This document shows positions 1 through 64,000 of a stretch of DNA of 64,000 nucleotides, piece by piece. The position numbers and the translations under genes are program-made. Source of the stretch: Limnothrix sp. BL-A-16 (lineage in GTDB: Bacteria > Cyanobacteriota > Cyanobacteriia > CACIAM-69d); NCBI GenBank assembly GCA_041937175.2, contig CP166615.1:4192001-4256000 (forward strand). Reading direction: 5' to 3'. Positions within the stretch are counted from its first letter, which is position 1; the number at the start of each line of letters is the position of its first letter. The notes under the pieces are model-generated. The model worked only from the letters and a program-made list of their open reading frames with translations, searched no databases and was not told the origin of the DNA.

Positions 1-370
1 TTCGGGCCAAGATACCAGCCGATATCTGTTGCAACGGGTGGTGATGCGGTTGCGCAACCATATTTCTGAGTTGGAAGCCCTGGGGCGCTACGGCAAATAT
101 GACTTGGTGCTGTTGCTGCCCAACACGGAGATTGAGGAAGCCTGTCGCCGAGCGGAGCGGTTGCGCCAACTGTTGTCGTCGTTGGATGCGTCCCTGCTGG
201 AGTTTGCGCCCCAAGGAATTGGCGTGGCGATCGGGATTGCCAGTTTCCCAGACCATGGCCGCACGGCGGCTGAGTTATTGCACCGGGCAGACGTGGCCCT
301 GTATCGGGCCCGATCGGGCAAGGGTAACGGGATTGTGCCCTATAGTTTGCCCGACAGCGATCGCGCCTAG
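1..370 (+). CDS. GGDEF-domain protein, C-terminal part (runs off the window start); active-site motif degenerate
   Basis: GRYGKYDLVLLLP in place of R(Y/F)GGDEF, followed by the typical AIGIASFP...LLHRADVALYRA..G tail. Confidence 0.8.
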   Translation, partial: SGQDTSRYLLQRVVMRLRNHISELEALGRYGKYDLVLLLPNTEIEEACRRAERLRQLLSSLDASLLEFAPQGIGVAIGIASFPDHGRTAAELLHRADVALYRARSGKGNGIVPYSLPDSDRA

Positions 371-571
371 ATCGTCCATTCCCGCTCATCGTCCTGATTT
401 CGGCCCTGAGCATCCGGTTCTAGACCGCTACCCGATCGCCGGCCTCGTTAAGATAGAAGGCCCCAAGCGGCGGTTCGCGAACCAAAAGTCGGGCCCTGTC
501 GTCAATTGGCGTTAGAGTAGCCACAATGCGCGATCAACCGTCGCTTTCTACTGTTGTTGAGTTTCGTTGGT

Positions 572-2410
572 ATGGTTCAGCAATTGCCCGATCGTCCCCT
601 GCCCGCCGCCGACCAGGTTGATAAAATCACCCTGCCGAAAACTAGCGAATCGGAAACGCTGAAGAAAATTCGCCACACCACTTCCCATGTGATGGCCATG
701 GCGGTGCAGCGCTTGTTTCCCAAGGCCCAAGTGACGATCGGCCCCTGGATCGAAAACGGCTTTTACTACGATTTTGATAGCCCTGAACCCTTCAGTGAAG
801 AGGCGTTGAAGGCGATCAAAAAAGAGATGATCAAAATCATCAACAAAAAGCTGCCGGTGATTCGCGAAGAGGTGTCCCGCGAGGAAGCCAAGCGCCGAAT
901 TGAGGCGATCGGGGAACCCTACAAACTGGAAATTCTCGACGACATCAAAACCGAGCCAATCACGATCTATCACCTGGGCGATCAGTGGTGGGATCTTTGC
1001 GCCGGGCCCCACTTGGAAAACACCTCGGAAATTAACCCCAAGGCGATCGAATTGGAAACGGTGGCCGGAGCCTATTGGCGCGGTGATGCCACCAAGGCCC
1101 AGCTCCAACGGATCTATGGCACGGCCTGGGAAAGCCCCGAGCAACTGACCGAATATAAACGCCGCAAGGAAGAAGCCCTCAAGCGCGATCACCGCAAACT
1201 GGGCAAAGACCTGGGGCTGTTTATCTTCGCCGATCCCGTCGGGCCCGGCTTGCCCCTCTGGACTCCCAAGGGCACGATGCTGCGATCGATCCTGGAGGAC
1301 TTCCTCAAAGGCGAACAGGTGAAACGTGGCTACTTGCCCGTGGTCACGCCCCACATTGCCCGGGTGGATTTGTTCAAAACCTCCGGCCACTGGCAAAAAT
1401 ACAAGGAAGACATGTTCCCGATGATGGCCGAGTCGCCGGACGAGGCGGCCGCCGAATTGGGCTTTGTGCTGAAGCCGATGAACTGCCCCTTCCACATCCA
1501 AATCTTTAAGAGCCAGTTGCGATCGTACCGAGAGCTGCCGATGCGCCTGGCGGAATTTGGCACAGTCTATCGCTACGAGCAGTCCGGCGAGCTGGGCGGC
1601 CTAACAAGGGTACGCGGCTTCACGGTGGATGACTCCCACCTATTCGTGGCTCCCGAGCAACTCGACGCGGAATTTCTGAAGGTGGTGGATCTGATCCTGA
1701 CGGTGTTCAGGGCGCTGCAACTGAAAAACTTCAAAGCGCGCCTTAGCTTCCGCGATCCCGACTCCGACAAGTACATCGGCTCCGATGAGGCCTGGAACAA
1801 GGCCCAAAACGCCATTCGATCGGCCGTGCAAACTCTGGGCATGAGTTCCTTTGAAGCCCCCGGCGAAGCGGCCTTCTACGGGCCCAAGCTGGACTTTATT
1901 TTCCAAGATGCCCTGGAGCGCGAGTGGCAACTGGGGACGGTGCAGGTGGATTACAACCTGCCGGAGCGCTTCGATTTGGAATATGTGGCGGCCGATGGCA
2001 GCCGCCAGCGGCCGGTGATGATCCACCGGGCCCCCTTCGGCTCGATCGAGCGGCTGGTGGGCATCCTGATCGAAGAATATGCCGGAGATTTCCCCTTCTG
2101 GTTGGCTCCGGAGCAAATTCGGCTGTTGCCCGTGGGCGACAACTTCCGCGACTATGCCGATCGAGTCGTGGAGCAACTGCAAATGGCGGGCATTCGGGCC
2201 ACGGTGGATGGTTCGGGCGATCGGCTGGGCAAAATTGTCCGCAACGCCGAAAAGGAAAAAATCCCCGTGATGGCCGTGGTCGGTGAAAAAGAATTGGAAA
2301 CCAACAGCCTCAGCCTTCGCACCCGGGCTGACGGCGACTTGGGATCGGTGACGGTGGCCACCACGATCGAACGGGCCACGGCCGCCAACCGCGATCGCGC
2401 TGCCTTCTAA
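572..2410 (+). CDS. thrS: threonine--tRNA ligase
   Basis: Motifs IRHTTSHVMA, DLCAGPH, DHRKLG, KPMNCPFH, GLTRVRGF, AAFYGPK, MIHRAPFGS; ATG at 572. Confidence 0.98.
   Translation: MVQQLPDRPLPAADQVDKITLPKTSESETLKKIRHTTSHVMAMAVQRLFPKAQVTIGPWIENGFYYDFDSPEPFSEEALKAIKKEMIKIINKKLPVIREEVSREEAKRRIEAIGEPYKLEILDDIKTEPITIYHLGDQWWDLCAGPHLENTSEINPKAIELETVAGAYWRGDATKAQLQRIYGTAWESPEQLTEYKRRKEEALKRDHRKLGKDLGLFIFADPVGPGLPLWTPKGTMLRSILEDFLKGEQVKRGYLPVVTPHIARVDLFKTSGHWQKYKEDMFPMMAESPDEAAAELGFVLKPMNCPFHIQIFKSQLRSYRELPMRLAEFGTVYRYEQSGELGGLTRVRGFTVDDSHLFVAPEQLDAEFLKVVDLILTVFRALQLKNFKARLSFRDPDSDKYIGSDEAWNKAQNAIRSAVQTLGMSSFEAPGEAAFYGPKLDFIFQDALEREWQLGTVQVDYNLPERFDLEYVAADGSRQRPVMIHRAPFGSIERLVGILIEEYAGDFPFWLAPEQIRLLPVGDNFRDYADRVVEQLQMAGIRATVDGSGDRLGKIVRNAEKEKIPVMAVVGEKELETNSLSLRTRADGDLGSVTVATTIERATAANRDRAAF
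2339..2398 (+). repeat. 60-bp direct repeat, copy 1 (thrS 3' end; attL-like)
   Basis: ttgggatcggtgacggtggccaccacgatcgaacgggccacggccgccaaccgcgatcgc; one mismatch to 4630..4689. Confidence 0.95.
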
Positions 2411-2416
2411 AGCATC

Positions 2417-2503
2417 TTGCACCTCAGGAATTGAGCGAAAGCTCTGAGTGTTGCTAGCGAGTGACTCATTAAACTTTGTCCTAGCTAGCAACGCTCTTTG
2501 CAA
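2417..2503 (+). promoter_or_regulatory. structured RNA or hairpin element between thrS and the islet ATPase
   Basis: gagc-GAAA-gctc tetraloop (2433-2444); 13-bp stem gagtgttgctagc (2446-2458) / gctagcaacgctc (2484-2496). Confidence 0.5.
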
Positions 2504-2526
2504 ATCTCAAAAAGAATTTTGAAGCA

Positions 2527-3894
2527 ATGAATACTCTGCAATTAGATCGATTTTCAACTAAGCAGCGATCAGAATCATCAGGAATTAGTAGAGTAGCAAT
2601 TCAAGGCTATAAATCGATCTTTAATCAATGCTCAATTGATCTTAGCTATTTAACTGTGATTGCAGGATCTAATAGTTCTGGCAAATCCAGCCTGTTTCAG
2701 CCATTATTAATCCTTAAACAGACTCTTGAGTCTCCGTTTGATCCTGGCAGCTTATTGATCAATGGTGATTCTGTCAATATTACTTCCTTGGATCAATTGT
2801 TGTCTCATGTTCCTGATCACAGACGAAATCGCAATTTAATTATTGAGCTTGAACTTCATTTAGAGAAATCAGTTAGGCTTACGTTCTCTGAAAAGCAGAA
2901 AAAACAAGGACTAAAAATCATTGAATCCTGTTATGAAGTAAAAGATTCAGAGAAGGTTTTTGTCTTAAAGAAGGAACTATCTCAAGAGCATCTTGTTGAT
3001 CTTATGCAAAATATGATTGAAGATCGATTTGGTGATGCTGCACCTCTTATAGAAGTTTTGAAGAAATATTCAATAAACCCATTAATTGAAGGAAGTTGCT
3101 TCTTTGACTTGGGATTGACGACACCACAGTTATCACTTTCAATAGGTCTTTTTAATGATTATGCAAATGAAGTTCGACGTATTATCCATGTTTCAGGAAT
3201 TCGAAGAAACCCAGAGAGAACATATCAAAAAACAGCAATAGGTCCAGAATTTAGTGGCGCTTTTGACAAATATGTAGCTAGCGTGATCCTTGCCTGGAAA
3301 ACCGAGCAAAAATCAAAATTTAAGCAACTTAATGAAGATCTTGCTGAATTGGGCTTGACTTGGAAGATTGATGCTAGACAGTTGGATGACTCGCAATTGG
3401 AGTTGCTAGTTGGTCGCGGCCCTACCCATGGCTCAAGCAGGAATAAGAAGCACAAACCCAGTGATACCGTCAACATTGCAGATGTTGGGTTTGGAGTTTC
3501 ACAGGTTTTACCTGTCTTGGTAGCATTATTGGTTGCAGAGCCAGGGCAGCTTGTCTATATTGAGCAACCCGAAATTCATTTACATCCCAAAGCACAAGTG
3601 GCTTTAGCTAAGCTGTTAGTCCGAGCTGCACTTCGGAAAGTTCGGGTCGTTGTCGAAACCCACAGCTCTATCCTGCTACTAGCAATTCAATCATTAGTTG
3701 CTGAAGGGGAACTACCACCTTCAGACACATACCTTCATTGGGTTAGTCGTGATCCTGAAGGTATTACCGAAGTGAGTAGCCAGCAACTTGATGAAACTGG
3801 TGCTTTTGGTGACTGGCCCGAAGACTTTGCAGATACTATGTTAGATCTTAATAGTCGCTACCTAGATGCCGTGGAAAACACAATATTTGGCTGA
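2527..3894 (+). CDS. ABC-type (AAA_15/AAA_21-like) ATPase with DUF3696-like C-terminus
   Basis: IQGYKSI start, Walker A GSNSSGKS, signature-like VGFGVSQ, Walker B/D-loop YIEQPEIHLHP, H-loop VETHS, tail LDETGAFGDWPEDF. Confidence 0.88.
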   Translation: MNTLQLDRFSTKQRSESSGISRVAIQGYKSIFNQCSIDLSYLTVIAGSNSSGKSSLFQPLLILKQTLESPFDPGSLLINGDSVNITSLDQLLSHVPDHRRNRNLIIELELHLEKSVRLTFSEKQKKQGLKIIESCYEVKDSEKVFVLKKELSQEHLVDLMQNMIEDRFGDAAPLIEVLKKYSINPLIEGSCFFDLGLTTPQLSLSIGLFNDYANEVRRIIHVSGIRRNPERTYQKTAIGPEFSGAFDKYVASVILAWKTEQKSKFKQLNEDLAELGLTWKIDARQLDDSQLELLVGRGPTHGSSRNKKHKPSDTVNIADVGFGVSQVLPVLVALLVAEPGQLVYIEQPEIHLHPKAQVALAKLLVRAALRKVRVVVETHSSILLLAIQSLVAEGELPPSDTYLHWVSRDPEGITEVSSQQLDETGAFGDWPEDFADTMLDLNSRYLDAVENTIFG

Positions 3895-3925
3895 GGACTT
3901 ATCCAGAAAAATACAAAGAACTGAA

Positions 3926-4513
3926 ATGAGCAAAAAAACTGGAAAGAGCCTAGTAATCGATGCTTGCATTGCGCGATCTGCTAGCGAAACCAATCATCCT
4001 ATCTCTAGTGCATGTCGAGAATGCCTTAAATCAATTCTGAAACATTCGCACCGCATGGTTATAACAAAAGAAATTTCTCGAGAATGGAGAAAGCATCAAT
4101 CACCATTTGCTCAAGAGTGGCTCAAGACGATGTTTCAAAGAAAAAGACTTCATAGTCTTAAGCCTTCCCAAGTTGAAAACATAGATGGATTGATGGATTT
4201 TATTGACACTTTAGAATTTCAGAAAGAGAGAGAGGATGCTTATAAAGATATACATCTCATAGAAGCAGCCATAGCTTCTGACAAGAGGATTATTTCATCG
4301 GATGAGAAAACAGCACGAAAGTTTTTCAGCGCTGCGACTGAGACTGTTCCTATCATTGGAGATATCCTGTGGGCTAACCCAGTGAAGCCTGAAGAATCAG
4401 TAGCAGATTGGATCGCTCAAGGCACTCCACTGGAACCCGAGAGAACGCTTAAAGCATTTCGACAACGATCGAAAACTGCCCAAGGCTCAAGCTCGCCTGA
4501 GAGAATTGGATAG
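3926..4513 (+). CDS. PIN-like domain protein (putative RNase effector)
   Basis: LVIDAC, REW, KDIHLIEAA and IISSDE give the acidic-residue layout of PIN folds; ATG 31 nt after the ATPase stop. Confidence 0.65.
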   Translation: MSKKTGKSLVIDACIARSASETNHPISSACRECLKSILKHSHRMVITKEISREWRKHQSPFAQEWLKTMFQRKRLHSLKPSQVENIDGLMDFIDTLEFQKEREDAYKDIHLIEAAIASDKRIISSDEKTARKFFSAATETVPIIGDILWANPVKPEESVADWIAQGTPLEPERTLKAFRQRSKTAQGSSSPERIG

Positions 4514-4629
4514 AGTATTTGTCACTTCCATGTCTATCAGATTTACGATATTGCCCAATTTTCATGAATAATTGTGGCTGGTGAATTTTAATCTTTGTTG
4601 TTTTCGCTGTAAGCCAGCTACAAGGGATT

Positions 4630-4701
4630 TTGGGGTCGGTGACGGTGGCCACCACGATCGAACGGGCCACGGCCGCCAACCGCGATCGCACCGATTTTTA
4701 G
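4630..4701 (+). repeat. direct repeat copy 2: displaced thrS 3' end with its own in-frame stop (attR-like)
   Basis: Encodes LGSVTVATTIERATAANRDR-TDF* versus -AAF* in intact thrS. Confidence 0.93.
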
Positions 4702-4877
4702 AGTTCAGGGCAGCGCCAGCCCAGAAAAGCTCTAGCCTAGGGAGGTGGAAACGGCCGATCGTGCCCCTGTCCCCGATCGGGGATGTGCCTAGGTTGCCCA
4801 TTGCCCCATCCTCGATCGTCCAACGGCTCAATAGTTCCCCATCAAGTCCCCATCACAAGTACCGCTTGAACTTTGCG

Positions 4878-5366
4878 ATGAAACTTCAATCCACAATTGC
4901 AGCGATCGCCCTGGGTTTACCGCTGCTGCTGACCCCCACCGCTGCCCAAGCCAACGAATACGATCGCTGTGTGCGCGACCTGCGCGACTCCAACATCAGC
5001 CCCGACCTGATCGCTAGCTCCTGTGCCTATGTGCTCCACCCCGAGGATTTGGGCGACTGCGTGGAGCGAATTGACGAAAAAACCACCATCTCAGCGGAAG
5101 CGGCCCTCAGAACCTGTCGGCAAGCGCGCCGCCCGATCGACACCGCCAACTGTGTGGTCAGCATCTCGCGGGCCGGAGCCGTTGACGGCAGCGCCGTTTT
5201 GGAGCACTGTCGCCGCAGTCTGCTGCCCGAACGGTTTGCCCGCTGTGTTACCACCCTGAATCGCCAGGTGACCAGTGACCTGACCACCGCCATGGGCCAA
5301 TGCATTGACGGGCGCGATCGCCCCCGTGACATGTATCCCGAATATCCCGGGCGATCGGGCAACTGA
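4878..5366 (+). CDS. secreted Cys-repeat hypothetical protein
   Basis: Signal peptide MKLQSTIAAIALGLPLLLTPTAAQA; three C-x5-P-x5-CV units. Confidence 0.8.
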   Translation: MKLQSTIAAIALGLPLLLTPTAAQANEYDRCVRDLRDSNISPDLIASSCAYVLHPEDLGDCVERIDEKTTISAEAALRTCRQARRPIDTANCVVSISRAGAVDGSAVLEHCRRSLLPERFARCVTTLNRQVTSDLTTAMGQCIDGRDRPRDMYPEYPGRSGN

Positions 5367-5506
5367 GATTGGTGACTGAGATCGTAAAACTGAGGCCGTA
5401 AATCAGCGTTTTGGTTGATTTGGGTTCCAGTTGATTTGGGTTCGATCGGGTTTGGCCCACCTGTCCGTGGCCTTGCCAAGCCCACACCCTCTTCAAGAGA
5501 ACTGGA

Positions 5507-5566
5507 TCTATCTCCTAGGGTTAAGCCGCAGTCGTTGAGGCTGAACCGCTAACCCCAGGAGATAGA
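5507..5566. terminator. long hairpin between convergent genes
   Basis: tctatctcctagggtta ... taaccccaggagataga; 17-bp arms with one mismatch. Confidence 0.55.
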
Positions 5567-5706
5567 CCCAATCCCAGTGATCTCAATTGTGGGCAGGATA
5601 TTCAATCCTGAAGCCTATTAGGTGTTGGTTGATAGTTTTTGGATGGTTGGTGGATTGTTCACGGCATGGTGCCCCCTCTCACCTTGCCTAGTGCCCTCGG
5701 AAATTC

Positions 5707-6105
5707 CTACTCGCTGCGGCCCACCAATTTGGGAATCGGTGGCGCAACGGGCAACAGGTTGGCATCCTTGGTGACAATGTGGCCCACGTAGAAAGCTCCC
5801 GCTTCAATGTTCAGGGCGCTAACCACCACATCCCCCTCCAGGCGTGAGGTGCGCGTTAGGGTCAGACTCCCTTCGGCCACAATACTGGCCTTCACTGTGC
5901 CGTGAATGATGATGTTGCCGGCTTTGACCTCGGGCCCTTCGATCGAGCCAGTCGCCGAAATCTCCAAATCCCCATTCACTTCCACCGTGCCCCGCACCGC
6001 ACCATCAACCCGTAAACCGCCCTGGACTCTTAAGTTTCCTTGAAAATCACTTCCCTCAGCCAGATAGGTCACTGACGGCATTAGTTTTTTGCTACGTCCA
6101 AACAT
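5707..6105 (-). CDS. bactofilin (polymer-forming cytoskeletal protein)
   Basis: Beta-helix pattern TYLAEGSDFQGNL...LRVDGAVRG...LEGDV...LNIEAGAFYVG. Confidence 0.9.
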   Translation of the reverse strand: MFGRSKKLMPSVTYLAEGSDFQGNLRVQGGLRVDGAVRGTVEVNGDLEISATGSIEGPEVKAGNIIIHGTVKASIVAEGSLTLTRTSRLEGDVVVSALNIEAGAFYVGHIVTKDANLLPVAPPIPKLVGRSE

Positions 6106-6887
6106 CGGTTAACTCCAGAGTCACTATTGCATTGATCCATCCCCGCTTTCCTCCCAGCACGCGGCCTCGCGATCGAGGCCTGCTTCATTCTTCAACTCCT
6201 TGAAATTGCTTGAACTCCTTTGCAAGTTTGCTGGGTCATTGACCCAGGTGGTGTTGCCATCAACAACAATTTATACTTCCGATCCTTGTTATTTTTCTGA
6301 CCTCTTAGTTTTTCCGTTCCCTGCGTTTAAGGCGTGTTACTGATGGTGGCTTGCTCTAGGGGATAGAGTTGTCTTGAGATAAATGTCCACAGCCTGATTT
6401 CAGGGTTTTTACGGACAAGATGCACTGATTTGGGTAATGGATAAAACTGTGAATCAACCATCGCCAAACGGTTCTGAGCTGGTGGTTGATGGAAGAGGAT
6501 CAAGCAGGGGCTAAGTTCTAAAATTCCCAAAAATTGCCCAAAATAAGCTCAAAATCCTGAAAAATTTGATTTTTCTCGACAATGATCGCCAAGAATTTTC
6601 TGAACGACGGTTTTCTAAATTTCAGAACAATCAATGCGACTCAGAACCTAGGAACCCAAACGAACGCAAATCAATCATGGTCGGTCTTTGGGCGTAATTT
6701 TGCCAGGATCGTTGATCTGTAATTGATGGTGAGTTGAGTCATGGGCGAGGGCTGCTGAATTGGGATGCAGCTTTACCCGTGACGGGTCATGCCCCCTGAA
6801 GGATCGTGGGACATTTTGGAGAAGCAATGATTGCAAGACAATCGGAAGGATCTATTTTGAAGGATCTATAGGGTATGACAATAGGGT

Positions 6888-7838
6888 ATGGCGATCGATT
6901 GGCAATTTCGGCTCGGTTGTGCTGTGTGGTCTTATCCCGGTTGGGTGGGTTCCGTCTATCCTGCGGGAACTTCGGGGCAAAAAGCCCTGCGTTGTTATGG
7001 CGAGCGGTTTTGGGCCGTTGAGGGCAACACGACGTTTTATGGTGTGCCAACGGCAGCCACGGTGCAGCGCTGGGGATCGTTGGTTCCCGATGGATTTCGC
7101 TTTTGCCTGAAGTTGCCTCGGGATGTGACCCATCTGGGGCCCTTGCTCGATCGCGGGCCGGCGGCGTTGGCCTTTGCGGAGCGGGCGGCGGCCTTGGGCG
7201 ATCGGTGCGGGCCCTTGTTTGCCCAGCTTCCTCCTAGCTACGGCCCCAGCCAGAGTGCAGATTTGCGACAGTTTTTGAGTCAATGGCGACAGTCAACCGA
7301 TGTCCCTTTGGCGTTGGAGGTGCGTCACCGGGATTGGTTTTTGCCCCATTGGCGCGATCGCCTCAACGGTTGGTTACGAGAGCTGGGAATGGGGCGGGTG
7401 GTGTTGGACACGCGGCCCATTTATCGGGGTTTGGATTTGGCCCGGGAAGATCCCCAACGGCAATCCCAACGGCGCAAACCGGATTTGCCGTTGCAGGCCT
7501 GTGTAACGGCGGAGTTCGCGATCGTCCGGTTCATTTCCCACCCGGAAGCCTGGCGCAATGAGGCTTATTTGTTGGAATGGCGCGATCGGGTGTTGCGCTG
7601 GCTGGAGCGAGGGGTGCAACTGTATTTTTTTGTCCATTGCCCGATCGAGGATCATTCGCCCCACACGGCCCGCCAGTTTCAGGCTCTGCTAGAGGCGGCG
7701 ACGGTTCCGGCCGTGGCCGCGATCGCCCCTTTGCCTTGGAATCAGTTATCAGTCACCGAAGGCGCGGCCGCAATGGCCAGGGATCGGACTGGGGGCGATC
7801 GCTCCGGATCCCAAAACGATCAGCTTTCCCTGTTTTAG
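6888..7838 (+). CDS. DUF72 domain protein
   Basis: LGCAVWSYPGW, VEGNTTFY, FCLKLPRDVTH, QLPPS, ALEVRH. Confidence 0.92.
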   Translation: MAIDWQFRLGCAVWSYPGWVGSVYPAGTSGQKALRCYGERFWAVEGNTTFYGVPTAATVQRWGSLVPDGFRFCLKLPRDVTHLGPLLDRGPAALAFAERAAALGDRCGPLFAQLPPSYGPSQSADLRQFLSQWRQSTDVPLALEVRHRDWFLPHWRDRLNGWLRELGMGRVVLDTRPIYRGLDLAREDPQRQSQRRKPDLPLQACVTAEFAIVRFISHPEAWRNEAYLLEWRDRVLRWLERGVQLYFFVHCPIEDHSPHTARQFQALLEAATVPAVAAIAPLPWNQLSVTEGAAAMARDRTGGDRSGSQNDQLSLF

Positions 7839-7841
7839 GAG

Positions 7842-7889
7842 GCCGTATTTTGAGGGAGCCGTATTTTGAGGGAGCCGTATTTTGAGGGA
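7842..7889 (+). repeat. 16-bp tandem repeat x3
   Basis: gccgtattttgaggga, three exact copies just after the DUF72 stop. Confidence 0.95.
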
Positions 7890-7909
7890 AAGAGACCGCA
7901 GCGAAGCGA

Positions 7910-8080
7910 CTACATCAGACCGGTGCGATCGACCAACAGGGCCACACCTGCCGAAAAGGCCGTAATGCCCATCGCGATCCAGGGGCTTTGACCGAAGGCC
8001 ACCGCGAAGGACACGGCCACACCGGCCCCAACGGCAGCGGAAATAACACCAGTGACCAAATCTTTTTGCTCGGGTTGCAT
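7910..8080 (-). CDS. small two-helix membrane protein
   Basis: MQPEQKDLVTGVISAAVGAGVAVSFAVAFGQSPWIAMGITAFSAGVALLV. Confidence 0.65.
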   Translation of the reverse strand: MQPEQKDLVTGVISAAVGAGVAVSFAVAFGQSPWIAMGITAFSAGVALLVDRTGLM

Positions 8081-8460
8081 GGTTTTTTTCCTTGATGATT
8101 TCTTAAACAAAAGGCACTAATAAGAACCGCTAATGAGCGGTTGTGCTGTCCCAAATTACCATCCCGATTTCACTGGGCGTTTAGGGAAAGCCTGGCTTTG
8201 CAATTAACCTTTAATAAGCTTGAAAATTCTTGAAATTTCGCGATAAAAATTCACACATTAGCCAAATTTTCGTCGATCAGAACGTAATAAACGGCAATGA
8301 ATAAACGAATAACAGTTCCAATGCAGTCGCCTAAAAACGGGATCGCCAAGAGCCGATCGGTGAAATAGCCGTGAAATAGCTAGGGAGTTGGTCAACAGGC
8401 ATCTAGGAGATAGAAAAACCGTGAAAGTCTGTGAAAAAGATAAGAAACGGCTGATTCAGA

Positions 8461-8572
8461 ACAGGGTGGTTGAAACTGATCAATCAAAACTCATCCTCTA
8501 CCCTAGGAACTGCTTTACAGGGTGGTTGAAACTGATCAATCAAAACTCATCTTCTATCCTAGGGACTGCTTT
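8461..8572. repeat. 56-bp tandem duplication spanning a stop codon
   Basis: 8461-8516 versus 8517-8572, three mismatches. Confidence 0.92.
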
Positions 8573-9575
8573 GGATAAAACGCAGCCCGCTGATGAGGGG
8601 TTCCCCATTGGGCGATCGCTCGATCGGGGCATGGGGCCCCGATGGGGTTGGGTAAAACAGCTCGACTGAACAAAGGGGTGCGGGTTGTTCCTCGCCCGCA
8701 TCGTAGGGACAGCCATAGTACACCAGGCGATCGGCCAGGCGCTGGGTTTCGATCGGGCGAAAAGTTTGATTATTGTTCAAAATTCTGACGTAAGCTAAGG
8801 CGGCCACTTGGGAGATGGGCCGATAAAACGACAGGCTGTAGCTAACGGATTCCGTGCCATTCCGCTGTGCAATCAGAGACAGGTTGTTAAAGGGATAAAT
8901 CCGCACCGAGCAGGGGGAGGTCACGTCATAAAACCCGCAGGCTCGATTCAGCGCTTGCACCTGTTGAAAGCGCGATCGATTGAAGGGTTGGCGACTGAAG
9001 CGCCCATCTTCCACATCCTCCAGAGGCTCCACTGGCTCAGACGCGGGTAAACCCGCCGGGGCAAGGGCTTCCGAAGTGATTTCCCATAGTTCCGCACGAC
9101 AAGGGGCCGCCTCCCGATCGCAATTCTGGGGACGCTGGCCGTCGGGGCCCACCTGATAGATGTGGGATCCTTCAATGAAAAGCCCCTGTTGATCATTCAG
9201 CCAAAGGGGATTGGAAAAGCGGCCGCGATACTCAATGGCGCGGTTGGCCGTGCCGTGGCGCTCAACGGTGGTGGTGCCATCTGGCTCGATCGTGATCGAT
9301 TGCCCCGTGCCGCTGCCTCCCAAAAAGTTGAAGGAGCGCCGGCCAATGAAGGGAAGTGCGCTGGGCGCTTGGCTCAAGGGGCCCAGCCGATCAGTAACGG
9401 GGGCGCGGGGAAACGCGGTGACCCTGGGGTGGCGGGGGGCGATCGCGCTTTGCATCCCAATGGCCTGAGCGGGCCCGGAACTCCACAAGCCCCACAACAG
9501 GGCGATCGGGAAAGCAAGACTTCGGCCCCGTTGGCTCCAAACCGATAGTGCGCCGTGATTCAACAAGAGATTCAT
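8559..9575 (-). CDS. exported hypothetical protein
   Basis: Long ORF with a hydrophobic signal-like segment ending in PAQA; ATG at 9575. Confidence 0.65.
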   Translation of the reverse strand: MNLLLNHGALSVWSQRGRSLAFPIALLWGLWSSGPAQAIGMQSAIAPRHPRVTAFPRAPVTDRLGPLSQAPSALPFIGRRSFNFLGGSGTGQSITIEPDGTTTVERHGTANRAIEYRGRFSNPLWLNDQQGLFIEGSHIYQVGPDGQRPQNCDREAAPCRAELWEITSEALAPAGLPASEPVEPLEDVEDGRFSRQPFNRSRFQQVQALNRACGFYDVTSPCSVRIYPFNNLSLIAQRNGTESVSYSLSFYRPISQVAALAYVRILNNNQTFRPIETQRLADRLVYYGCPYDAGEEQPAPLCSVELFYPTPSGPHAPIERSPNGEPLISGLRFIQSSP

Positions 9576-9711
9576 AAATCGATGATGGCTTGGACAGCGG
9601 GCAGCCGGAAGAAGCAGGGGACGATCGCCCGGTCTGGCCCTAGGGTTGGACAGGATCTCCCGCAAGATGATCGAGCGTTTCGAGCGATCGCCCTTCAGCC
9701 CGCCCAGATCC

Positions 9712-11433
9712 TTAGCCCGCCAGCGATCGCTGCGGTTGTCCCCAAATCACCCGCTCATGCTTGTAAATCACTAGCCCCGGCTTAGCACCCTTGGGTTTGT
9801 ATAGATGCCGGGGTTCCGTGTAAATCACGGGAACCTGTTCTGCCTGCCGGGCCCGGCTGTAGCGGGCGGCCAGATCGGCGGTAAATTGCAAATCGGTGCG
9901 ATCGGGCTGGGATCCCGCTGGCATCCGCAACAGCACGTGGCTGCCGGGAATTTCCTGGGCATGGAACCACAAATCATAGGCCGTGGCCAACCGGAAGGAG
10001 AGCCGATCGTTCTGGGCGTTGTTGCGGCCAATCCAGACTTCATAGCCGCTGGGGGTGGTGAATTTGCGAAACCCTTCGCCGGGGTCGGGCAAGGCGCGAC
10101 GATAGCCCGGATCCTCCAGGTAGCCTTCCTGCACCAGCTCATCGCGAATTTCTTCGAGGGCGCTCAGATCCTCGGGGCCACCGTAGTCCTCAAATTCACT
10201 GAGGCTTTCTTCCACCTCTTCCAGGTAGGCCAATTCACTGCGGGCGGCCATCAGCAACGGTTCGATCGCGCTGCGGGAGCGATCGAGCTTTTGATATTTT
10301 TTGTAGAGCTGTTGGGCGTTTTGCACGCCGGTTTTCGCCGGATCCAGGGCGATGGTCACGGGTGCGCCGGTCTCGAAGTCTGGCAGGCTGATCCGATCCA
10401 TTCCCGGTTGCCAATGGTGTAGATGGGCCATCAACAGATCAGCCCGCGATCGAAACTGGTCGGCCTCGGCGGATTGGGCCAGGCGATCGGTAAATTCTTC
10501 AACTTTTTTGCGCAGCTTGCTGGCGAGGTTGCTCACCTTTTGCCGCAACTGTTGCCAAAGCCGCTGGAAGGCTTCCCGATCGAGCCGATCGCCATAGTAG
10601 CGATCGAGCAAGTCTTGCACCGACGGGGCCGATCGCTGCTCCTGCCACCCCAGCACGTCGTAACCCGCTTCCGTCCAACCGGGCGCAAAGTCTCCCATCT
10701 CCAGCCGTTTCAGCCAGCCTTGCCAAACCTCAAACAGCCGCTGCTGGGTTGTTAGCTCCAGGGTTTCCACCGGTTTCTGAGGGTCAATTTCGGCCGCAGT
10801 CAGCAGGCTTTTAACCAACGGCGAGCTGAGGCCGCGATAGGTTTTCAGCAGTTGGCGACTGATGGGGCCAGGAATCAAGGAAACCCGCTCCCACCAGCGA
10901 TCGAAGGATTCGGTTGGTTGCGGTGTGGCCTCCGTCAGTTTGGGCGGCGCACTGTAGCGATCGCCCGTTTGAATCGGCCGCACCCGCGACTGCTGGGCGC
11001 TCACCTGGTGGGCTGCGGTGACGATCGTGCCGTCCGCCGTGGTCAGAATGGCATTGCTGTACTTGCCCATAATTTCCACGTACAGGTGCCACAGGGGCGG
11101 ATCGCCCGGCCGCTTGGCAAATTGCAAATCCACCACCCGCTCCCAGGGGGCCACCTCCGCAAAAGATACCAGGGCCAATCCTTTCAGTTGATGCAACAAC
11201 TGTTGGCTAAAGGTGAAGGTGTCCGGTTCCTTGGGCGGGGCGGCCCCGATGCAAAGCCGCGCCGCCTGGGGATGCCAGGAAATGCCCAACCAACCGCGCC
11301 GCTCGATCGTCCGCAGGCAAAGGTAAACCGTGAAGCGATCGCGCTGAAAAACCTGTTCCAAGCGGGCCGGTAACCAGTCGCGCCGCAGTTCCCACAAACT
11401 CGCTATCAGGGTGGTGTAATCAACGGGTTGCAT
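9712..11433 (-). CDS. rqcH: NFACT/RqcH (FbpA) family ribosome quality-control protein
   Basis: LYVEIMGKYSN, IGRNNAQND, WFHAQEIPGSHV, KPKGAKPG. Confidence 0.92.
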   Translation of the reverse strand: MQPVDYTTLIASLWELRRDWLPARLEQVFQRDRFTVYLCLRTIERRGWLGISWHPQAARLCIGAAPPKEPDTFTFSQQLLHQLKGLALVSFAEVAPWERVVDLQFAKRPGDPPLWHLYVEIMGKYSNAILTTADGTIVTAAHQVSAQQSRVRPIQTGDRYSAPPKLTEATPQPTESFDRWWERVSLIPGPISRQLLKTYRGLSSPLVKSLLTAAEIDPQKPVETLELTTQQRLFEVWQGWLKRLEMGDFAPGWTEAGYDVLGWQEQRSAPSVQDLLDRYYGDRLDREAFQRLWQQLRQKVSNLASKLRKKVEEFTDRLAQSAEADQFRSRADLLMAHLHHWQPGMDRISLPDFETGAPVTIALDPAKTGVQNAQQLYKKYQKLDRSRSAIEPLLMAARSELAYLEEVEESLSEFEDYGGPEDLSALEEIRDELVQEGYLEDPGYRRALPDPGEGFRKFTTPSGYEVWIGRNNAQNDRLSFRLATAYDLWFHAQEIPGSHVLLRMPAGSQPDRTDLQFTADLAARYSRARQAEQVPVIYTEPRHLYKPKGAKPGLVIYKHERVIWGQPQRSLAG

Positions 11434-11508
11434 GGGTCACTCTCGGGCGGGCAACGGATCAAGCGGCGGGTCAGGGCGATCGGGACGATCGGGCCAATAG
11501 GCAAACCA

Positions 11509-12624
11509 CTAGGGTTTGGGACGGCGGTAGAAGGGGCGATTGACCACCTCAGCGGTGATGAACTTATTCCGAATTTGCACCTCCAAGGCTTGCCCCACTT
11601 CCGCCAGGGCCGTGGGCACGTAGGCCAGGGCGATCGGGCGACTGAGGGTGGGGGAAAATGTCCCGCTGGTGACGATGCCCACCGGCTCACCCTGGTACAG
11701 AACTGGGTAATCGTGGCGGGCAATGTGGCGATCGGGCAAGCTCAACCCCACCAGGCGGCGGGGAATGCCGGCCGCCTGCTGAGCCTCCAAGGCCGCCCGC
11801 CCGATGAAGTCTCCCTTGCGATCAAAATGAACTAACCAATCAAGACTGCCTTCAAAGGGCGTGGTTTCCTCGGTGATGTCCTGGCCATAGAGGGCCATGG
11901 CCGCTTCCAAACGCAGGGTATCGCGGGATCCCAGCCCACAAGGAGCCACGCCCGCTTCAATTAACCGTTGCCAAAACCGTTGGCCCGCCTCCAGATCCAG
12001 CATGATTTCAAAACCATCTTCACCGGTGTAGCCGGTGCGGGCCATGAAAACGGGATCGGTTCCCAGGTGCGTGCGAATCGATCGATAGAACTTCAATTGT
12101 CCCAAATCCGCCGTGATCCAGGGTTGTAAGGTGGCGGCGGCGGCTGGGCCCTGCACCGCAATCAGGATTTGCTCGGCCGATTGATCAATAACCGTCACCG
12201 CCGGATCCAGGTGAGCTGCTAACCAAGCCAGATCCTTGGCCGTGGTGGCAGCGTTAATGATCACCGTGGCCCGATCGATCCCTTCGCTATAGACAATCAA
12301 GTCATCCACAATGCCGCCCTGTTCGTTCAGCAGCACCGTATATTTCCCTTGCCCCGGCTGGAGCGGGCTGAGATCGCTGGGCACTAACTGCCCTAAGGCT
12401 GTTTGCCAGGGGCCTTGCAGTGCCAGCTTGCCCATGTGAGAAATGTCAAAACAGCCCACACCCGATCGCACGGTTCGGTGCTCTTCCATCAGGCCAGCAA
12501 ACTGCACTGGCATTTCCCAACCGCCAAAGCCGGTCATTTTTGCGCCCAACTCAACACAGGCGGCAAACAAGGGGGTACGGCGTAGCTCGATCGCGCTCAA
12601 GGGATTGTCCTCAAGGTTAAACAA
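11509..12624 (-). CDS. gcvT: glycine cleavage system T protein
   Basis: RRTPL, FGGWEMPVQF, FDISHMG, RTGYTGEDGFE, RDTLRLEA. Confidence 0.97.
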   Translation of the reverse strand: MFNLEDNPLSAIELRRTPLFAACVELGAKMTGFGGWEMPVQFAGLMEEHRTVRSGVGCFDISHMGKLALQGPWQTALGQLVPSDLSPLQPGQGKYTVLLNEQGGIVDDLIVYSEGIDRATVIINAATTAKDLAWLAAHLDPAVTVIDQSAEQILIAVQGPAAAATLQPWITADLGQLKFYRSIRTHLGTDPVFMARTGYTGEDGFEIMLDLEAGQRFWQRLIEAGVAPCGLGSRDTLRLEAAMALYGQDITEETTPFEGSLDWLVHFDRKGDFIGRAALEAQQAAGIPRRLVGLSLPDRHIARHDYPVLYQGEPVGIVTSGTFSPTLSRPIALAYVPTALAEVGQALEVQIRNKFITAEVVNRPFYRRPKP

Positions 12625-12666
12625 TTGGGGCCTTTCTCATTATGCCGGGTTGCTCACGCCGCCATC

Positions 12667-12700
12667 AAAAAGGAGCGATCCCATGATCTGGATCGCTCCT
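12667..12700 (-). terminator. intrinsic terminator downstream of rpoC2
   Basis: Minus strand aggagcgatcc-loop-ggatcgctcct followed by tttt. Confidence 0.65.
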
Positions 12701-12833
12701 CGGAATGACGCTTAATTTAGGATGCATCTAATCAGGATGCATCAAGCAGCTGTATCCAATTGCTGAGGTTGGGCGCTGCCCCTATGACCCGCTCCCCGAT
12801 CGAGCCGAGCGATCGGGTCACAGGGCTGAACAC

Positions 12834-15800
12834 CTAGTCTTCCTCATCGAAATCTTCACCGCCGTCGGTGTAGCTCTCTTCCTCTTCCTCATCGCCGCTG
12901 CTGGTGTAGCGGCTGCCGTAGCTGCCACCAATGTCCTCATCATCAATGATCGCCGGGTTGCGACTCAGACCATAGGCCGCCTCAGCTCCCAGGTCGATCG
13001 TCCCTTCCAGCTCATAGGCCCGCGCCGTGCGATCGTCCAGCACCACATCGGCCAGTTCCCCATCGTCGCCGTAGAGCGGATCGGTCAGGGTATAGCCCGT
13101 GGTTTCGTAGGGGCTAATTTCATCCACCAGGCCTTCTTCGTAGGCATTGAAGCCCGTACCCGCCGGAATCAGACGACCGATGATCACGTTTTCCTTCAGG
13201 CCACGCAGCCAATCGGATTTGCCCTCGATCGCCGCCTCCGTCAGCACCCGCGTGGTTTCTTGGAAACTGGCCGCCGAAATGAAGCTGTCCGTGTTCAGCG
13301 AAGCCTTGGTGATCCCCAACAGCACGGGCGTGTAAAGGGCCGGAGCCGCGCCGGTAATTGACATGGCTTCATTCACCCGCTCCACCTGTTGCAGTTCCAC
13401 CAACTCACCCGGCAGCATCGTCGTATCGCCACCGTCATCGATCCGCACCTTGGAGGTCATCTGCCGCACAATCACTTCAATGTGCTTGTCGGAGATTTCA
13501 ATTCCCTGGGATTGGTACACGGACTGTACTTCATCCACCAGGAACTTCTGCACCCGCTGCAAGCTGTCGAGGGCCGCTTCGTAGGGCGACATCAACTCCG
13601 CGTAGTAGTTGTAGAAGATTTCCAGGGTTTCGTGGGGGTTGGCCGGGCCGTCGGTCAGCGGTTCCGCCACGTTCGCCGCTTGACCATCGACCACCTGCAC
13701 GTTTTGGCCGGCTCGAATCGGGTATTCCGCCAAGGTGCCATCGTTCTCGATGATCTTGACTTCCACCGTGTCATCTTCCCCATAGACCACTTGGGCCGTA
13801 CCGGGACGACGGGCCAACACGCAGGCTTCCTTGGGCTTCCGGGCTTCCAGCAGTTCCTCAATCCGGGGCAGACCCTGGATGATGTCTCCGGTTTTGGTGC
13901 GCTCAAACACCAGCAGCACGAGGTTGTCACCCCGCTGCACCAGGTCGCCATCATCAATGTGCAACACGGCTTGGGAGGACACGCGGTAGGGGCGTGCCAC
14001 CCGCAACACCACGTGATCTTCCCCGATCGACAGCACTTGGCCCGATTCGGTGCTGACCTGACCGGGGGCAATTTCGCTCTTGCCCGCCACCACCAGGTCA
14101 TCCACCTTCACGGTCGGGGCTTCTTGGGTTGCCACCGTCAACTGATCGGTGGGGCGCATGATCAACAACCGTCGCAGGCTTTCACCATCGCCGCGAATAC
14201 CGCGCACTTCCCCGCCGTCTTTGGCTTGGATTTCGGTGCGGGCCACCACGGCTCCCGGATCCACCCGATCGCCGTCCTTCACCAGCAGCCGCGTGTGGGT
14301 GCTGCCCTGGGTCGGATCCGCCGACACGTCCCGCCGCACCACCAGGGATTCCAAAATCACCAGTTGCAGGCGCTTGATCTCTTCGTCCGTGGGATCATCC
14401 ACCAGTTCAATATCGGCGGCCAACTGCGGCGTACCCTTATCCATTTCCAGGATCAGTTGGGTGCGCAGCAGGTCAATCCCTTCCACGGACTTAACCCGCT
14501 CACCGTCCTTGAACGGAATCCGCTGAACGGCCCGCAGTTTGATCGATCGCCCGGCTTCTTCGGCGGAATCTTGGCTCGGCACGGCCGGCTCATCGGGCAC
14601 GGTGAACTCAATCACCGGCCGCAGCAACAGCCCGGACCCTTCCGGCGTTTCCACATATTCCACACAAACCAGCTCTTCGGCCGGCAAGCCCGGAATGATG
14701 TCTTGGCCGGGGGTGATGATTTGCCCATCGACGGTGGCCACCAAGTCCGGATCATCGACCATCCGCAGATCACCGGGCTTGATCGAAATTTCCCGCAGAA
14801 TGTCGTTCTTTTGGATCACTTCCACGATCCCGGCGCTCTGGCAGAAGATGTCTTTGACGATCTCCGTGCCCGCTTCCACATATTGACCGTCTTCCACCAT
14901 CAACAGGGAGATGTCCTTGTTGATTTCGTGGGTTTCTTCGGGAATCCAAAGCAGCGTGCCCCCTTGGAGCACCTCATAGCCCTGTTTGCCCTTGGCTTTT
15001 TTGGCCACTTCCACGCCGGAGTAGCGCAGAATCCCGCCGGTGCTGGTGCGGTAGTGATCGTCAATCAGCTCGGCCACCACTTGGTTGTGTAACACCTTGG
15101 TGCCGGGGGTGGCAATCAGGGAGAACAGTTGTCCCCGATCGGTCTCAATCAGGTAGTGATCACGACCTTGGGCGCTTTCGGTGCGGATCCGAGCTTCGTT
15201 CAGCAACACCGAGGCAGTGATGATTTCAATTTCCCGGCTGCCGGCCTTGCCGTCGGCCTCGGCCACCTCGATCGGGAGGCGCACCACCCCGCCATGTTCC
15301 GTCACTAGGCGAGTTTCCGCCAAAATGCTGTTGGCTTCTACCACGCTGCCATTTTTGACCGTGGGTTCAGCTCCCGGCGGCAGGTTGTAGACTTCCCCGG
15401 ACAGCACCCAAATCAGCCCACTCCGTTGAGCAATCCGGGTGGTGTTGCCCTGGCGGTCTTTTTTCTCTTCGGGATAGACTCCATCGAACAGCACCTCACC
15501 GGCCATGTCCGAAGGCACGTCTTTGGTGGCTTTTTCCGTGGATTTCCGGGTGGTGCGCCCTTGGGCTTGCACCTCCACCAGCATTTGGCCCAGCTTCACT
15601 TCCTCGCCGCTGCGGGCAATCAGGATCGAACCTTGGCTGGCTTCAAAGGTTTCCTTTTTGCCGCTGGCTTCCACGGTGAGTTTGGTAGGCGCTTCCAGCA
15701 ACAGGGCATCTTCCCCGTGGCGGGTACGGAAGGAGCGGGCCCGTAGATTTTTGGGATATTTGACCACCCCATCAAAGGGCGCACGAATTTGACCGGCCAC

Positions 15801-16853
15801 TTCCCCGGTGAAAACACCCCCCGTGTGGAAGGTGCGCATGGTGAGCTGGGTCCCGGGTTCCCCGATCGACTGGGCGGCAATAATTCCCACCGCTTCGCCC
15901 ATGTCCACCATGCTGCCGTGGGCCAAGCTCCAGCCATAGCACTTTTGGCAGACCGATCGGGCCGCTTCACAGGTCAGGGGCGATCGGACGATCACCTCTT
16001 CCACGCCCGCCGCTTCGATTTCCTTGGCCAACTCATCGGAAATGTCTTGGTTGCGGGCCGCCAGCACCTCGCCGGTTTGCGGATGAACCACATCCACCGC
16101 CACCACCCGACCCAACAGCCGGGAGCTAATCGGAATCAGGATTTTTTCATCGTCGGTCATGGCCCGAACCGGAATTCCCCGCTCCGTGCCGCAATCGGTT
16201 TCCCGAATGATCGTGTCCTGGGACACGTCCACCAATCGGCGCGTTAGGTAGCCGGAGTCCGCCGTGCGCAATGCCGTGTCCACCAACCCCTTACGGGCCC
16301 CGTAGGAGGAAATGATGTATTCGGTAACGGTCAGCCCTTCGCGGAAGTTGGTTTTAATCGGCAAGTCGATGATTTCCCCTTGGGGGTTGGCCATCAAGCC
16401 GCGCATCCCCACCAACTGGCGCACCTGGGACAGGTTCCCCCGTGCCCCGGAGAAGGCCATCATGTAGACAGAGTTCAGGGGATCGTTGGCCTCGAAGTTG
16501 CGTACCACCTCATCTTTCAGGTTTTCGCTGGTGCCGTTCCAGGTGTCGATTACCTTTTGGAAGCGCTCCACTTCCGTGATTTCCCCGCGCACATATTTGG
16601 TTTCCGTGCGGCGGATTTCCTCTTCTGCGGCTTCCAGTAGTTGGCGCTTAATGGGCGGAATTTGCAGGTCATCGACGCTAATCGAGACCCCGGCGCGGGT
16701 GGCGAATTTAAAGCCCAGATCCTTCAGGGCATCGGCGAGCTGGGAGGTGCGGGCCGTCCCATAGTGGGTAAAGGCCCAGGCAATCAGGTTCCGCAGTTGA
16801 CCCTTACGGATCACGCGGTTGTAAAAGATGGGTTGGGTCGGTTGGTCAGCCAT
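12834..16853 (-). CDS. rpoC2: RNA polymerase beta' C-terminal subunit with large SI3 insertion
   Basis: [55 protein letters not shown]. Confidence 0.99.
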
Positions 16854-16948
16854 GATCGGTTCGATCTTGTTGCGGTGATGGGGCCAGGCGGGGAAAGGCG
16901 ATCGCCCCGATCGGGGCCAGGGCCAACGGGGCGATCGCGCAGGCTGGA

Positions 16949-19027
16949 TTAGCCGATGCTGAGGACAGCCTGTTGAATCGTTTGGTTCAGCAAAATGCGA
17001 CCCGGTGTGGTGCGGATATATTGGGTCAGCAGTTCACCATCGCACTCGCGCCGGAGGCTGAGGGGGCGGCGGGTCTTTTTGCCCAGGGTGATGGTGGTGG
17101 CGGTGCTGCCTGCGGGAATCGTCACGGACTCGGCCGGCTGGGCCACCCGAATCGTCACCTGCTCCGGCGTAATCCGAATCACTTGACCCGTGGCCGGCGC
17201 GCTCACGCCGGCCGCCAAGGCCGTGCCTTCGACCACCACATGGCCGTTGTTAATGACGGGGGTTTCACCATTCAGGGACACATCGATGGTGTCTTCGCCC
17301 ACCATCACCCACTGCTCCCCAACTCCCTCGTCATGCTCCACGGGGCCGTTGTATTGCACCCAAACATAGGTATGAAGACCCACCTTGCCCCGATCGTAGG
17401 CGATCGTCGCATCATCCAAGCTGGCAAAGTAGCGCAGCACATCGGCCTTCTGGTTCGGATTTTCGGCCGTCAGGTAGTAACAGCCCAACACCATGTCTTG
17501 GCTAGGGGTGATAATCGGGCGACCCGTAGCCGGTGACAGCACATTGTTAGAAGCCAACATCAACAAGCGCGCTTCCGCTTGAGCTTCCAAAGATAGGGGC
17601 ACGTGTACCGCCATTTGGTCGCCGTCAAAGTCCGCGTTAAAGGCCGGACAGACCAGCGGGTGCAACTGAATAGCGCGCCCATCCACCAGAATCGGTTCAA
17701 AGGCCTGAATCCCCAACCGGTGCAGGGTCGGAGCGCGGTTCAGCATCACCGGGTGGCCATCAATCACCTCTTCCAGCACATCCCAAACAGCGGGATCGTT
17801 GCGCTGGATCATCTTCTTGGCGGCCTTGATGTTGTTGACCAGACCTTGCTTAATCAGCCGGTGAATCACGAAGGGCTGGAACAGCTCGATCGCCATTTCC
17901 CGAGGCAGACCGCATTGGTGAATCTTCAGATTCGGCCCCACCACGATTACGGAACGGCCGGAGTAGTCCACCCGTTTACCCAGCAGGTTTTGGCGGAACC
18001 GACCCTGTTTCCCTTCAATGATGTCCGACAGGGACTTCAGGGGGCGGTTGTTGGCTCCCACCACTGTTCGACCCCGCCGACCGTTATCGATCAGCGCATC
18101 CACGGCTTCCTGCAACATCCGCTTTTCGTTACGGACGATGATTTCCGGAGCCAGGATCTCTTGCAAACGAGCCAACCGGTTGTTGCGGTTAATCACCCGA
18201 CGATAGAGATCGTTCAAATCCGAGGTGGCAAACCGGCCCCCATCCAACTGCACCATCGGCCGCAGGTCGGGCGGAATCACCGGAATCACATCCAGCACCA
18301 TCCACTCGGCCTTCGCCCCGGTAGCCACAAAGTTGTCAATCACCCGCAGGCGCTTGATCAACTTGGCCCGCTTTTGCCCCTTGGCCGTGGCGATTTCTTC
18401 CCGCAGGCGCTCGGCTTCCTGCTCCAGGGGAATATCCTGCAACAGGCGCTGAATCGCTTCGGCCCCGATGCCCACTTCCACGCCTTCGAGATCCGAATCA
18501 TCGGCGTAGAGCCGATCTTCGATTTCAATCCACTGTTCTTCGCTCAGCAGTTGCTTGTAGCTCAAATCCGCCGCGTTGCCCGGATCAAGCACCACGTAGG
18601 AGTTGAAATACACCACCTGCTCCACATCGCGCAGGGGCATATCCAACAGGATTGCCATGTAACTGGGGATCCCCTTCAGGTACCACACGTGGGTCACCGG
18701 GGCCGCCAGTTTGATGAAGCCCATCCGGTGACGACGCACCCGCGATTCGGTCACTTCCACGCCGCAACGTTCGCAGACAATACCGCGGTGGCGCACCCGC
18801 TTGTATTTGCCACAGTGGCATTCCCAATCCTTGGCGGGGCCAAAAATCCGCTCGCAGAATAGCCCGTCCATTTCGGGCTTCAGGGTGCGGTAGTTGATCG
18901 TTTCGGGCTTGGTCACTTCACCGACGATTTGACCATTGGGCAAGGTACGCTCGCCCCATTGGCGAATCCGCTCGGGCGAGGCGATGCCGATCTTTACGTA
19001 GTCAAAGCGCTGCTTGAGTTTCGACAT
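16949..19027 (-). CDS. rpoC1: RNA polymerase gamma subunit (692 aa, with C-terminal insertion)
   Basis: NADFDGD catalytic motif, zinc finger, [13 protein letters not shown] at 19027. Confidence 0.99.
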
Positions 19028-19126
19028 GGTTGTTCGGTGACGGTGGGCAATCAGCAGGCAAACGGGAATGGGTCGATCGCCCCAGAGAAGCAATTAAGGG
19101 GGCGATCGATCCGCAGAACTCACACC

Positions 19127-22100
19127 TTACTCGTCGTCAAACCCTTCACGGGCAAACACTTCGTAAGTGGGACGGGTGGGCGCACGGCGAACACCGGGGA
19201 TATCGATCATCAGGTCTACCTCCACATCGCGGCTGGTGCCGTCGTCTTGGATTTCGCTCTTGTGGACGGCGATGTCCAGGCAGAGGGATTGCAACTCGCG
19301 CATCAGCACCTTGAAGGATTCCGGCGTGCCGGGGCGCGGGATCGCTTTGCCCTTGACGATCGCGTTGAGGGCTTCGTTGCGGCCCTGCATGTCGTCGGAC
19401 TTGACCGTCAACAGCTCTTGCAGAATGTAGGCAGCCCCGAAGGCTTCCAGGGCCCACACTTCCATTTCCCCGAATCGCTGACCGCCCTGTTGGGCCTTCC
19501 CGCCGAGGGGCTGTTGGGTTACCAGCGAGTAGGGGCCGGTGCTGCGGGCGTGGATCTTGTCATCGACCAAGTGGACTAGCTTCAGCATGTAGCCCTTGCC
19601 GACGGTGACGGGGCGATCGAACGGTTCTCCCGTCCGGCCGTCGTAGACCGTGATTTTGCCGGGATTCGTCGGCTCAAACAGCCAGTCCTTGCCGGTTTCG
19701 TCGCGGGCTTCCTGCAACTTGCCATGCACCGCCAAGCGGGAGGCTTCTGCCCCGTACATTTCGTCAAAGGGCGTGACCTTGAAGCGCATCCCCAACTGCT
19801 CACCGGCCCAACCCAGCAAGCACTCAAACACCTGACCCACGTTCATCCGGGAGGGCACCCCTAGCGGGTTCAACACCACATCGACCGGGCTACCGTCGGG
19901 CAAGAAAGGCATATCTTCCACGGGCAGGATCTTGGAGATGATCCCCTTGTTGCCGTGGCGGCCAGCCATCTTGTCGCCCACTTGGATTTTCCGCTTTTGG
20001 GCCACGTAAACCCGCACGACCATGTTCGCGCCGGGGGGCAGCTCGTCGCCCTGCTCTCGGGTAAATACCCGCACATCAACAACGCGCCCCTTTTCACCAT
20101 TGGGCACGCGCAGGGAGTTGTCGCGCACGTCCCGAGCCTTCTCGCCGAAGATTGCCCGCAGTAGTTTTTCTTCCGGCGGTTGATCCGATTCACCCTTGGG
20201 CGTGACTTTGCCGACCAGGATGTCACCGGATTCCACCCAAGCGCCGATCCGGATGATGCCGTGCTCGTCCAGTTGGCGCAGGGCATCTTCCCCGACGTTG
20301 GGAATTTCGCGGGTGATTTCTTCGGGGCCGAGCTTGGTTTGGCGGGCTTCAATCTCGAATTTTTCAACGTGGATCGAGGTATAGACATCCTCGGCCACCA
20401 GGCGCTCACTGATTAGGATTGCGTCTTCGTAGTTGTAGCCTTCCCAGGGCATGTAAACGACGGTGACGTTTTGCCCCAGGGCCAGCTCGCCGCCTTCAGT
20501 GGAAGAGCCGTCGGCCAGCACTTGCCCGGCCACGACGCGCTCGCCGCTGTAAACCAAGGGGCGTTGGTTAAGGCAGGTGTCCTGGTTCGATCGCTGGTAT
20601 TTTTGCAACTCGTATTCCAGGATGTTGCCGTCCGGATCCTTGACGCGGATTTCCTTGGCGGACACGTAGACCACTTCCCCAGCGGTGCGAGAGACGATCA
20701 CCATCCCCGAGTCGCGGGCGGCCTGGGCTTCCAGACCCGTGCCCACCAAGGGGCGCTCGGGCCGCAACAGGGGCACGGCTTGCCGTTGCATGTTTGATCC
20801 CATCAGGGCCCGGTTTGCGTCGTCATGCTCCAGGAACGGAATCAAGGACGTTGCCACCGAGATGATTTGTACCGGGGAAACGGCGATGTAGTCCACCTGG
20901 TCGGGGGTGGTGGTGGTGAACTCCTGGCGGTAGCGCACGGGCACCGATTCCCCGAGGATGTAGCCGTTTTCGTCCATGGGCACATCCCCAGGAGCGACGC
21001 GCACATCGTCCTCTTCGTCGGCAGTCATGTAGATCGGCCGGCGATCGAGCCGGACGCGGCCATTTTCCACCGGAAAAACCGGGGTGGTAATGAATCCGTA
21101 GGGGTTGACGCGGGCATGGGTCGCCAAGGAACCGATCAAACCGGCGTTCGGGCCTTCCGGCGTTTCGATCGGGCAGATCCGGCCGTGGTGGCTGGGGTGA
21201 ATGTCCCGCACCGCGAAGCCCGCCCGCTCCCGGGTCAGACCACCGGGCCCCAAGGCGCTGAGGCGACGCTTGTGGGTCAACTCCGCCAAGGGATTGGTCT
21301 GATCCATGAACTGGGACAGTTGGCTGGAGCCGAAGAACTCCTTAATCGCCGCCACCAGGGGTTTTGGGTTGACCAAGGAAGCGGGCGTTAGGGAATCCGC
21401 ATCGGATACGGTCATCCGTTCGCGAATGATCCGCTCCAATCGGTTCAAGCCGACGCGCACTTGGTTTTGCAGCAGTTCACCGACCGATCGCACCCGGCGG
21501 TTACCCAGGTGGTCGATGTCATCGGTGCTGCCCAGGTCAAATTCCAGGTTGATCAGATAGTCGATCGCCGACAGGATATCCTGCGGAGTCAGCACGCGCA
21601 CTGTGTCGGGAATGTTCAGGTGCAGCTTGCGGTTGATCTTGTAGCGGCCCACCTTGCCCAGGTCGTAGCGTTTGGGATCAAAGAAGCGTGAATCCAACAG
21701 TTGCTGACCGCCAGAAACCGTCGGCGGTTCGCCCGGCCGCAGCTTGCGGTACAGCTCCATCAGCGCTTCTTCTTCGGAGAAGTCGCCTTCTTTTTCGATC
21801 GTCCGTTGGAAATATTCCGGGTGTCGCAGCCCATCGAGAATTTCCGCCGTCGTCCAACCCAGGGCCTTCAGCAGCACTTGGGCCGACAGCTTGCGGGTCT
21901 TATCGATCCGCACCCAAACCATGTCGTTTTTGTCGGTCTCGAACTTCAGCCAAGCGCCCCGGTTGGGAATCAAGCTAGCCGAATAGGTGCGGCGACCGCT
22001 CTTGTCGATTTCGAACTTGTAGTAAACGCCGGGGCTACGGACGATCTGATTCACGATCACCCGTTCCGCGCCGTTGATGATGAAGGTTCCCCGCTCCGTC

Positions 22101-22426
22101 ATCAAGGGTAGATCGCCAATAAAGACTTCCTGCTCCTTGATTTCGCCGGTTTCCTTGTTGATCAACCGGGTCGGCACATACATTTGCACCGAATAGGTGG
22201 CATCCCGCCGCTTGGCTTCATCAACGTCGTATTTGGGCCGCTTCAGCTTGTAGTTTTTGCCGATGAAGTGCAGCTCCAACTTGCCGGTATAGTCCGTGAT
22301 TGGGGAGAAGCTATCGAGTTCTTCGATCAGGCCTTCTTCGAGGAACCAACGGAAACTGGCCCGTTGAATTTCAATCAGGTCGGGCAGCAGAAACGAAGGG
22401 GTCGTGGTCGCGAGTTTGTCGGTCAT
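19127..22426 (-). CDS. rpoB: RNA polymerase beta subunit
   Basis: [40 protein letters not shown] upstream of the ATG. Confidence 0.99.
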
Positions 22427-22567
22427 GCGTCTCCTGGGGGCGGTGATGCCAAGTGCAAACCCGTTGGCAGATGGAACGCGGGCAGCAAAACAGCAGCAAA
22501 ACAACGGTGACCGGGCCTGACTAAGGGGCGAATCGCAGGGGCGATCGCCCGGCCCGGCTGCGGGGCC

Positions 22568-23392
22568 CTAGGCGAGGGCCAGGGCGGGAACGGTGGGTTC
22601 GATCGACTGGGGCAGTCGGAACAACTGGCGAGCATTGGCGCTGGTCTGCTCACCCAGGGCGATCGGGTCAAGATTCCGCAGGGCGGCTACCTGGTTGAGC
22701 ACCGAAACCACGTAGGCCGGTTCATTGCGACGACCGCGATGGGGCACGGGAGCCAAAAACGGGCAATCCGTTTCCACCAACAGGCGATCGAGCGGCACCA
22801 CCTTGGCGGATTCCTGAATGTCTGGGGCATTCTTGAAAGTGACCGTGCCGCTGAAGCTGATGTGAAATCCGAGTTCCACAAACTGCAAAGCCTGCTGAGG
22901 GGTACCTCCCCAGCAGTGCAAAACTCCCGCCGGACAACCCGGGCGATCGCGCAGAAACTCAAGCATTTCCTCCGCAGCGTCGCGGCAATGGATAATCACC
23001 GGCAGACCCAAATCGCTGGCCAAATCGAGCTGGGCCCCAAAGGCCGCAAACTGCACTTGATGGGCCGTTGATTTGTAGAAGTCGAGACCGGTTTCGCCAA
23101 TGGCCACCACCTTTGAATCCGATTGAGCCAAGGTGCGAATTTGCTCGCCCAACGCCTCTTGCCACTGATGTTCCGCCTCCAGTGGGTGTAGCCCAACGGC
23201 GAAAAACACTTCAGGGCAAGCTTGGGCGATCGCCTGAATCGCCCCAAACTCGCCCGGATGCACACAAGCGTGAACCAACGCGTCAACGCCGGCCGCCAAC
23301 CAACGCTGGCGAACGGCGCTGAAATCATCACTAAAGTTGGGAAAATTAACGTGAACGTGCGTGTCGATCGCTTTCACGGCGCGTTTACCCAC
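22568..23392 (-). CDS. tatD: TatD family hydrolase
   Basis: IDTHVH, GLHP, IGETGLD, IIHCR, ETDCP. Confidence 0.95.
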   Translation of the reverse strand: MGKRAVKAIDTHVHVNFPNFSDDFSAVRQRWLAAGVDALVHACVHPGEFGAIQAIAQACPEVFFAVGLHPLEAEHQWQEALGEQIRTLAQSDSKVVAIGETGLDFYKSTAHQVQFAAFGAQLDLASDLGLPVIIHCRDAAEEMLEFLRDRPGCPAGVLHCWGGTPQQALQFVELGFHISFSGTVTFKNAPDIQESAKVVPLDRLLVETDCPFLAPVPHRGRRNEPAYVVSVLNQVAALRNLDPIALGEQTSANARQLFRLPQSIEPTVPALALA

Positions 23393-23496
23393 CTCGACTA
23401 CGGCTAAGGGTTAATGCTTGGGATCTCAGCCCAGCAGTCTCAGTCAGCGATGGACAACGCACCAAGGGTGGCGAGGCCCCATCGCCTAACCAACCC

Positions 23497-23787
23497 TTAA
23501 GCAGCGACAGCCTTCTTCAGGTAGCTGGCCAACTTCGACTTTTTGCGCGCAGCGTTGTTGCGGTGATAAACACCCCGCTTCACGGCCTTGTCAATTTTGC
23601 TGGCGGCGTTGGACAGATTTGCTTGGACGGCTTCCAGGGCTTCCGGCGAAGGGTTGGCCGCGTAAGCATCCACCGACGACAGATATTTCTTGGTCAGGGT
23701 TCGCACCGCCGACTTATAAGCTTTATTACGCAGTCGATTACGCTCTGCGATCTGAACGCGCTTGATTGCAGACTTAATATTAGCCAC
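23497..23787 (-). CDS. rpsT: 30S ribosomal protein S20
   Basis: ANIKSAIKR...[20 protein letters not shown]. Confidence 0.98.
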
Positions 23788-24362
23788 GGTCGATCTCTTA
23801 GGATTTCGATTGCAACGTTGACACTAGATTCCCATGCCTGGGCAAGGGGGACACCCAAACCAGAGGATTTGGGTTCTTGCTTGTTTCTCGTGGTCGAGTC
23901 TTCCGCGCCTTCGTTCTAGGATGAGACCAGGAAAAGTCTCAGGGTCGCTCCGCAGGCTGACACCGCTACAATGAGCGGTCAAGAAGCATCGGCACTGGTT
24001 CCTTGGGCCCGGTGAGTCGTGACGCTGGTGAGCAAGAAAAAAATTTCGGCTCTGGCAGTCACCCTTTGGCAAGGCTGGACAAGGAGAGATTGGACGGTGT
24101 TGGAACTGCCCGGCGATCCATAATAACACCCACTGCCGGAACTCGTGCAAAGAACTCCGGAATTTTGTTAAAAAATGTTTTAATACTCACCGCATTCGCC
24201 CGGCGATCAGGACTCTGGCGCGATCACTTTTTAACCCTTGCTCTCAGGAGACAAGGTTTTCAGGCTGCCGAGTGTTTCTATAATGATGACTACGCCGATC
24301 TCGTCGGTAGCCACGGGGCGCTGCGAGGTCGCCGAATTGGACGACCAGGACGCGAAGACTCC

Positions 24363-25673
24363 ATGTTGCGAATTATTACCGAATTGGCCGAGGCCCGGTC
24401 GGAGCTACGGCGGATTTGCGATCGCACCCACGATGAGCAGGTGACGCACAAGGAAGCCACCGTGCGTCAGATCCTCCAAACCGTGAAGCGCCAAGGCGAT
24501 CGGGCCTTGCTGGCCTACACGGAAGAGTTTGACAAGCAGATTTTAACTGCCGAGCAACTTCGCGTCACGGGGTCGGAACTGGATGCGGCCTATCAACAGG
24601 TTTCCAAGGAACTGCTGTCCGCGATCCAACTGGCGAGCCGACAAATTGAGGAATTTCATCGGCTGCGGGTTCCCAAAAGCTGGGTGCAATTTGGCGATCG
24701 AGATGTGGTCTTGGGCAAGCGCTACACACCGGTTGATCGCGCCGGTCTTTACGTTCCCGGTGGTCGGGCTGCCTATCCCAGCACCGTGCTGATGAATGCG
24801 ATTCCGGCCAAAGTGGCCGGGGTGGAGCGAATTGTGATGGTGACCCCGCCGGGGCCCGGGGGTGCTTTGAACCCGGCCGTGCTGGTGGCGGCCCAAGAAG
24901 CGGGCGTGACGGAAATCTACCGCGTGGGCGGGGCCCAGGCGATCGCCGCCCTCGCCTACGGTACGGAAACGATTCCGAAAGTGGATGTGATCACCGGCCC
25001 CGGAAATGTTTACGTGATGCTGGCCAAGGGGCAAGTCTACGGCACGGTGGGCATTGACTCCCTCGCGGGCCCCTCGGAGGTGCTTGTGATTGCCGATCGC
25101 ACCGCGGACCCCACCCACCTGGCCGCCGACCTGCTCGCCCAGGCTGAGCATGACCCCATGGCCGCTGCAATCTTGATCACCACCGATGGCGACCTGGCCG
25201 GAAAGGTGGTCAACGAGGTGAAGGATCAACTGGCAGATCACCCTCGGCGGATTGATACGGAAAAGGCGATCGCCCATTTCGGTCTGGTTGTTGTGGTGGA
25301 AACGCTGGAACTGGCGGCGGAATTGTCCAACGAATTTGCACCGGAACACCTGGAATTGGAAGTGGCGGAACCCTGGGATCTTCTGGAGCGGATTAAACAT
25401 GCCGGAGCCATCTTCCTGGGCCACTCCACACCGGAAGCGGTGGGCGACTACCTCGCGGGCCCCAACCACACCCTGCCCACCTCCGGTGCAGCCCGCTATG
25501 CCTCGCCCCTGAGCACGGAAACCTTCATGAAGCACTCCAGTATCATTTCCTATTCCGCCGGGGCCCTGTCGTCCGTGTCTTCGGCGGTGCAGGCCTTGGC
25601 GGAGGCGGAGGGTCTGCCGTCCCATGGCTATTCCGTGAAGGTGCGCACCGATCGCCCCAGCCCCGAACGGTAG
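24363..25673 (+). CDS. hisD: histidinol dehydrogenase
   Basis: GLYVPGG, GGAQAI, AGPSEV, AQAEH, APEHL, GDYLAGPNH; ATG at 24363. Confidence 0.97.
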   Translation: MLRIITELAEARSELRRICDRTHDEQVTHKEATVRQILQTVKRQGDRALLAYTEEFDKQILTAEQLRVTGSELDAAYQQVSKELLSAIQLASRQIEEFHRLRVPKSWVQFGDRDVVLGKRYTPVDRAGLYVPGGRAAYPSTVLMNAIPAKVAGVERIVMVTPPGPGGALNPAVLVAAQEAGVTEIYRVGGAQAIAALAYGTETIPKVDVITGPGNVYVMLAKGQVYGTVGIDSLAGPSEVLVIADRTADPTHLAADLLAQAEHDPMAAAILITTDGDLAGKVVNEVKDQLADHPRRIDTEKAIAHFGLVVVVETLELAAELSNEFAPEHLELEVAEPWDLLERIKHAGAIFLGHSTPEAVGDYLAGPNHTLPTSGAARYASPLSTETFMKHSSIISYSAGALSSVSSAVQALAEAEGLPSHGYSVKVRTDRPSPER

Positions 25674-26051
25674 TGGCCACGGGAACGCGATTGACCGGCG
25701 ACTTGACCGGCGATTGGACGTTGAGATTTATTGCAGATTGTTACCTGTTGTTGTAACTCTTCATATCCCATCCCCCATCCCCCCAAAGGAGATTGATAGA
25801 CTAAACAACAGTTTTTTTAAGGCTTTGATCCTTAGCGATCGTTAGCAAGCCGTTTTTAAAATCCCCATGCAGCCTTTGATCCCGCACAACCGCTGTGCAG
25901 TTGTCAGGAAAGATTGGCTGCTGATCATCCCGTTGACGACCCTTCCCTAGCACGCTGATAGATCTGTTCAGATTGCTCCAGTCAGATCGCTACAGATCCT
26001 GTCTGGCTCAGTCATCTGCCCAACCCGTACCTCGATCGCACTAAGCAATTC

Positions 26052-27122
26052 ATGGTTAGCACTCCCCAAAAACCGCAAGCCGTCCAGCCGGGAGTCAAAG
26101 TTCCCGCCAAGGACACGATCCTCACGCCGCGCTTTTACACCACCAACTTCGAAGAAATGGCGGCGATGGACATCTCTGCCAACGAAGAGGAACTCCAAGC
26201 GATCATTGAAGAATTTCGGGTGGACTATAACCGCCACCACTTCGTGCGCGACGAGGAGTTCAACCAAAGCTGGGATCACATTGACGGCAAAACCCGCGAG
26301 CTGTTCATTGAGTTTCTGGAGCGCTCCTGCACCGCTGAGTTTTCGGGCTTCTTGCTTTACAAGGAACTGTCGCGGAAGCTGAAGGGCAAAAACCCGGTGC
26401 TGGCCGAAGGGTTTGAGCTGATGTCGCGGGATGAAGCACGCCATGCGGGCTTCCTGAACAAGGCGATGACGGACTTCAACCTGTCGCTGGATTTGGGCTT
26501 CCTGACCCAAAGCAAGAGCTACACCTACTTCGCACCGAAGTTCATCTTCTACGCGACCTACCTGTCGGAAAAGATCGGCTACTGGCGCTACATCACGATC
26601 TATCGCCACCTGGAAAAGAATCCCGAAGACCGGATTTATCCGATCTTCCGCTTCTTTGAAAACTGGTGCCAAGACGAGAACCGCCACGGCGACTTTTTCG
26701 ATGCGGTGCTGCGGGCCAATCCCCAATTCCTGAACGACTGGAAAGCCCGTCTCTGGTGCCGCTTCTTCCTGCTGTCGGTGTTTGCGACGATGTTCTTGAA
26801 CGATCTGCAACGAAGCGGGTTCTACGCGGCGATCGGGCTGAACGCTCGCGACTATGACATCGAAGTGATTAAGAGAACCAACGAAACGGCGGGTCGGGTG
26901 TTCCCGATCATCCTGGATGTGGAGAACCCTGAGTTCTATGAGCGGCTTGATCGCTGTGCTGCCAACAACATCAAGTTGGGTGAAATCGCCGCCTCGAACG
27001 AACCGGGCTTCGTGAAAACCCTGCAAAAGCTGCCGTTGATTTTGAACACGGCTTGGCAGCTCATTGCCCTATTCCTGATGCCGCCCATCCGGGTTGACCA
27101 AAATTGGTCGGTGGCTCGCTAG
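26052..27122 (+). CDS. acsF: Mg-protoporphyrin IX monomethyl ester oxidative cyclase
   Basis: [35 protein letters not shown] di-iron motifs. Confidence 0.98.
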
Positions 27123-27373
27123 AACTCGGGAATTAGCCCTGATTTGACTGTCATTTCGAGCTGATTTGGTGGCCAGTGCTCAGCACTGGCCATCTTTTTT
27201 GTCTTCTTTTCTGCGTTTTGATCGCTGTTTCTGGCCCGTCGAGCTATCCATTGACGCACCATCAAGCAATGATTCGTTGACCTTCCTAGACAGTGGTAAG
27301 GTCGTTCGCTACCCTGAAGTCTGTAGTGACGGCTTTGCCGTATCCCGATCGAGATGGTTCTCTGTGCCTTGCC

Positions 27374-28348
27374 ATGACTGCTTCTAGCACAAAACGCCGC
27401 CGCCAACTGCCTTGGCTCCATCGCCACGGTCGCACCGTAATTGCGGGCATCGCCGGAACCGGTTTGGTGCTCACCAGCTATCTAACCGTGGTGAAGTTAA
27501 CGGGCGCGAAGGCGGCTTGCCCCACAGAAGGGTGCGATCGCGTCCTGAACAGTCCCTATGCCGAGGTGCTGGGGATACCACTGCCGCTGATTGGGATGCT
27601 GGGCTATGCAGCCATGTTGTTGTTGGCGCTGGCTCCCCTGGCCACCCAGCAGGCCCGCAAGGATTTGCAAGTCCAGATTGAGGAATGGAGCGGATTGCTG
27701 TTGGTGGCGGGCGGTGCAGCCATGGCCACGTTCAGCGGCTATTTGATGTATGTGATGGTCTCGGAAATTCGCGAGACTTGTCTCTATTGCTTGGGGTCGG
27801 CGTTCTTTTCCCTGTCGCTGTTTGGCCTGGCCCTCAGCAGTCGCCGTTGGGATGATTTAGGGAAACCGATTTTCACGGCGATCGGGCTGGCCATCATCAC
27901 GCTGGTGGGAACCTTGGGGGTCTATGCCACTCCCAGCGGATCCAGTTCCAACGGATCGGAAATGTTCACCATCAAGACCAATTCCGGCCCAGCGGAAATT
28001 GCTTTAGCCGAGCATCTCACCCAAACGGGGGCGCAGGAATTCGGAGCCTATTGGTGTCCCCACTGCCATGAGCAGAAAGAACTGTTTGGCAAGGAGGCGG
28101 CCGCGAAGTTGCCCTACGTGGAGTGTGATCCCAACGGCAAGAACGCCAAACCGGATCTTTGTCGGGCGGCGGGTATTCGCAGTTTCCCCTCCTGGAAAAT
28201 TGGTGGCAAGCTCTATGAAGGGGTGACTCCGCTCGATCGCCTGGCGGATTTGTCCGGCTATCAGGGCGATCGCACCTTCCGCCAAGGAAGCCTTCAGGAA
28301 CTGCCGAACCGCGCCGCCCCGATCCCAGAACCCGCTCCTAGTCCTTAA
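27374..28348 (+). CDS. VKOR-thioredoxin fusion (disulfide bond formation)
   Basis: C..GCDRVLNSPYA, CLYC, WCPHC...QKELFG. Confidence 0.93.
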   Translation: MTASSTKRRRQLPWLHRHGRTVIAGIAGTGLVLTSYLTVVKLTGAKAACPTEGCDRVLNSPYAEVLGIPLPLIGMLGYAAMLLLALAPLATQQARKDLQVQIEEWSGLLLVAGGAAMATFSGYLMYVMVSEIRETCLYCLGSAFFSLSLFGLALSSRRWDDLGKPIFTAIGLAIITLVGTLGVYATPSGSSSNGSEMFTIKTNSGPAEIALAEHLTQTGAQEFGAYWCPHCHEQKELFGKEAAAKLPYVECDPNGKNAKPDLCRAAGIRSFPSWKIGGKLYEGVTPLDRLADLSGYQGDRTFRQGSLQELPNRAAPIPEPAPSP

Positions 28349-28364
28349 ACCCCAATGCCCTTTA

Positions 28365-28398
28365 GCCCAACACCTGAGTTCAGGAGGTTGGGCGTTTT
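28365..28398 (+). terminator. intrinsic terminator after VKOR
   Basis: gcccaac..cctga/tcagg..gttgggc followed by gtttt. Confidence 0.6.
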
Positions 28399-28994
28399 AG
28401 ATTTTGGGGGCCATGATGGGGAATTGGGCCTGGAATCTTGAAAAATTTGCAAATGCTTCGCCGGATCAGGCAACTTTTCGCTAGAAAAGCTAAAACAGAC
28501 GGCATTTGCGTCAGCAGCGGCTAGTTAGCTTCTCCTTAGTCCCCCTTAGCACCACTGAGCTAGTGTCCATCTCGGTAGCACTGGACGCGGAACGTGGTGA
28601 ACTCCAAAACTGGGTTCCGGTGCTGGGTTTGGGGACTGGGTTCCGGTGCTGGGTGCAAATGCCATTCGATCGCGCGTAGGAGACCGGAGCTGCCCCAAAT
28701 TGGCTGGAATTGTCACGATCAAGGTTCGTTCCCCAAAGCCGTTAATTAAGCCGTAACGAAGCCAATCCGAGAGAGTGAGGTATCTATCACGATCCGTAAT
28801 CTCTGAAGCGTTACGATTGAGACCGGGAGCAGTCGGCTAGAATCCAGAAAAGATCGTCAAACATCTTGTCGGGGGCGGCCACTTTTGACCTGGCCCATTT
28901 GGCTTGACTCGATCCAGTATTTCCGATCAGGGTGGCGTGCCAACGGCTATTCGCGATGTTCTGTTTAGGCGTTTCGTTTAGATGCTCCGTTTAA

Positions 28995-29141
28995 TAGGGC
29001 CTGTCGTCATTATTTCGAGGTGATGCTGAAACAGTTGATCTTCCATGCCCTAGTCGTCGTAACAAGGGGCTTAAGCCCCTTGTCCCCCACGATCCGCTAA
29101 CGGCAGATCTAGGGTTTCGTGCTCAACGACGACAGGCCCTA
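28995..29141 (+). mobile_element. 147-bp MITE, copy A
   Basis: Perfect 14-bp terminal inverted repeat tagggcctgtcgtc/gacgacaggcccta (includes terminal TA); central palindrome acaaggggcttaagccccttgt; homologous to 55886..56032. Confidence 0.85.
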
Positions 29142-29238
29142 GTCCTCGTGATTTGATTGCTCGATTTAATCACCCAAGCTTGATCACCCATCGATCAACC
29201 AACCCTGATCACTCTTGAGACCTCTGACAGTGGCTGCT

Positions 29239-31155
29239 ATGCAGATTTGTCCCCAGTGCCAATGTGAAAACCCTGATGACAACAAGTACTGTCAGCAGTG
29301 TGGTGCCTCGCTCGATCGACTGCTCTGTCCGGAATGCGGCACTGAGAATCCCGTCGGTCAGCTCACCTGTAGTGACTGTGGCGAGGTGATCGGGACAGTT
29401 CTGCAAGCTCTTTTGGTGCCGCCGGAGCCGGATGCCGCTTGGCCAAATCCCCCCGAGACCAATGATCCCGACCAGCCTTTTCTGCGCTACAAGCCCTTGA
29501 CCCCGATTCGGGCAATTGATGCCAGCGCCCAATATCAAACCCAAGTGCTGGATCAACAGCCCTATCGACTGCGATTTTTCGATCGCTGGTTGCACCAACC
29601 GATCGAGGGCGACGCGGAACCCACCTTGCCCCCCAGCTCTCAACCCGCACCCAACGAACTCTCGATCGAGTCCCAGATTCCCTCCATTGCCCAACCCTAT
29701 CTGCTGCTCGATTCACAACTGGGCCAACGCTTGCCCCAGGTCTACGACACCTGGCAAGGAGAAGGCTGGCAAGTGCTGTTGATTGAGGATCGATCGGACT
29801 GGAAATCCCTGAGCGATCTGTGGCGAGATCCCGACACACCCACCCTGCAAGTCCTGCACGATCTCTACGAAATGCTCGACCTTTGGGAAGAGCTAATTCC
29901 CGTGCAATGTACCGCCAGTCTGCTGGTGCTCGACAACCTGTGTGTTGACGAAGACAGCGTTCTGAGCCTCAAGCGTCTGCATGACCCTACCGCACATCCG
30001 GAGCAGCCCACCGCCGCCAGCAGCCTCACACACTTGGGCGAAGCCTGGCTACAGTTACTGACCCAGGCAGAACACCCAGGAGCCGACTCCCTGATTAACC
30101 TGGCTCAACTGATTGCTCGGGGTCAATTCACTAGCCCCGACGTGGTGCGCCAGCACCTGCGGCTCATTGCCGACAACTTGGAGCAAAAATCCCCCGTAGC
30201 GGCGATCGCCGCCACCAGCCTGAGCGAAAGCGTGGCCATGCCTTCTGGCTCGGTTGTTCCCAACGGTGGCAACCCGCTCGCTAATCTTCCCCTCAGTAGC
30301 CTGCGGGATGACGATGAGGACGATACACCCACGATCGTCCTGCCCATGAAATTGTCGAGTCTGGATGAAGCGGGGCGCACCGATATTGGTCGCCAGCGCG
30401 ATCACAATGAGGACTACTTCGGCATTTACACCAACTTCCAGCGCCTGGAAACCCCCAACGGCAGGACGGTTCGGGCCCACAATCTCTACATACTCTGTGA
30501 CGGGATGGGGGGCCATGCTAGCGGGGAAGTGGCCAGCCACTTGGCGGTCAAAACCCTTCAGGACTATTTCCAAACCCATTGGCAAAATGAAATGCCCCCG
30601 ATCGAGGCCATTCGAGAGGGCATCTTCATCGCCAACCAGGCAATTTACGACGAAAACCAAAGCGAACAGCGATCGGGCAGTGGGCGGATGGGCACCACCC
30701 TGGTTCTAGTGCTTGTCCACAATTCCAAGGTAGCCGTGGCCCACGTGGGAGACAGCCGGCTCTATCGGCTCACCCGCCGTCGGGGTCTGGAGCAAATCAC
30801 CACCGATCACGAAGTCGGACAGCGGGAAATTCAGCGCGGCATTGATCCCGATGCCTATCAACTCACCCAAGCCCTGGGGCCCCGCGATAACACTGGAGTG
30901 GATCCAGAAATCCAGTTTTTAGATCTGGACGAAGATGCTCTGTTGTTGCTCTGTTCCGATGGATTGAGCGACAACGACTTGGTTGAAACCCACTGGCAAA
31001 CCCACTTAGCCCCACTGATTAGCTCTCGCGCCAATCTTGACCAAGGGGTTTCGCAACTGGTGGAGCTGGCAAATCAGCACAATGGCCATGACAACATCAC
31101 GGCCCTGCTGATTCGAGCGAAGGTGCAGCCCAATATGGACAGCATGTTGATGTAG
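29239..31155 (+). CDS. PP2C-type Ser/Thr phosphatase with N-terminal zinc ribbons
   Basis: Four CxxC pairs; TDIGRQRDHNED, CDGMGGH, GTT, HVGDSR, CSDGL, GHDNIT. Confidence 0.93.
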   Translation: MQICPQCQCENPDDNKYCQQCGASLDRLLCPECGTENPVGQLTCSDCGEVIGTVLQALLVPPEPDAAWPNPPETNDPDQPFLRYKPLTPIRAIDASAQYQTQVLDQQPYRLRFFDRWLHQPIEGDAEPTLPPSSQPAPNELSIESQIPSIAQPYLLLDSQLGQRLPQVYDTWQGEGWQVLLIEDRSDWKSLSDLWRDPDTPTLQVLHDLYEMLDLWEELIPVQCTASLLVLDNLCVDEDSVLSLKRLHDPTAHPEQPTAASSLTHLGEAWLQLLTQAEHPGADSLINLAQLIARGQFTSPDVVRQHLRLIADNLEQKSPVAAIAATSLSESVAMPSGSVVPNGGNPLANLPLSSLRDDDEDDTPTIVLPMKLSSLDEAGRTDIGRQRDHNEDYFGIYTNFQRLETPNGRTVRAHNLYILCDGMGGHASGEVASHLAVKTLQDYFQTHWQNEMPPIEAIREGIFIANQAIYDENQSEQRSGSGRMGTTLVLVLVHNSKVAVAHVGDSRLYRLTRRRGLEQITTDHEVGQREIQRGIDPDAYQLTQALGPRDNTGVDPEIQFLDLDEDALLLLCSDGLSDNDLVETHWQTHLAPLISSRANLDQGVSQLVELANQHNGHDNITALLIRAKVQPNMDSMLM

Positions 31156-31289
31156 AGCTGGGCGCTGATTGACGTAGAACTGAGCACTGAACTGAGCAGT
31201 CGGCCAGGCTTCCTAAATGGTTTAACCAGCAGCCAGGAAGCCATGGTCGATCGAACGGGGAGCGAGCTGAGTTCCTAAAAGCTAAACTC

Positions 31290-31796
31290 CTAGAATAGGG
31301 TGATTTTGGGGTTTTCATCGATGCGAACGGTGAGCGATCGCTCGATTTGCCCCCGGTACTGGAGTTTCGAGATCCCATCCTCAGGATGAGTGACCGATCG
31401 CGCACGGATAGTCAACGAGGGCTGCCCCCCCACTCGTCCGGGGGAGTAGAGGTCGATCGCCGCTTGCTTGAGGGTGGCCACCAACGCCTCCGCTGATAAA
31501 TCTGGCGAAACGGCGATCGTGGCGAGGGTTGCCCCCGTGTCATAAACCAGGTGGTAGGCGGCAGCTCCCTCAATGCGCGGCCGTTCCCGGAGGCTGAGGC
31601 CAAAACCAAACAGCCCCGCTGCCACCACGATCGTGAACGCGGTGACTCCCACCAGTCGAAACCGCCAGGCCCAGCCCAGCACAAACGCCAAAATCGTCAA
31701 CAACAAAAACAGACCATCGGCCGCCAAAGTCCACTTGGCCCCCTCGATCGCCAGTTCCGTCAGCCCTTTGCCATCCAGAAGTTGACTGAAATCCAT
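31290..31796 (-). CDS. ycf51: Ycf51 family protein
   Basis: WAWRFRLVGVTAF, VYDTG, ATLKQAAIDLYSPGR, IRAR. Confidence 0.85.
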   Translation of the reverse strand: MDFSQLLDGKGLTELAIEGAKWTLAADGLFLLLTILAFVLGWAWRFRLVGVTAFTIVVAAGLFGFGLSLRERPRIEGAAAYHLVYDTGATLATIAVSPDLSAEALVATLKQAAIDLYSPGRVGGQPSLTIRARSVTHPEDGISKLQYRGQIERSLTVRIDENPKITLF

Positions 31797-31917
31797 CGTT
31801 TGAATTCTCCTTACCTGTGCTGTTTTTGTAGACTGGCTGTTTTTTTAGAAATTGATCTTTGATTGTTGATCTTTGATTGTTGATCTTTTTGATCTTTGAG
31901 CGGTGTTTTGGCTATTA

Positions 31918-32050
31918 CGAGAGTGCCTGAGAAGTAGCCTGAGGGGCTAACCAAGCGCCAACAGTTGTGGGGGCAAGGAGCTTCAGCCCCTTGTCTGGGC
32001 CGGTTGATGAAACCCACAAAGCAGTAGTTTTGGCTTTTCAGACATCCTCT
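31918..32050. mobile_element. degenerate MITE-like element with the same palindromic core
   Basis: Core caaggagcttcagccccttg; imperfect termini cgagagtgcctgagaagt / gcttttcagacatcctct (12/18 match). Confidence 0.45.
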
Positions 32051-32250
32051 GATGGGATCTTTGAAAAGTTGGGAATACCCAAAAAAAGGGGTGGCTCACT
32101 GTCCACCCCTCAGACTCTATCGGTTTTGCTTCCATCGATGCAAGCGCACCACATGAGCGCAGCCGAATCAGCGCAACCGATTAGCTCCTCTGCATCCTGG
32201 CGATCGGGAACCGCTCTGCGATTTGGCCCCAATCCCTAATGACTGAGTTT

Positions 32251-34437
32251 TTAATCATCATCATCGTCATCGCCCTTGCCGAAGCGCTTGCCAATGCCGG
32301 GGGGCAGGGTGTCAAACGTCCGCTTGCCACCAACGATCTGTTTCGCCAATCCGGGCGGCAGGCCCAACAAACCACCACCCAAGTTGATGTTGGTGATGTT
32401 GGTGATGTTCGTAATATTGGTGATGTTCGTCACGTTGGTAGTGGAACCGCTGAGGCTACCACCCGTAGTGCCGCCGCCCGTGGTGCCGCCTGTGCTGCTG
32501 CCGCCGCCTGTGCTGCCGCCCGTGTTGGTGTTCGGCAGGCCAAAGATGCGGAAGTTGCTGGCAACCAATTCTGCTTCGGAGTAGATCTTCAGCGAGAAGC
32601 CCGAGGAAACCTTGACGATCGAGAAGAAGTTGCCGTCTTCGTCGCGGCCCTTTTGGGTCACGGCTTTCAGCACATCGCCACCGGACTTGAAGCCCAAGTT
32701 CGCCGCCAGGGCAATTCGATCGTCCTTCGTTGAGAAGTCATAAATCGTCGCTTCGCCGGTCAAGGGGTCGATCGAGCTGCTGCCCGTCGTGGAACCGGTT
32801 GTGCCCGTGCCCGTTGTACCCGTGCCCGTCGTACCGGTTGTACCTGTGCCAGTTGTACCTGTGCCCGTCGTACCGGTGGTGGTTCCGAGCGTAGTCCCCG
32901 TGGTGGAAGTCGAACCCGTCGTGCTGCCCGTGGTCGATCCGCTCGTGCCGCCCGTTAACGAATCGGAACCCGTAGTGGCCGTCACATCCAACTTGCCAAA
33001 CAGGAACACATCCTTACCAGCGCCACCCCACAGGGCATCCTTACCGTAGCCACCCTCGATCGAGTCGTCACCTTCGCCACCCAGGATCGAATCATCGCCC
33101 TGATCGCCCACCAGGATATCTTTGCCAGCACCACCGACAATAAAGTCATTGCCATCGCCGCCAAAGATCAGGTCATCCCCAGCATTTCCCGTCAGGATGT
33201 CATCGCCACCGAAGCCAAAGATCTTGTCATCGCCACCCAGGCCATTGAACACATCTTTGTTGGAACCACCCCGGAAAAAGTCATCTCCCTGGCTCGGCCG
33301 GTCAGACAAGGGCGAATTCGTGAAATCCGCGTCCCGTTTTTCTTTGATGCCGAATTCCAGGAAGTGCTTAAACAGGTTCTTGACCTGTCCGCCCTTGAAG
33401 GCCTTGGAGAGGTCTTCGTTGAAGTCTAGGTAAAGATCTTGGTTGAACTTGGGTGAAGGGCTGAGACCCTTAGCAAAACCAACCGCTTGGAAGTGGGCAA
33501 AGGCGCTGCTGAATTGGCCGCTGGCGACCGCCGCTGCGGCATCCGGATTAGCTTCCAGATAGTACTTACCATCAAAGAATGTGCCGCTGTTGCGTCCTTC
33601 CTTGACCCCAACAGTCAAGAAGTGCTTGTAGCTGTAGGAAAACGACAGATTGTTGAACAGAATGAACCCGTCAACATCACCGTTGGTCTTCAGATACTCA
33701 TTGGGGTTGAAGAAGTAGCTGCCCACCCGCCGTTCTTGAACACCGGCTTTGATGAAGTGTTCAAAGGCGCTGCGGAAACCGCTGGCTTTCAGCGAAATCT
33801 TCAGGTCAACGTTTAACTCCAAATATGCCTTTGGATCGAAGACCAACGAAGGGGCCCGATCTTCAAACTGCCCAACCGTTAGAAAGTGCTGATAGGCGCT
33901 CTTGATGGAGCCACTTTGCACAGCAGCGACCACATCCGGATTTTGATCCAGATAGAACTTTTCGTCGAAGCAAAGGGACGGGTCGATCGCGGCTCCCGTT
34001 GTGGTTCCGGTGGGGTCGGGGGTTGTACCGGTGGTTCCCGTCGTGCCCGTGGTTCCAGTTGTACCGGTGGTTCCCGTCGTACCGGTGGTTCCCGTCGTAC
34101 CTGTAGTTGTACCGGTTGTGCCCGTGGTTCCCGTTGTACCCGTAGTTGTACCGGTGGTTCCGGTCGTACCGGTTGTTCCCGTGGTCGTACCGGTTGTTCC
34201 GGTTGTACCGGTTGTTCCGGTTGTACCCGTAGTTGTACCGGTTGTTCCCGTGGTTCCCGTGGTTCCGGTCGTGCCCGTGGTTCCCGTGGTGGTTCCAGTC
34301 GTACCGGTCGTGCCCGTGGTTCCCGTGGTCGTACCGGTGGTTCCGGTAGTTCCGGTCGTGCCCGTGGTTCCGGATGTGGTGGTTGGGGTGGTGGAGGTTG
34401 GAATAACTACAGTGTCCGTGGTGGGTGTTGTAGCCAT
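32251..34437 (-). CDS. RTX-type Ca-binding surface protein with Thr/Gly repeats
   Basis: (TTG)n tract, five F(D/N)xxxYLxxNxD repeats, GGxGxDx(I/L) nonapeptides, C-terminal LPPGLAK motif. Confidence 0.88.
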
Positions 34438-35139
34438 GGTTTTTGATGTCCTCAGATATTGCTGATTAAGTCCCTAGATCTCGACTGGATGAGACAGATG
34501 AACGGGCTTGTTCACCTGCCATTTCGATCGCAGTCCATGGGCTGGGCAATCGTATTTCGAGCGATCGGGAAACAATGATTTGCTGATGGTGCGTTATTTC
34601 ACAGCCCACAGCCTGCATCGAAATAATTGCGATACACCCAAGTGCTTAGGATTGAAATTTCCTATAGCCGATCAATTCAGTCCAGTTACTGAGTCGATCG
34701 GTTTGCTGTTACGAGCTTTTGGCATCTCTGCCTTGTCAGACGAAGGGTTCCCAAATTGGTTCCCGTTCAATTTCTAAAATTCTGGATATTTTTTTGCATG
34801 GGACTGTGACCATAATTTTTTTGAATTACTGTGAAATGCATGATAGTTCCCGCAAAAAGTTGGGTAACCTGAGGAAATTTGCAAGATTATTTTTAGCGGG
34901 ATTTTTTAAGATCGCAACCACAAGACTGTGCTGCAAGAGAGCGATTCAAGCCTGACAATAACTCCCAACTTCTACAGGATGATTGACTGCAAGATCGGAC
35001 GCTTATGCCAGGTTGAAAACCGGCTAATGGCCCCGTGACTGTTGACCCCAATTTGCTGATCCCCATCTTTGCCCAAGCTGATGTTCTGAAGGGATGTTTG
35101 GGGTAGGGTGGAATGGGCAGTTAACCGGATGAGCCGGGC

Positions 35140-35550
35140 TTGTGGAGTTGCGCTGTGGATCGGTTGGACTATCGCGGAGCGCTGGTGGTTTTAGCGGATG
35201 GGATGGGAGGCCAGTTGGGCGCGTTTTACCGATCGCTCCTGGGAGATCCGGTGCGATCGATCGGTTCGGGCTATTGGGAATTTGGGCTAACGGGCGGTCT
35301 ACGCTTAGGAATTTTTCGGCCCCAACCCGACCAGATGGAACGCTTTCAGGGCGCAACGGGGGGCTTTTGTCTCTGCTTGGAAGTGATGGATTTGGATCAA
35401 GCGATCGCCCTGGTGAGCGATCGGGGGGCCACCTTGGCGGGGTCAGTGCGCATTGCGAGCCACGGCCGGGAAATTGACGTGATCGACCCGGCGGGCAACC
35501 GTCTGATTCTGTATGAGCCGCAGGAGCCACGTAAGTTGGCCAATTCGTAG
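35140..35550 (+). CDS. VOC/glyoxalase family protein (start uncertain)
   Basis: FYRSLLG, LRLGIFRP, LCLEVMDL, SHGRE...DPAGNRLIL. Confidence 0.85.
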   Translation: MWSCAVDRLDYRGALVVLADGMGGQLGAFYRSLLGDPVRSIGSGYWEFGLTGGLRLGIFRPQPDQMERFQGATGGFCLCLEVMDLDQAIALVSDRGATLAGSVRIASHGREIDVIDPAGNRLILYEPQEPRKLANS

Positions 35551-35560
35551 ATTGAGGGGA

Positions 35561-36490
35561 CTAATGAGCTGATCCCTGCGCCGCTAAAACCTGCTCGATC
35601 GCCCGAGCAGCCCCATCCTCCGCCACCGACGGTGCAACCCATTGGGCGATCGCCTTAACCGGTTCCGGTGCATCCCCCATGGCCACCCCCAAGCCGGCAT
35701 AGGCGATCGCTTCCAAATCATTGAAGTTATCGCCCACAAACATCACCTGCTCCGGCCGTAAACCCAACTGTTGCTCCGCCAAATGCCGTACCGCATTGCC
35801 TTTGTTCACGTCCGGGTGCGCCACTTCCAAAAAGGTGGACACAGACGTGGTGAGGTAAGCTTCCTGGGCACAGTAGCGCTGGCGTAGTTTTTCCAAAAGA
35901 TCGCGGGTTAACTGGCGATCGGGACTGAGGGCCAACACCTTGGTGGGGTCAGGGCCTTGATCCAGCACCTGCCGAAAATCTCCCACCTCGATCGGGGTCA
36001 CACCCGTGCGATCGGCATAGTCTTGGCTGGCCGGTGTCAGTTGGCGAATCAGCAAGCGATCGTTCACATACAAATGCACCGACAGGCGATCGCCCCAGGC
36101 CGGCTCCTCCAAAAAGTCAACCACCTCCCGTGCCAAAGTCCGATCCAGCGGACGGTGAAACAGCGGTTTGGACTTGAGGCGATCGGCTGGTTGGCTGTGG
36201 TCTGGTTGATCCATCCAAGCCCCCTGATAGGCAATCAGCGGTAGGGGGGTTTGAATCTCCCGATGAAACCGTACCGCCGAACAGTACATGCGCCCTGTGG
36301 CAATGGTGACAGCCAAACCCCGGGACTGAGCCGCTTGGATCGCGGCCAAAACCGGGGGATTAATTTGATTATTTCGACCCGCGATTGTGCCGTCAATATC
36401 CAACACAATCAACCGAATTGCACGGGCCAAATGATGGGGAAATGGCTGCTGTTCGCCACTGCCCGATTGCCAAGCTTCTGTAAACACCAT
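35561..36490 (-). CDS. Cof-type HAD-IIB hydrolase
   Basis: LDIDGT, ATGR, NKGNA, GDNFND, GVAMGDA. Confidence 0.93.
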   Translation of the reverse strand: MVFTEAWQSGSGEQQPFPHHLARAIRLIVLDIDGTIAGRNNQINPPVLAAIQAAQSRGLAVTIATGRMYCSAVRFHREIQTPLPLIAYQGAWMDQPDHSQPADRLKSKPLFHRPLDRTLAREVVDFLEEPAWGDRLSVHLYVNDRLLIRQLTPASQDYADRTGVTPIEVGDFRQVLDQGPDPTKVLALSPDRQLTRDLLEKLRQRYCAQEAYLTTSVSTFLEVAHPDVNKGNAVRHLAEQQLGLRPEQVMFVGDNFNDLEAIAYAGLGVAMGDAPEPVKAIAQWVAPSVAEDGAARAIEQVLAAQGSAH

Positions 36491-36782
36491 CGGAAGGCCC
36501 CTCGCCCTGAAGTCACGGCTTGAACGCTCCAAAGTCTAACCCTCTCCCCAGGGCCAAACCTAGCCAAGAACGGTCTCTGGCAGGGGGAGAGCGATCGAAA
36601 CTATGGAGCATTCAGCGACGACGCGCAGCCGTGAGACTAGGCCGCAATGGCGAATCGGGAATACATCAATGGTGAGTCTGCGAGTCCAAACAGTGGATTT
36701 GCCAAAAACCTAAACTTGGGTCGCCGCGCCACTCGCAACCATCCAAAGCCTTCGCTAAAGTGGTTGGTCGCGAAAATGGCCA

Positions 36783-37034
36783 CTATTGCGGATTGGATCC
36801 AAAAGGTTCTTGGCCAACGCCAAGGTTTTCATAACTCCCTTCCAGGGAAGCCCACAGGGATTGCAGTTCATGAAAAGCTGCCTCGGGTGAGAGCTTGCCG
36901 TTGGTCTCCAAGTTGCAAATGAAGCCAACTCGTTGGGCAAACTCTTGGAGGTTCGCGTTAAAGACCAAATTCTCGGGGCGAACTACGCCGCGATAGGTGG
37001 AGCAAGGAGCGATAAAGGTCGCATGGTCTTTCAT
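36783..37034 (-). CDS. conserved small cyanobacterial hypothetical protein
   Basis: YRG...PENLVFNANLQEFAQRV..ICNLETNGKLSP; GGAGG ribosome-binding site upstream. Confidence 0.8.
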   Translation of the reverse strand: MKDHATFIAPCSTYRGVVRPENLVFNANLQEFAQRVGFICNLETNGKLSPEAAFHELQSLWASLEGSYENLGVGQEPFGSNPQ

Positions 37035-37892
37035 GGGATAACCTCCAGGTCATACACGATTTGTGAATGGACGAAGAGGCGATCGCGAGCTTCCGGAAGA
37101 TGTTAGAGCAGAGGGTTAAGGTCTGATTGCACCTGGTTGGAGGATAACGCTTGGCGATCGCGGTAACGGCGTGAGTTGGGCGCGAACGAAGCTTTCTTAA
37201 GGGCTTCTTAACCTAAGTTTAACCTAGTTTTGGAATTTTGGGCCTGAATTTGGAAAATTTGTCAAGCACCTGACCTGGACTGGGTTGAGGTTTTGCACCC
37301 GATCGAGCAATCAATCCCTGAAAGGGAGATTAAGGAACTGATCGGAAAAAGATCCGATCGCTGGAGGAATTGATTAGTTTCAGCATCCCTGAAATTACGG
37401 AGAAACACTGCGATCGCGATCGTCCCCCAGCCCGATCGACATCATCACGTCCCCCTTAGGATTTTGGTTTTGCACTCTGGGCTGTGCGCCCTTAGGCTTT
37501 TCTCCCCTCACTCCAGTCAATCAGGATCGTTCAAGACCTGATTCACCAACGCTTCAAGCGGCGTTTCCGTTAGGGTTTCAGGGCACGAAAAGCCGAGAAC
37601 AATTAACCATCATGGAGGAAACCGTGGCTTTTCGATGGGCCTTGGCCCAGTTCCTTAAGGATTCGAGACGATTCGTCAAAAAGATTAGAAAGCTCGGGAA
37701 TGATTCTGATTATTTCGGTTAGCCGTGAACCATCACGGAGAGCCTTACGGGCCGTGGCGCTCCACTGAACTCAGCTCCCCGTTTGCCCTCCAAGGCTGTC
37801 CCATGGTCAATTAATCGCCGCCGAAACCCAACGATTGATGGCGACAGTATTTACAATTAGTAACTAAGTAACTGGTTCAGGCAACGTTCGCC

Positions 37893-39914
37893 ATGACTTC
37901 AGCGATGACTCCTGTGTTTGATGCGACGGATCCCAAACGGGCCACGATCGAGGCACGGGCAGTAGCAGAGGATGTTTCCGCGCCGGTGTCGCCAAATCAG
38001 GGCCCCACCGACGACGAAGACATCGAGACCTATCGATCGCCCCACTACGACCCAGACGCGATCGACGCGGCCTATCGAGGACGCTGGTGGGCCGTGCTGC
38101 AACGGACGATCGCCGTTTTGTGGCCCTGCTTCACGTTTGCCTTTGCAATTTGGCGCGATCGCCAGAGCAACCAAGTCAAGCGTAACGAAGCCCGCCGCGC
38201 CCGCCAGTTACGAGAATTGCTGACCCAGTTGGGGCCCGCCTTCATCAAAGTGGGGCAAGCCCTTTCCACCCGGCCCGACCTCGTGCCGCCGGTTTATTTG
38301 GAAGAGCTGACCCAACTGCAAGATCAATTGCCGGCTTTTCCGAATGAAATCGCCTACCGGTTTATTGAGGAAGAATTGGGCGATCGCCCCGAAAATTGCT
38401 TTGCTGAACTCAGCGAAAAACCCGTCGCCGCCGCCAGTTTGGGGCAGGTCTATCGCGGCAAATTAAAAACCGGGGAAGCCGTTGCCGTCAAAGTGCAACG
38501 GCCCGGACTCACAGAGCAAATTACGCTCGACGTTTACATCATGCGTGGCCTGGCCAAATGGGCCATGAAAAACGTCAAGCGACTGCGAAGCAACTTAGTC
38601 GCCATTACCGATGAATTTGCGGCCCGCATCTTTGAGGAAATGGACTATTCCCAAGAAGGACGCAACGCAGAGCACTTTGCCAAACTCTACGGCTCCATGC
38701 CGGAAATTTATGTGCCCAAAATCTATTGGCAATACACCGGCAAGCGGGTGTTAACCATGGAGTGGATTTCGGGGACAAAGCTCACCAATTTGAAAGAAGT
38801 GGCCGCACAAGGCATTGATGCCACCCACTTGGTGGATGTGGGGGTGCAGTGTTCCCTGCGGCAATTGCTGGAACATGGCTTTTTCCATGCGGATCCCCAC
38901 CCGGGCAACCTGTTGGCCATGCCCAACGGTCAATTGGCTTATCTCGATTTTGGGATGATGAGCCGAGTTAAAAAATATCAGCGCTACGGGCTAATTGAAG
39001 CGGTGGTTCACATGGTGAATCGCGATTTTGCTCGATTGGCGGAAGACTACGTGAAGCTGGAATTTTTGACTCCTGACACCAATTTGGAGCCAATTTCCCA
39101 AGCCCTATCCGGTGTGTTTAGCAATGCGTTGGGATCCAGTGTTTCGGAGTTGAATTTCAAAAACATCACCGATCAACTGTCAGGGGTGATGTATGAGTAC
39201 CCGTTTCGGGTTCCGGCTTACTATGCTCTGATTATTCGATCGCTGGTGACCCTCGAAGGGATTGCGATCAATGTGGATCCGGAATTCAAAGTGCTTAGCA
39301 AAGCCTATCCTTACATTGCCAAGCGATTGCTGACAGATCCGGCTCCAGAACTGCGGGCTTCGTTGCAAGATTTGCTGTTCCGGGAAGGCGATTTTCGTTG
39401 GAATCGGTTAGAAAATCTGTTGCGCAATGCCAAGGACAGTGCTGATTATGATCTCAATGAAGGGATCGATCGGGCGGCGGAGTTTTTGTTTTCGGAACGT
39501 GGGGAATTTATCCGCCAACAGGTCGCCAATCGGTTGGTGGAGGCGATCGATGCAGCGGGCCAAAGTGCTTGGCGATCGCTCCTGGACAATTGGGGCAAGT
39601 TCCTGAACCGCAACCCAGGCAGTCCAGTAAGTTCCCAAGTGGGAACCAACTCCAGCAACCCGCGCGAAACCTTGGAGCGGTTGCAACGTATTTGGCAGTT
39701 GCTTCAGGAAACGCCGGGGTTTGATTCGATGAAGCTGTTGCAGTTGGCGGCGCGGATCCTGGTGCGGCCGGAAACCCAGCAGTTGGGCCAACAGATCGCT
39801 GGAGAGTTAGCCCAACGCGCGATCGCCCGGTTGATTCGAGAGGTGTTGGTGGCGCGATCGCCCCAGCCGATGACCGATTCCAAGGCGGCCGTCCCGATCG
39901 CGGCTTTGCGCTAG
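37893..39914 (+). CDS. ABC1/AarF/UbiB atypical kinase
   Basis: LGPAFIKVGQ, AAASLGQVY, VAVKVQRP, FHADPHPGN, DFG. Confidence 0.95.
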   Translation: MTSAMTPVFDATDPKRATIEARAVAEDVSAPVSPNQGPTDDEDIETYRSPHYDPDAIDAAYRGRWWAVLQRTIAVLWPCFTFAFAIWRDRQSNQVKRNEARRARQLRELLTQLGPAFIKVGQALSTRPDLVPPVYLEELTQLQDQLPAFPNEIAYRFIEEELGDRPENCFAELSEKPVAAASLGQVYRGKLKTGEAVAVKVQRPGLTEQITLDVYIMRGLAKWAMKNVKRLRSNLVAITDEFAARIFEEMDYSQEGRNAEHFAKLYGSMPEIYVPKIYWQYTGKRVLTMEWISGTKLTNLKEVAAQGIDATHLVDVGVQCSLRQLLEHGFFHADPHPGNLLAMPNGQLAYLDFGMMSRVKKYQRYGLIEAVVHMVNRDFARLAEDYVKLEFLTPDTNLEPISQALSGVFSNALGSSVSELNFKNITDQLSGVMYEYPFRVPAYYALIIRSLVTLEGIAINVDPEFKVLSKAYPYIAKRLLTDPAPELRASLQDLLFREGDFRWNRLENLLRNAKDSADYDLNEGIDRAAEFLFSERGEFIRQQVANRLVEAIDAAGQSAWRSLLDNWGKFLNRNPGSPVSSQVGTNSSNPRETLERLQRIWQLLQETPGFDSMKLLQLAARILVRPETQQLGQQIAGELAQRAIARLIREVLVARSPQPMTDSKAAVPIAALR

Positions 39915-39992
39915 GCCATCATCGGGAAGATTTGGATCCCTTGGGACTGGTGCTCAGGGTTGCTTGAGGGTTGCTTGAGGGTTACTTGAGGG

Positions 39993-40030
39993 GAAGGCGA
40001 TTGCTCGATCGGGCGATCGCCTTCTGTTTT
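39993..40030 (+). terminator. intrinsic terminator whose stem is made of HIP1-like words
   Basis: gaaggcgattgctc-gatc-gggcgatcgccttc followed by tgtttt. Confidence 0.65.
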
Positions 40031-40432
40031 CAGGATGCACCCTCGAGAGGGCCGGCAACTCAGCATGAGTTGGCTCAGAAAGTCTGGAGCATCACTACTG
40101 GATTTGTTTTATAACCCAATAACGATAGAAAGATAAAAGACCATCAGCGGTTAAATTAAGAAACGGTTGACTGGCCGATCGCCCCCATTTCGGGAACCCG
40201 ATCGCCCCAGCCCCAAAAACTGCACAATTAAATCAATTAACCGGATCCGATCCCAGATCGCTTGAGGTCGAATCGACTGAAATCGATCAGAAATCAACTG
40301 CAAGCACCTGTCATCACCCGTCATTGAGGCGATTGGATGCCATTCGTGCCCCCAGCGCAACCAGCACCATTCGTGGGCTGGCGTTTGCATTTGAAATTGT
40401 TTTGAGAAAACTGGAGAAAAGGAGATTAAGCC

Positions 40433-41926
40433 GTGGTGGTTGCTGCACCCATTGGGGTTCAAGGAACAACGGATCGATCGGCGGCGATCGATGTGTTGAT
40501 TGTCGGCGCGGGTTTAACGGGCTTGAGCGCTGCCCACCGCTTGGTTAATCACCCGGACAATCGGGGGCGATCGACCCTGGTGGTGGAAGCGCAAAACCGT
40601 GTGGGCGGCAATATCACCACCCGATCGGCCGATGGGTTCCTGTGGGAAGAGGGGCCCAACAGCTTCGCCCCCACGCCAGAGCTGCTGAAACTGGCCGTGG
40701 AAGTGGGTTTGCAGGATGAGCTGGTGTTTGCGGATGGCAAGCTGCCCCGATTTGTCTACTGGGACGGTCGGTTACAAGCCATTCCCATGAGTCCCGGCGC
40801 ATTTTGGAATTCCACCCTGCTGAGCGATCGGGGCAAAGCCAGACTGCTGTTAGGTGCGGCGGGTTTTGTGCCCCCGATCGTGGGCGCAGCCATCTCGGCA
40901 AGGGGCGGCGAAGAAACCGTCCGTGAATTCTTCACTCGCCACCTGGGCCAAGAAGCCATGGAGCGCCTTGTGGATCCCTTTATCTCGGGGGTCTATGCCG
41001 GCGATCCCGATGCCCTCAGTGCGTCGGCGGCCTTCCGCAAAATGGCCGCCATGCAAGCGGTCGGCGGTGGTTTAGGAGCCGGGGCCGCGCGCATTCTTTG
41101 GGCCAAGCGCCAAGCGGCCAAGCAAGCTCCCCCAGCCGATCCCCGCTTACCCAAGCCCAAGTCCGGGGAGTTGGGATCCTTCCGCGAGGGACTGCAAGCC
41201 TTGCCAGAAGCAGTGGCAAGCGGTTTGGGCGATCGGGTCAAGCTGGGCTGGCAGGTGGAGACGATCGCCCGCGATCCCCAAGGCAATTACCTGGTTGTGA
41301 TCGCCAGCCCCGATGGCCCCCAACAGATCACCGCTCGATCGATCATTCTGGCCACCCCGGCTCCGGTCACGGCTCAACTGCTCGAACCCCTCGCCCCCCG
41401 AGCCAGCACCGCCCTCAACGCCATTCCCTACCCCGCCGTTGCTTGCGTGATTTTGGCCTATCCCGAAACCGCCTTTGCCCAGTCCCTGCGCGGCTTTGGC
41501 AACCTGATTCCCCGCAGCCTGGGCCTGCAAACCCTAGGAACCATTTGGGCCTCCAGCCTATTTGCGGGACGCGCTCCCCAAGGTTGGGCCCACCTGATCA
41601 ACTTCATTGGCGGCGCACAAAATCCCACCCTGATCCACAAAACCGAAGCCGAAATCGCCCAGATGGTTCATGCGGACGTGCGGCGGATTTTGCTGAAACA
41701 GGACGTGGCTCCCAAGGTGCTGTCGGTCAAACTCTGGCGACGGGCGATCCCGCAATACACGATCGGGCATGGGGCCCGCCTGGCCACCCTGCACCAGGAA
41801 CTGCAACATTGGCCCGGCCTCTTTGCTTGCAGCAACTACGAAGGCGGCGTAGCGCTGGGCGATTGCGTGCGCCATGGTTGGGAACAGGCCGACGCGATCG
41901 AGCAATTCCTCGGCAGTCGGGTCTAG
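40433..41926 (+). CDS. hemY: FAD-dependent HemY-type protoporphyrinogen oxidase
   Basis: IVGAGLTGL, WEEGPNSF, PFISGVYAGDP, LGTIWASSLF, AIPQY. Confidence 0.92.
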   Translation: MVVAAPIGVQGTTDRSAAIDVLIVGAGLTGLSAAHRLVNHPDNRGRSTLVVEAQNRVGGNITTRSADGFLWEEGPNSFAPTPELLKLAVEVGLQDELVFADGKLPRFVYWDGRLQAIPMSPGAFWNSTLLSDRGKARLLLGAAGFVPPIVGAAISARGGEETVREFFTRHLGQEAMERLVDPFISGVYAGDPDALSASAAFRKMAAMQAVGGGLGAGAARILWAKRQAAKQAPPADPRLPKPKSGELGSFREGLQALPEAVASGLGDRVKLGWQVETIARDPQGNYLVVIASPDGPQQITARSIILATPAPVTAQLLEPLAPRASTALNAIPYPAVACVILAYPETAFAQSLRGFGNLIPRSLGLQTLGTIWASSLFAGRAPQGWAHLINFIGGAQNPTLIHKTEAEIAQMVHADVRRILLKQDVAPKVLSVKLWRRAIPQYTIGHGARLATLHQELQHWPGLFACSNYEGGVALGDCVRHGWEQADAIEQFLGSRV

Positions 41927-42382
41927 GCACTCAGTCCCCTTCCACCCGATCGGGGGTCTATTTTGGGATTGCGTTGAATTGCGTTCAACCATTTCCCAAA
42001 GGGCGCACAGTTCTCCTTTCGCTGCGCGCCCTTTGTCCTGAGACCTGTTTGTTGATGCCTATTTCAACGCCAGTTCGGGTTAAGCGGGCAGCTCAATCTC
42101 CAACGCAGCCAGATTTGGGGACGGTTTCTTGAGTAGACAATCAGCCGTTGATTAACCCACTTTGTCAATCATCAACATCAAAGAATTCTTGGCGTTGTGG
42201 TGGGTCTTGGCCAAAAACTGTAAGCCATAGTCCCGCCACTGCTGGCTTAACCACCCCGCCTTTCTTCTGCTTCCCTGATCCCGAACTGACGTAATGTTAA
42301 GTCTGGTGGGGGCTGGAGCCAGATTCCAGAATTGGCGGTGTATGCTGCCTTTATTCGCAAAATCGTTAGCTAACTTGGTGCA

Positions 42383-42814
42383 GTGTTGAAATCAGTTTTG
42401 GTGGCCCTGGATCGATCGGCATTATCCGAGTCAGAAATTGCCATGCTGCGATCGTTCAATTTGAACGAGCAGTGCAAAGTGATTTTGGTGCATGTGATTC
42501 CGCCCAGCAGCACCGATTTGGATCAGCCGCTCGATCGCCCCCAAGGGACTGCACCGGATTTGTATCGCGAGATTGAAACCCAACTGACGGCCTACCAAAA
42601 GCGCCTACCCTGTCCCAGCACCATTGAAATCATCAGTGGCGAACCCGCTGCGGAAATTGTCCGCTTGGCCAATATCCATCGTACCGACTTAATCATCATT
42701 GGCAGCCGGGGCCTCAGCGGCATCGATCGAATTTTGCAAGGTTCCGTCAGCAGTGATGTGCTGGAACAAGCGCCCTGTTCGGTGTTGGTGGTGAAGGCCA
42801 AAACTGCCACTTAA
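42383..42814 (+). CDS. universal stress protein
   Basis: VLVALD, GEPAAEI, IIGSRGLSG...GSVS...APCSVLVV. Confidence 0.92.
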   Translation: MLKSVLVALDRSALSESEIAMLRSFNLNEQCKVILVHVIPPSSTDLDQPLDRPQGTAPDLYREIETQLTAYQKRLPCPSTIEIISGEPAAEIVRLANIHRTDLIIIGSRGLSGIDRILQGSVSSDVLEQAPCSVLVVKAKTAT

Positions 42815-42927
42815 GTTGCGCCCGATCGCGCTGGAACTTGCCAGGGCGATCGCCCGTTTTTAGGTTCGCCTGTTTTTGGGTGTTGCCCGTTTTCAGTTTT
42901 CCATCGCCTATCCCCGTTTTTTCCCGC

Positions 42928-45300
42928 ATGTCTGCGTTTCTTGCCCAACTGAACCCCGCCCAGCGCCGCGCCGTTGAACATTACCAGGGGCCCCTATTGG
43001 TGGTGGCAGGGGCTGGGTCGGGCAAAACCCGCGCCCTCACCTTCCGGATTGCCCACCTGATTCAACACCACCGCGTGGATCCGGATCAGATTTTGGCCGT
43101 GACCTTCACCAACAAGGCCGCACGGGAAATGAAGGAGCGGATTGAAACCCTCTTTGCCCAACAGGAGGCCCGATCGCGCTTTGGCAAGCCCTTTGACCTG
43201 TTGCGGCCCGAGGAGCAAACGCGCCTGAAATCGCAGGTCTATAAAGACACCATCAAGCACCTGTGGATCGGCACTTTTCACGCCCTCTGTGCTCGAATTC
43301 TGCGGTTTGATCTGGAAAAATTTCAACATCCCAAAGGCTATCGTTGGACTAAGAATTTCACGATCTTTGATGAATCCGATGTCCAAAGCCTGATTAAGCA
43401 AATTGTTACTAAAGATCTCAATCTGGACGATAAAAAATTTCAGCCCAGACAGGTGCGCTTTGCCATTAGCAATGCTAAAAATCAGGGTCTGTCGCCGGAA
43501 GAAGTGGAACGCAACGACCCCACTTTTCGCGGTCGGACGATCGCCACGGTTTATGATCGCTACCAAGCGGCTTTGGCGGCCAACAATGCCTTAGATTTTG
43601 ATGATCTGATTGGATTACCGGTGCAGCTTTTTCAGCAAAATGAATCGGTTTTGGGCTATTGGCACAGCCGATTCCGCCATATTCTCGTGGATGAATATCA
43701 AGATACTAACCGCACCCAATACGACCTGATTCGGCTGCTGGTAACCAATGGGGAATCTTCCGAGAGCTTTGACCAGTGGAACCATCGATCGATCTTTGTG
43801 GTGGGTGATGCGGATCAGTCTATTTATTCGTTTCGAGCGGCAGACTTCACAATTCTGCTAGATTTTCAGGATGATTTTGGCGATCGACTGCCCGATGACG
43901 ACACGCGGACGATGGTGAAGTTGGAGGAAAACTATCGATCCCGCGAAAACATTTTGCAGGTGGCCAACGAACTCATTGAACGCAACACAGAACGCATTGA
44001 TAAAGTATTGCGGCCCACACGCGGGGCCGGCGACCCGATCGCGGTCTATGAATCAGACCACGAAATGGATGAAGCGGAGTATGTGGTTCAAAAAATCCGC
44101 AAGCTGGAGCAACAAAACCCCGAATTAAATTGGGGCAGCTTTGCTATTTTGTATCGCACCAATGCCCAATCTCGTCCCTTTGAAGATGTGTTGTTGCGGT
44201 TGGGAATTCCTTACACCATGGTGGGGGGATTACGGTTCTATGACCGCAAGGAAATTAAGGACACCTTAGCCTATTTGCGCCTGCTCACCAATCCCAACGA
44301 TAGTATTAGCCTGAAGCGGGTGATTAATGTGCCCAAGCGCGGGGTGGGCAAGACCACGCTCGATCGCCTAGAGAATGCGGCCGATCAGTTGGGCGTGCCG
44401 CTTTGGGAAATTCTGAGTGATGAAACGTCGGTGAAAACCCTGGCCGGACGCACGGCTAAGCCCTTGTTGGAGTTTGTGCAAATGATCCAAACCTGGCAAG
44501 GCCAGGTGGATCAACAACCCGCCGCCACAATTTTGGATGGCATTCTTCAGGGATCGGGCTACGTGCGGGAATTGCAAGCGGAGGGCACGGATGAAGCGAG
44601 CGATCGCCTGGCTAACTTGGCGGAATTGGCCAACGCCATGACCCAATATGCGGAAGACACCAGCGACGGATCCTTGACGAACTTTCTGGAAAATGCGGCG
44701 CTGGCTTCGGATTTGGATGATTTGAAGGAGGGCAAAAACGCCGTTTCCCTGATGACACTCCATGCGGCCAAGGGGCTGGAATTTCCGGTGGTGTTTTTGG
44801 TGGGGCTGGAACAGGGACTGTTTCCCAACTTCCGTTCCATGGACGATCCCCGATCGCTCGAAGAAGAGCGCCGCCTTTGCTATGTGGGCATTACCCGCGC
44901 CCAGGAGCAGTTGTTCTTAACCCATGCCCAGGAGCGGCGGCTTTGGGGAGGAATGCGCGAGCCTTCGGTTCCTTCGGTGTTTTTGGGTGAGCTGCCGCCG
45001 GAGCACTTAATTGCCGAGGGGCGGAGCAATCGCCGATCGGGGCCCACGGCCTTGGCGGGATCGGCCAATCGGCGATCGGCTGCGGCCCGACCCACCCCCA
45101 AACCCAATCCGCGCCCGACCAAAACCACGCCGCCCCAGGCTTGGGAAGTGGGCGATCGGGTGATTCACGACACCTTTGGCGAGGGTAAGGTGATACATGT
45201 GTTTGAAAACGGGCGCAAGGTCACCATTTCAGTGCGATTTCCCGGCTTGGGTCAAAAAATCTTTGATCCCAACCTGGCTCCTCTCCAGCGTTTGGATTAG
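42928..45300 (+). CDS. pcrA: ATP-dependent DNA helicase PcrA/UvrD
   Basis: AGAGSGKT, VDEYQD, GDADQSIY, ENYRS, TLHAAKGLEF, EERRLCYVGITRA. Confidence 0.96.
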   Translation: MSAFLAQLNPAQRRAVEHYQGPLLVVAGAGSGKTRALTFRIAHLIQHHRVDPDQILAVTFTNKAAREMKERIETLFAQQEARSRFGKPFDLLRPEEQTRLKSQVYKDTIKHLWIGTFHALCARILRFDLEKFQHPKGYRWTKNFTIFDESDVQSLIKQIVTKDLNLDDKKFQPRQVRFAISNAKNQGLSPEEVERNDPTFRGRTIATVYDRYQAALAANNALDFDDLIGLPVQLFQQNESVLGYWHSRFRHILVDEYQDTNRTQYDLIRLLVTNGESSESFDQWNHRSIFVVGDADQSIYSFRAADFTILLDFQDDFGDRLPDDDTRTMVKLEENYRSRENILQVANELIERNTERIDKVLRPTRGAGDPIAVYESDHEMDEAEYVVQKIRKLEQQNPELNWGSFAILYRTNAQSRPFEDVLLRLGIPYTMVGGLRFYDRKEIKDTLAYLRLLTNPNDSISLKRVINVPKRGVGKTTLDRLENAADQLGVPLWEILSDETSVKTLAGRTAKPLLEFVQMIQTWQGQVDQQPAATILDGILQGSGYVRELQAEGTDEASDRLANLAELANAMTQYAEDTSDGSLTNFLENAALASDLDDLKEGKNAVSLMTLHAAKGLEFPVVFLVGLEQGLFPNFRSMDDPRSLEEERRLCYVGITRAQEQLFLTHAQERRLWGGMREPSVPSVFLGELPPEHLIAEGRSNRRSGPTALAGSANRRSAAARPTPKPNPRPTKTTPPQAWEVGDRVIHDTFGEGKVIHVFENGRKVTISVRFPGLGQKIFDPNLAPLQRLD

Positions 45301-45516
45301 GCCACTGCCCGATCGTCAGTGCCGGAGTTTTTCTGGGGCGATCGACCCAGGGAGGGATCCCCGAAAAATAGCGAAAACCGGTTGATTAATCCTTAGGAAA
45401 ACTCGCTGGAAACCCCGCAAGCGCCTGATCGCCCATTGGGCCGTGCGCGATCGCCCAAATCGGCTAAGATGGCATCAACTAAACGTAACGTCGCTCTAAC
45501 TTAAGGACAATACTGG

Positions 45517-46404
45517 GTGATTGACTTCGGACGAGTCATGACCGCGATGATCGTGCCGTTTGCCCAAGATGGCAGCGTTAACTACACGATCGTCGAGCAA
45601 CTGACGCGCAATCTCGTGGCGCACGGAACCGACACACTGGTGGTGTGCGGCACGACCGGTGAATCGCCAACCTTAACCTGGGACGAAGAATACGAACTGT
45701 TTCGCATCGTTAAGCAAGCGGCGGGCAGTGCCAAGGTGATGGCCGGCACGGGATCCAACTCAACCCGCGAGGCGATCGCCGCCACCGAAAAGGCCGCGAA
45801 GCTCGGTCTGGACGGTTCGTTGCAAGTGGTTCCCTACTACAACAAGCCGCCCCAAGAGGGACTCGCCGCCCACTTCCGGGCGATCGCCGCCGCCGTGCCC
45901 GAGTTCCCCCTGATGCTGTACAACATTCCGGGACGCACGGGCCAAAACCTGCTGCCGGAAACGGTGGCCCAACTGGCGGAACTGCCAAATATTGTGGCGA
46001 TCAAAGAAGCCAGCGGTAACCTTGACCAAGTGAGCGCCGTCCGTCGTCTGACTCCGCCCACCTTCAAGATCTATTCTGGAGACGATTCCCTGACCTTGCC
46101 GATGTTGGCGGTGGGGGCCTCGGGGGTGGTCAGCGTGGCCAGCCATCTCGTGGGCGATCGGATTCAAAGCATGATTCGCGCCTTTGAAGCGGGCCAGGTC
46201 AACGACGCATTGACAGAACATTTGGCTTTGTTACCCTTGTTTAGAGCCTTGTTCTTGACCACGAATCCAATTCCCGTCAAAGCCGCGCTAGAACTGTTAG
46301 GCTGGGAAGTGGGGGAACCGCGCCTGCCGTTGATCCCTTGCCCGGATCCTGTTCGCCAAGCCCTGAAACAGGCAATGGCGGAGTTAGACCTGCTGCCACA
46401 GTGA
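45517..46404 (+). CDS. dapA: 4-hydroxy-tetrahydrodipicolinate synthase
   Basis: GTTGES, PYYNKP, YNIPGRT, IKEASG, NPIPVK. Confidence 0.97.
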
Positions 46405-47921
46405 ACTAGCAACAGTCGCTGACAACCAACGGGCGATCGATCGGTGATTGCTGGGTAACTGATGGACAATCAGCGAGCGATGAACCAAATGCGCGATCGA
46501 CCCTTTCTTGATCGCCCCACGCCAACAGGCGAAGGACAGCCCTAGGGCGATTACTGCACAAGCTATTGGGTCAAAGATTGAGCAAAATACTAGGTAGAAA
46601 GTACTGAGTAGAATGTTAATCAACGACTTTTAACTTTGCTCAGAACCAGCAATATCAGTTCAAAAAATTGCAAGTTTGTTGCCTCGATGAAGCTTTAAGT
46701 TGGTTTCAAATCGTTGATCGTTGAGTCACGGACTCTTGGATAAAATAAACCGCCCGATCGCTCAAGCCATTAACTCACCATCATCCCGATCGAGTGACAT
46801 AGCATTAAGTCATCCAAATTAAGTCATCCAAATTCCAAAACTTGGATTAGACTGAGAGCAAATTGGCACTGCCCAGCCCTTCAAGATTCGAGGGCGGCTT
46901 AAAATTAAAGCACCAGATTCCGGATTAACTAAAAGCTCTGACTAAAAATTTTGAATCAGCAGTTTGTTAAAGCAACTCAGTGCAACCGGTTCATAAAACA
47001 GTTCCATTAAAAAAATCCACTAAGCGGCTCAACTAAAATCTCGCTCACAACCCATTGCAAATCCCAATTAACCCATTCAACAAGCCCATTGCCGTTAACC
47101 ATGTTAAAAAACGCCCGATCGCTCAGCATGACTCAATCATCGTTTTCTCAACAACCTGTGAAATCTGCAAAATTTTCAACGGCTCATTGCGAGCAGGGAG
47201 CTGCAAGCTGATCATGAATCCGGAATATCTGACAGTGGCTTGTTTAATAAGAATGGGAGTCCCCGCATTTGATTGCTCTTAGAACTGCTGAGGGGTTCGA
47301 TTTTTTGAACAATCTTTTGAGCGCTCTAAATAATCCTCATTTGGAATCCTCATTTGGAATTCCCATTTGGAATCCCGATTTTGAGAGCAACCATTGTGTT
47401 GAATTTAGGTTGATTGGCGGTGGCGAATTGGATCGATCGAACGGATCCACCGACCGATCTTGAAACAAGTTTTTTCCCCAGATGGTTACCCCTTGATGCA
47501 ATTCATGAGTTTGGTGAATGTGTTGAACCTAGAAGATTCGGCACAGCATTTCACAGGATTTTGCACAGCAGATTTGCACAGCAGAATTTTGTACAGCAGG
47601 ACTTTGCGCCGCTTTTCAGAAAGCGTCTTCTTGAAGAACTTTTGAAAAACCTTCAAGAAGGTTCTGCCAGCTTCGGGCCCCAATCCCGACCCAAGTTTCC
47701 CGCAGCAGCAACCCACCGCCGATCGTGTGATTCGGCTGGGGACGACGGGTTGATTGAGACAACCAGCTCAATCGTTTAACAGGCTGAGTACCGCCCATCA
47801 CTAACCATCAAAAATCAGGTTCGCTCCTTTCCCAATGAGAGGACATGACGGTACTCCCCCATTCGTTGCTAATAGTCTGGTGACCGATTTCAACGCTAAA
47901 TAGTGAAATTTTTGGAGGCAA

Positions 47922-50174
47922 ATGACTCAAGTTAGAAAGCGAATTCGTCAGCAAGCAGATTCCGAATCTTCCGTGGCTAACGGTGGCGAGCTGGCCAGCG
48001 AGTTGGCCCGTGGAATGAATCCCGAAATTTCCGCAACCCCGATCGCCCCTGGAAGTAAAAACGTGGCAGCAAAAGACGTGAAAGATAGCTCCCGTGATGA
48101 TGTTCGGCGCTCTGCTCCTGGCGTAATTCGCAAGCGAAATTCCAACTCCCAAGCCACCCCCAAGAAATTGTTGCAAGCAGATCATGCTGCGACCTTTGAT
48201 CAATCGTTTGCTCAATCAACCGATCGTACCTTTTCCCCCTCTATCCCTATGAGTCAAAACCTCGTGACCGCTCCCCCCAGAACTAACTTTTCGGCCGCTC
48301 AACCTTCGACCCAATTCATCAGCAACGGCAAGCCCGGAACGCTGAAAATTATTCCTCTGGGTGGCTTGCATGAAATTGGTAAAAACACCTGCATCTTCGA
48401 ATATGAAGATGAAATCATGATGCTGGATGCGGGGCTGGCTTTCCCCACCGATGGAATGCACGGCATTCAAATTGTGCTGCCGGATATGACTTATCTACGG
48501 GACAATCGCGAAAAAATTAAGGGCATGATTGTCACCCACGGTCACGAAGACCACATTGGCGGCATTGCCTTCCACCTGAAGCAAGTGGATATTCCGGTGA
48601 TCTATGGGCCGCGTCTGGCGATGGCGCTGCTGTCGGACAAATTGGAAGAAGCCGGCGTGAGCGATCGCACGGAAATTCGCACCGTGGGCCCGCGCGAATT
48701 TGTGCGAGTGGGAACCAAGTTTCTGGTGGAATTTATCCGCAATACCCACTCGATGGCCGACAGTTTTTCGGTGGCGATTCACACACCACTGGGTGTGGTG
48801 ATTCACACGGGTGACTTCAAGTTTGATCACACGCCCGTTGATGGTGAATATTTCGATCTTCAGCGGTTGGCGGAATACGGTGAAAAGGGCGTTTTGTGCC
48901 TGATCAGTGATTCAACCAACGCGGAAATTCCCGGTTTCACCCCTTCGGAAAAGTCGGTTTATCCGAATTTGGAACGGGCCTTTGCAAAAGCACCGGGTCG
49001 CCTGTTGGTGACGACGTTTGCGTCATCGGTGCACCGGGTGAACATGATTTTGGACATTGCCCACAAGCAAGGGCGGGTGGTGTCGGTGCTGGGTCGATCG
49101 ATGCTGAACACGATCGCCCATGCGCGCAACTTGGGCTACGTGAAATGCCCGGATGATCTGTTTGTGCCGATTCATGAGCTGCAAAATTACCCCGATCACA
49201 AGGTGGTGATTTTGACCACCGGTTCCCAGGGCGAGCCGCTGTCGGCCCTGACGCGAATTTCCAAGGGCGAACATCGCCAAATCAAGATTCGCAATGGCGA
49301 TACGGTGGTGCTGTCGGCGAATCCGATTCCCGGCAACACGATCGCGGTGGTGAACACGATCGACCGGCTGATGATGCTGGGGGCGAATGTGGTCTATGGG
49401 CGCGACAAGGGGATTCACGTTTCCGGTCACGGCTCCCAGGAAGATCACAAGCTGATGATTAGCCTGACGCGGCCCAAGTTCTTTATGCCGGTGCATGGTG
49501 AGCACCGGATGTTGGTGAAGCACGCGGAAATTGCCCAAAGCTTGGGCATTCCGGCGGACAACATGGTGATCATCGAAAATGGTGATGTGGTGGAACTGAC
49601 CCAGGATTCGATCAAGATTGGCGATCGGGTTCCTTCGGGGATTGAGCTGGTGGATGCGTCTCGATCGGGTGTGGTGAGCGATCGGGCCCTGCGCGAACGG
49701 CAACAGTTGGCCAACGAAGGCCTGGTGACCGTTGCCGCTAGCATCTACAGCACGGGTCAGTTGGCCTGCGATCCCCAGGTGCATATGAGCGGTGTGGTCA
49801 GCAGCATTGACCCATCCAAGCTCGCAGGAGCGATCGGGGCAACCTTGAAAAACTTTCTCAGCAACCGATTTGAGCGTTTTGTCACCAATCCGGCTCGCCG
49901 CAGCGATGACGATATCGATTGGGGCGGACTGAAGGTGGAACTGGAGCGCGAATTCCAGCGGCTGTTGCGTCGCGACTTTGTGGGCACGCCTCAAGTGGTG
50001 GTGTTGGTGCAGCCGATCGCGGCTCCGATTTCTGTGCGGCGCGATCGCCCGGCTCCGGCCGCCCCGACGGGCAACGCTGCCGTTGCCGCTGCCGCCGACT
50101 CGATCGCCTCTGAGTCTCCCGCCACGCCTTCGGGTCGCCGCCGCCGCCGCACGGCTGCCAGTGTTGCCTCCTAA
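47922..50174 (+). CDS. rnj: ribonuclease J (alternative start at 48249)
   Basis: PLGGLHEIGKN, THGHEDHIG, HTGDFK, GSQGEP, HVSGH, PVHGE. Confidence 0.96.
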   Translation: MTQVRKRIRQQADSESSVANGGELASELARGMNPEISATPIAPGSKNVAAKDVKDSSRDDVRRSAPGVIRKRNSNSQATPKKLLQADHAATFDQSFAQSTDRTFSPSIPMSQNLVTAPPRTNFSAAQPSTQFISNGKPGTLKIIPLGGLHEIGKNTCIFEYEDEIMMLDAGLAFPTDGMHGIQIVLPDMTYLRDNREKIKGMIVTHGHEDHIGGIAFHLKQVDIPVIYGPRLAMALLSDKLEEAGVSDRTEIRTVGPREFVRVGTKFLVEFIRNTHSMADSFSVAIHTPLGVVIHTGDFKFDHTPVDGEYFDLQRLAEYGEKGVLCLISDSTNAEIPGFTPSEKSVYPNLERAFAKAPGRLLVTTFASSVHRVNMILDIAHKQGRVVSVLGRSMLNTIAHARNLGYVKCPDDLFVPIHELQNYPDHKVVILTTGSQGEPLSALTRISKGEHRQIKIRNGDTVVLSANPIPGNTIAVVNTIDRLMMLGANVVYGRDKGIHVSGHGSQEDHKLMISLTRPKFFMPVHGEHRMLVKHAEIAQSLGIPADNMVIIENGDVVELTQDSIKIGDRVPSGIELVDASRSGVVSDRALRERQQLANEGLVTVAASIYSTGQLACDPQVHMSGVVSSIDPSKLAGAIGATLKNFLSNRFERFVTNPARRSDDDIDWGGLKVELEREFQRLLRRDFVGTPQVVVLVQPIAAPISVRRDRPAPAAPTGNAAVAAAADSIASESPATPSGRRRRRTAASVAS

Positions 50175-50451
50175 GGCCAACACCTGAAATCCGCTGATCG
50201 ATTGGAACTTATCGATTGAAACTTGTTGAAAGTTGTTGATCGATCGCGGCAATTTCTAACTTTCTAACTTCTAGTAGCACAGTAAGCTTCAGTGGCTGAG
50301 TTCAGAAATCGTCCAATTCTTAATCAATCTTGGTTGAGAAATGAGATGATCCAGCCCCCGAAGATTGCTGTGCTACTGCATTGTTGAATCTGTTATAAAC
50401 CTGTGTCAGTACCCCAAAGCACTCCTCAAATATCCTCTCAGGGACTTCCAT

Positions 50452-51072
50452 TTAAGGGGCTTGGCCAGTCACGCAGAACGTTAAAATTCCGAGAATCCGA
50501 TCGAGCTGATTGAGGTAATACTCATCTAAATCAATTTCTAAAATTAGTCTGCTGTCGTGATCGCGTAGCCCTAAAAACTTCCAAGTGGTTCCGGTGGTCA
50601 CCACTCCATAAATCGATGGAATCGGATCATTGGCCTGCTGATTGAATCGCCAAGCTGCGACCATTTCAGCCACACATTGCCCCAAACCACTATTGATGTT
50701 TTCACGCTTGGCTTCTACCAATACGGTTACGGGTGATTTCAAGAGCAATAGTTCGGGCGATCGCGCCACTAAAAAATCGCAACGGCCGTTCAATCCACAG
50801 CTCGGATCAATATCAAAATCAATCCCAGAAAATAAGCTAATTTGCCCCGCCAGTTGTCGCCGTAGCTCCACCAAGATAGGCGCAATAATCCATTCCGATC
50901 GGGCCTTTTCCGTATTACTGGCTAGGGCCAAAGGAACATTTTCTTGCAGCAGTTCCCGCAGGCGATCGCTCGGATGAATCGGCGGCACTGGCGCAAAATG
51001 ATGAGGCCGATCGTATAGATTCAGGGAGAATTGGTCGATCGCCTGGGCCAAACTAAAGTCGCTGTATGCCAT
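50452..51072 (-). CDS. PD-(D/E)xK-like hypothetical protein
   Basis: EKARSE, GRCDFL...LVEAK...GQCVAEM, YGVVTTG..WKF. Confidence 0.7.
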   Translation of the reverse strand: MAYSDFSLAQAIDQFSLNLYDRPHHFAPVPPIHPSDRLRELLQENVPLALASNTEKARSEWIIAPILVELRRQLAGQISLFSGIDFDIDPSCGLNGRCDFLVARSPELLLLKSPVTVLVEAKRENINSGLGQCVAEMVAAWRFNQQANDPIPSIYGVVTTGTTWKFLGLRDHDSRLILEIDLDEYYLNQLDRILGILTFCVTGQAP

Positions 51073-51231
51073 AACCCGCTCTCGATCGATGAGGTATTGC
51101 CGGCCGCAAGGGACTAGCCCAATCGCTTGCGCTGCCCCCTGTTGGCTCGTTCTTCAATAGGGCATGGTCACGATCGTACAGCGCTTCCAAAGGGTTGCGA
51201 GCCACCGTTGATCGCGAGTCATCGCCATACC

Positions 51232-51891
51232 TCACAAAGTTGCGGCTTCGATCGAGTTAGCGAGCTTATCCGCAATGCCCGCAATCCAGCGCTCGTCTTG
51301 GTTGGTGTAACTGCGGGGGGCGTTGGCTCCCAAAATCAACACGCCCCGATCGCCCAAAGGCTGCACAATCACGCCCTGGGTATTTTCGGGTAAATAGTCA
51401 AACTCAATCCGGCCGGGATAAACCTTCAAATCCACAAGGTAGATCGGCTGCTGTTTATCGATCGCCCGCTGGACGATCGGCCCCGGTTTGACGATCGCTT
51501 GCGGGCCCAAAACACCGCGCCGGAGCAATGTTTGCCCCGCCGCGCGATCGCCCCGGTAAACCACCACCGATCGGGTCACCGTGTTGGTTAGCAACAGGTG
51601 GGAAGCCCAGGCCAATTCCACCTGCAACGGGCGATCGAGATCGGGCGCTAGCTCAAACCCTTCCGGCCCCGTTAGTGTCACCGCATCCGGCAACTTGGGT
51701 TGCACCCGCTGCCAGAGCAACCCGGTCAAAATCAAGAAAGCACAGGCGATCGTCCCTGCCACGTCCGATCTCGCCTGCCACTCGCTGATTTGAGGAGTCC
51801 AGAGCCGATTCACAAACAGCCCCACCCCGATCGCCATGCCCACCGCGATCGGCAAATTTTGCAGCCAACGATTGGTTTGCGATCGCGCCAT
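51232..51891 (-). CDS. CCB2/CCB4 family cytochrome b6f heme assembly protein
   Basis: QARSD, ELAWASHLLLTNT, YPGRIEFDYLP.NTQ, PRSYT. Confidence 0.85.
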   Translation of the reverse strand: MARSQTNRWLQNLPIAVGMAIGVGLFVNRLWTPQISEWQARSDVAGTIACAFLILTGLLWQRVQPKLPDAVTLTGPEGFELAPDLDRPLQVELAWASHLLLTNTVTRSVVVYRGDRAAGQTLLRRGVLGPQAIVKPGPIVQRAIDKQQPIYLVDLKVYPGRIEFDYLPENTQGVIVQPLGDRGVLILGANAPRSYTNQDERWIAGIADKLANSIEAATL

Positions 51892-51915
51892 AGCTGCCGG
51901 GGGCCCGCCGGGCCC

Positions 51916-52644
51916 CTAAACCTCGTTTGCGTCCAGGATGCGTTGGAACAGGTAACCCGTGCCCCGCGCCGTCAAGATCAGTTCCGGATTGCTGGGGTCT
52001 TCCTCCAGCTTGGCCCGCAGTCGAGAAATGTGAACATCCACCACACGGGTGTCCACATGGCGCTCGGGCGTGTAGCCCCAAACTTCCTGCAAAATTTCTG
52101 CCCGCGAGAATGGTTCGCCCGATCGCGACACCAACAGCTCCAACAGGCTAAATTCCATCCCCGTCAGCCGAATGCGCTCATCGCCCTTGTAAACCTGGCG
52201 CTTATTAGTGTCAATGCGAATGTTGGCCACCTGAATCACGCCGGAGCTGGGAATTCCGGAGGCATGGTTTTTGTCCACCCGCCGCAGCACCGAACGAATC
52301 CGAGCTTCCAACTCCTTGGGCGAAAAGGGCTTCACCACATAATCATCGGCCCCCAATTCCAGACCCGTGATTCGATCGGCCACATCGCCCAGCGCCGTGA
52401 GCATAATGATCGGAATATCCGATTCCTTGCGGAGTTCCTGGCACACGCCATAGCCATCCAGCTTTGGCATCATCACATCCAACACCACCAGATCCGGCCC
52501 CGCCTTCCGAAACACGTCCAGGGCTTCTTCGCCATCGGCAGCCGTGACCACCTCATAGCCAATCATAGACAGGCGGGTTTCTAGAATACGGCGAATGCTG
52601 GCTTCGTCGTCAACAACCAGGATTTTTTCTTTGTGACTATCCAA
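51916..52644 (-). CDS. rpaB: OmpR-family response regulator RpaB
   Basis: KEKILVVDDEASIRRILETRLSMIGY...WGYTPERHVDTRVVDVHISRLR. Confidence 0.97.
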   Translation of the reverse strand: MDSHKEKILVVDDEASIRRILETRLSMIGYEVVTAADGEEALDVFRKAGPDLVVLDVMMPKLDGYGVCQELRKESDIPIIMLTALGDVADRITGLELGADDYVVKPFSPKELEARIRSVLRRVDKNHASGIPSSGVIQVANIRIDTNKRQVYKGDERIRLTGMEFSLLELLVSRSGEPFSRAEILQEVWGYTPERHVDTRVVDVHISRLRAKLEEDPSNPELILTARGTGYLFQRILDANEV

Positions 52645-53170
52645 GGAGAGGCCTCCTCCAATGGCTTTAACTTCTGCGTGAACTTTTGCGTGTTTTTGAA
52701 TCGCTATCTTTCGGCTTTTATCGCTTTATTGTACCGAGGACATTTAAAGAGGCAATTCTAACCGCCGTTTCTCTTCCGTTTTGGAGATTATCAGTCGATC
52801 GCGGCGCAGGTTGAGGGCTGATTTCGGCAAAATGGATTGACAAATTGCCCACTCTGATGTGCGATGGGAGCGCATTTGACTCCAATTCTTTGAAGTCCGG
52901 AAGTGTAACTGATTGGGAATGCACCCTTTATTAAAAACAAGCGGGGTGTCTGTCGCCATGTTGCAACGAAATTGAAACAATTGCAGAAATTTCTTAATTT
53001 GTTGTGCTTTTGTGGATTCTTCTTCCGTGGGTTGCCATTCTAGGGATGGCCATTCCTAGAGTGGCCCTTAAAAGGCAAAGGAATTACTAGGCTGGGGGAA
53101 CTGAATTGAACCAGCGCCAAATGGGGTGAAAAACGGCCGCCAAGGGCTGGATCAAAGGGGAGACGATCGC

Positions 53171-54688
53171 ATGGCGAAGGTAAAAACCCGCTACGTTTGC
53201 AGCGCCTGCGGAGGCGTGGAAGCCCAAATGTTCGGGCGCTGTCCCAGTTGTGGCCAGTGGGGCACTCTGGTGGAAGAGGTGTTGGCTCCGGAACCCAGCG
53301 CCACGGGCCGAGCCGCCGTGGCCGCCACCACCCGATCGCGCAAGGGATCTCGCCCCCAAGAGCCGGCCAGCCCGATCGCGGCTCGTACCTTGGCCGAAAT
53401 TCGCGATCGCCCCCGATCTCGCTGGGCTTCTGGGTTTCGAGAACTCGATCGAGTTTTGGGCGGGGGAATTGTGCCCGGCTCCTTGGTGTTGATTGGCGGC
53501 GATCCGGGCATCGGTAAATCAACCCTGTTGTTGCAAACGGCTAACCAACTGGCTCGATCGCGCCGAGTCCTTTACGTTTGTGCCGAAGAATCGGGACAGC
53601 AGGTGAAGTTGCGGGCCCAGCGATTGGGGGTACAGGCTCCGGCGGCGGAATTGATCTCGGGCCAGCTCCCGGAGGAATCACCGGACGATCGCGCCGATTT
53701 ATACCTGCTGCCGGAAACGGATTTAGAGCCAATTTTGGCGGAAATTGAAAGCTTGCGACCGGCGATCGCCATTATCGACAGCGTGCAGGCGATTTATTTG
53801 CCCGCGCTGGCTTCTGCACCGGGATCCGTGGCCCAAGTGCGGGAATGTACTTCGGCCCTGATGCGGCTGGCCAAGCGGCAGGATGTGGCCATGTTGTTGG
53901 TGGGCCATGTGACCAAGGAGGGGGCGATCGCCGGGCCCAAGGTGCTGGAGCATTTGGTGGATACGGTGCTCTATTTTGAGGGCGATCGATTTGCCAGTTT
54001 TCGCCTGTTGCGATCGGTTAAAAATCGCTTTGGCGCAACCCAGGAGTTGGGTGTGTTTGAAATGGTCGATCGGGGGCTGTTGGAAGTGGCCAACCCCTCC
54101 GCCCTCTTTTTGGGCAACCGGGATGAGCGCGTCCCGGGCACGGCGACGATCGTGGCCTGCGAAGGAACCCGCCCGATCGTGGCGGAACTGCAAGCCCTCG
54201 TCAGCCCCACAAGTTATTCCTCGCCCCGCCGCGTCACCACGGGCATGGAATATAACCGGCTGCTGCAAATTCTGGCGGTGCTCGAAAAACGGGTGGGCGT
54301 GCCCCTGTCTCGGCTGGATGCCTATGTGTCCACCTCCGGCGGCCTGAGCGTGGAGGAACCGGCGGCGGATTTGGGGGTGGCCGTGGCCCTGGTGGCCAGT
54401 TTCCGCGATCGCATCGTTGATCCGGGCACGGTGCTGATTGGCGAGGTGGGTTTGGGCGGCCAAGTGCGCCCCGTTTCCCAACTGGAATTGCGGCTCAAGG
54501 AAGCCGCGAAATTAGGATTTAAACGGGCGATCGTGCCCAAGGGTTCCGATGTGCGAATTCGGGGAATGGAACTGATTCCCGTGGGGCGGTTGGTGGATGC
54601 GATCGGGGCGGCCATGGCGCGATCGATGGCGGCCGATGCCGCTCCCGATCCGGAAACCAGCGATCTCAGTGAGCAGCCCGTGGGTTAA
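53171..54688 (+). CDS. radA: DNA repair protein RadA/Sms
   Basis: C4 zinc finger, GDPGIGKST, KNRFG, Lon-like C-terminus. Confidence 0.97.
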   Translation: MAKVKTRYVCSACGGVEAQMFGRCPSCGQWGTLVEEVLAPEPSATGRAAVAATTRSRKGSRPQEPASPIAARTLAEIRDRPRSRWASGFRELDRVLGGGIVPGSLVLIGGDPGIGKSTLLLQTANQLARSRRVLYVCAEESGQQVKLRAQRLGVQAPAAELISGQLPEESPDDRADLYLLPETDLEPILAEIESLRPAIAIIDSVQAIYLPALASAPGSVAQVRECTSALMRLAKRQDVAMLLVGHVTKEGAIAGPKVLEHLVDTVLYFEGDRFASFRLLRSVKNRFGATQELGVFEMVDRGLLEVANPSALFLGNRDERVPGTATIVACEGTRPIVAELQALVSPTSYSSPRRVTTGMEYNRLLQILAVLEKRVGVPLSRLDAYVSTSGGLSVEEPAADLGVAVALVASFRDRIVDPGTVLIGEVGLGGQVRPVSQLELRLKEAAKLGFKRAIVPKGSDVRIRGMELIPVGRLVDAIGAAMARSMAADAAPDPETSDLSEQPVG

Positions 54689-55746
54689 CCCAAAGCGCCT
54701 AGGGGTTGGTTGCTGACCCGATCGCGCGGAATTTTGCGATCGAACAAACTGCCCAAAACGGCCGCCGGGCGAGCACTGTGGGGCCAAGCAAACGCATGGC
54801 GAAACGCTGCTTCTTGGCAGGCTTCCAACTGCTCAAAGTCAATCACATCCAAGGTCAGCAGGGTTTCGTATTCAAAGGGCAACCGCACATTATGCAACCC
54901 CGCATTGTCGGTGCAAATGGCAATTTCAACCCCCGCCTCAAAGCAGCGATCGAACACGGTTTTCAGTTCCCGTAAATCGCTCATGGTTCCCGTTTTGAGA
55001 TAGGTGGTGGGGCACACTTCCAAACATTGTCCCCGGCGGGCCAAATCGGGCAGCAGTTCGGGATATTGCAGGGGAATTTGAATCCCATGGCCAATTCGCA
55101 TCAACAGCGGCAAGAGGTCGGGACATTGCCCCATGGGCGTTTCGTAAACATGGCCTGTGGTTTTGAGACCGAGCGATCGCGCCAATTCGTATAGCTCAAT
55201 CCACTCATGCAATCGATCGCCATACAAGTCATCACCGCCCGCCAGGTCGATCGCGCAAACATAGTCCCGTGATTGGGCTGCTAGCTCCACGATCGCCCGA
55301 TTCACCTCATAGGGCAACTTGACATGCATACATAAAATTTGGCTGGTGACGATCGGGCAATCCACCACCTGGCTGGCCTGGCCCACCGTTTGCACAATGT
55401 CAGCCATCCGATCGATCCGCTCTCCCATCGGCAAATGCTCAGGGGTGCGCAGATAGGGCGTGTAGCGCAACTCCAAATAGGCCAAATTTTCAAAAATGTA
55501 GGCCCCCCGAATCAGGCGATAGATGAAATAGGGCAACATTTCCTGGGTCTGCACACTTTCCACCAACGAATGCAGCTCCAAATACTCCGCCAGGGTTTTG
55601 CGAGGACGGGTGTAGAAATCCTCAAATGCCCCATAGTCTGGAAATTGGGTCGTTAAGTCCGATCGATGCCGTTCAAAATAGCGCCACAGCACCCGAGGCA
55701 CGACCGAACCACCCAAATGCCGATGCAGTTCTGCATGTAATGCCAT
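54685..55746 (-). CDS. adenosine deaminase family protein
   Basis: AELHRHLGG, YLELR, RIGHG, EVCPT, CTDN; ATG at 55746. Confidence 0.9.
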   Translation of the reverse strand: MALHAELHRHLGGSVVPRVLWRYFERHRSDLTTQFPDYGAFEDFYTRPRKTLAEYLELHSLVESVQTQEMLPYFIYRLIRGAYIFENLAYLELRYTPYLRTPEHLPMGERIDRMADIVQTVGQASQVVDCPIVTSQILCMHVKLPYEVNRAIVELAAQSRDYVCAIDLAGGDDLYGDRLHEWIELYELARSLGLKTTGHVYETPMGQCPDLLPLLMRIGHGIQIPLQYPELLPDLARRGQCLEVCPTTYLKTGTMSDLRELKTVFDRCFEAGVEIAICTDNAGLHNVRLPFEYETLLTLDVIDFEQLEACQEAAFRHAFAWPHSARPAAVLGSLFDRKIPRDRVSNQPLGALG

Positions 55747-55818
55747 AGAAGCGTCCCCGAGAGTACTGAGTCTTGCGAGCGATCGCGATCGAAGCTGGAA
55801 ATCGTCCCGATCGGGCCC

Positions 55819-55885
55819 AGGGCCTATCGTCAAATTGCCCAAAACCCGAGATCTGCCGTTAGCGGATCGTGGGGAGCAAGGGGCT
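55819..55885 (-). mobile_element. truncated half copy of the MITE (copy C)
   Basis: agggcctatcgtc end...agatctgccgttagcggatcgtgggg...caaggggctt, cut at the palindrome centre. Confidence 0.65.
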
Positions 55886-56032
55886 TAGGGCTTGTCGTCG
55901 TTGAACCCGAAACCCTAGATCTGCCGTTAGCGGATCGTGGGGGACAAGGGGCTTAAGCCCCTTGTCTAAGACGATTGGGGAACGGAAAACCAACCGTTTC
56001 AGCATCACCTCGAAAAATGACGACAGGGCCCA
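55886..56032 (-). mobile_element. 147-bp MITE, copy B (inverted relative to copy A)
   Basis: Reverse complement aligns end to end with 28995..29141. Confidence 0.85.
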
Positions 56033-56153
56033 AGAACCGGCGATCATTTCGATATTTTTATTGTTGCTTAAGAAAATTAAATCGGGCGCGATCGCCCGAG
56101 CCTATATCCCCCCGAGCGATTTCACCCAGTCACCGCCTCGATCGCCCGGTTGA

Positions 56154-57539
<1,386 letters not shown>

Positions 57540-57582
57540 CCCGCAAGACCAGACTTGTAACCCCCTAGGGACAGGTTTGCTA

Positions 57583-57605
57583 GGGGCAGGCTGGAAACCT
57601 GCCCC
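57583..57605. repeat. REP-like palindrome or terminator after purA
   Basis: ggggcagg-ctggaaa-cctgcccc. Confidence 0.5.
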
Positions 57606-57793
57606 GATGACAATCTCTTCCCGTTTTTGATCATTCCCGATCAAAATCACCTTGTGAAAGCAGTTCCTCAAGATTGGGGAATGGGGTTGAATTTCTGTTA
57701 ATATTCTCTGGCTTTCTACGCCGACGATAGCTCGATCGCCCGCCGATTCTTGCTTGACTAAGTGCGATCGATCCCACAATAGGAGAACCATCC

Positions 57794-58093
57794 ATGAGCC
57801 TTACTTTTGAAGCCCAAGTCCGCCCCGAAGGCAGCAAGCCCGGTGCTCTGCGTCGCGAAGGTTTGATTCCGGCGAACCTCTACGGTCACGACGGTGCAAA
57901 CTCGGTGTTGCTGACGATCAATGCCCGGGATTTGGGTTACATGCTGCGATCGGTTAAGGTGGGCGAAACTCCGGTTGAACTCACGATCGCTGATTTGAAC
58001 TGGAAGGGTTCCGTGGTGCTGCAAGAAGTGCAGAAGCACCCCTGGAAGTCAGCCATGGTCTATCACGTCAGCTTCCTGGCTGCTAAGGGCTAA
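57794..58093 (+). CDS. rplY: 50S ribosomal protein L25 (short form)
   Basis: LRREGLIPANLYG...EVQKHP...HVSF; AGGAG ribosome-binding site. Confidence 0.95.
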   Translation: MSLTFEAQVRPEGSKPGALRREGLIPANLYGHDGANSVLLTINARDLGYMLRSVKVGETPVELTIADLNWKGSVVLQEVQKHPWKSAMVYHVSFLAAKG

Positions 58094-58335
58094 ATCGCCT
58101 GGCAATCGGACGGGATGCTTGATGAAGCGAAGGTAGGGCAATTGAGTTTCGATTGCCCTACTTTGTGTTTTGAACATATTTTGAACCCATGTTGAACCCA
58201 TGTTGAACTGGGAACCCTGGGCGTTCAACCCGTTTGATTGAGAGTTTTTGAGCGTTTGTTGCATTGCATTCGTTGCATTGAACCTGTTGAATTCAAGCAG
58301 CGAAATTGAGCCAGTCCCCCTCAGGAGTTTTGTGC

Positions 58336-59889
58336 ATGGATTCGACGCTGCCGCCCTTGGTGCAACAGATGCTTCAGCCGGAGTTCTATCCCCATCCGGT
58401 GCAGGAGCCGATCGCCCTGATTCAAACCCACGTTTCCTTTGTGTTCATCACCGGAGACTGGGTTTATAAACTGAAGAAGCCGGTGAACTTTGGCTTTTTG
58501 GACTATTCCACTCTGGAGCGGCGTAAGGAATTTTGTGCTCAAGAAATTGCGCTCAACCAACGCAGCGCAGCGGAACTCTATGTGGGCGTAGTTCCCATTA
58601 TTCAAACGGGCGATCGCTACCAATTGGCGGAAATGGGTGAAGCCACCCAAACTGAGGCCGAAAACTCAGTGGTGGAATATGCCGTCAAAATGCATCAGTT
58701 TCCTCAGGAAAATTTGATGAGCGCCCGGTTCGATCGTGGCGAAATCACCGAAGCAGACATCATTGAGCTGGCTCGGGTGGTGGCGGAATTTCACCGCACC
58801 GCTCCCACCAGCGATTACATCAATTCCTTTGGGGAAATCCCCCAAATTAAAGTTTCCTTTGATGAAAACTTTCAACAGACCACGGGCTATATTGGCGGGC
58901 CCCAAACCCAAGCGCAATTTGACCTGACCCAAAGTTGGACAGAAACATTTTTTGCGGAAAATGGGGCACTATTCCAAAGTCGTGTGGCCGGTGGGTTCAT
59001 TCGCAATGGCCATGGTGATTTGCACTTGGGCAATATCTGTTGGCTGAACGATCGCCCGCTGTTGTTTGACTGCATTGAGTTCAACGAACCTTTCCGGTTT
59101 GTGGACACAATTTACGATGTGGCTTTTTTGGCCATGGACTTGGAAGCGCGGGGCCGCATTGATTTGGCCAACGCCTTTGTCAATGAGTATGCGGAGCGAT
59201 CGGGCGATTGGGCCGGGTTGGCCCTGTTGCCGCTGTATCTGAGCCGCCAATCCTACGTGCGAGCCAAGGTCACCTCCTTTTTGCTGAACGATCCGGCAAT
59301 TCCCGAGGCCGATCGGGCCGCCGCCCACGATCGGGCCGCTGCTTACTATCGCCAAGCGGCCAGCTATGCCCAACCCCGATCGGGTCAGGTAATTTTGATG
59401 TGTGGCCTGTCGGGATCGGGTAAATCAACCGTGGCTCGGCAATTGGCTCGCCAAACCAACGGGATTCAGATTCGATCGGACGCGGTGCGCAAACATCTGG
59501 GCGCTGTGCCCCTCGATCAAAAGGGACCGCAATCCCTTTACAGCGCCGAAATGACCGCCAAAACCTACGATCACCTGCTGCAATTGGGGCTGGATTTGGC
59601 CAGTCGGGGCGAAACGGTGATTCTTGATGCCAAGTATGATCGCCAAGCCTTGCGCCAAACGGTGATTGCCGCCACCCAAGAACGGGAATTGGATTTGGAA
59701 ATTGTCCATTGCCAAGCCCCGATCGAGGTGCTGCGCGATCGGCTCAATCAGCGAACCGGCGACATTGCCGATGCCACGGCTGATCTACTGGCGGCCCAAG
59801 TGGCGGCCTTCGAGGCCTTCAGCAATGAAGAGCGCCTTTGGGTGCGCGAGGTAGACACAGCCCGGGGGGGCGATTTAAAGTTGCAGTAG
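58336..59889 (+). CDS. phosphotransferase-like / AAA_33 P-loop fusion protein
   Basis: QTHVS, KLKKPVNFGFLD, HGDLHLGN, FDCIEFN; GLSGSGKS, RSDAVRK. Confidence 0.9.
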   Translation: MDSTLPPLVQQMLQPEFYPHPVQEPIALIQTHVSFVFITGDWVYKLKKPVNFGFLDYSTLERRKEFCAQEIALNQRSAAELYVGVVPIIQTGDRYQLAEMGEATQTEAENSVVEYAVKMHQFPQENLMSARFDRGEITEADIIELARVVAEFHRTAPTSDYINSFGEIPQIKVSFDENFQQTTGYIGGPQTQAQFDLTQSWTETFFAENGALFQSRVAGGFIRNGHGDLHLGNICWLNDRPLLFDCIEFNEPFRFVDTIYDVAFLAMDLEARGRIDLANAFVNEYAERSGDWAGLALLPLYLSRQSYVRAKVTSFLLNDPAIPEADRAAAHDRAAAYYRQAASYAQPRSGQVILMCGLSGSGKSTVARQLARQTNGIQIRSDAVRKHLGAVPLDQKGPQSLYSAEMTAKTYDHLLQLGLDLASRGETVILDAKYDRQALRQTVIAATQERELDLEIVHCQAPIEVLRDRLNQRTGDIADATADLLAAQVAAFEAFSNEERLWVREVDTARGGDLKLQ

Positions 59890-60043
59890 CTGATTTTCCC
59901 GGTGGCGGCTGTTGGCCCTGCGCAAGTTACCTGCGGTCATTGGTGCTGAGTGAATTGGTGCTGAGTAATCTGGCTCCCAATTCGCACTCAGTACTTGGCA
60001 AATTTGGGCAACGGCCGCCCCGATCGCGACAATCCCCAGACCC

Positions 60044-60352
60044 GTGAGCTATCTGTATCAAGGCTTAGTTTGGTTCTTGCTGTTTTGGCTTGCCCTGGTG
60101 GGGGTGGGCTACGGCACGCTGTCAGCTTTGGTGCTGGCGACCTTTGGTGGTGCTGCTGGATCGATTATTTCCGTGTGGTGGCAGCAGCCGGCCGCCGATC
60201 CGGTGGTGACGCGGCGAACGTTCGATCGGGTGGAACGTGCGCCGCGTCCCTATCCTTATGAAACCCTGGAATCTTCGCGCCTCAAGCGCCAGGGTCGTCG
60301 CCGTCGCCAAATTGGCTGGCTAGATCAGTGGTTGCGGGTGCGGCCTCGCTAG
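60044..60352 (+). CDS. small membrane hypothetical protein
   Basis: Hydrophobic N-terminal half and basic C-terminus; follows the upstream gene on the same strand. Confidence 0.55.
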   Translation: MSYLYQGLVWFLLFWLALVGVGYGTLSALVLATFGGAAGSIISVWWQQPAADPVVTRRTFDRVERAPRPYPYETLESSRLKRQGRRRRQIGWLDQWLRVRPR

Positions 60353-60522
60353 GTTGATAAAACGGCTCATCGGTATTACCCAGCGGCAGGAAATTTTTTC
60401 AGGGTGAGTGCCTTGTTTTCAGGGTGAGTGTATTGTCTTAACCCAAGTGCTCTGACTGAGAGCTGACCGTTGTTACGGAGTTCAACAGTCGGCAGCACCC
60501 ACCGAAGAGGAAACAAGCAACC

Positions 60523-62742
60523 GTGTGGCAATGGGGTCAATGGCGCGATCAACGCCTGCCTTGGCAAACGCGCCAGGTCGCGGATGTTTTGTTGGTGGCG
60601 GCGGTGGCCGGTGGCTTGCTGTTGGCTCGCTCTTGGGGCTGGCTCCAGCAGGCGGAGTTGGTGGCCTATGACTGGCTGATTCGGGCCCGATCGACCCCAC
60701 CCCTGCGCGATCGGGTGGTGATTGTGGGGGTGGATGAACCGGATATTCAATTTTTGAAGATTTGGCCTGCCCGAGATCGAGACCTAGCCCAACTATTGGA
60801 AACGCTCGTGGCGGCTCGTCCCGTGGCGATCGGGCTGGATATTTACCGAGATTTGCCCCTGCCACCGGGCAAGGAACACCTAGAGGAAATTTTTCAGAAC
60901 AGTCCCGTCCCGATCGTCGGCATTCGGCTGATGCCCGATTCGGAAAAAAAGGGAATTCTGCCTGCGCCGGCCTTGGCTCGCTATCAGCAAATTGGGTTTA
61001 ACAACATCATCATTGATCCCGATCGGCTGGTGCGCCGCCACATTCTCTATTGGTGGCATACGGATCCAAAAACGCGCCAACGCCAAATGCATCAGAGCTT
61101 TGCCTTTGTGTTGGCCCAACTGTATTTGCAGCAGCGTCAAATTACCCTGACCAAAACCGAAGATCCGACTCAACTGCAACTGGGGCGGCTGCGGTTGTCC
61201 CCGATCGATCCCAACAGTGGCGGCTATCAGGGCATTGATGCCGGTGGTTACCAAATCCTGGCCGATTGGCGGGGCCCCTCCAGAACCGTGCCGGTGGTTT
61301 GGTGGCGGGACGTGGTGCAGGGGAAGGTGTCGCCCGCGCAACTCAGTGGGCGAATTGTGGTGATTGGGGCCATGACCGAAAGCCTCAAGGACTATGCCTA
61401 CACGCCCTACAGCAACCAAGGGCGGGATTCGGCCCAACCCATCTTTGGCGCGGAATTGCAGGCCCAGGCGATCGAACAACTGTTGGAGTCCGCGATCGAG
61501 GGGCGGCCGCCCATTCGCACTTGGCCCGACTGGGTGGAACAGGTTTGGATTTTGTTGTGGACCGCGGCCGGGGCGATCGACGTGAAGCGATCGCGCTCCA
61601 TGGGCCAAGCGGCTTTCCACCTGGCCTTAGCCCTGTTAGGAATCGGCAGTTTCACCAGCCTGAGTCTTTGGTGGGGGTGGTGGATCCCGATCGTGCCGGT
61701 GGCCCTGGGCACGCTGGCCAGCGCCGGGGGGCTGTGGTTGCTGGCCTTTCAGCGGCAACAGGAACAGACCCGATCGACCCTCTTTTTTCAGCAAGTCTTG
61801 GCCGCTATTCCTGAGCCACTGTTTGTGAAAGACCAAAATCGGCGCTGGATTGCTGTGAATCCCGCTTTTTGCAACTTTACGGGGCTAACCACCACAGATC
61901 TGTTGGGGAAACGGGCAGAGGATGTGTTTTCTCCTGAGTTGGCCGCCGCCCTCACGGCGGAGGATCAACGGGCGATCGACCAGTTGGGGCCCGCCGAAAC
62001 CCAGTTCGCCTGGCCCGATCCCTTTGGTCGGGAACGAATGGTGAGCACCAAGCGCACCCTCCACCGCGATCGGGCCGGGAATCAGTTCCTCGTGGGGGTG
62101 ATGCGTGATATTACCGAGCAGTGCCGAGCCGAAGCGGAATTACGCCGCACCGCCGCCGAACTGCGGGACTACACCCAGCAACTGGAGCTAGCCCACGATG
62201 TGTTGCAATACCAAGCCCGTCACGATGGCCTCACGGGATTGGTGAACCGTAAATATTTTTATGAGCGCTTGGATGTGGCGCTGCAACAAGCCCGCCAGGA
62301 TCGATTCATGAGCGCGGTTTTATATTTGGACTTGGATGGGTTCAAGGCCGTGAACGACACCTTGGGCCATCGGGCCGGCGATCTGTTGTTGATTGAATGC
62401 GCCCAACGCCTCACCCAAAACCTGCGGGGCAGCGACACGATCGCCCGATTTGGTGGTGATGAATTTGTGGCGCTGTTGCCGGCCATTCCCCAAGGGGACG
62501 TGGCGGCCAGGGTGGCGGAAAAACTTCTGGCCGCCGTCAGCAAGCCCTATCGCGTTGAGGGCTGCGATTGCCAAATTACGGTCAGCATTGGCGTGGCCCT
62601 GTTTCCCGACGATGCGGAAACGGCCGATCAACTCATTGAATATGCCGATTCCGCCATGTTTGCGGCCAAGGGAATGGGGAAAAATGCGTTTTGTCTCTAC
62701 GGCGAGCCACCGGCCCAGCCCGATCGGGTTCTGAGAGGCTAG
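60523..62742 (+). CDS. CHASE2-PAS-GGDEF diguanylate cyclase
   Basis: CHASE2 motifs (IGLDIYRD, GAELQAQ), three TM helices, PAS (PEPLFVKD), intact RGSD..ARFGGDEF. Confidence 0.93.
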   Translation: MWQWGQWRDQRLPWQTRQVADVLLVAAVAGGLLLARSWGWLQQAELVAYDWLIRARSTPPLRDRVVIVGVDEPDIQFLKIWPARDRDLAQLLETLVAARPVAIGLDIYRDLPLPPGKEHLEEIFQNSPVPIVGIRLMPDSEKKGILPAPALARYQQIGFNNIIIDPDRLVRRHILYWWHTDPKTRQRQMHQSFAFVLAQLYLQQRQITLTKTEDPTQLQLGRLRLSPIDPNSGGYQGIDAGGYQILADWRGPSRTVPVVWWRDVVQGKVSPAQLSGRIVVIGAMTESLKDYAYTPYSNQGRDSAQPIFGAELQAQAIEQLLESAIEGRPPIRTWPDWVEQVWILLWTAAGAIDVKRSRSMGQAAFHLALALLGIGSFTSLSLWWGWWIPIVPVALGTLASAGGLWLLAFQRQQEQTRSTLFFQQVLAAIPEPLFVKDQNRRWIAVNPAFCNFTGLTTTDLLGKRAEDVFSPELAAALTAEDQRAIDQLGPAETQFAWPDPFGRERMVSTKRTLHRDRAGNQFLVGVMRDITEQCRAEAELRRTAAELRDYTQQLELAHDVLQYQARHDGLTGLVNRKYFYERLDVALQQARQDRFMSAVLYLDLDGFKAVNDTLGHRAGDLLLIECAQRLTQNLRGSDTIARFGGDEFVALLPAIPQGDVAARVAEKLLAAVSKPYRVEGCDCQITVSIGVALFPDDAETADQLIEYADSAMFAAKGMGKNAFCLYGEPPAQPDRVLRG

Positions 62743-62819
62743 TCAAGGCAATCAGGCTAATGTTCAGAAGTTACACTGCCGCAACTAGGAACGTTGACTT
62801 TTAGAACTGATTGGACGAA

Positions 62820-64000
62820 TCATGCAAAGCGATCGCTCGTATAGGCTCTGATGGGTCTGGGTTTCACAGTTTGCCAGGGGTAACGGGGTTGAAGCTTATT
62901 AAGTGGAAAACTGGCAAGGCGATTCTCGATGTGAGTTTTCTCTTCATCTGTCAATCCAAACATTGCATAAACCGTATCATCAATCCGATTCAGTACGGCA
63001 AAGAAATCGGACTCAACCCGATGAAAACCAGCCGATTGCTGCCGATAATCTTTCATTAAAGCAGCATAATCTTGAGGAACCAGCAATTTCTGGATAATTG
63101 CTCTAGAAATGGTTGTTTCCTCCTCAGAATTCAGGGTCAGAAGTTTGTAGACCAGTTCAGCAACATCGGCATCGACGAGTTCCAGCGAAAACAATCCGGC
63201 TCGAATATAGTTACCGTCTAAGGTGAGTTCTTCCACATAAACATCTTCGGTACTCCAATTAGCAAAGTTGAGTCCTAAGTTGCGATCGCTCAATTTATAA
63301 CGACTCGTTTTGATTCTAGTTTCTACTTCCGATAAGAGCCATTCATCGGGGTTATTTTTAGCGATCGCGGCGAGTCGAGCCAGTTCGTTATACCCGGCTA
63401 CTAGCTCTTGTTCGATCATTGGATCAAGAGTTCTGACCCAGGGCAATGCTTCAAGTGTACGAGGGTAAATGTGGGCACGAGATGAGCCTTCCAGGACTCC
63501 TGTTCGCAACCTTGTTAGATAATAAAAGCGAGCCAACTTGCTATTTATATAAGCAGCAACAACTTTCGGATTAAGATCCGTCTTCGGTAATGCAACAATC
63601 AGAGAATCAACAGCAGCGGTATTCTCGCCAGTTACAAGAGTTGCTGTAGGAGCTAAAGCAATGTTAGTCACAGCTAGAAAAGATGCATAGGTTTGATCTG
63701 CCCATAAACTGAGTTTGCCGTATGGTCTTTCTCGAACAGTATCTAGGTCAACCCAGCCAACTGGTTCTCCTGACCAACCGACTGATATACTACGTCCCGC
63801 AACAACTTGAACAGAATTTGTACTGGTGGATTCTTCTGTAACTTCTGTTCCGCCCCGTTGAATTCCATAGGTAAACCAAAAGGGGCGATTATTACGGCTC
63901 AATTGTCGGGCGACTGCTTCCTTCAACTCAACAACGTTGCTACCATTCCCATTGGGATATAACTTCTTCAAAATGGGTACATCTTCAGGATACAAAAGGG
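62820..64000 (-). CDS. C-terminal part of a type IIG/Eco57I-like restriction-modification protein (partial)
   Basis: AT-rich; TRD-like AYINSKLARFYY...LEALP and terminal IDDTVYAMFGLTDEE motif; catalytic motifs lie outside the window. Confidence 0.65.
   Translation of the reverse strand, partial: LLYPEDVPILKKLYPNGNGSNVVELKEAVARQLSRNNRPFWFTYGIQRGGTEVTEESTSTNSVQVVAGRSISVGWSGEPVGWVDLDTVRERPYGKLSLWADQTYASFLAVTNIALAPTATLVTGENTAAVDSLIVALPKTDLNPKVVAAYINSKLARFYYLTRLRTGVLEGSSRAHIYPRTLEALPWVRTLDPMIEQELVAGYNELARLAAIAKNNPDEWLLSEVETRIKTSRYKLSDRNLGLNFANWSTEDVYVEELTLDGNYIRAGLFSLELVDADVAELVYKLLTLNSEEETTISRAIIQKLLVPQDYAALMKDYRQQSAGFHRVESDFFAVLNRIDDTVYAMFGLTDEEKTHIENRLASFPLNKLQPRYPWQTVKPRPIRAYTSDRFA

Follow-up and report, generated by a model that had tools for sequence, protein, structure and literature searches.

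What does a two-gene islet at the 3′ end of thrS do in the cyanobacterium Limnothrix sp. BL-A-16? The islet lies near the start of the window, a 64,000-nucleotide stretch of contig CP166615.1 (positions 4,192,001 to 4,256,000 of the forward strand) whose first nucleotide is position 1 in our numbering. An initial annotation, made from the sequence alone, read the two genes as a sensor-effector defence system with a PIN RNase as effector. Our analysis suggests that the islet pair is probably a two-gene anti-phage module of the kind that places a nuclease under the control of an ABC ATPase, with the architecture of HEC-03 and related to Menshen, without the DNA-sensing NsnA.

A low-GC islet at the 3′ end of thrS

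Both of the tightly linked genes described in the initial annotation are present as forward-strand open reading frames, at 2527-3894 and 3866-4513, and their AT-richness is borne out by a GC content of 0.34-0.47 over 2400-4600, compared to 0.58-0.63 in both flanks. They are also the only cargo of the islet, as had been described. The 3′ end of thrS is duplicated as a 74-nt direct repeat whose copies, 91% identical, enclose gene 1 and gene 2 only, and a genome of the same genus (G002, locus L082) has the empty site. In that genome, thrS runs straight into the sequence found here from 4629 onward and there is one copy of the ~60-nt repeat core; the alignment, at 93% up to 2398, resumes at 4629. 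The terminal codons of the islet-bearing thrS now come from the islet. No integrase or transposase gene is present in the islet and no membrane protein is encoded there, which agrees with the earlier statement that the ATPase has no membrane partner.

The maximal open reading frame of gene 2 encodes 215 aa. Because homologues start at the second Met, the probable start is the downstream one listed in Table 1, which leaves a 31-nt spacing after the gene 1 stop, not a 29-nt overlap. The promoter and terminator scan of the locus gave nothing beyond shuffled expectation and made no terminator call at the inverted repeat upstream of gene 1, and Rfam and tRNA scans over the full window returned no matches. 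In four RNA-seq runs that carry this species label, but in which the presence of the organism is not established, 0 reads fell on 1500-5500.

Table 1. Features of the islet and its insertion site, in window positions.
Feature	Position	Strand	Description
thrS (threonyl-tRNA synthetase)	554..2410	+	618-aa ORF; host gene, targeted by the insertion at its 3′ end
Direct repeat copy 1 (left junction)	2339..2412	+	thrS 3′ end; ~60-nt core identical to copy 2, then islet-borne alternative end (...AAF stop)
Low-GC islet, ~2.23 kb	2399..4629	+	GC contrast and empty-site alignment with same-genus genome G002
Inverted repeat between thrS stop and gene 1	2446..2496	+	16-nt arms, 88% complementary, 19-nt loop
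Gene 1, soluble ABC ATPase of the NsnB/HEC-03 group	2527..3894	+	455 aa
Gene 2, predicted stand-alone PIN-fold protein	3926..4513	+	195 aa; alternative upstream ATG at 3866
Direct repeat copy 2 (right junction)	4630..4703	+	Displaced native thrS 3′ end (...TDF stop); agrees with the single copy in G002

Gene 1 encodes a soluble ABC ATPase from a defence-associated group

The gene 1 product is a Rad50/SMC/OLD-like member of the ABC ATPase superfamily that is soluble and belongs to a defence-associated group, with its nucleotide-binding and hydrolysis motifs intact. The full ABC motif set quoted in the initial annotation is found in the translation, as GSNSSGKS (residues 46-53), VGFGVSQ (320-326), IEQPEIHLHP (345-354) and ETHS (377-380), which provide the Walker A motif, a GxG signature, an EQPE Walker B motif and the H-loop. 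Across 77 gene 1 sequences, there is no variation at G47 and K53 of Walker A, in the G321-x-G323-S-Q signature or at P348-E349 and H379. The Pfam models AAA_15 (E = 7.5e-27) and AAA_21 (E = 2.2e-25) both match gene 1 and all 77 relatives. Of the PADLOC models, NsnB scores best (3.4e-57, 192.8 bits), followed by HEC-03B (1.7e-44, 150.6 bits) and PDC-M55A (5.5e-40, 135.6 bits), all three of which match 77/77 relatives; AriA (1.6e-28) and PtuA (6e-9) match gene 1 as well.

Two regions outside the core motifs stand out, a hypervariable insert at residues 95-215 and a DUF3696-like C-terminal tail at 396-438 (21.1 bits on gene 1 against a cut-off of 22, with 30 of 77 relatives matching at E≤1e-3). 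The AF2 model (pLDDT 88.8) is without a long coiled coil, and in Foldseek it retrieves Rad50 and SMC heads at the top (E = 9e-13) and Septu/retron PtuA (E ~2e-10).

Gene 2 has a predicted VapC-like PIN fold

Gene 2 is predicted to have a VapC-like PIN fold in which four acidic residues are conserved. Its IDA, REW, KDIHL and SSDE motifs, which had been read as a PIN-like acidic layout, are found in the translation and coincide with the four conserved acidic positions of the PIN site. Among 146 gene 2 sequences, D12 is kept in 143, E53 in 145, D108 in all 146 and D126 in 135 (with glutamate in 7 more). In the AF2 model (pLDDT 94.7), D12 is placed at the end of strand 1, E53 in the helix that follows strand 2, D108 in the helix preceding strand 4 and D126 after strand 4.

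A check of the fold had been proposed, and both Foldseek and VIA-align give PIN proteins. The best VIA-align matches are M. tuberculosis VapC toxins, led by VapC21 (5sv2_A; Z 9.4, rmsd 3.3 Å, 128/135 residues aligned), six chains have a Z of at least 8, and PIN proteins account for nearly all of the best 25 rows. The high-probability Foldseek matches are the PIN domains of Nmd4, VapC, Nob1, ZC3H12C and PRORP, although the best E is no lower than 2.4e-3. In the ESM Atlas, the neighbour cluster carries the name ‘putative PIN domain-containing protein’ (score 0.97).

In sequence searches, gene 2 has no significant match in Pfam, PADLOC, NCBIfam or PHROGs, the best being the VapC family TIGR00028 at E 0.13, and its 146 relatives give a few weak Pfam PIN matches (PIN_3 in 6, PIN_12 in 3, PIN and PIN_8 in 1 each). 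An HMM built from these relatives finds no PIN protein among PDB sequences (Nob1, E 1.3), and an hhalign comparison of the gene 2 family with a thin profile, built from three VapC genes that this genome carries, gives a probability of 0.4%. The protein is a single chain without a second domain, and it ends in a conserved C-terminal extension, W-x-N-P...W (W149, N151, P152 and W162). No longer, fused version of gene 2 turned up when such forms were searched for, a negative result of little weight.

The two genes form a linked, horizontally acquired unit

Gene 1 and gene 2 are neighbours throughout and co-diverge, and the unit is horizontally acquired and patchy in distribution. The co-occurrence that had been put forward as a check of the pairing is complete, with a gene 1 homologue immediately upstream of the gene 2 homologue and on the same strand in 80/80 genome loci and in 72/72 metagenome loci that have at least 300 bp upstream (8 more were too short). 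The gene 1 and gene 2 distance matrices correlate with a Mantel r of 0.825, a value that 0 of 999 permutations reached. The metagenome scan returned no relative for the single gene 2 protein and only relatives of 34-45% identity for alignment A1; relatives of gene 2 that are 88-90% identical exist, and the metagenome DNA context covers the 34-45% ones only.

The gene 2 family comprises 2,235 cluster representatives at 50% identity (search at E≤1e-3), drawn from cyanobacteria, Acidobacteriota, Latescibacterota, Planctomycetota, Spirochaetia, one Bacillota genome and one archaeal genome bin. Given this number and the AAA_15/AAA_21 matches of every gene 1 relative, the two genes are not chance open reading frames. 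Within the class, the family was found in 12 of the 301 genomes (8 of 144 genera), in 0 of 2 other genomes of the genus and in 0 of 7 other genomes of the taxonomic family, and broken copies of the pair occur. Module GC is lower than flank GC in 71 of 76 loci. Among the 76 loci tested for flanking repeats, long direct repeats surround the module in L023 (178 nt), L026 (129 nt), L029 (184 nt) and L046 (119 nt), short ones in L069 (41 nt) and L040 (26 nt), and none in the other 70.

Enrichment in defence islands, another proposed check, is modest, because at 56 of the 67 loci examined the only neighbours are housekeeping or unannotated genes. PADLOC matches at E≤1e-20 were nevertheless obtained for 11 of 130 flanking ORFs, and the defence neighbours include HmaC (L009, L065), DrmMI/type IIG (L023), KwaA (L040), HEC-01A (L046) and a type I MTase (L047). 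A conserved third gene was considered and rejected: the largest cluster of flanking genes, present at 11 of 80 loci, is a glycosyltransferase common to related cyanobacteria and reflects synteny.

Relationship to HEC-03, Menshen and other systems

The pair is most likely a relative of HEC-03 and Menshen, and sequence comparison suggests that its kind is already known and that its family is a separate clade, since the ATPase branches apart and the PIN protein is missed by the HEC-03A and NsnC models. The sensor-effector reading of the initial annotation agrees with the ATPase group, the PIN fold and the linkage, but its view that the pairing had no name does not hold, because HEC-03 combines an ABC ATPase with a VapC-like PIN and the NsnB-NsnC part of Menshen is related as well. 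A match to an already named system is therefore seen at the level of kind, although not in the models for gene 2. A 2020 classification of ABC ATPases by Krishnan and colleagues may already describe ATPase-PIN pairs.

HEC-03 (Hma-embedded candidate 03) has two genes and is reported to protect E. coli, to require both genes and to be toxic on induction (Payne et al. 2024, 10.1101/2024.01.29.577857). In PADLOC it is represented by PDLC04147 (PIN, HEC-03A) and PDLC04148 (ATPase, HEC-03B). An ATPase of ~455-460 aa followed by a small stand-alone PIN is found in seven HEC-03 loci in the same order and sizes as in ours, and gene 1 is 27-28% identical to the seven ATPases. The N-terminal PIN motifs align, D12 of gene 2 with D8 and E53 with E54, and the relatives at L009 and L065 adjoin HmaC, the context in which HEC-03 was discovered. 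However, in a quick tree the 27 ATPases of the gene 1 family and the 7 HEC-03 ATPases are separate clades, each with an SH-aLRT of 100, and the best stretch of the PDLC04148 match to gene 1 is confined to residues 206-440. Gene 2 is also ~30 residues longer, with the conserved C-terminal extension described above. The HEC-03A model gave 0 matches to gene 2 at E≤1 and matched 1 of 146 relatives (E 0.0047), and an hhalign comparison of the gene 2 family with HEC-03 PINs was weak (probability 10%, E 0.0031, 53 columns).

Menshen consists of NsnA, NsnB and NsnC. Its published domain analysis presents AlphaFold 3 models in which NsnB is bound to the PIN-like domain of NsnC; it portrays NsnC as an inactive PIN plus a C-terminal nuclease, with catalytic residues absent in all major NsnC PIN-like families, and its domains as shuffling (Li et al., NAR 2025, PMC12065111). 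Because NsnA seeded that survey, pairs without NsnA could not show up in it. Gene 1 resembles NsnB, in that GxG replaces SGG and glutamate replaces the Walker B aspartate, with a borderline likeness of the tail to DUF3696, and a PIN-like partner is located directly downstream of the ATPase, as in Menshen. In contrast to Menshen, no NsnA (ParB-DUF262 + ParBDB) gene is adjacent, the upstream gene here being thrS, and the gene 2 PIN appears from its sequence to retain catalytic residues and has no C-terminal effector domain. Gene 2 co-diverges with its ATPase, whereas the domains of NsnC are reported to shuffle. On the NsnB model, true NsnB proteins score 335-364 bits and HEC-03 ATPases 197-224, a range just above gene 1, and the gene 1 family forms its own clade (SH-aLRT 100) apart from true NsnB in a quick tree. 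The NsnC model does not match gene 2 and matches 1 of 146 relatives at E 0.003.

PARIS (AriA-AriB) and Septu (PtuA-PtuB) resemble the proposed arrangement in that a soluble ABC ATPase controls a separate nuclease. Their effectors are TOPRIM (AriB, DUF4435) and HNH (PtuB) proteins instead of the predicted PIN of gene 2, and their ATPases are much more remotely related to gene 1 in sequence. VapBC modules share the PIN fold and the D/E/D/D layout with gene 2, but there is no small VapB antitoxin in our family, the full-length ATPase is upstream in all loci, and gene 2 has no significant match at the sequence level.

Proposed mechanism and alternatives

The pair most likely functions as a sensor-effector module for abortive infection, its effector being an active PIN RNase. 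In a mechanism patterned on PARIS, Septu and the models of Menshen, an oligomer of the ATPase would keep the PIN protein inactive, probably via the conserved C-terminal tail, and the hypervariable insert would read a phage-derived cue. ATP binding or hydrolysis would then release or activate the PIN domain, which may cleave RNA (tRNA, rRNA or mRNA), stop translation and so abort the infection. A 1:1 complex prediction for gene 1 and gene 2, with both given as alignments, scored 0.03 where the mark is 0.32, which counts neither for nor against binding.

A toxin-antitoxin or addiction module, in which the VapC-like PIN is the toxin and the ATPase serves only as antitoxin or chaperone, would stabilise the islet and have no phage role. 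We regard this as improbable: a small antitoxin of the VapB type is absent, an ATPase of 455 aa with conserved catalytic residues and a hypervariable insert exceeds what neutralisation needs, and the nearest characterised relatives are defence systems, although the VapC-like fold of gene 2, the frequent position of the pair alone among housekeeping genes and the reported toxicity of HEC-03 on induction would all fit. The match of gene 1 to AAA_21, a model that is annotated in Pfam as ‘putative AbiEii toxin, type IV TA system’, points the same way, and toxin-antitoxin and abortive-infection roles overlap. It is very unlikely that the pair is a Menshen system from which NsnA has been lost or which receives a DUF262 sensor in trans, or a decaying remnant of one. 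NsnB is indeed the best PADLOC model for gene 1, and the genome encodes DUF262 proteins at two places far from the pair, 3.75 Mb and 4.316 Mb. Yet a DUF262 or ParB domain occurs in 0 of 130 flanking ORFs across 67 loci, the ATPases form their own clade and score well below true NsnB, and gene 2, which seems to keep its catalytic residues and has no effector domain, differs from the inactive PIN plus nuclease described for NsnC; the failure to find longer fused forms adds weak evidence, and strong conservation also speaks against decay.

The absence of a long coiled coil from the gene 1 model, the restriction of the pair to 12 genomes of the class and its absence from both other genomes of the genus, its place in a low-GC insertion whose site is empty in a sister genome and the existence of broken copies together make a housekeeping or repair role on host nucleic acids, like that of SbcCD or RecN, barely credible, even with Rad50 and SMC heads leading the Foldseek list. 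Equally hard to credit is that the nuclease and ATPase aid insertion and excision of the 2.2-kb unit, a role that would account for long target duplications where no recombinase gene is present. The long direct repeats here and at L023, L026, L029 and L046 and the lack of an integrase or transposase suit such a role, but 70 of 76 loci have no flanking repeat and two more a short one, and single-crossover homologous recombination of a circular intermediate accounts for the repeats with no encoded function. PIN nucleases are not known to serve as recombinases.

If the anti-phage reading is confirmed, the family would be a widespread addition to the group in which ABC ATPases control nucleases, a simple two-protein case for infection sensing by such ATPases without a separate sensor, and an active-PIN counterpart of the inactive PIN adaptor of Menshen. 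PADLOC v2 does not detect the gene 2 family and there is no Pfam model for it, so that these loci are invisible at least to PADLOC v2 annotation. The clean insertion and the empty site in the sister genome provide a natural strain pair for comparison.

A more speculative extension of the anti-phage reading, which we hold to be unlikely, is that the family represents a catalytically active, sensor-less ATPase-PIN form ancestral to the inactive PIN adaptor of Menshen, in which one PIN domain would serve for both docking and nuclease activity and the insert would sense phage directly. The same proposal holds that the 2.2-kb unit is a recombinase-free cassette, which would leave as a loop formed between long direct repeats and integrate again by single crossover at the ends of conserved housekeeping genes. 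The genes at whose ends it would enter are thrS here and other aminoacyl-tRNA synthetase genes, rpsB and gyrA elsewhere.

An insertion at the 3' end of thrS

The islet is a genuine insertion. G002, a genome of the same genus with an empty site, aligns to the window on both sides of it, at 93% as far as 2398 and again, at 92%, starting from 4629, and the thrS-derived direct repeat that brackets the pair is single-copy there. In a three-way alignment of copy 1, copy 2 and the empty site, the repeat has an identical core of about 60 nt, and the empty site agrees with the sequence to the left of copy 1 and with that to the right of copy 2. The segment gained at the end of thrS is therefore about 2.23 kb long (2399-4629). 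The insertion altered the last ThrRS residues (2399-2412 versus 4689-4703) to an islet-borne ...RDRAAF stop and displaced the native end, ...RDRTDF stop, as in the sister genome (G002: ...TNF).

GC content is 0.34-0.47 over 2400-4600, against 0.58-0.63 on either side, and the low-GC stretch holds two same-strand ORFs and none more. This agrees with the initial annotation, which had taken two linked AT-rich genes to be the only cargo. An ORF survey of the islet found no recombinase gene. At its left end lies an inverted repeat, for which a terminator scan made no call.

Coordinates of the features discussed (no handle, window; L, locus with its own coordinates; G, sampled genome; C, contig)
Feature	Position	Remarks
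thrS	554-2410	followed by low-GC stretch, then high-GC again
Direct repeat of thrS 3' end	2339-2412 and 4630-4703	74 nt, 91% identical; brackets gene 1 and gene 2
Inverted repeat	2446-2496	16-nt arms, 88% complementary, 19-nt loop; between thrS stop and gene 1
Gene 1 ORF	2527-3894	455 aa
Gene 2 ORF	3866-4513	215 aa
Repeats around module	L023:4231-4408/6528-6705	178 nt
Repeats around module	L026:3872-4000/7144-7272	129 nt
Repeats around module	L029:4170-4353/6965-7148	184 nt
Repeats around module	L046:4465-4583/6625-6743	119 nt
Degraded PIN gene copy	G244:C39:4842-5544
Degraded PIN gene copy	G344:C1:1873812-1874003
Degraded PIN gene copy	G177:C83:52667-53194
Degraded PIN gene copy	G339:C1:2824955-2825482
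ORF after HEC-03 PIN	L097:1987-3465
ORF after HEC-03 PIN	L101:1-1425
ORF after HEC-03 PIN	L102:1-1476
ORF after HEC-03 PIN	L103:1-1476
HmaC homologue	L009:1873-4644	Spirochaetia
HmaC homologue	L065:1880-4648	Spirochaetia
Second NsnB-like ATPase	L076:1899-3149
PIN and DUF262 genes	G000:C1:4314203-4316655	L093, L096

An ABC ATPase and a PIN protein

Judged by its motifs, the gene 1 ATPase is catalytically intact. The full ABC motif set claimed initially is present in the translation, as is every motif quoted for either gene, and none of the aligned relatives departs from it at the Walker A, GxG signature, P-E or H-loop residues. Pfam assigns AAA_15 (7.5e-27) and AAA_21 (2.2e-25); a DUF3696 tail (residues 396-438) scores 21.1 bits, below the cut-off of 22, and reaches E<=1e-3 in 30 of 77 relatives. 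The top PADLOC models, NsnB of Menshen (3.4e-57, 192.8 bits), HEC-03B (1.7e-44) and PDC-M55A (5.5e-40), are matched by all 77 aligned relatives; AriA, HEC-01A, GajA and PtuA score far lower on gene 1. Residues 95-215 are hypervariable, with a mean top-residue fraction of 0.29 against 0.80 in the flanking cores. Structures similar to the AF2 model (pLDDT 88.8) include Rad50/SMC heads and Septu/retron PtuA.

Gene 2 homologues begin at the second Met, so translation probably starts at 3926 and yields 195 aa. The protein has no match in Pfam, PADLOC, NCBIfam or PHROGs, and a profile of nine close relatives finds 2,235 cluster representatives at E<=1e-3 (1,880 at 1e-10), the best 150 being 123-233 aa long. 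The PIN-like character initially proposed is borne out by the AF2 model (pLDDT 94.7): VIA-align against 48,161 chains ranks VapC21 (5sv2_A) first (Z 9.4, rmsd 3.3 Å, 128 residues aligned), followed by VapC, FitB, Nob1, Nmd4, SMG5 and other PIN domains, with Z of at least 8 in 6 chains. The high-probability Foldseek rows are PIN domains too, at a best E of only 2.4e-3.

In an alignment of the window protein with 145 of the best 150 representatives (n=146), the acidic residues D12 (143), E53 (145), D108 (146) and D126 (135, plus 7 Glu) are kept; the PIN site is conserved. In the model these residues occupy the positions of PIN catalytic residues, one following strand 1, one in the helix that comes after strand 2 and two about strand 4 (in the preceding helix and beyond the strand), and they are predicted to cluster in space. 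A few of the 146 match Pfam PIN families (PIN_3, 6; PIN_12, 3; PIN, 1; PIN_8, 1). Also conserved are D119, C30, H42, H57, W149, N151, P152 and W162. W149-x-N151-P152 ... W162 forms a C-terminal extension outside the VapC core; it may serve as a surface for docking, and C30, H42 and H57 may form a metal site.

Coupling of the two genes

The two genes are strictly coupled. A gene 1 relative lies immediately upstream on the same strand in 80/80 genome loci with a gene 2 relative, full-length matches being about 39-51% identical, and in 72/72 testable loci of an independent metagenome set (80 loci, less 8 with <300 bp upstream). Their pairwise distances correlate (Mantel r 0.825, inflated by shared ancestry; 0/999 permutations as high).

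No third gene is conserved alongside the pair; the flanking cluster with the most members, a glycosyltransferase of related cyanobacteria, occurs in 11/80 loci. Among 130 of the 155 nearest flanking ORFs (67 loci), none has a DUF262/ParB domain and 11 match PADLOC models at E<=1e-20, eight of them convincing defence neighbours: HmaC (twice), DrmMI/type IIG, PDC-S02, KwaA, HEC-01A, a type I MTase and PDC-M24B. The remainder are mostly housekeeping. The HmaC homologues lie directly upstream of the pair (PADLOC 1.5e-96 and 1.3e-95). L076 encodes another NsnB-like ATPase ~1.5 kb upstream of the module's own, a distant one with 27.5% identity to gene 1, and other AAA_15/AAA_21 ATPases adjoin the module in L046 and L063.

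Relation to Menshen and HEC-03

According to PMC12065111, Menshen requires NsnA, a DUF262 protein, and its NsnC combines an inactive PIN with a C-terminal nuclease; the window pair has neither feature. The survey described there was seeded with NsnA, and NsnA-less pairs were therefore beyond its reach (PMC12065111). About 120 kb from the islet, the same genome carries genes for a canonical PIN protein (PF01850, 30.3 bits) and a 606-aa DUF262 protein, on the same strand and within 1.5 kb of each other, possibly a further defence or TA locus.

The initial annotation did not recognize the pairing as a named system, but its claim of an unnamed pairing is not supported: HEC-03 is already in print as an ATPase plus PIN system (10.1101/2024.01.29.577857). 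HEC-03, as described there, pairs an ABC ATPase with a VapC-like PIN protein, was found embedded in Hma systems, protects E. coli, requires both genes and is toxic when induced (10.1101/2024.01.29.577857). Its Hma context is shared by the two pairs that follow HmaC homologues. All seven HEC-03 loci retrieved with the PADLOC PIN model have an ATPase (457-473 aa) and then a PIN protein (158-165 aa), the gene order of the window pair. The ATPases are 27-28% identical to gene 1, and the PINs align only weakly with gene 2 (hhalign probability 10%, E 0.0031, 53 columns), although D8 pairs with D12 and E54 with E53. The NsnB model gives true NsnB 335-364 bits, HEC-03 ATPases 197-224 and gene 1 192.8. 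In a quick ML tree of 27 of the 77 gene 1 family ATPases, 7 HEC-03, 8 NsnB and 10 others, the first three groups form separate clades (SH-aLRT 100, 100 and 99, respectively), with branching-order support of 83 and no order settled. Four of the seven HEC-03 loci carry a conserved same-strand ORF of ~475-493 aa (open-ended at the edge of the locus) 3' of the PIN gene, starting MAKTNHGRVG or a close variant.

A possible mechanism

The initial reading of the pair as sensor and PIN effector is a well-supported interpretation. By extension from the PARIS, Septu and Menshen models, as summarized in PMC12065111, an ATPase oligomer would sequester the nuclease and the variable insert of gene 1 would detect a phage signal; binding or hydrolysis of ATP would then free or activate the PIN domain, which would cut RNA and stop translation. 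The family is of moderate interest because it is large and uncatalogued and, from its residues, its PIN looks active where that of Menshen does not.

Mobility

The module is mobile: its distribution is patchy, broken copies occur and its GC lies below that of the flanks (71/76 loci), a pattern typical of accessory units that move horizontally. The gene 2 family is found in 12/301 sampled genomes of the class (8/144 genera) and in 0/2 other genomes of the genus and 0/7 of the family; degraded PIN copies in other cyanobacteria comprise one split gene, one fragment of 62 positions and two genes interrupted by a stop.

Besides the window, four of 76 loci tested have long direct repeats around the module. 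That such repeats bracket the same two genes in four loci from unrelated lineages suggests a cassette moving without a recombinase of its own. Single-crossover recombination of a circular module copy with a small piece of a conserved gene on it would leave just such repeats, and we infer this origin for them. As at thrS in the window, the L046 and L029 repeats fall within the 3' portion of the gene upstream; in L023 the repeat spans the start of the downstream gyrA. Some insertion sites are common to related genomes, so independent events are fewer than loci. Aminoacyl-tRNA synthetases are common neighbours (IleRS, TrpRS and LeuRS flanking L001, L027, L029, L031, L058 and L066; ThrRS in the window), and other highly conserved ones are rpsB (L002, L014, L045, L052), gyrA (L023), topA (L007) and smpB (L030).

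Follow-up and report, generated by a model that had tools for sequence, protein, structure and literature searches.

A copy of the RpoC2 module SBHM-8 within the blade sheet of RpoC1, with a patchy distribution among cyanobacteria

Introduction

Where the beta' subunit of RNA polymerase has lineage-specific insertions, these are usually SBHM/HABAS domains. Among the closest known systems to the insert described here is SBHM-8, a module of the Si3 fin that occupies residues 895-947 in T. elongatus (8EMB); in RpoC2 it has a trigger-loop setting, is driven by trigger-loop folding and has SBHM-2 as its fin partner, whereas the RpoC1 copy is located in the blade sheet and is without these. The same domain family and the same habit of insertion into surface loops are represented by the beta' HABAS/SBHM insertions covered in excerpts of Alvarez-Carreno et al. 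2024 (PMC11515920), as well as by the Thermus beta' insert (2AUJ). In those excerpts, the middle of beta'-bD4, i.e., the host domain in the present case, is among seven insertion sites, while the extra-insertion variants listed all belong to the Firmicutes or to Deinococcus-Thermus-Synergistes-Thermotogae, in contrast to the cyanobacterial RpoC1 insert. According to the same excerpts, the cyanobacterial type possesses an N-terminal chain without an insert, whereas RpoC1 has one here, and insertion types track the tree of life, whereas the RpoC1 insert has an identifiable donor in its own operon and is patchy within one class.

In plastids, the blade sheet, described in PMC11561172 and bioRxiv 2024.10.25.620210, is a protein-docking surface for PAP8 and PAP5. 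PAP8 is a separate, nuclear-encoded protein with another fold, whereas the RpoC1 insert is a predicted in-chain barrel. The plastid beta'-SI1 (spinach residues 545-581) does not form a barrel domain either, but a disordered loop that precedes the blade. No earlier description of the RpoC1 insert was found in the literature searched, and it is apparently undescribed: a known domain family is encountered here at a new site, its donor can be traced, and its spread is patchy. The route by which SBHM/HABAS insertions reach new polymerase positions is called unclear in the excerpts of PMC11515920. In the present case it is possible to name the donor, the acceptor site and the carriers, and the 'domain shifts between locations' route can thereby be traced.

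Results and Discussion

An SBHM/HABAS-type insert in the RpoC1 blade

The window, i.e., the entire 64,000-nucleotide stretch of Limnothrix sp. BL-A-16 DNA that was analyzed, carries rpoB, rpoC1 and rpoC2 on its minus strand (Table 1). As had been proposed in the original prediction, its RpoC1 is longer than usual, the three solved cyanobacterial gamma subunits comprising 624-626 aa, and the alignment of these three to the window's RpoC1 breaks between query residues ~571 and 650. The insert, 59 codons in frame, lies within the C-terminal blade sheet, in its first hairpin, and 3 kb upstream of the donor module in the same operon; its GC content (0.64; GC3 0.78) is close to that of the remainder of rpoC1 (0.58; GC3 0.73). 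The two peptides on which the prediction was based are exact translations of the minus strand at the positions assigned to them, and their likeness, put at about 19/57 identities, amounts to 19 in 58 columns of a gapped global alignment and to 17/57 if left ungapped, while the module was found to begin two residues earlier than had been assumed.

Table 1. Features of the rpoC1-rpoC2 region, in window coordinates
Feature	Position	Strand	Remarks
rpoC1 (RNA polymerase gamma / beta'1)	16949..19027	(-)	692 aa; ATG at 19027; single copy in genome
Inserted SBHM/HABAS module (predicted) in RpoC1, W573-P631, copy of RpoC2 SBHM-8	17135..17311	(-)	alignments, profile match, models, superposition
GD-box-like motif of RpoC1 module, residues 591-605	17213..17257	(-)	glycine (G88 of the tail) invariant in 18/18 aligned carrier sequences
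Acidic loop directly before module, residues 561-571	17315..17347	(-)	closer to other-family carriers than to module-free kin
Second indel, 7 residues, G-x-K-S/T-x-x-P, next blade hairpin	17063..17083	(-)	in all carriers examined
RpoC1 'blade' (beta'-bD4), the C-terminal beta-sheet that hosts the module	16997..17347	(-)	model superposition
rpoC2 (beta'2), 1339 aa	12834..16853	(-)	ordinary-length Si3; intact RTRHG rim-binding loop
Donor module SBHM-8 of Si3 fin, RpoC2 L897-P955, intact	13989..14165	(-)	sequence and superposition

A sandwich-barrel hybrid fold, on which the original prediction had been made to depend, is indeed predicted for the insert, the model of which superposes on a solved Si3 module; the RpoC1 blade model superposes on residues 522-624 of the S. 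elongatus gamma subunit and on residues 578-673 of plastid beta'. A profile of the insert matched four cyanobacterial RpoC2 chains with E-values from 2e-17 to 5e-5, while a Pfam scan of the single insert returned no match. A loosened form of the published GD-box motif, as defined in the excerpted PMC11515920, is present in 13/15 inserts; at the corresponding site of the window's insert, GH replaces GD. Predicted fold, GD-box-like motif and sequence homology thus concur in assigning the modelled insert to the SBHM/HABAS domains. Two related structures were considered and rejected as identities for it, i.e., the Si3 insertion proper, since the insert lies in the RpoC1 blade and not in the beta' trigger loop, with the genome's own Si3 being separate and of normal length, and plastid beta'-SI1, since the insert sits within the blade itself and an ordered structure is predicted for it, as opposed to a disordered loop upstream of the blade.

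The insert profile also matches long unnamed proteins of 570-2179 aa (P0018, P0019, P0021, P0022, P0027, P0035 and P0039); in several of these the matches fall in 5-15 short stretches, which are perhaps repeated GD-box-like motifs.

SBHM-8 as the donor

The local score of the insert against the whole of RpoC2 was 66, a value reached by 0/1000 shuffles (best shuffle 54), and pairwise BLASTP of the insert peptide against the RpoC2 peptide gave an E-value of 3e-5. Among the Si3 modules, SBHM-8 is the best match, ahead of all others, and these protein alignments point to this one identifiable module of the Si3 fin as the donor. At the DNA level no likeness between insert and donor is left (blastn, word size 7), and inserts from different families are 17-47% identical; the duplication is therefore considered old, in support of the earlier proposal that a single SI3 motif had long ago been duplicated into the gamma subunit. 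It is considered, with very high confidence, that the RpoC1 blade hairpin contains an in-frame copy of SBHM-8 with a parent-like predicted fold, that this copy is under purifying selection and that the parent module has been retained.

Si3 itself is longer than the usual ~650 residues at three loci, with 690 residues in L211 (G055), 675 in L219 (G225) and 671 in L099 (G073).

Authenticity and maintenance of the insert

In six genome pairs, dN/dS of the insert was 0 (0 versus 9 changes), 0.36, 0.09, 0.32, 0.11 and 0.12. In those four of the more distant pairs for which RpoC2 was compared as well, dN of the insert was 0.26, 0.29, 0.13 and 0.22, resembling that of the donor module in the same pairs (0.24, 0.24, 0.15 and 0.12), and SBHM-8 (13989-14165 and its orthologues) evolves in these four pairs at 3 to 5 times the Si3 mean. 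Furthermore, in 3/4 RNA-library runs, from three studies, the insert is spanned by single contigs, possibly including DNA, with no gap and no joint.

An artefact or removable element, i.e., a misassembly, intron or intein, has nothing more than the unusual length of the protein in its favor and is regarded as extremely improbable: the module occurs in 18 genomes and in independent proteins, purifying selection acts on it at the codon level, and it is homologous to an RNA polymerase domain. An intein or intron was rejected on account of the gapless contigs, with the above reservation as to DNA, and of the lack of any intein family in a Pfam scan. The insert is real, old and conserved.

Distribution among cyanobacteria

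The 18 carrier genomes belong to five families. In the window's family the module is present in 8/8 genomes, and these eight together with G044 are the carriers in a set where 9/61 genomes possess it. Elsewhere it was detected in 3/57 genomes of family f17 (by means of an insert-only profile), 1/90 of f15, 1/2 of f12 and 4/71 of f5, a family that we would guess to be Pseudanabaenaceae-like from its tree position. It was absent from the sampled genomes of f18 (0/4), f9 (0/151), f19 (0/48) and one large order (0/291), the samples of which held no known carrier. Across the class sample 12/400 genomes carry the module, and a phylum sample rich in other classes yielded 1/401, the one being a member of the window's family; these samples overlap, and the search threshold misses broken or absent genes. 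A profile of the tail recovered five carriers outside its building set, with E-values from 1e-67 to 2e-48. The segment is consequently rare and not, as the original prediction had named among its possible refutations, common in cyanobacterial RpoC1. The proposed lineage specificity needs refinement, as the module is not confined to one lineage: five families, at six places of the tree, have it at an identical site.

Among named records, 77 tails were read and 10/80 loci contain the module, their labels being Limnothrix, Oscillatoriales, Crinalium, Oculatellaceae, Leptolyngbyaceae or none. The closest tail, with 99% identity, is from a record titled Limnothrix redekei; cultured carriers thus exist, which makes structural and deletion work feasible.

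Metagenomic RpoC1 fragments P0046, P0015 and P0023 represent further insert variants assigned to none of the searched genomes, and more carrier lineages probably exist. In an additional f5 genome (L218; G465:C313, about 6520-7100), rpoC1 shows a frame change inside the module, while its rpoB and rpoC2 frames are also short, probably reflecting an assembly error. In G014 (L020 / L076), a frame change near the 3' end of rpoC1 results in an unrelated tail of 70 residues; rpoB and rpoC2 frames are broken there too, and a sequencing error is the probable cause.

A companion indel and mosaic-looking flanks

In all carriers examined the site of the module is identical; an acidic E-x-D-E-P-like loop precedes the module, and the 7-residue indel is located two strands after it. 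This indel also occurs without the module, namely in 8/80 tree genomes and in Planktothrix and Floridanema records; on its own, it may represent either a precursor or a scar. Motif-only loci are L071, L072, L073, L074, L075, L076, L216 and L219 and, among named records, L118, L129, L133, L136, L144 and L176.

Judged by their sequences, the flanks look mosaic, with segment limits that were set after viewing the alignment. The nine residues before the module are nearer to other-family carriers than to module-free kin in 8/9 carriers, the 50 residues further upstream follow their own family in 9/9, and the hairpin after the module is like that of other carriers in four f5 genomes and like that of their own family in the other five (f17, f15 and f12). 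A loop signature common to 9/9 module-free, motif-free f5 genomes is absent from the f5 carriers. The likeness of the loop could be a structural constraint set by the module.

History of the insert

On a species tree of 80 genomes (concatenated RpoB, RpoC1 core and RpoC2; FastTree), the deep nodes of which are weak, 17 carriers fall into six separate clades. The preferred history, to which we assign about an even chance, is a single origin and subsequent spread by short-cassette recombination, with some losses. SBHM-8 would have been copied into rpoC1 in one ancient event, and a cassette of about 100 codons, composed of the acidic loop, the module and the 7-residue hairpin indel, would then have passed from one cyanobacterial lineage to other, distant ones through homologous recombination in the conserved flanks, with some lineages possibly losing it later. 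Such spread sits less well with the carriers of f17, f15 and f12: in all five that were compared, the post-module hairpin resembles that of their own family. Recent transfer is not visible, as no pair of distant lineages has a highly similar insert. rpoC1 is a common marker gene, and if the cassette moved laterally, its 3' end would be mosaic in carrier lineages.

The insert tree was built from 15 inserts and 51 donor modules over 60 columns (G002, G007 and G465 omitted, donors thinned), an alignment length that gives such trees little power. In the free tree, a single clade (94/91) unites 13 inserts, and those from f15 and from one f5 clade are nested, on long branches, among the inserts of the window's family; a tree constrained to join all 15 inserts was 8.35 log units better than the free one. 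AU tests reject neither this nesting nor the vertical groupings (p 0.46, 0.32, 0.37, 0.086 and 0.20), those of the f1 inserts alone giving p 0.46 and 0.37 and those of the f5 inserts together p 0.32 and 0.086. Pairing of inserts with their own RpoC2 modules is likewise not rejected (p 0.27 and 0.20). The unrejected vertical groupings and own-donor pairing both weigh against cassette spread.

The vertical groupings would suit presence in an ancestor after the deepest branches, followed by many losses, with the lone 7-residue indel as a stage after loss of the module. This reading is possible, though on the unlikely side. Insert likeness falls with species distance (Spearman -0.72, for pairs that are not independent) and, pair by pair, is mostly below the likeness of the donor modules, and motif-only genomes often neighbor carriers, for example G018 and G030 beside G044. 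On the 80-genome tree, however, strict vertical descent would require the module to have been lost 23 times and the indel 19 times, with a nearly constant tail of 114-124 residues restored each time. Two further findings argue against it: the f5 non-carriers have their loop signature in common although they occupy several branches surrounding two nested clades of carriers, and no carrier occurs among the 291 genomes of one large order.

Repeated copying from each genome's own rpoC2 into the same permissive site, or refreshing by gene conversion, is quite unlikely. It would be consistent with the unrejected own-genome pairing, with the two f5 inserts that lie outside the main insert clade of the free tree, and with the f17 inserts, which are 45-47% identical to their own SBHM-8 versus a mean of 36-37% to all, the corresponding values for the G438 insert being 38% versus 34%. 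However, in no case does the module of the same genome clearly stand out as the best match, own-pairing trees are ~15 log units worse, and the same start point and companion indel would have had to arise in six places.

Position on the enzyme and possible role

By analogy with the plastid enzyme, the module would sit at the surface to which an accessory protein is docked in the polymerases of plant chloroplasts, a position drawn from papers on the plastid polymerase and not from coordinates. A specific docking site, be it for a lineage-restricted factor or for Si3 through an SBHM-SBHM contact like that of the parent in the fin, would be in line with the docking of PAP8 and PAP5 on the plastid sheet and with the contacts of Si3 SBHM modules to sigma and the rim helices (PMC10120043). 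Such a role is nevertheless judged unlikely: near-invariant positions of the insert are fold residues only, while surface residues vary between carrier lineages, the insert matches the fastest Si3 module in its rate of evolution, and no covarying sites were found in other subunits.

The same conservation pattern and lack of covariation would be expected of a near-neutral passenger, i.e., a self-folding module in a tolerant surface loop, with no role in transcription, that persists as only its precise deletion is harmless; this is a real, if tentative, possibility. Most cyanobacteria are without the module (0/291, 0/151 and 0/48 in the samples above), close kin differ in f12 and f17, and deletion of the whole Si3 left catalysis unchanged in vitro, according to the accessible part of PMC10895346. 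Purifying selection is not diagnostic of function, as it is expected for any insert that must fold within an essential protein. Against a passenger stand the retention of the module in every genome of the window's family and in lineages with inserts 17-47% alike, its constant coupling to the same second indel and loop, and the consideration that spread by recombination is easier to explain with a benefit. By the same plastid analogy, the insert would mark the blade as a site of cyanobacterial mass addition, where plastids later docked PAP8.

As a separate observation, family f21 (L091 of G027 and L235 of G050) has its own extension of ~20 residues in both blade hairpins, giving tails of 137-138 aa. 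These extensions coincide in position with the module and with the 7-residue indel, and are possibly a relic or an independent change.
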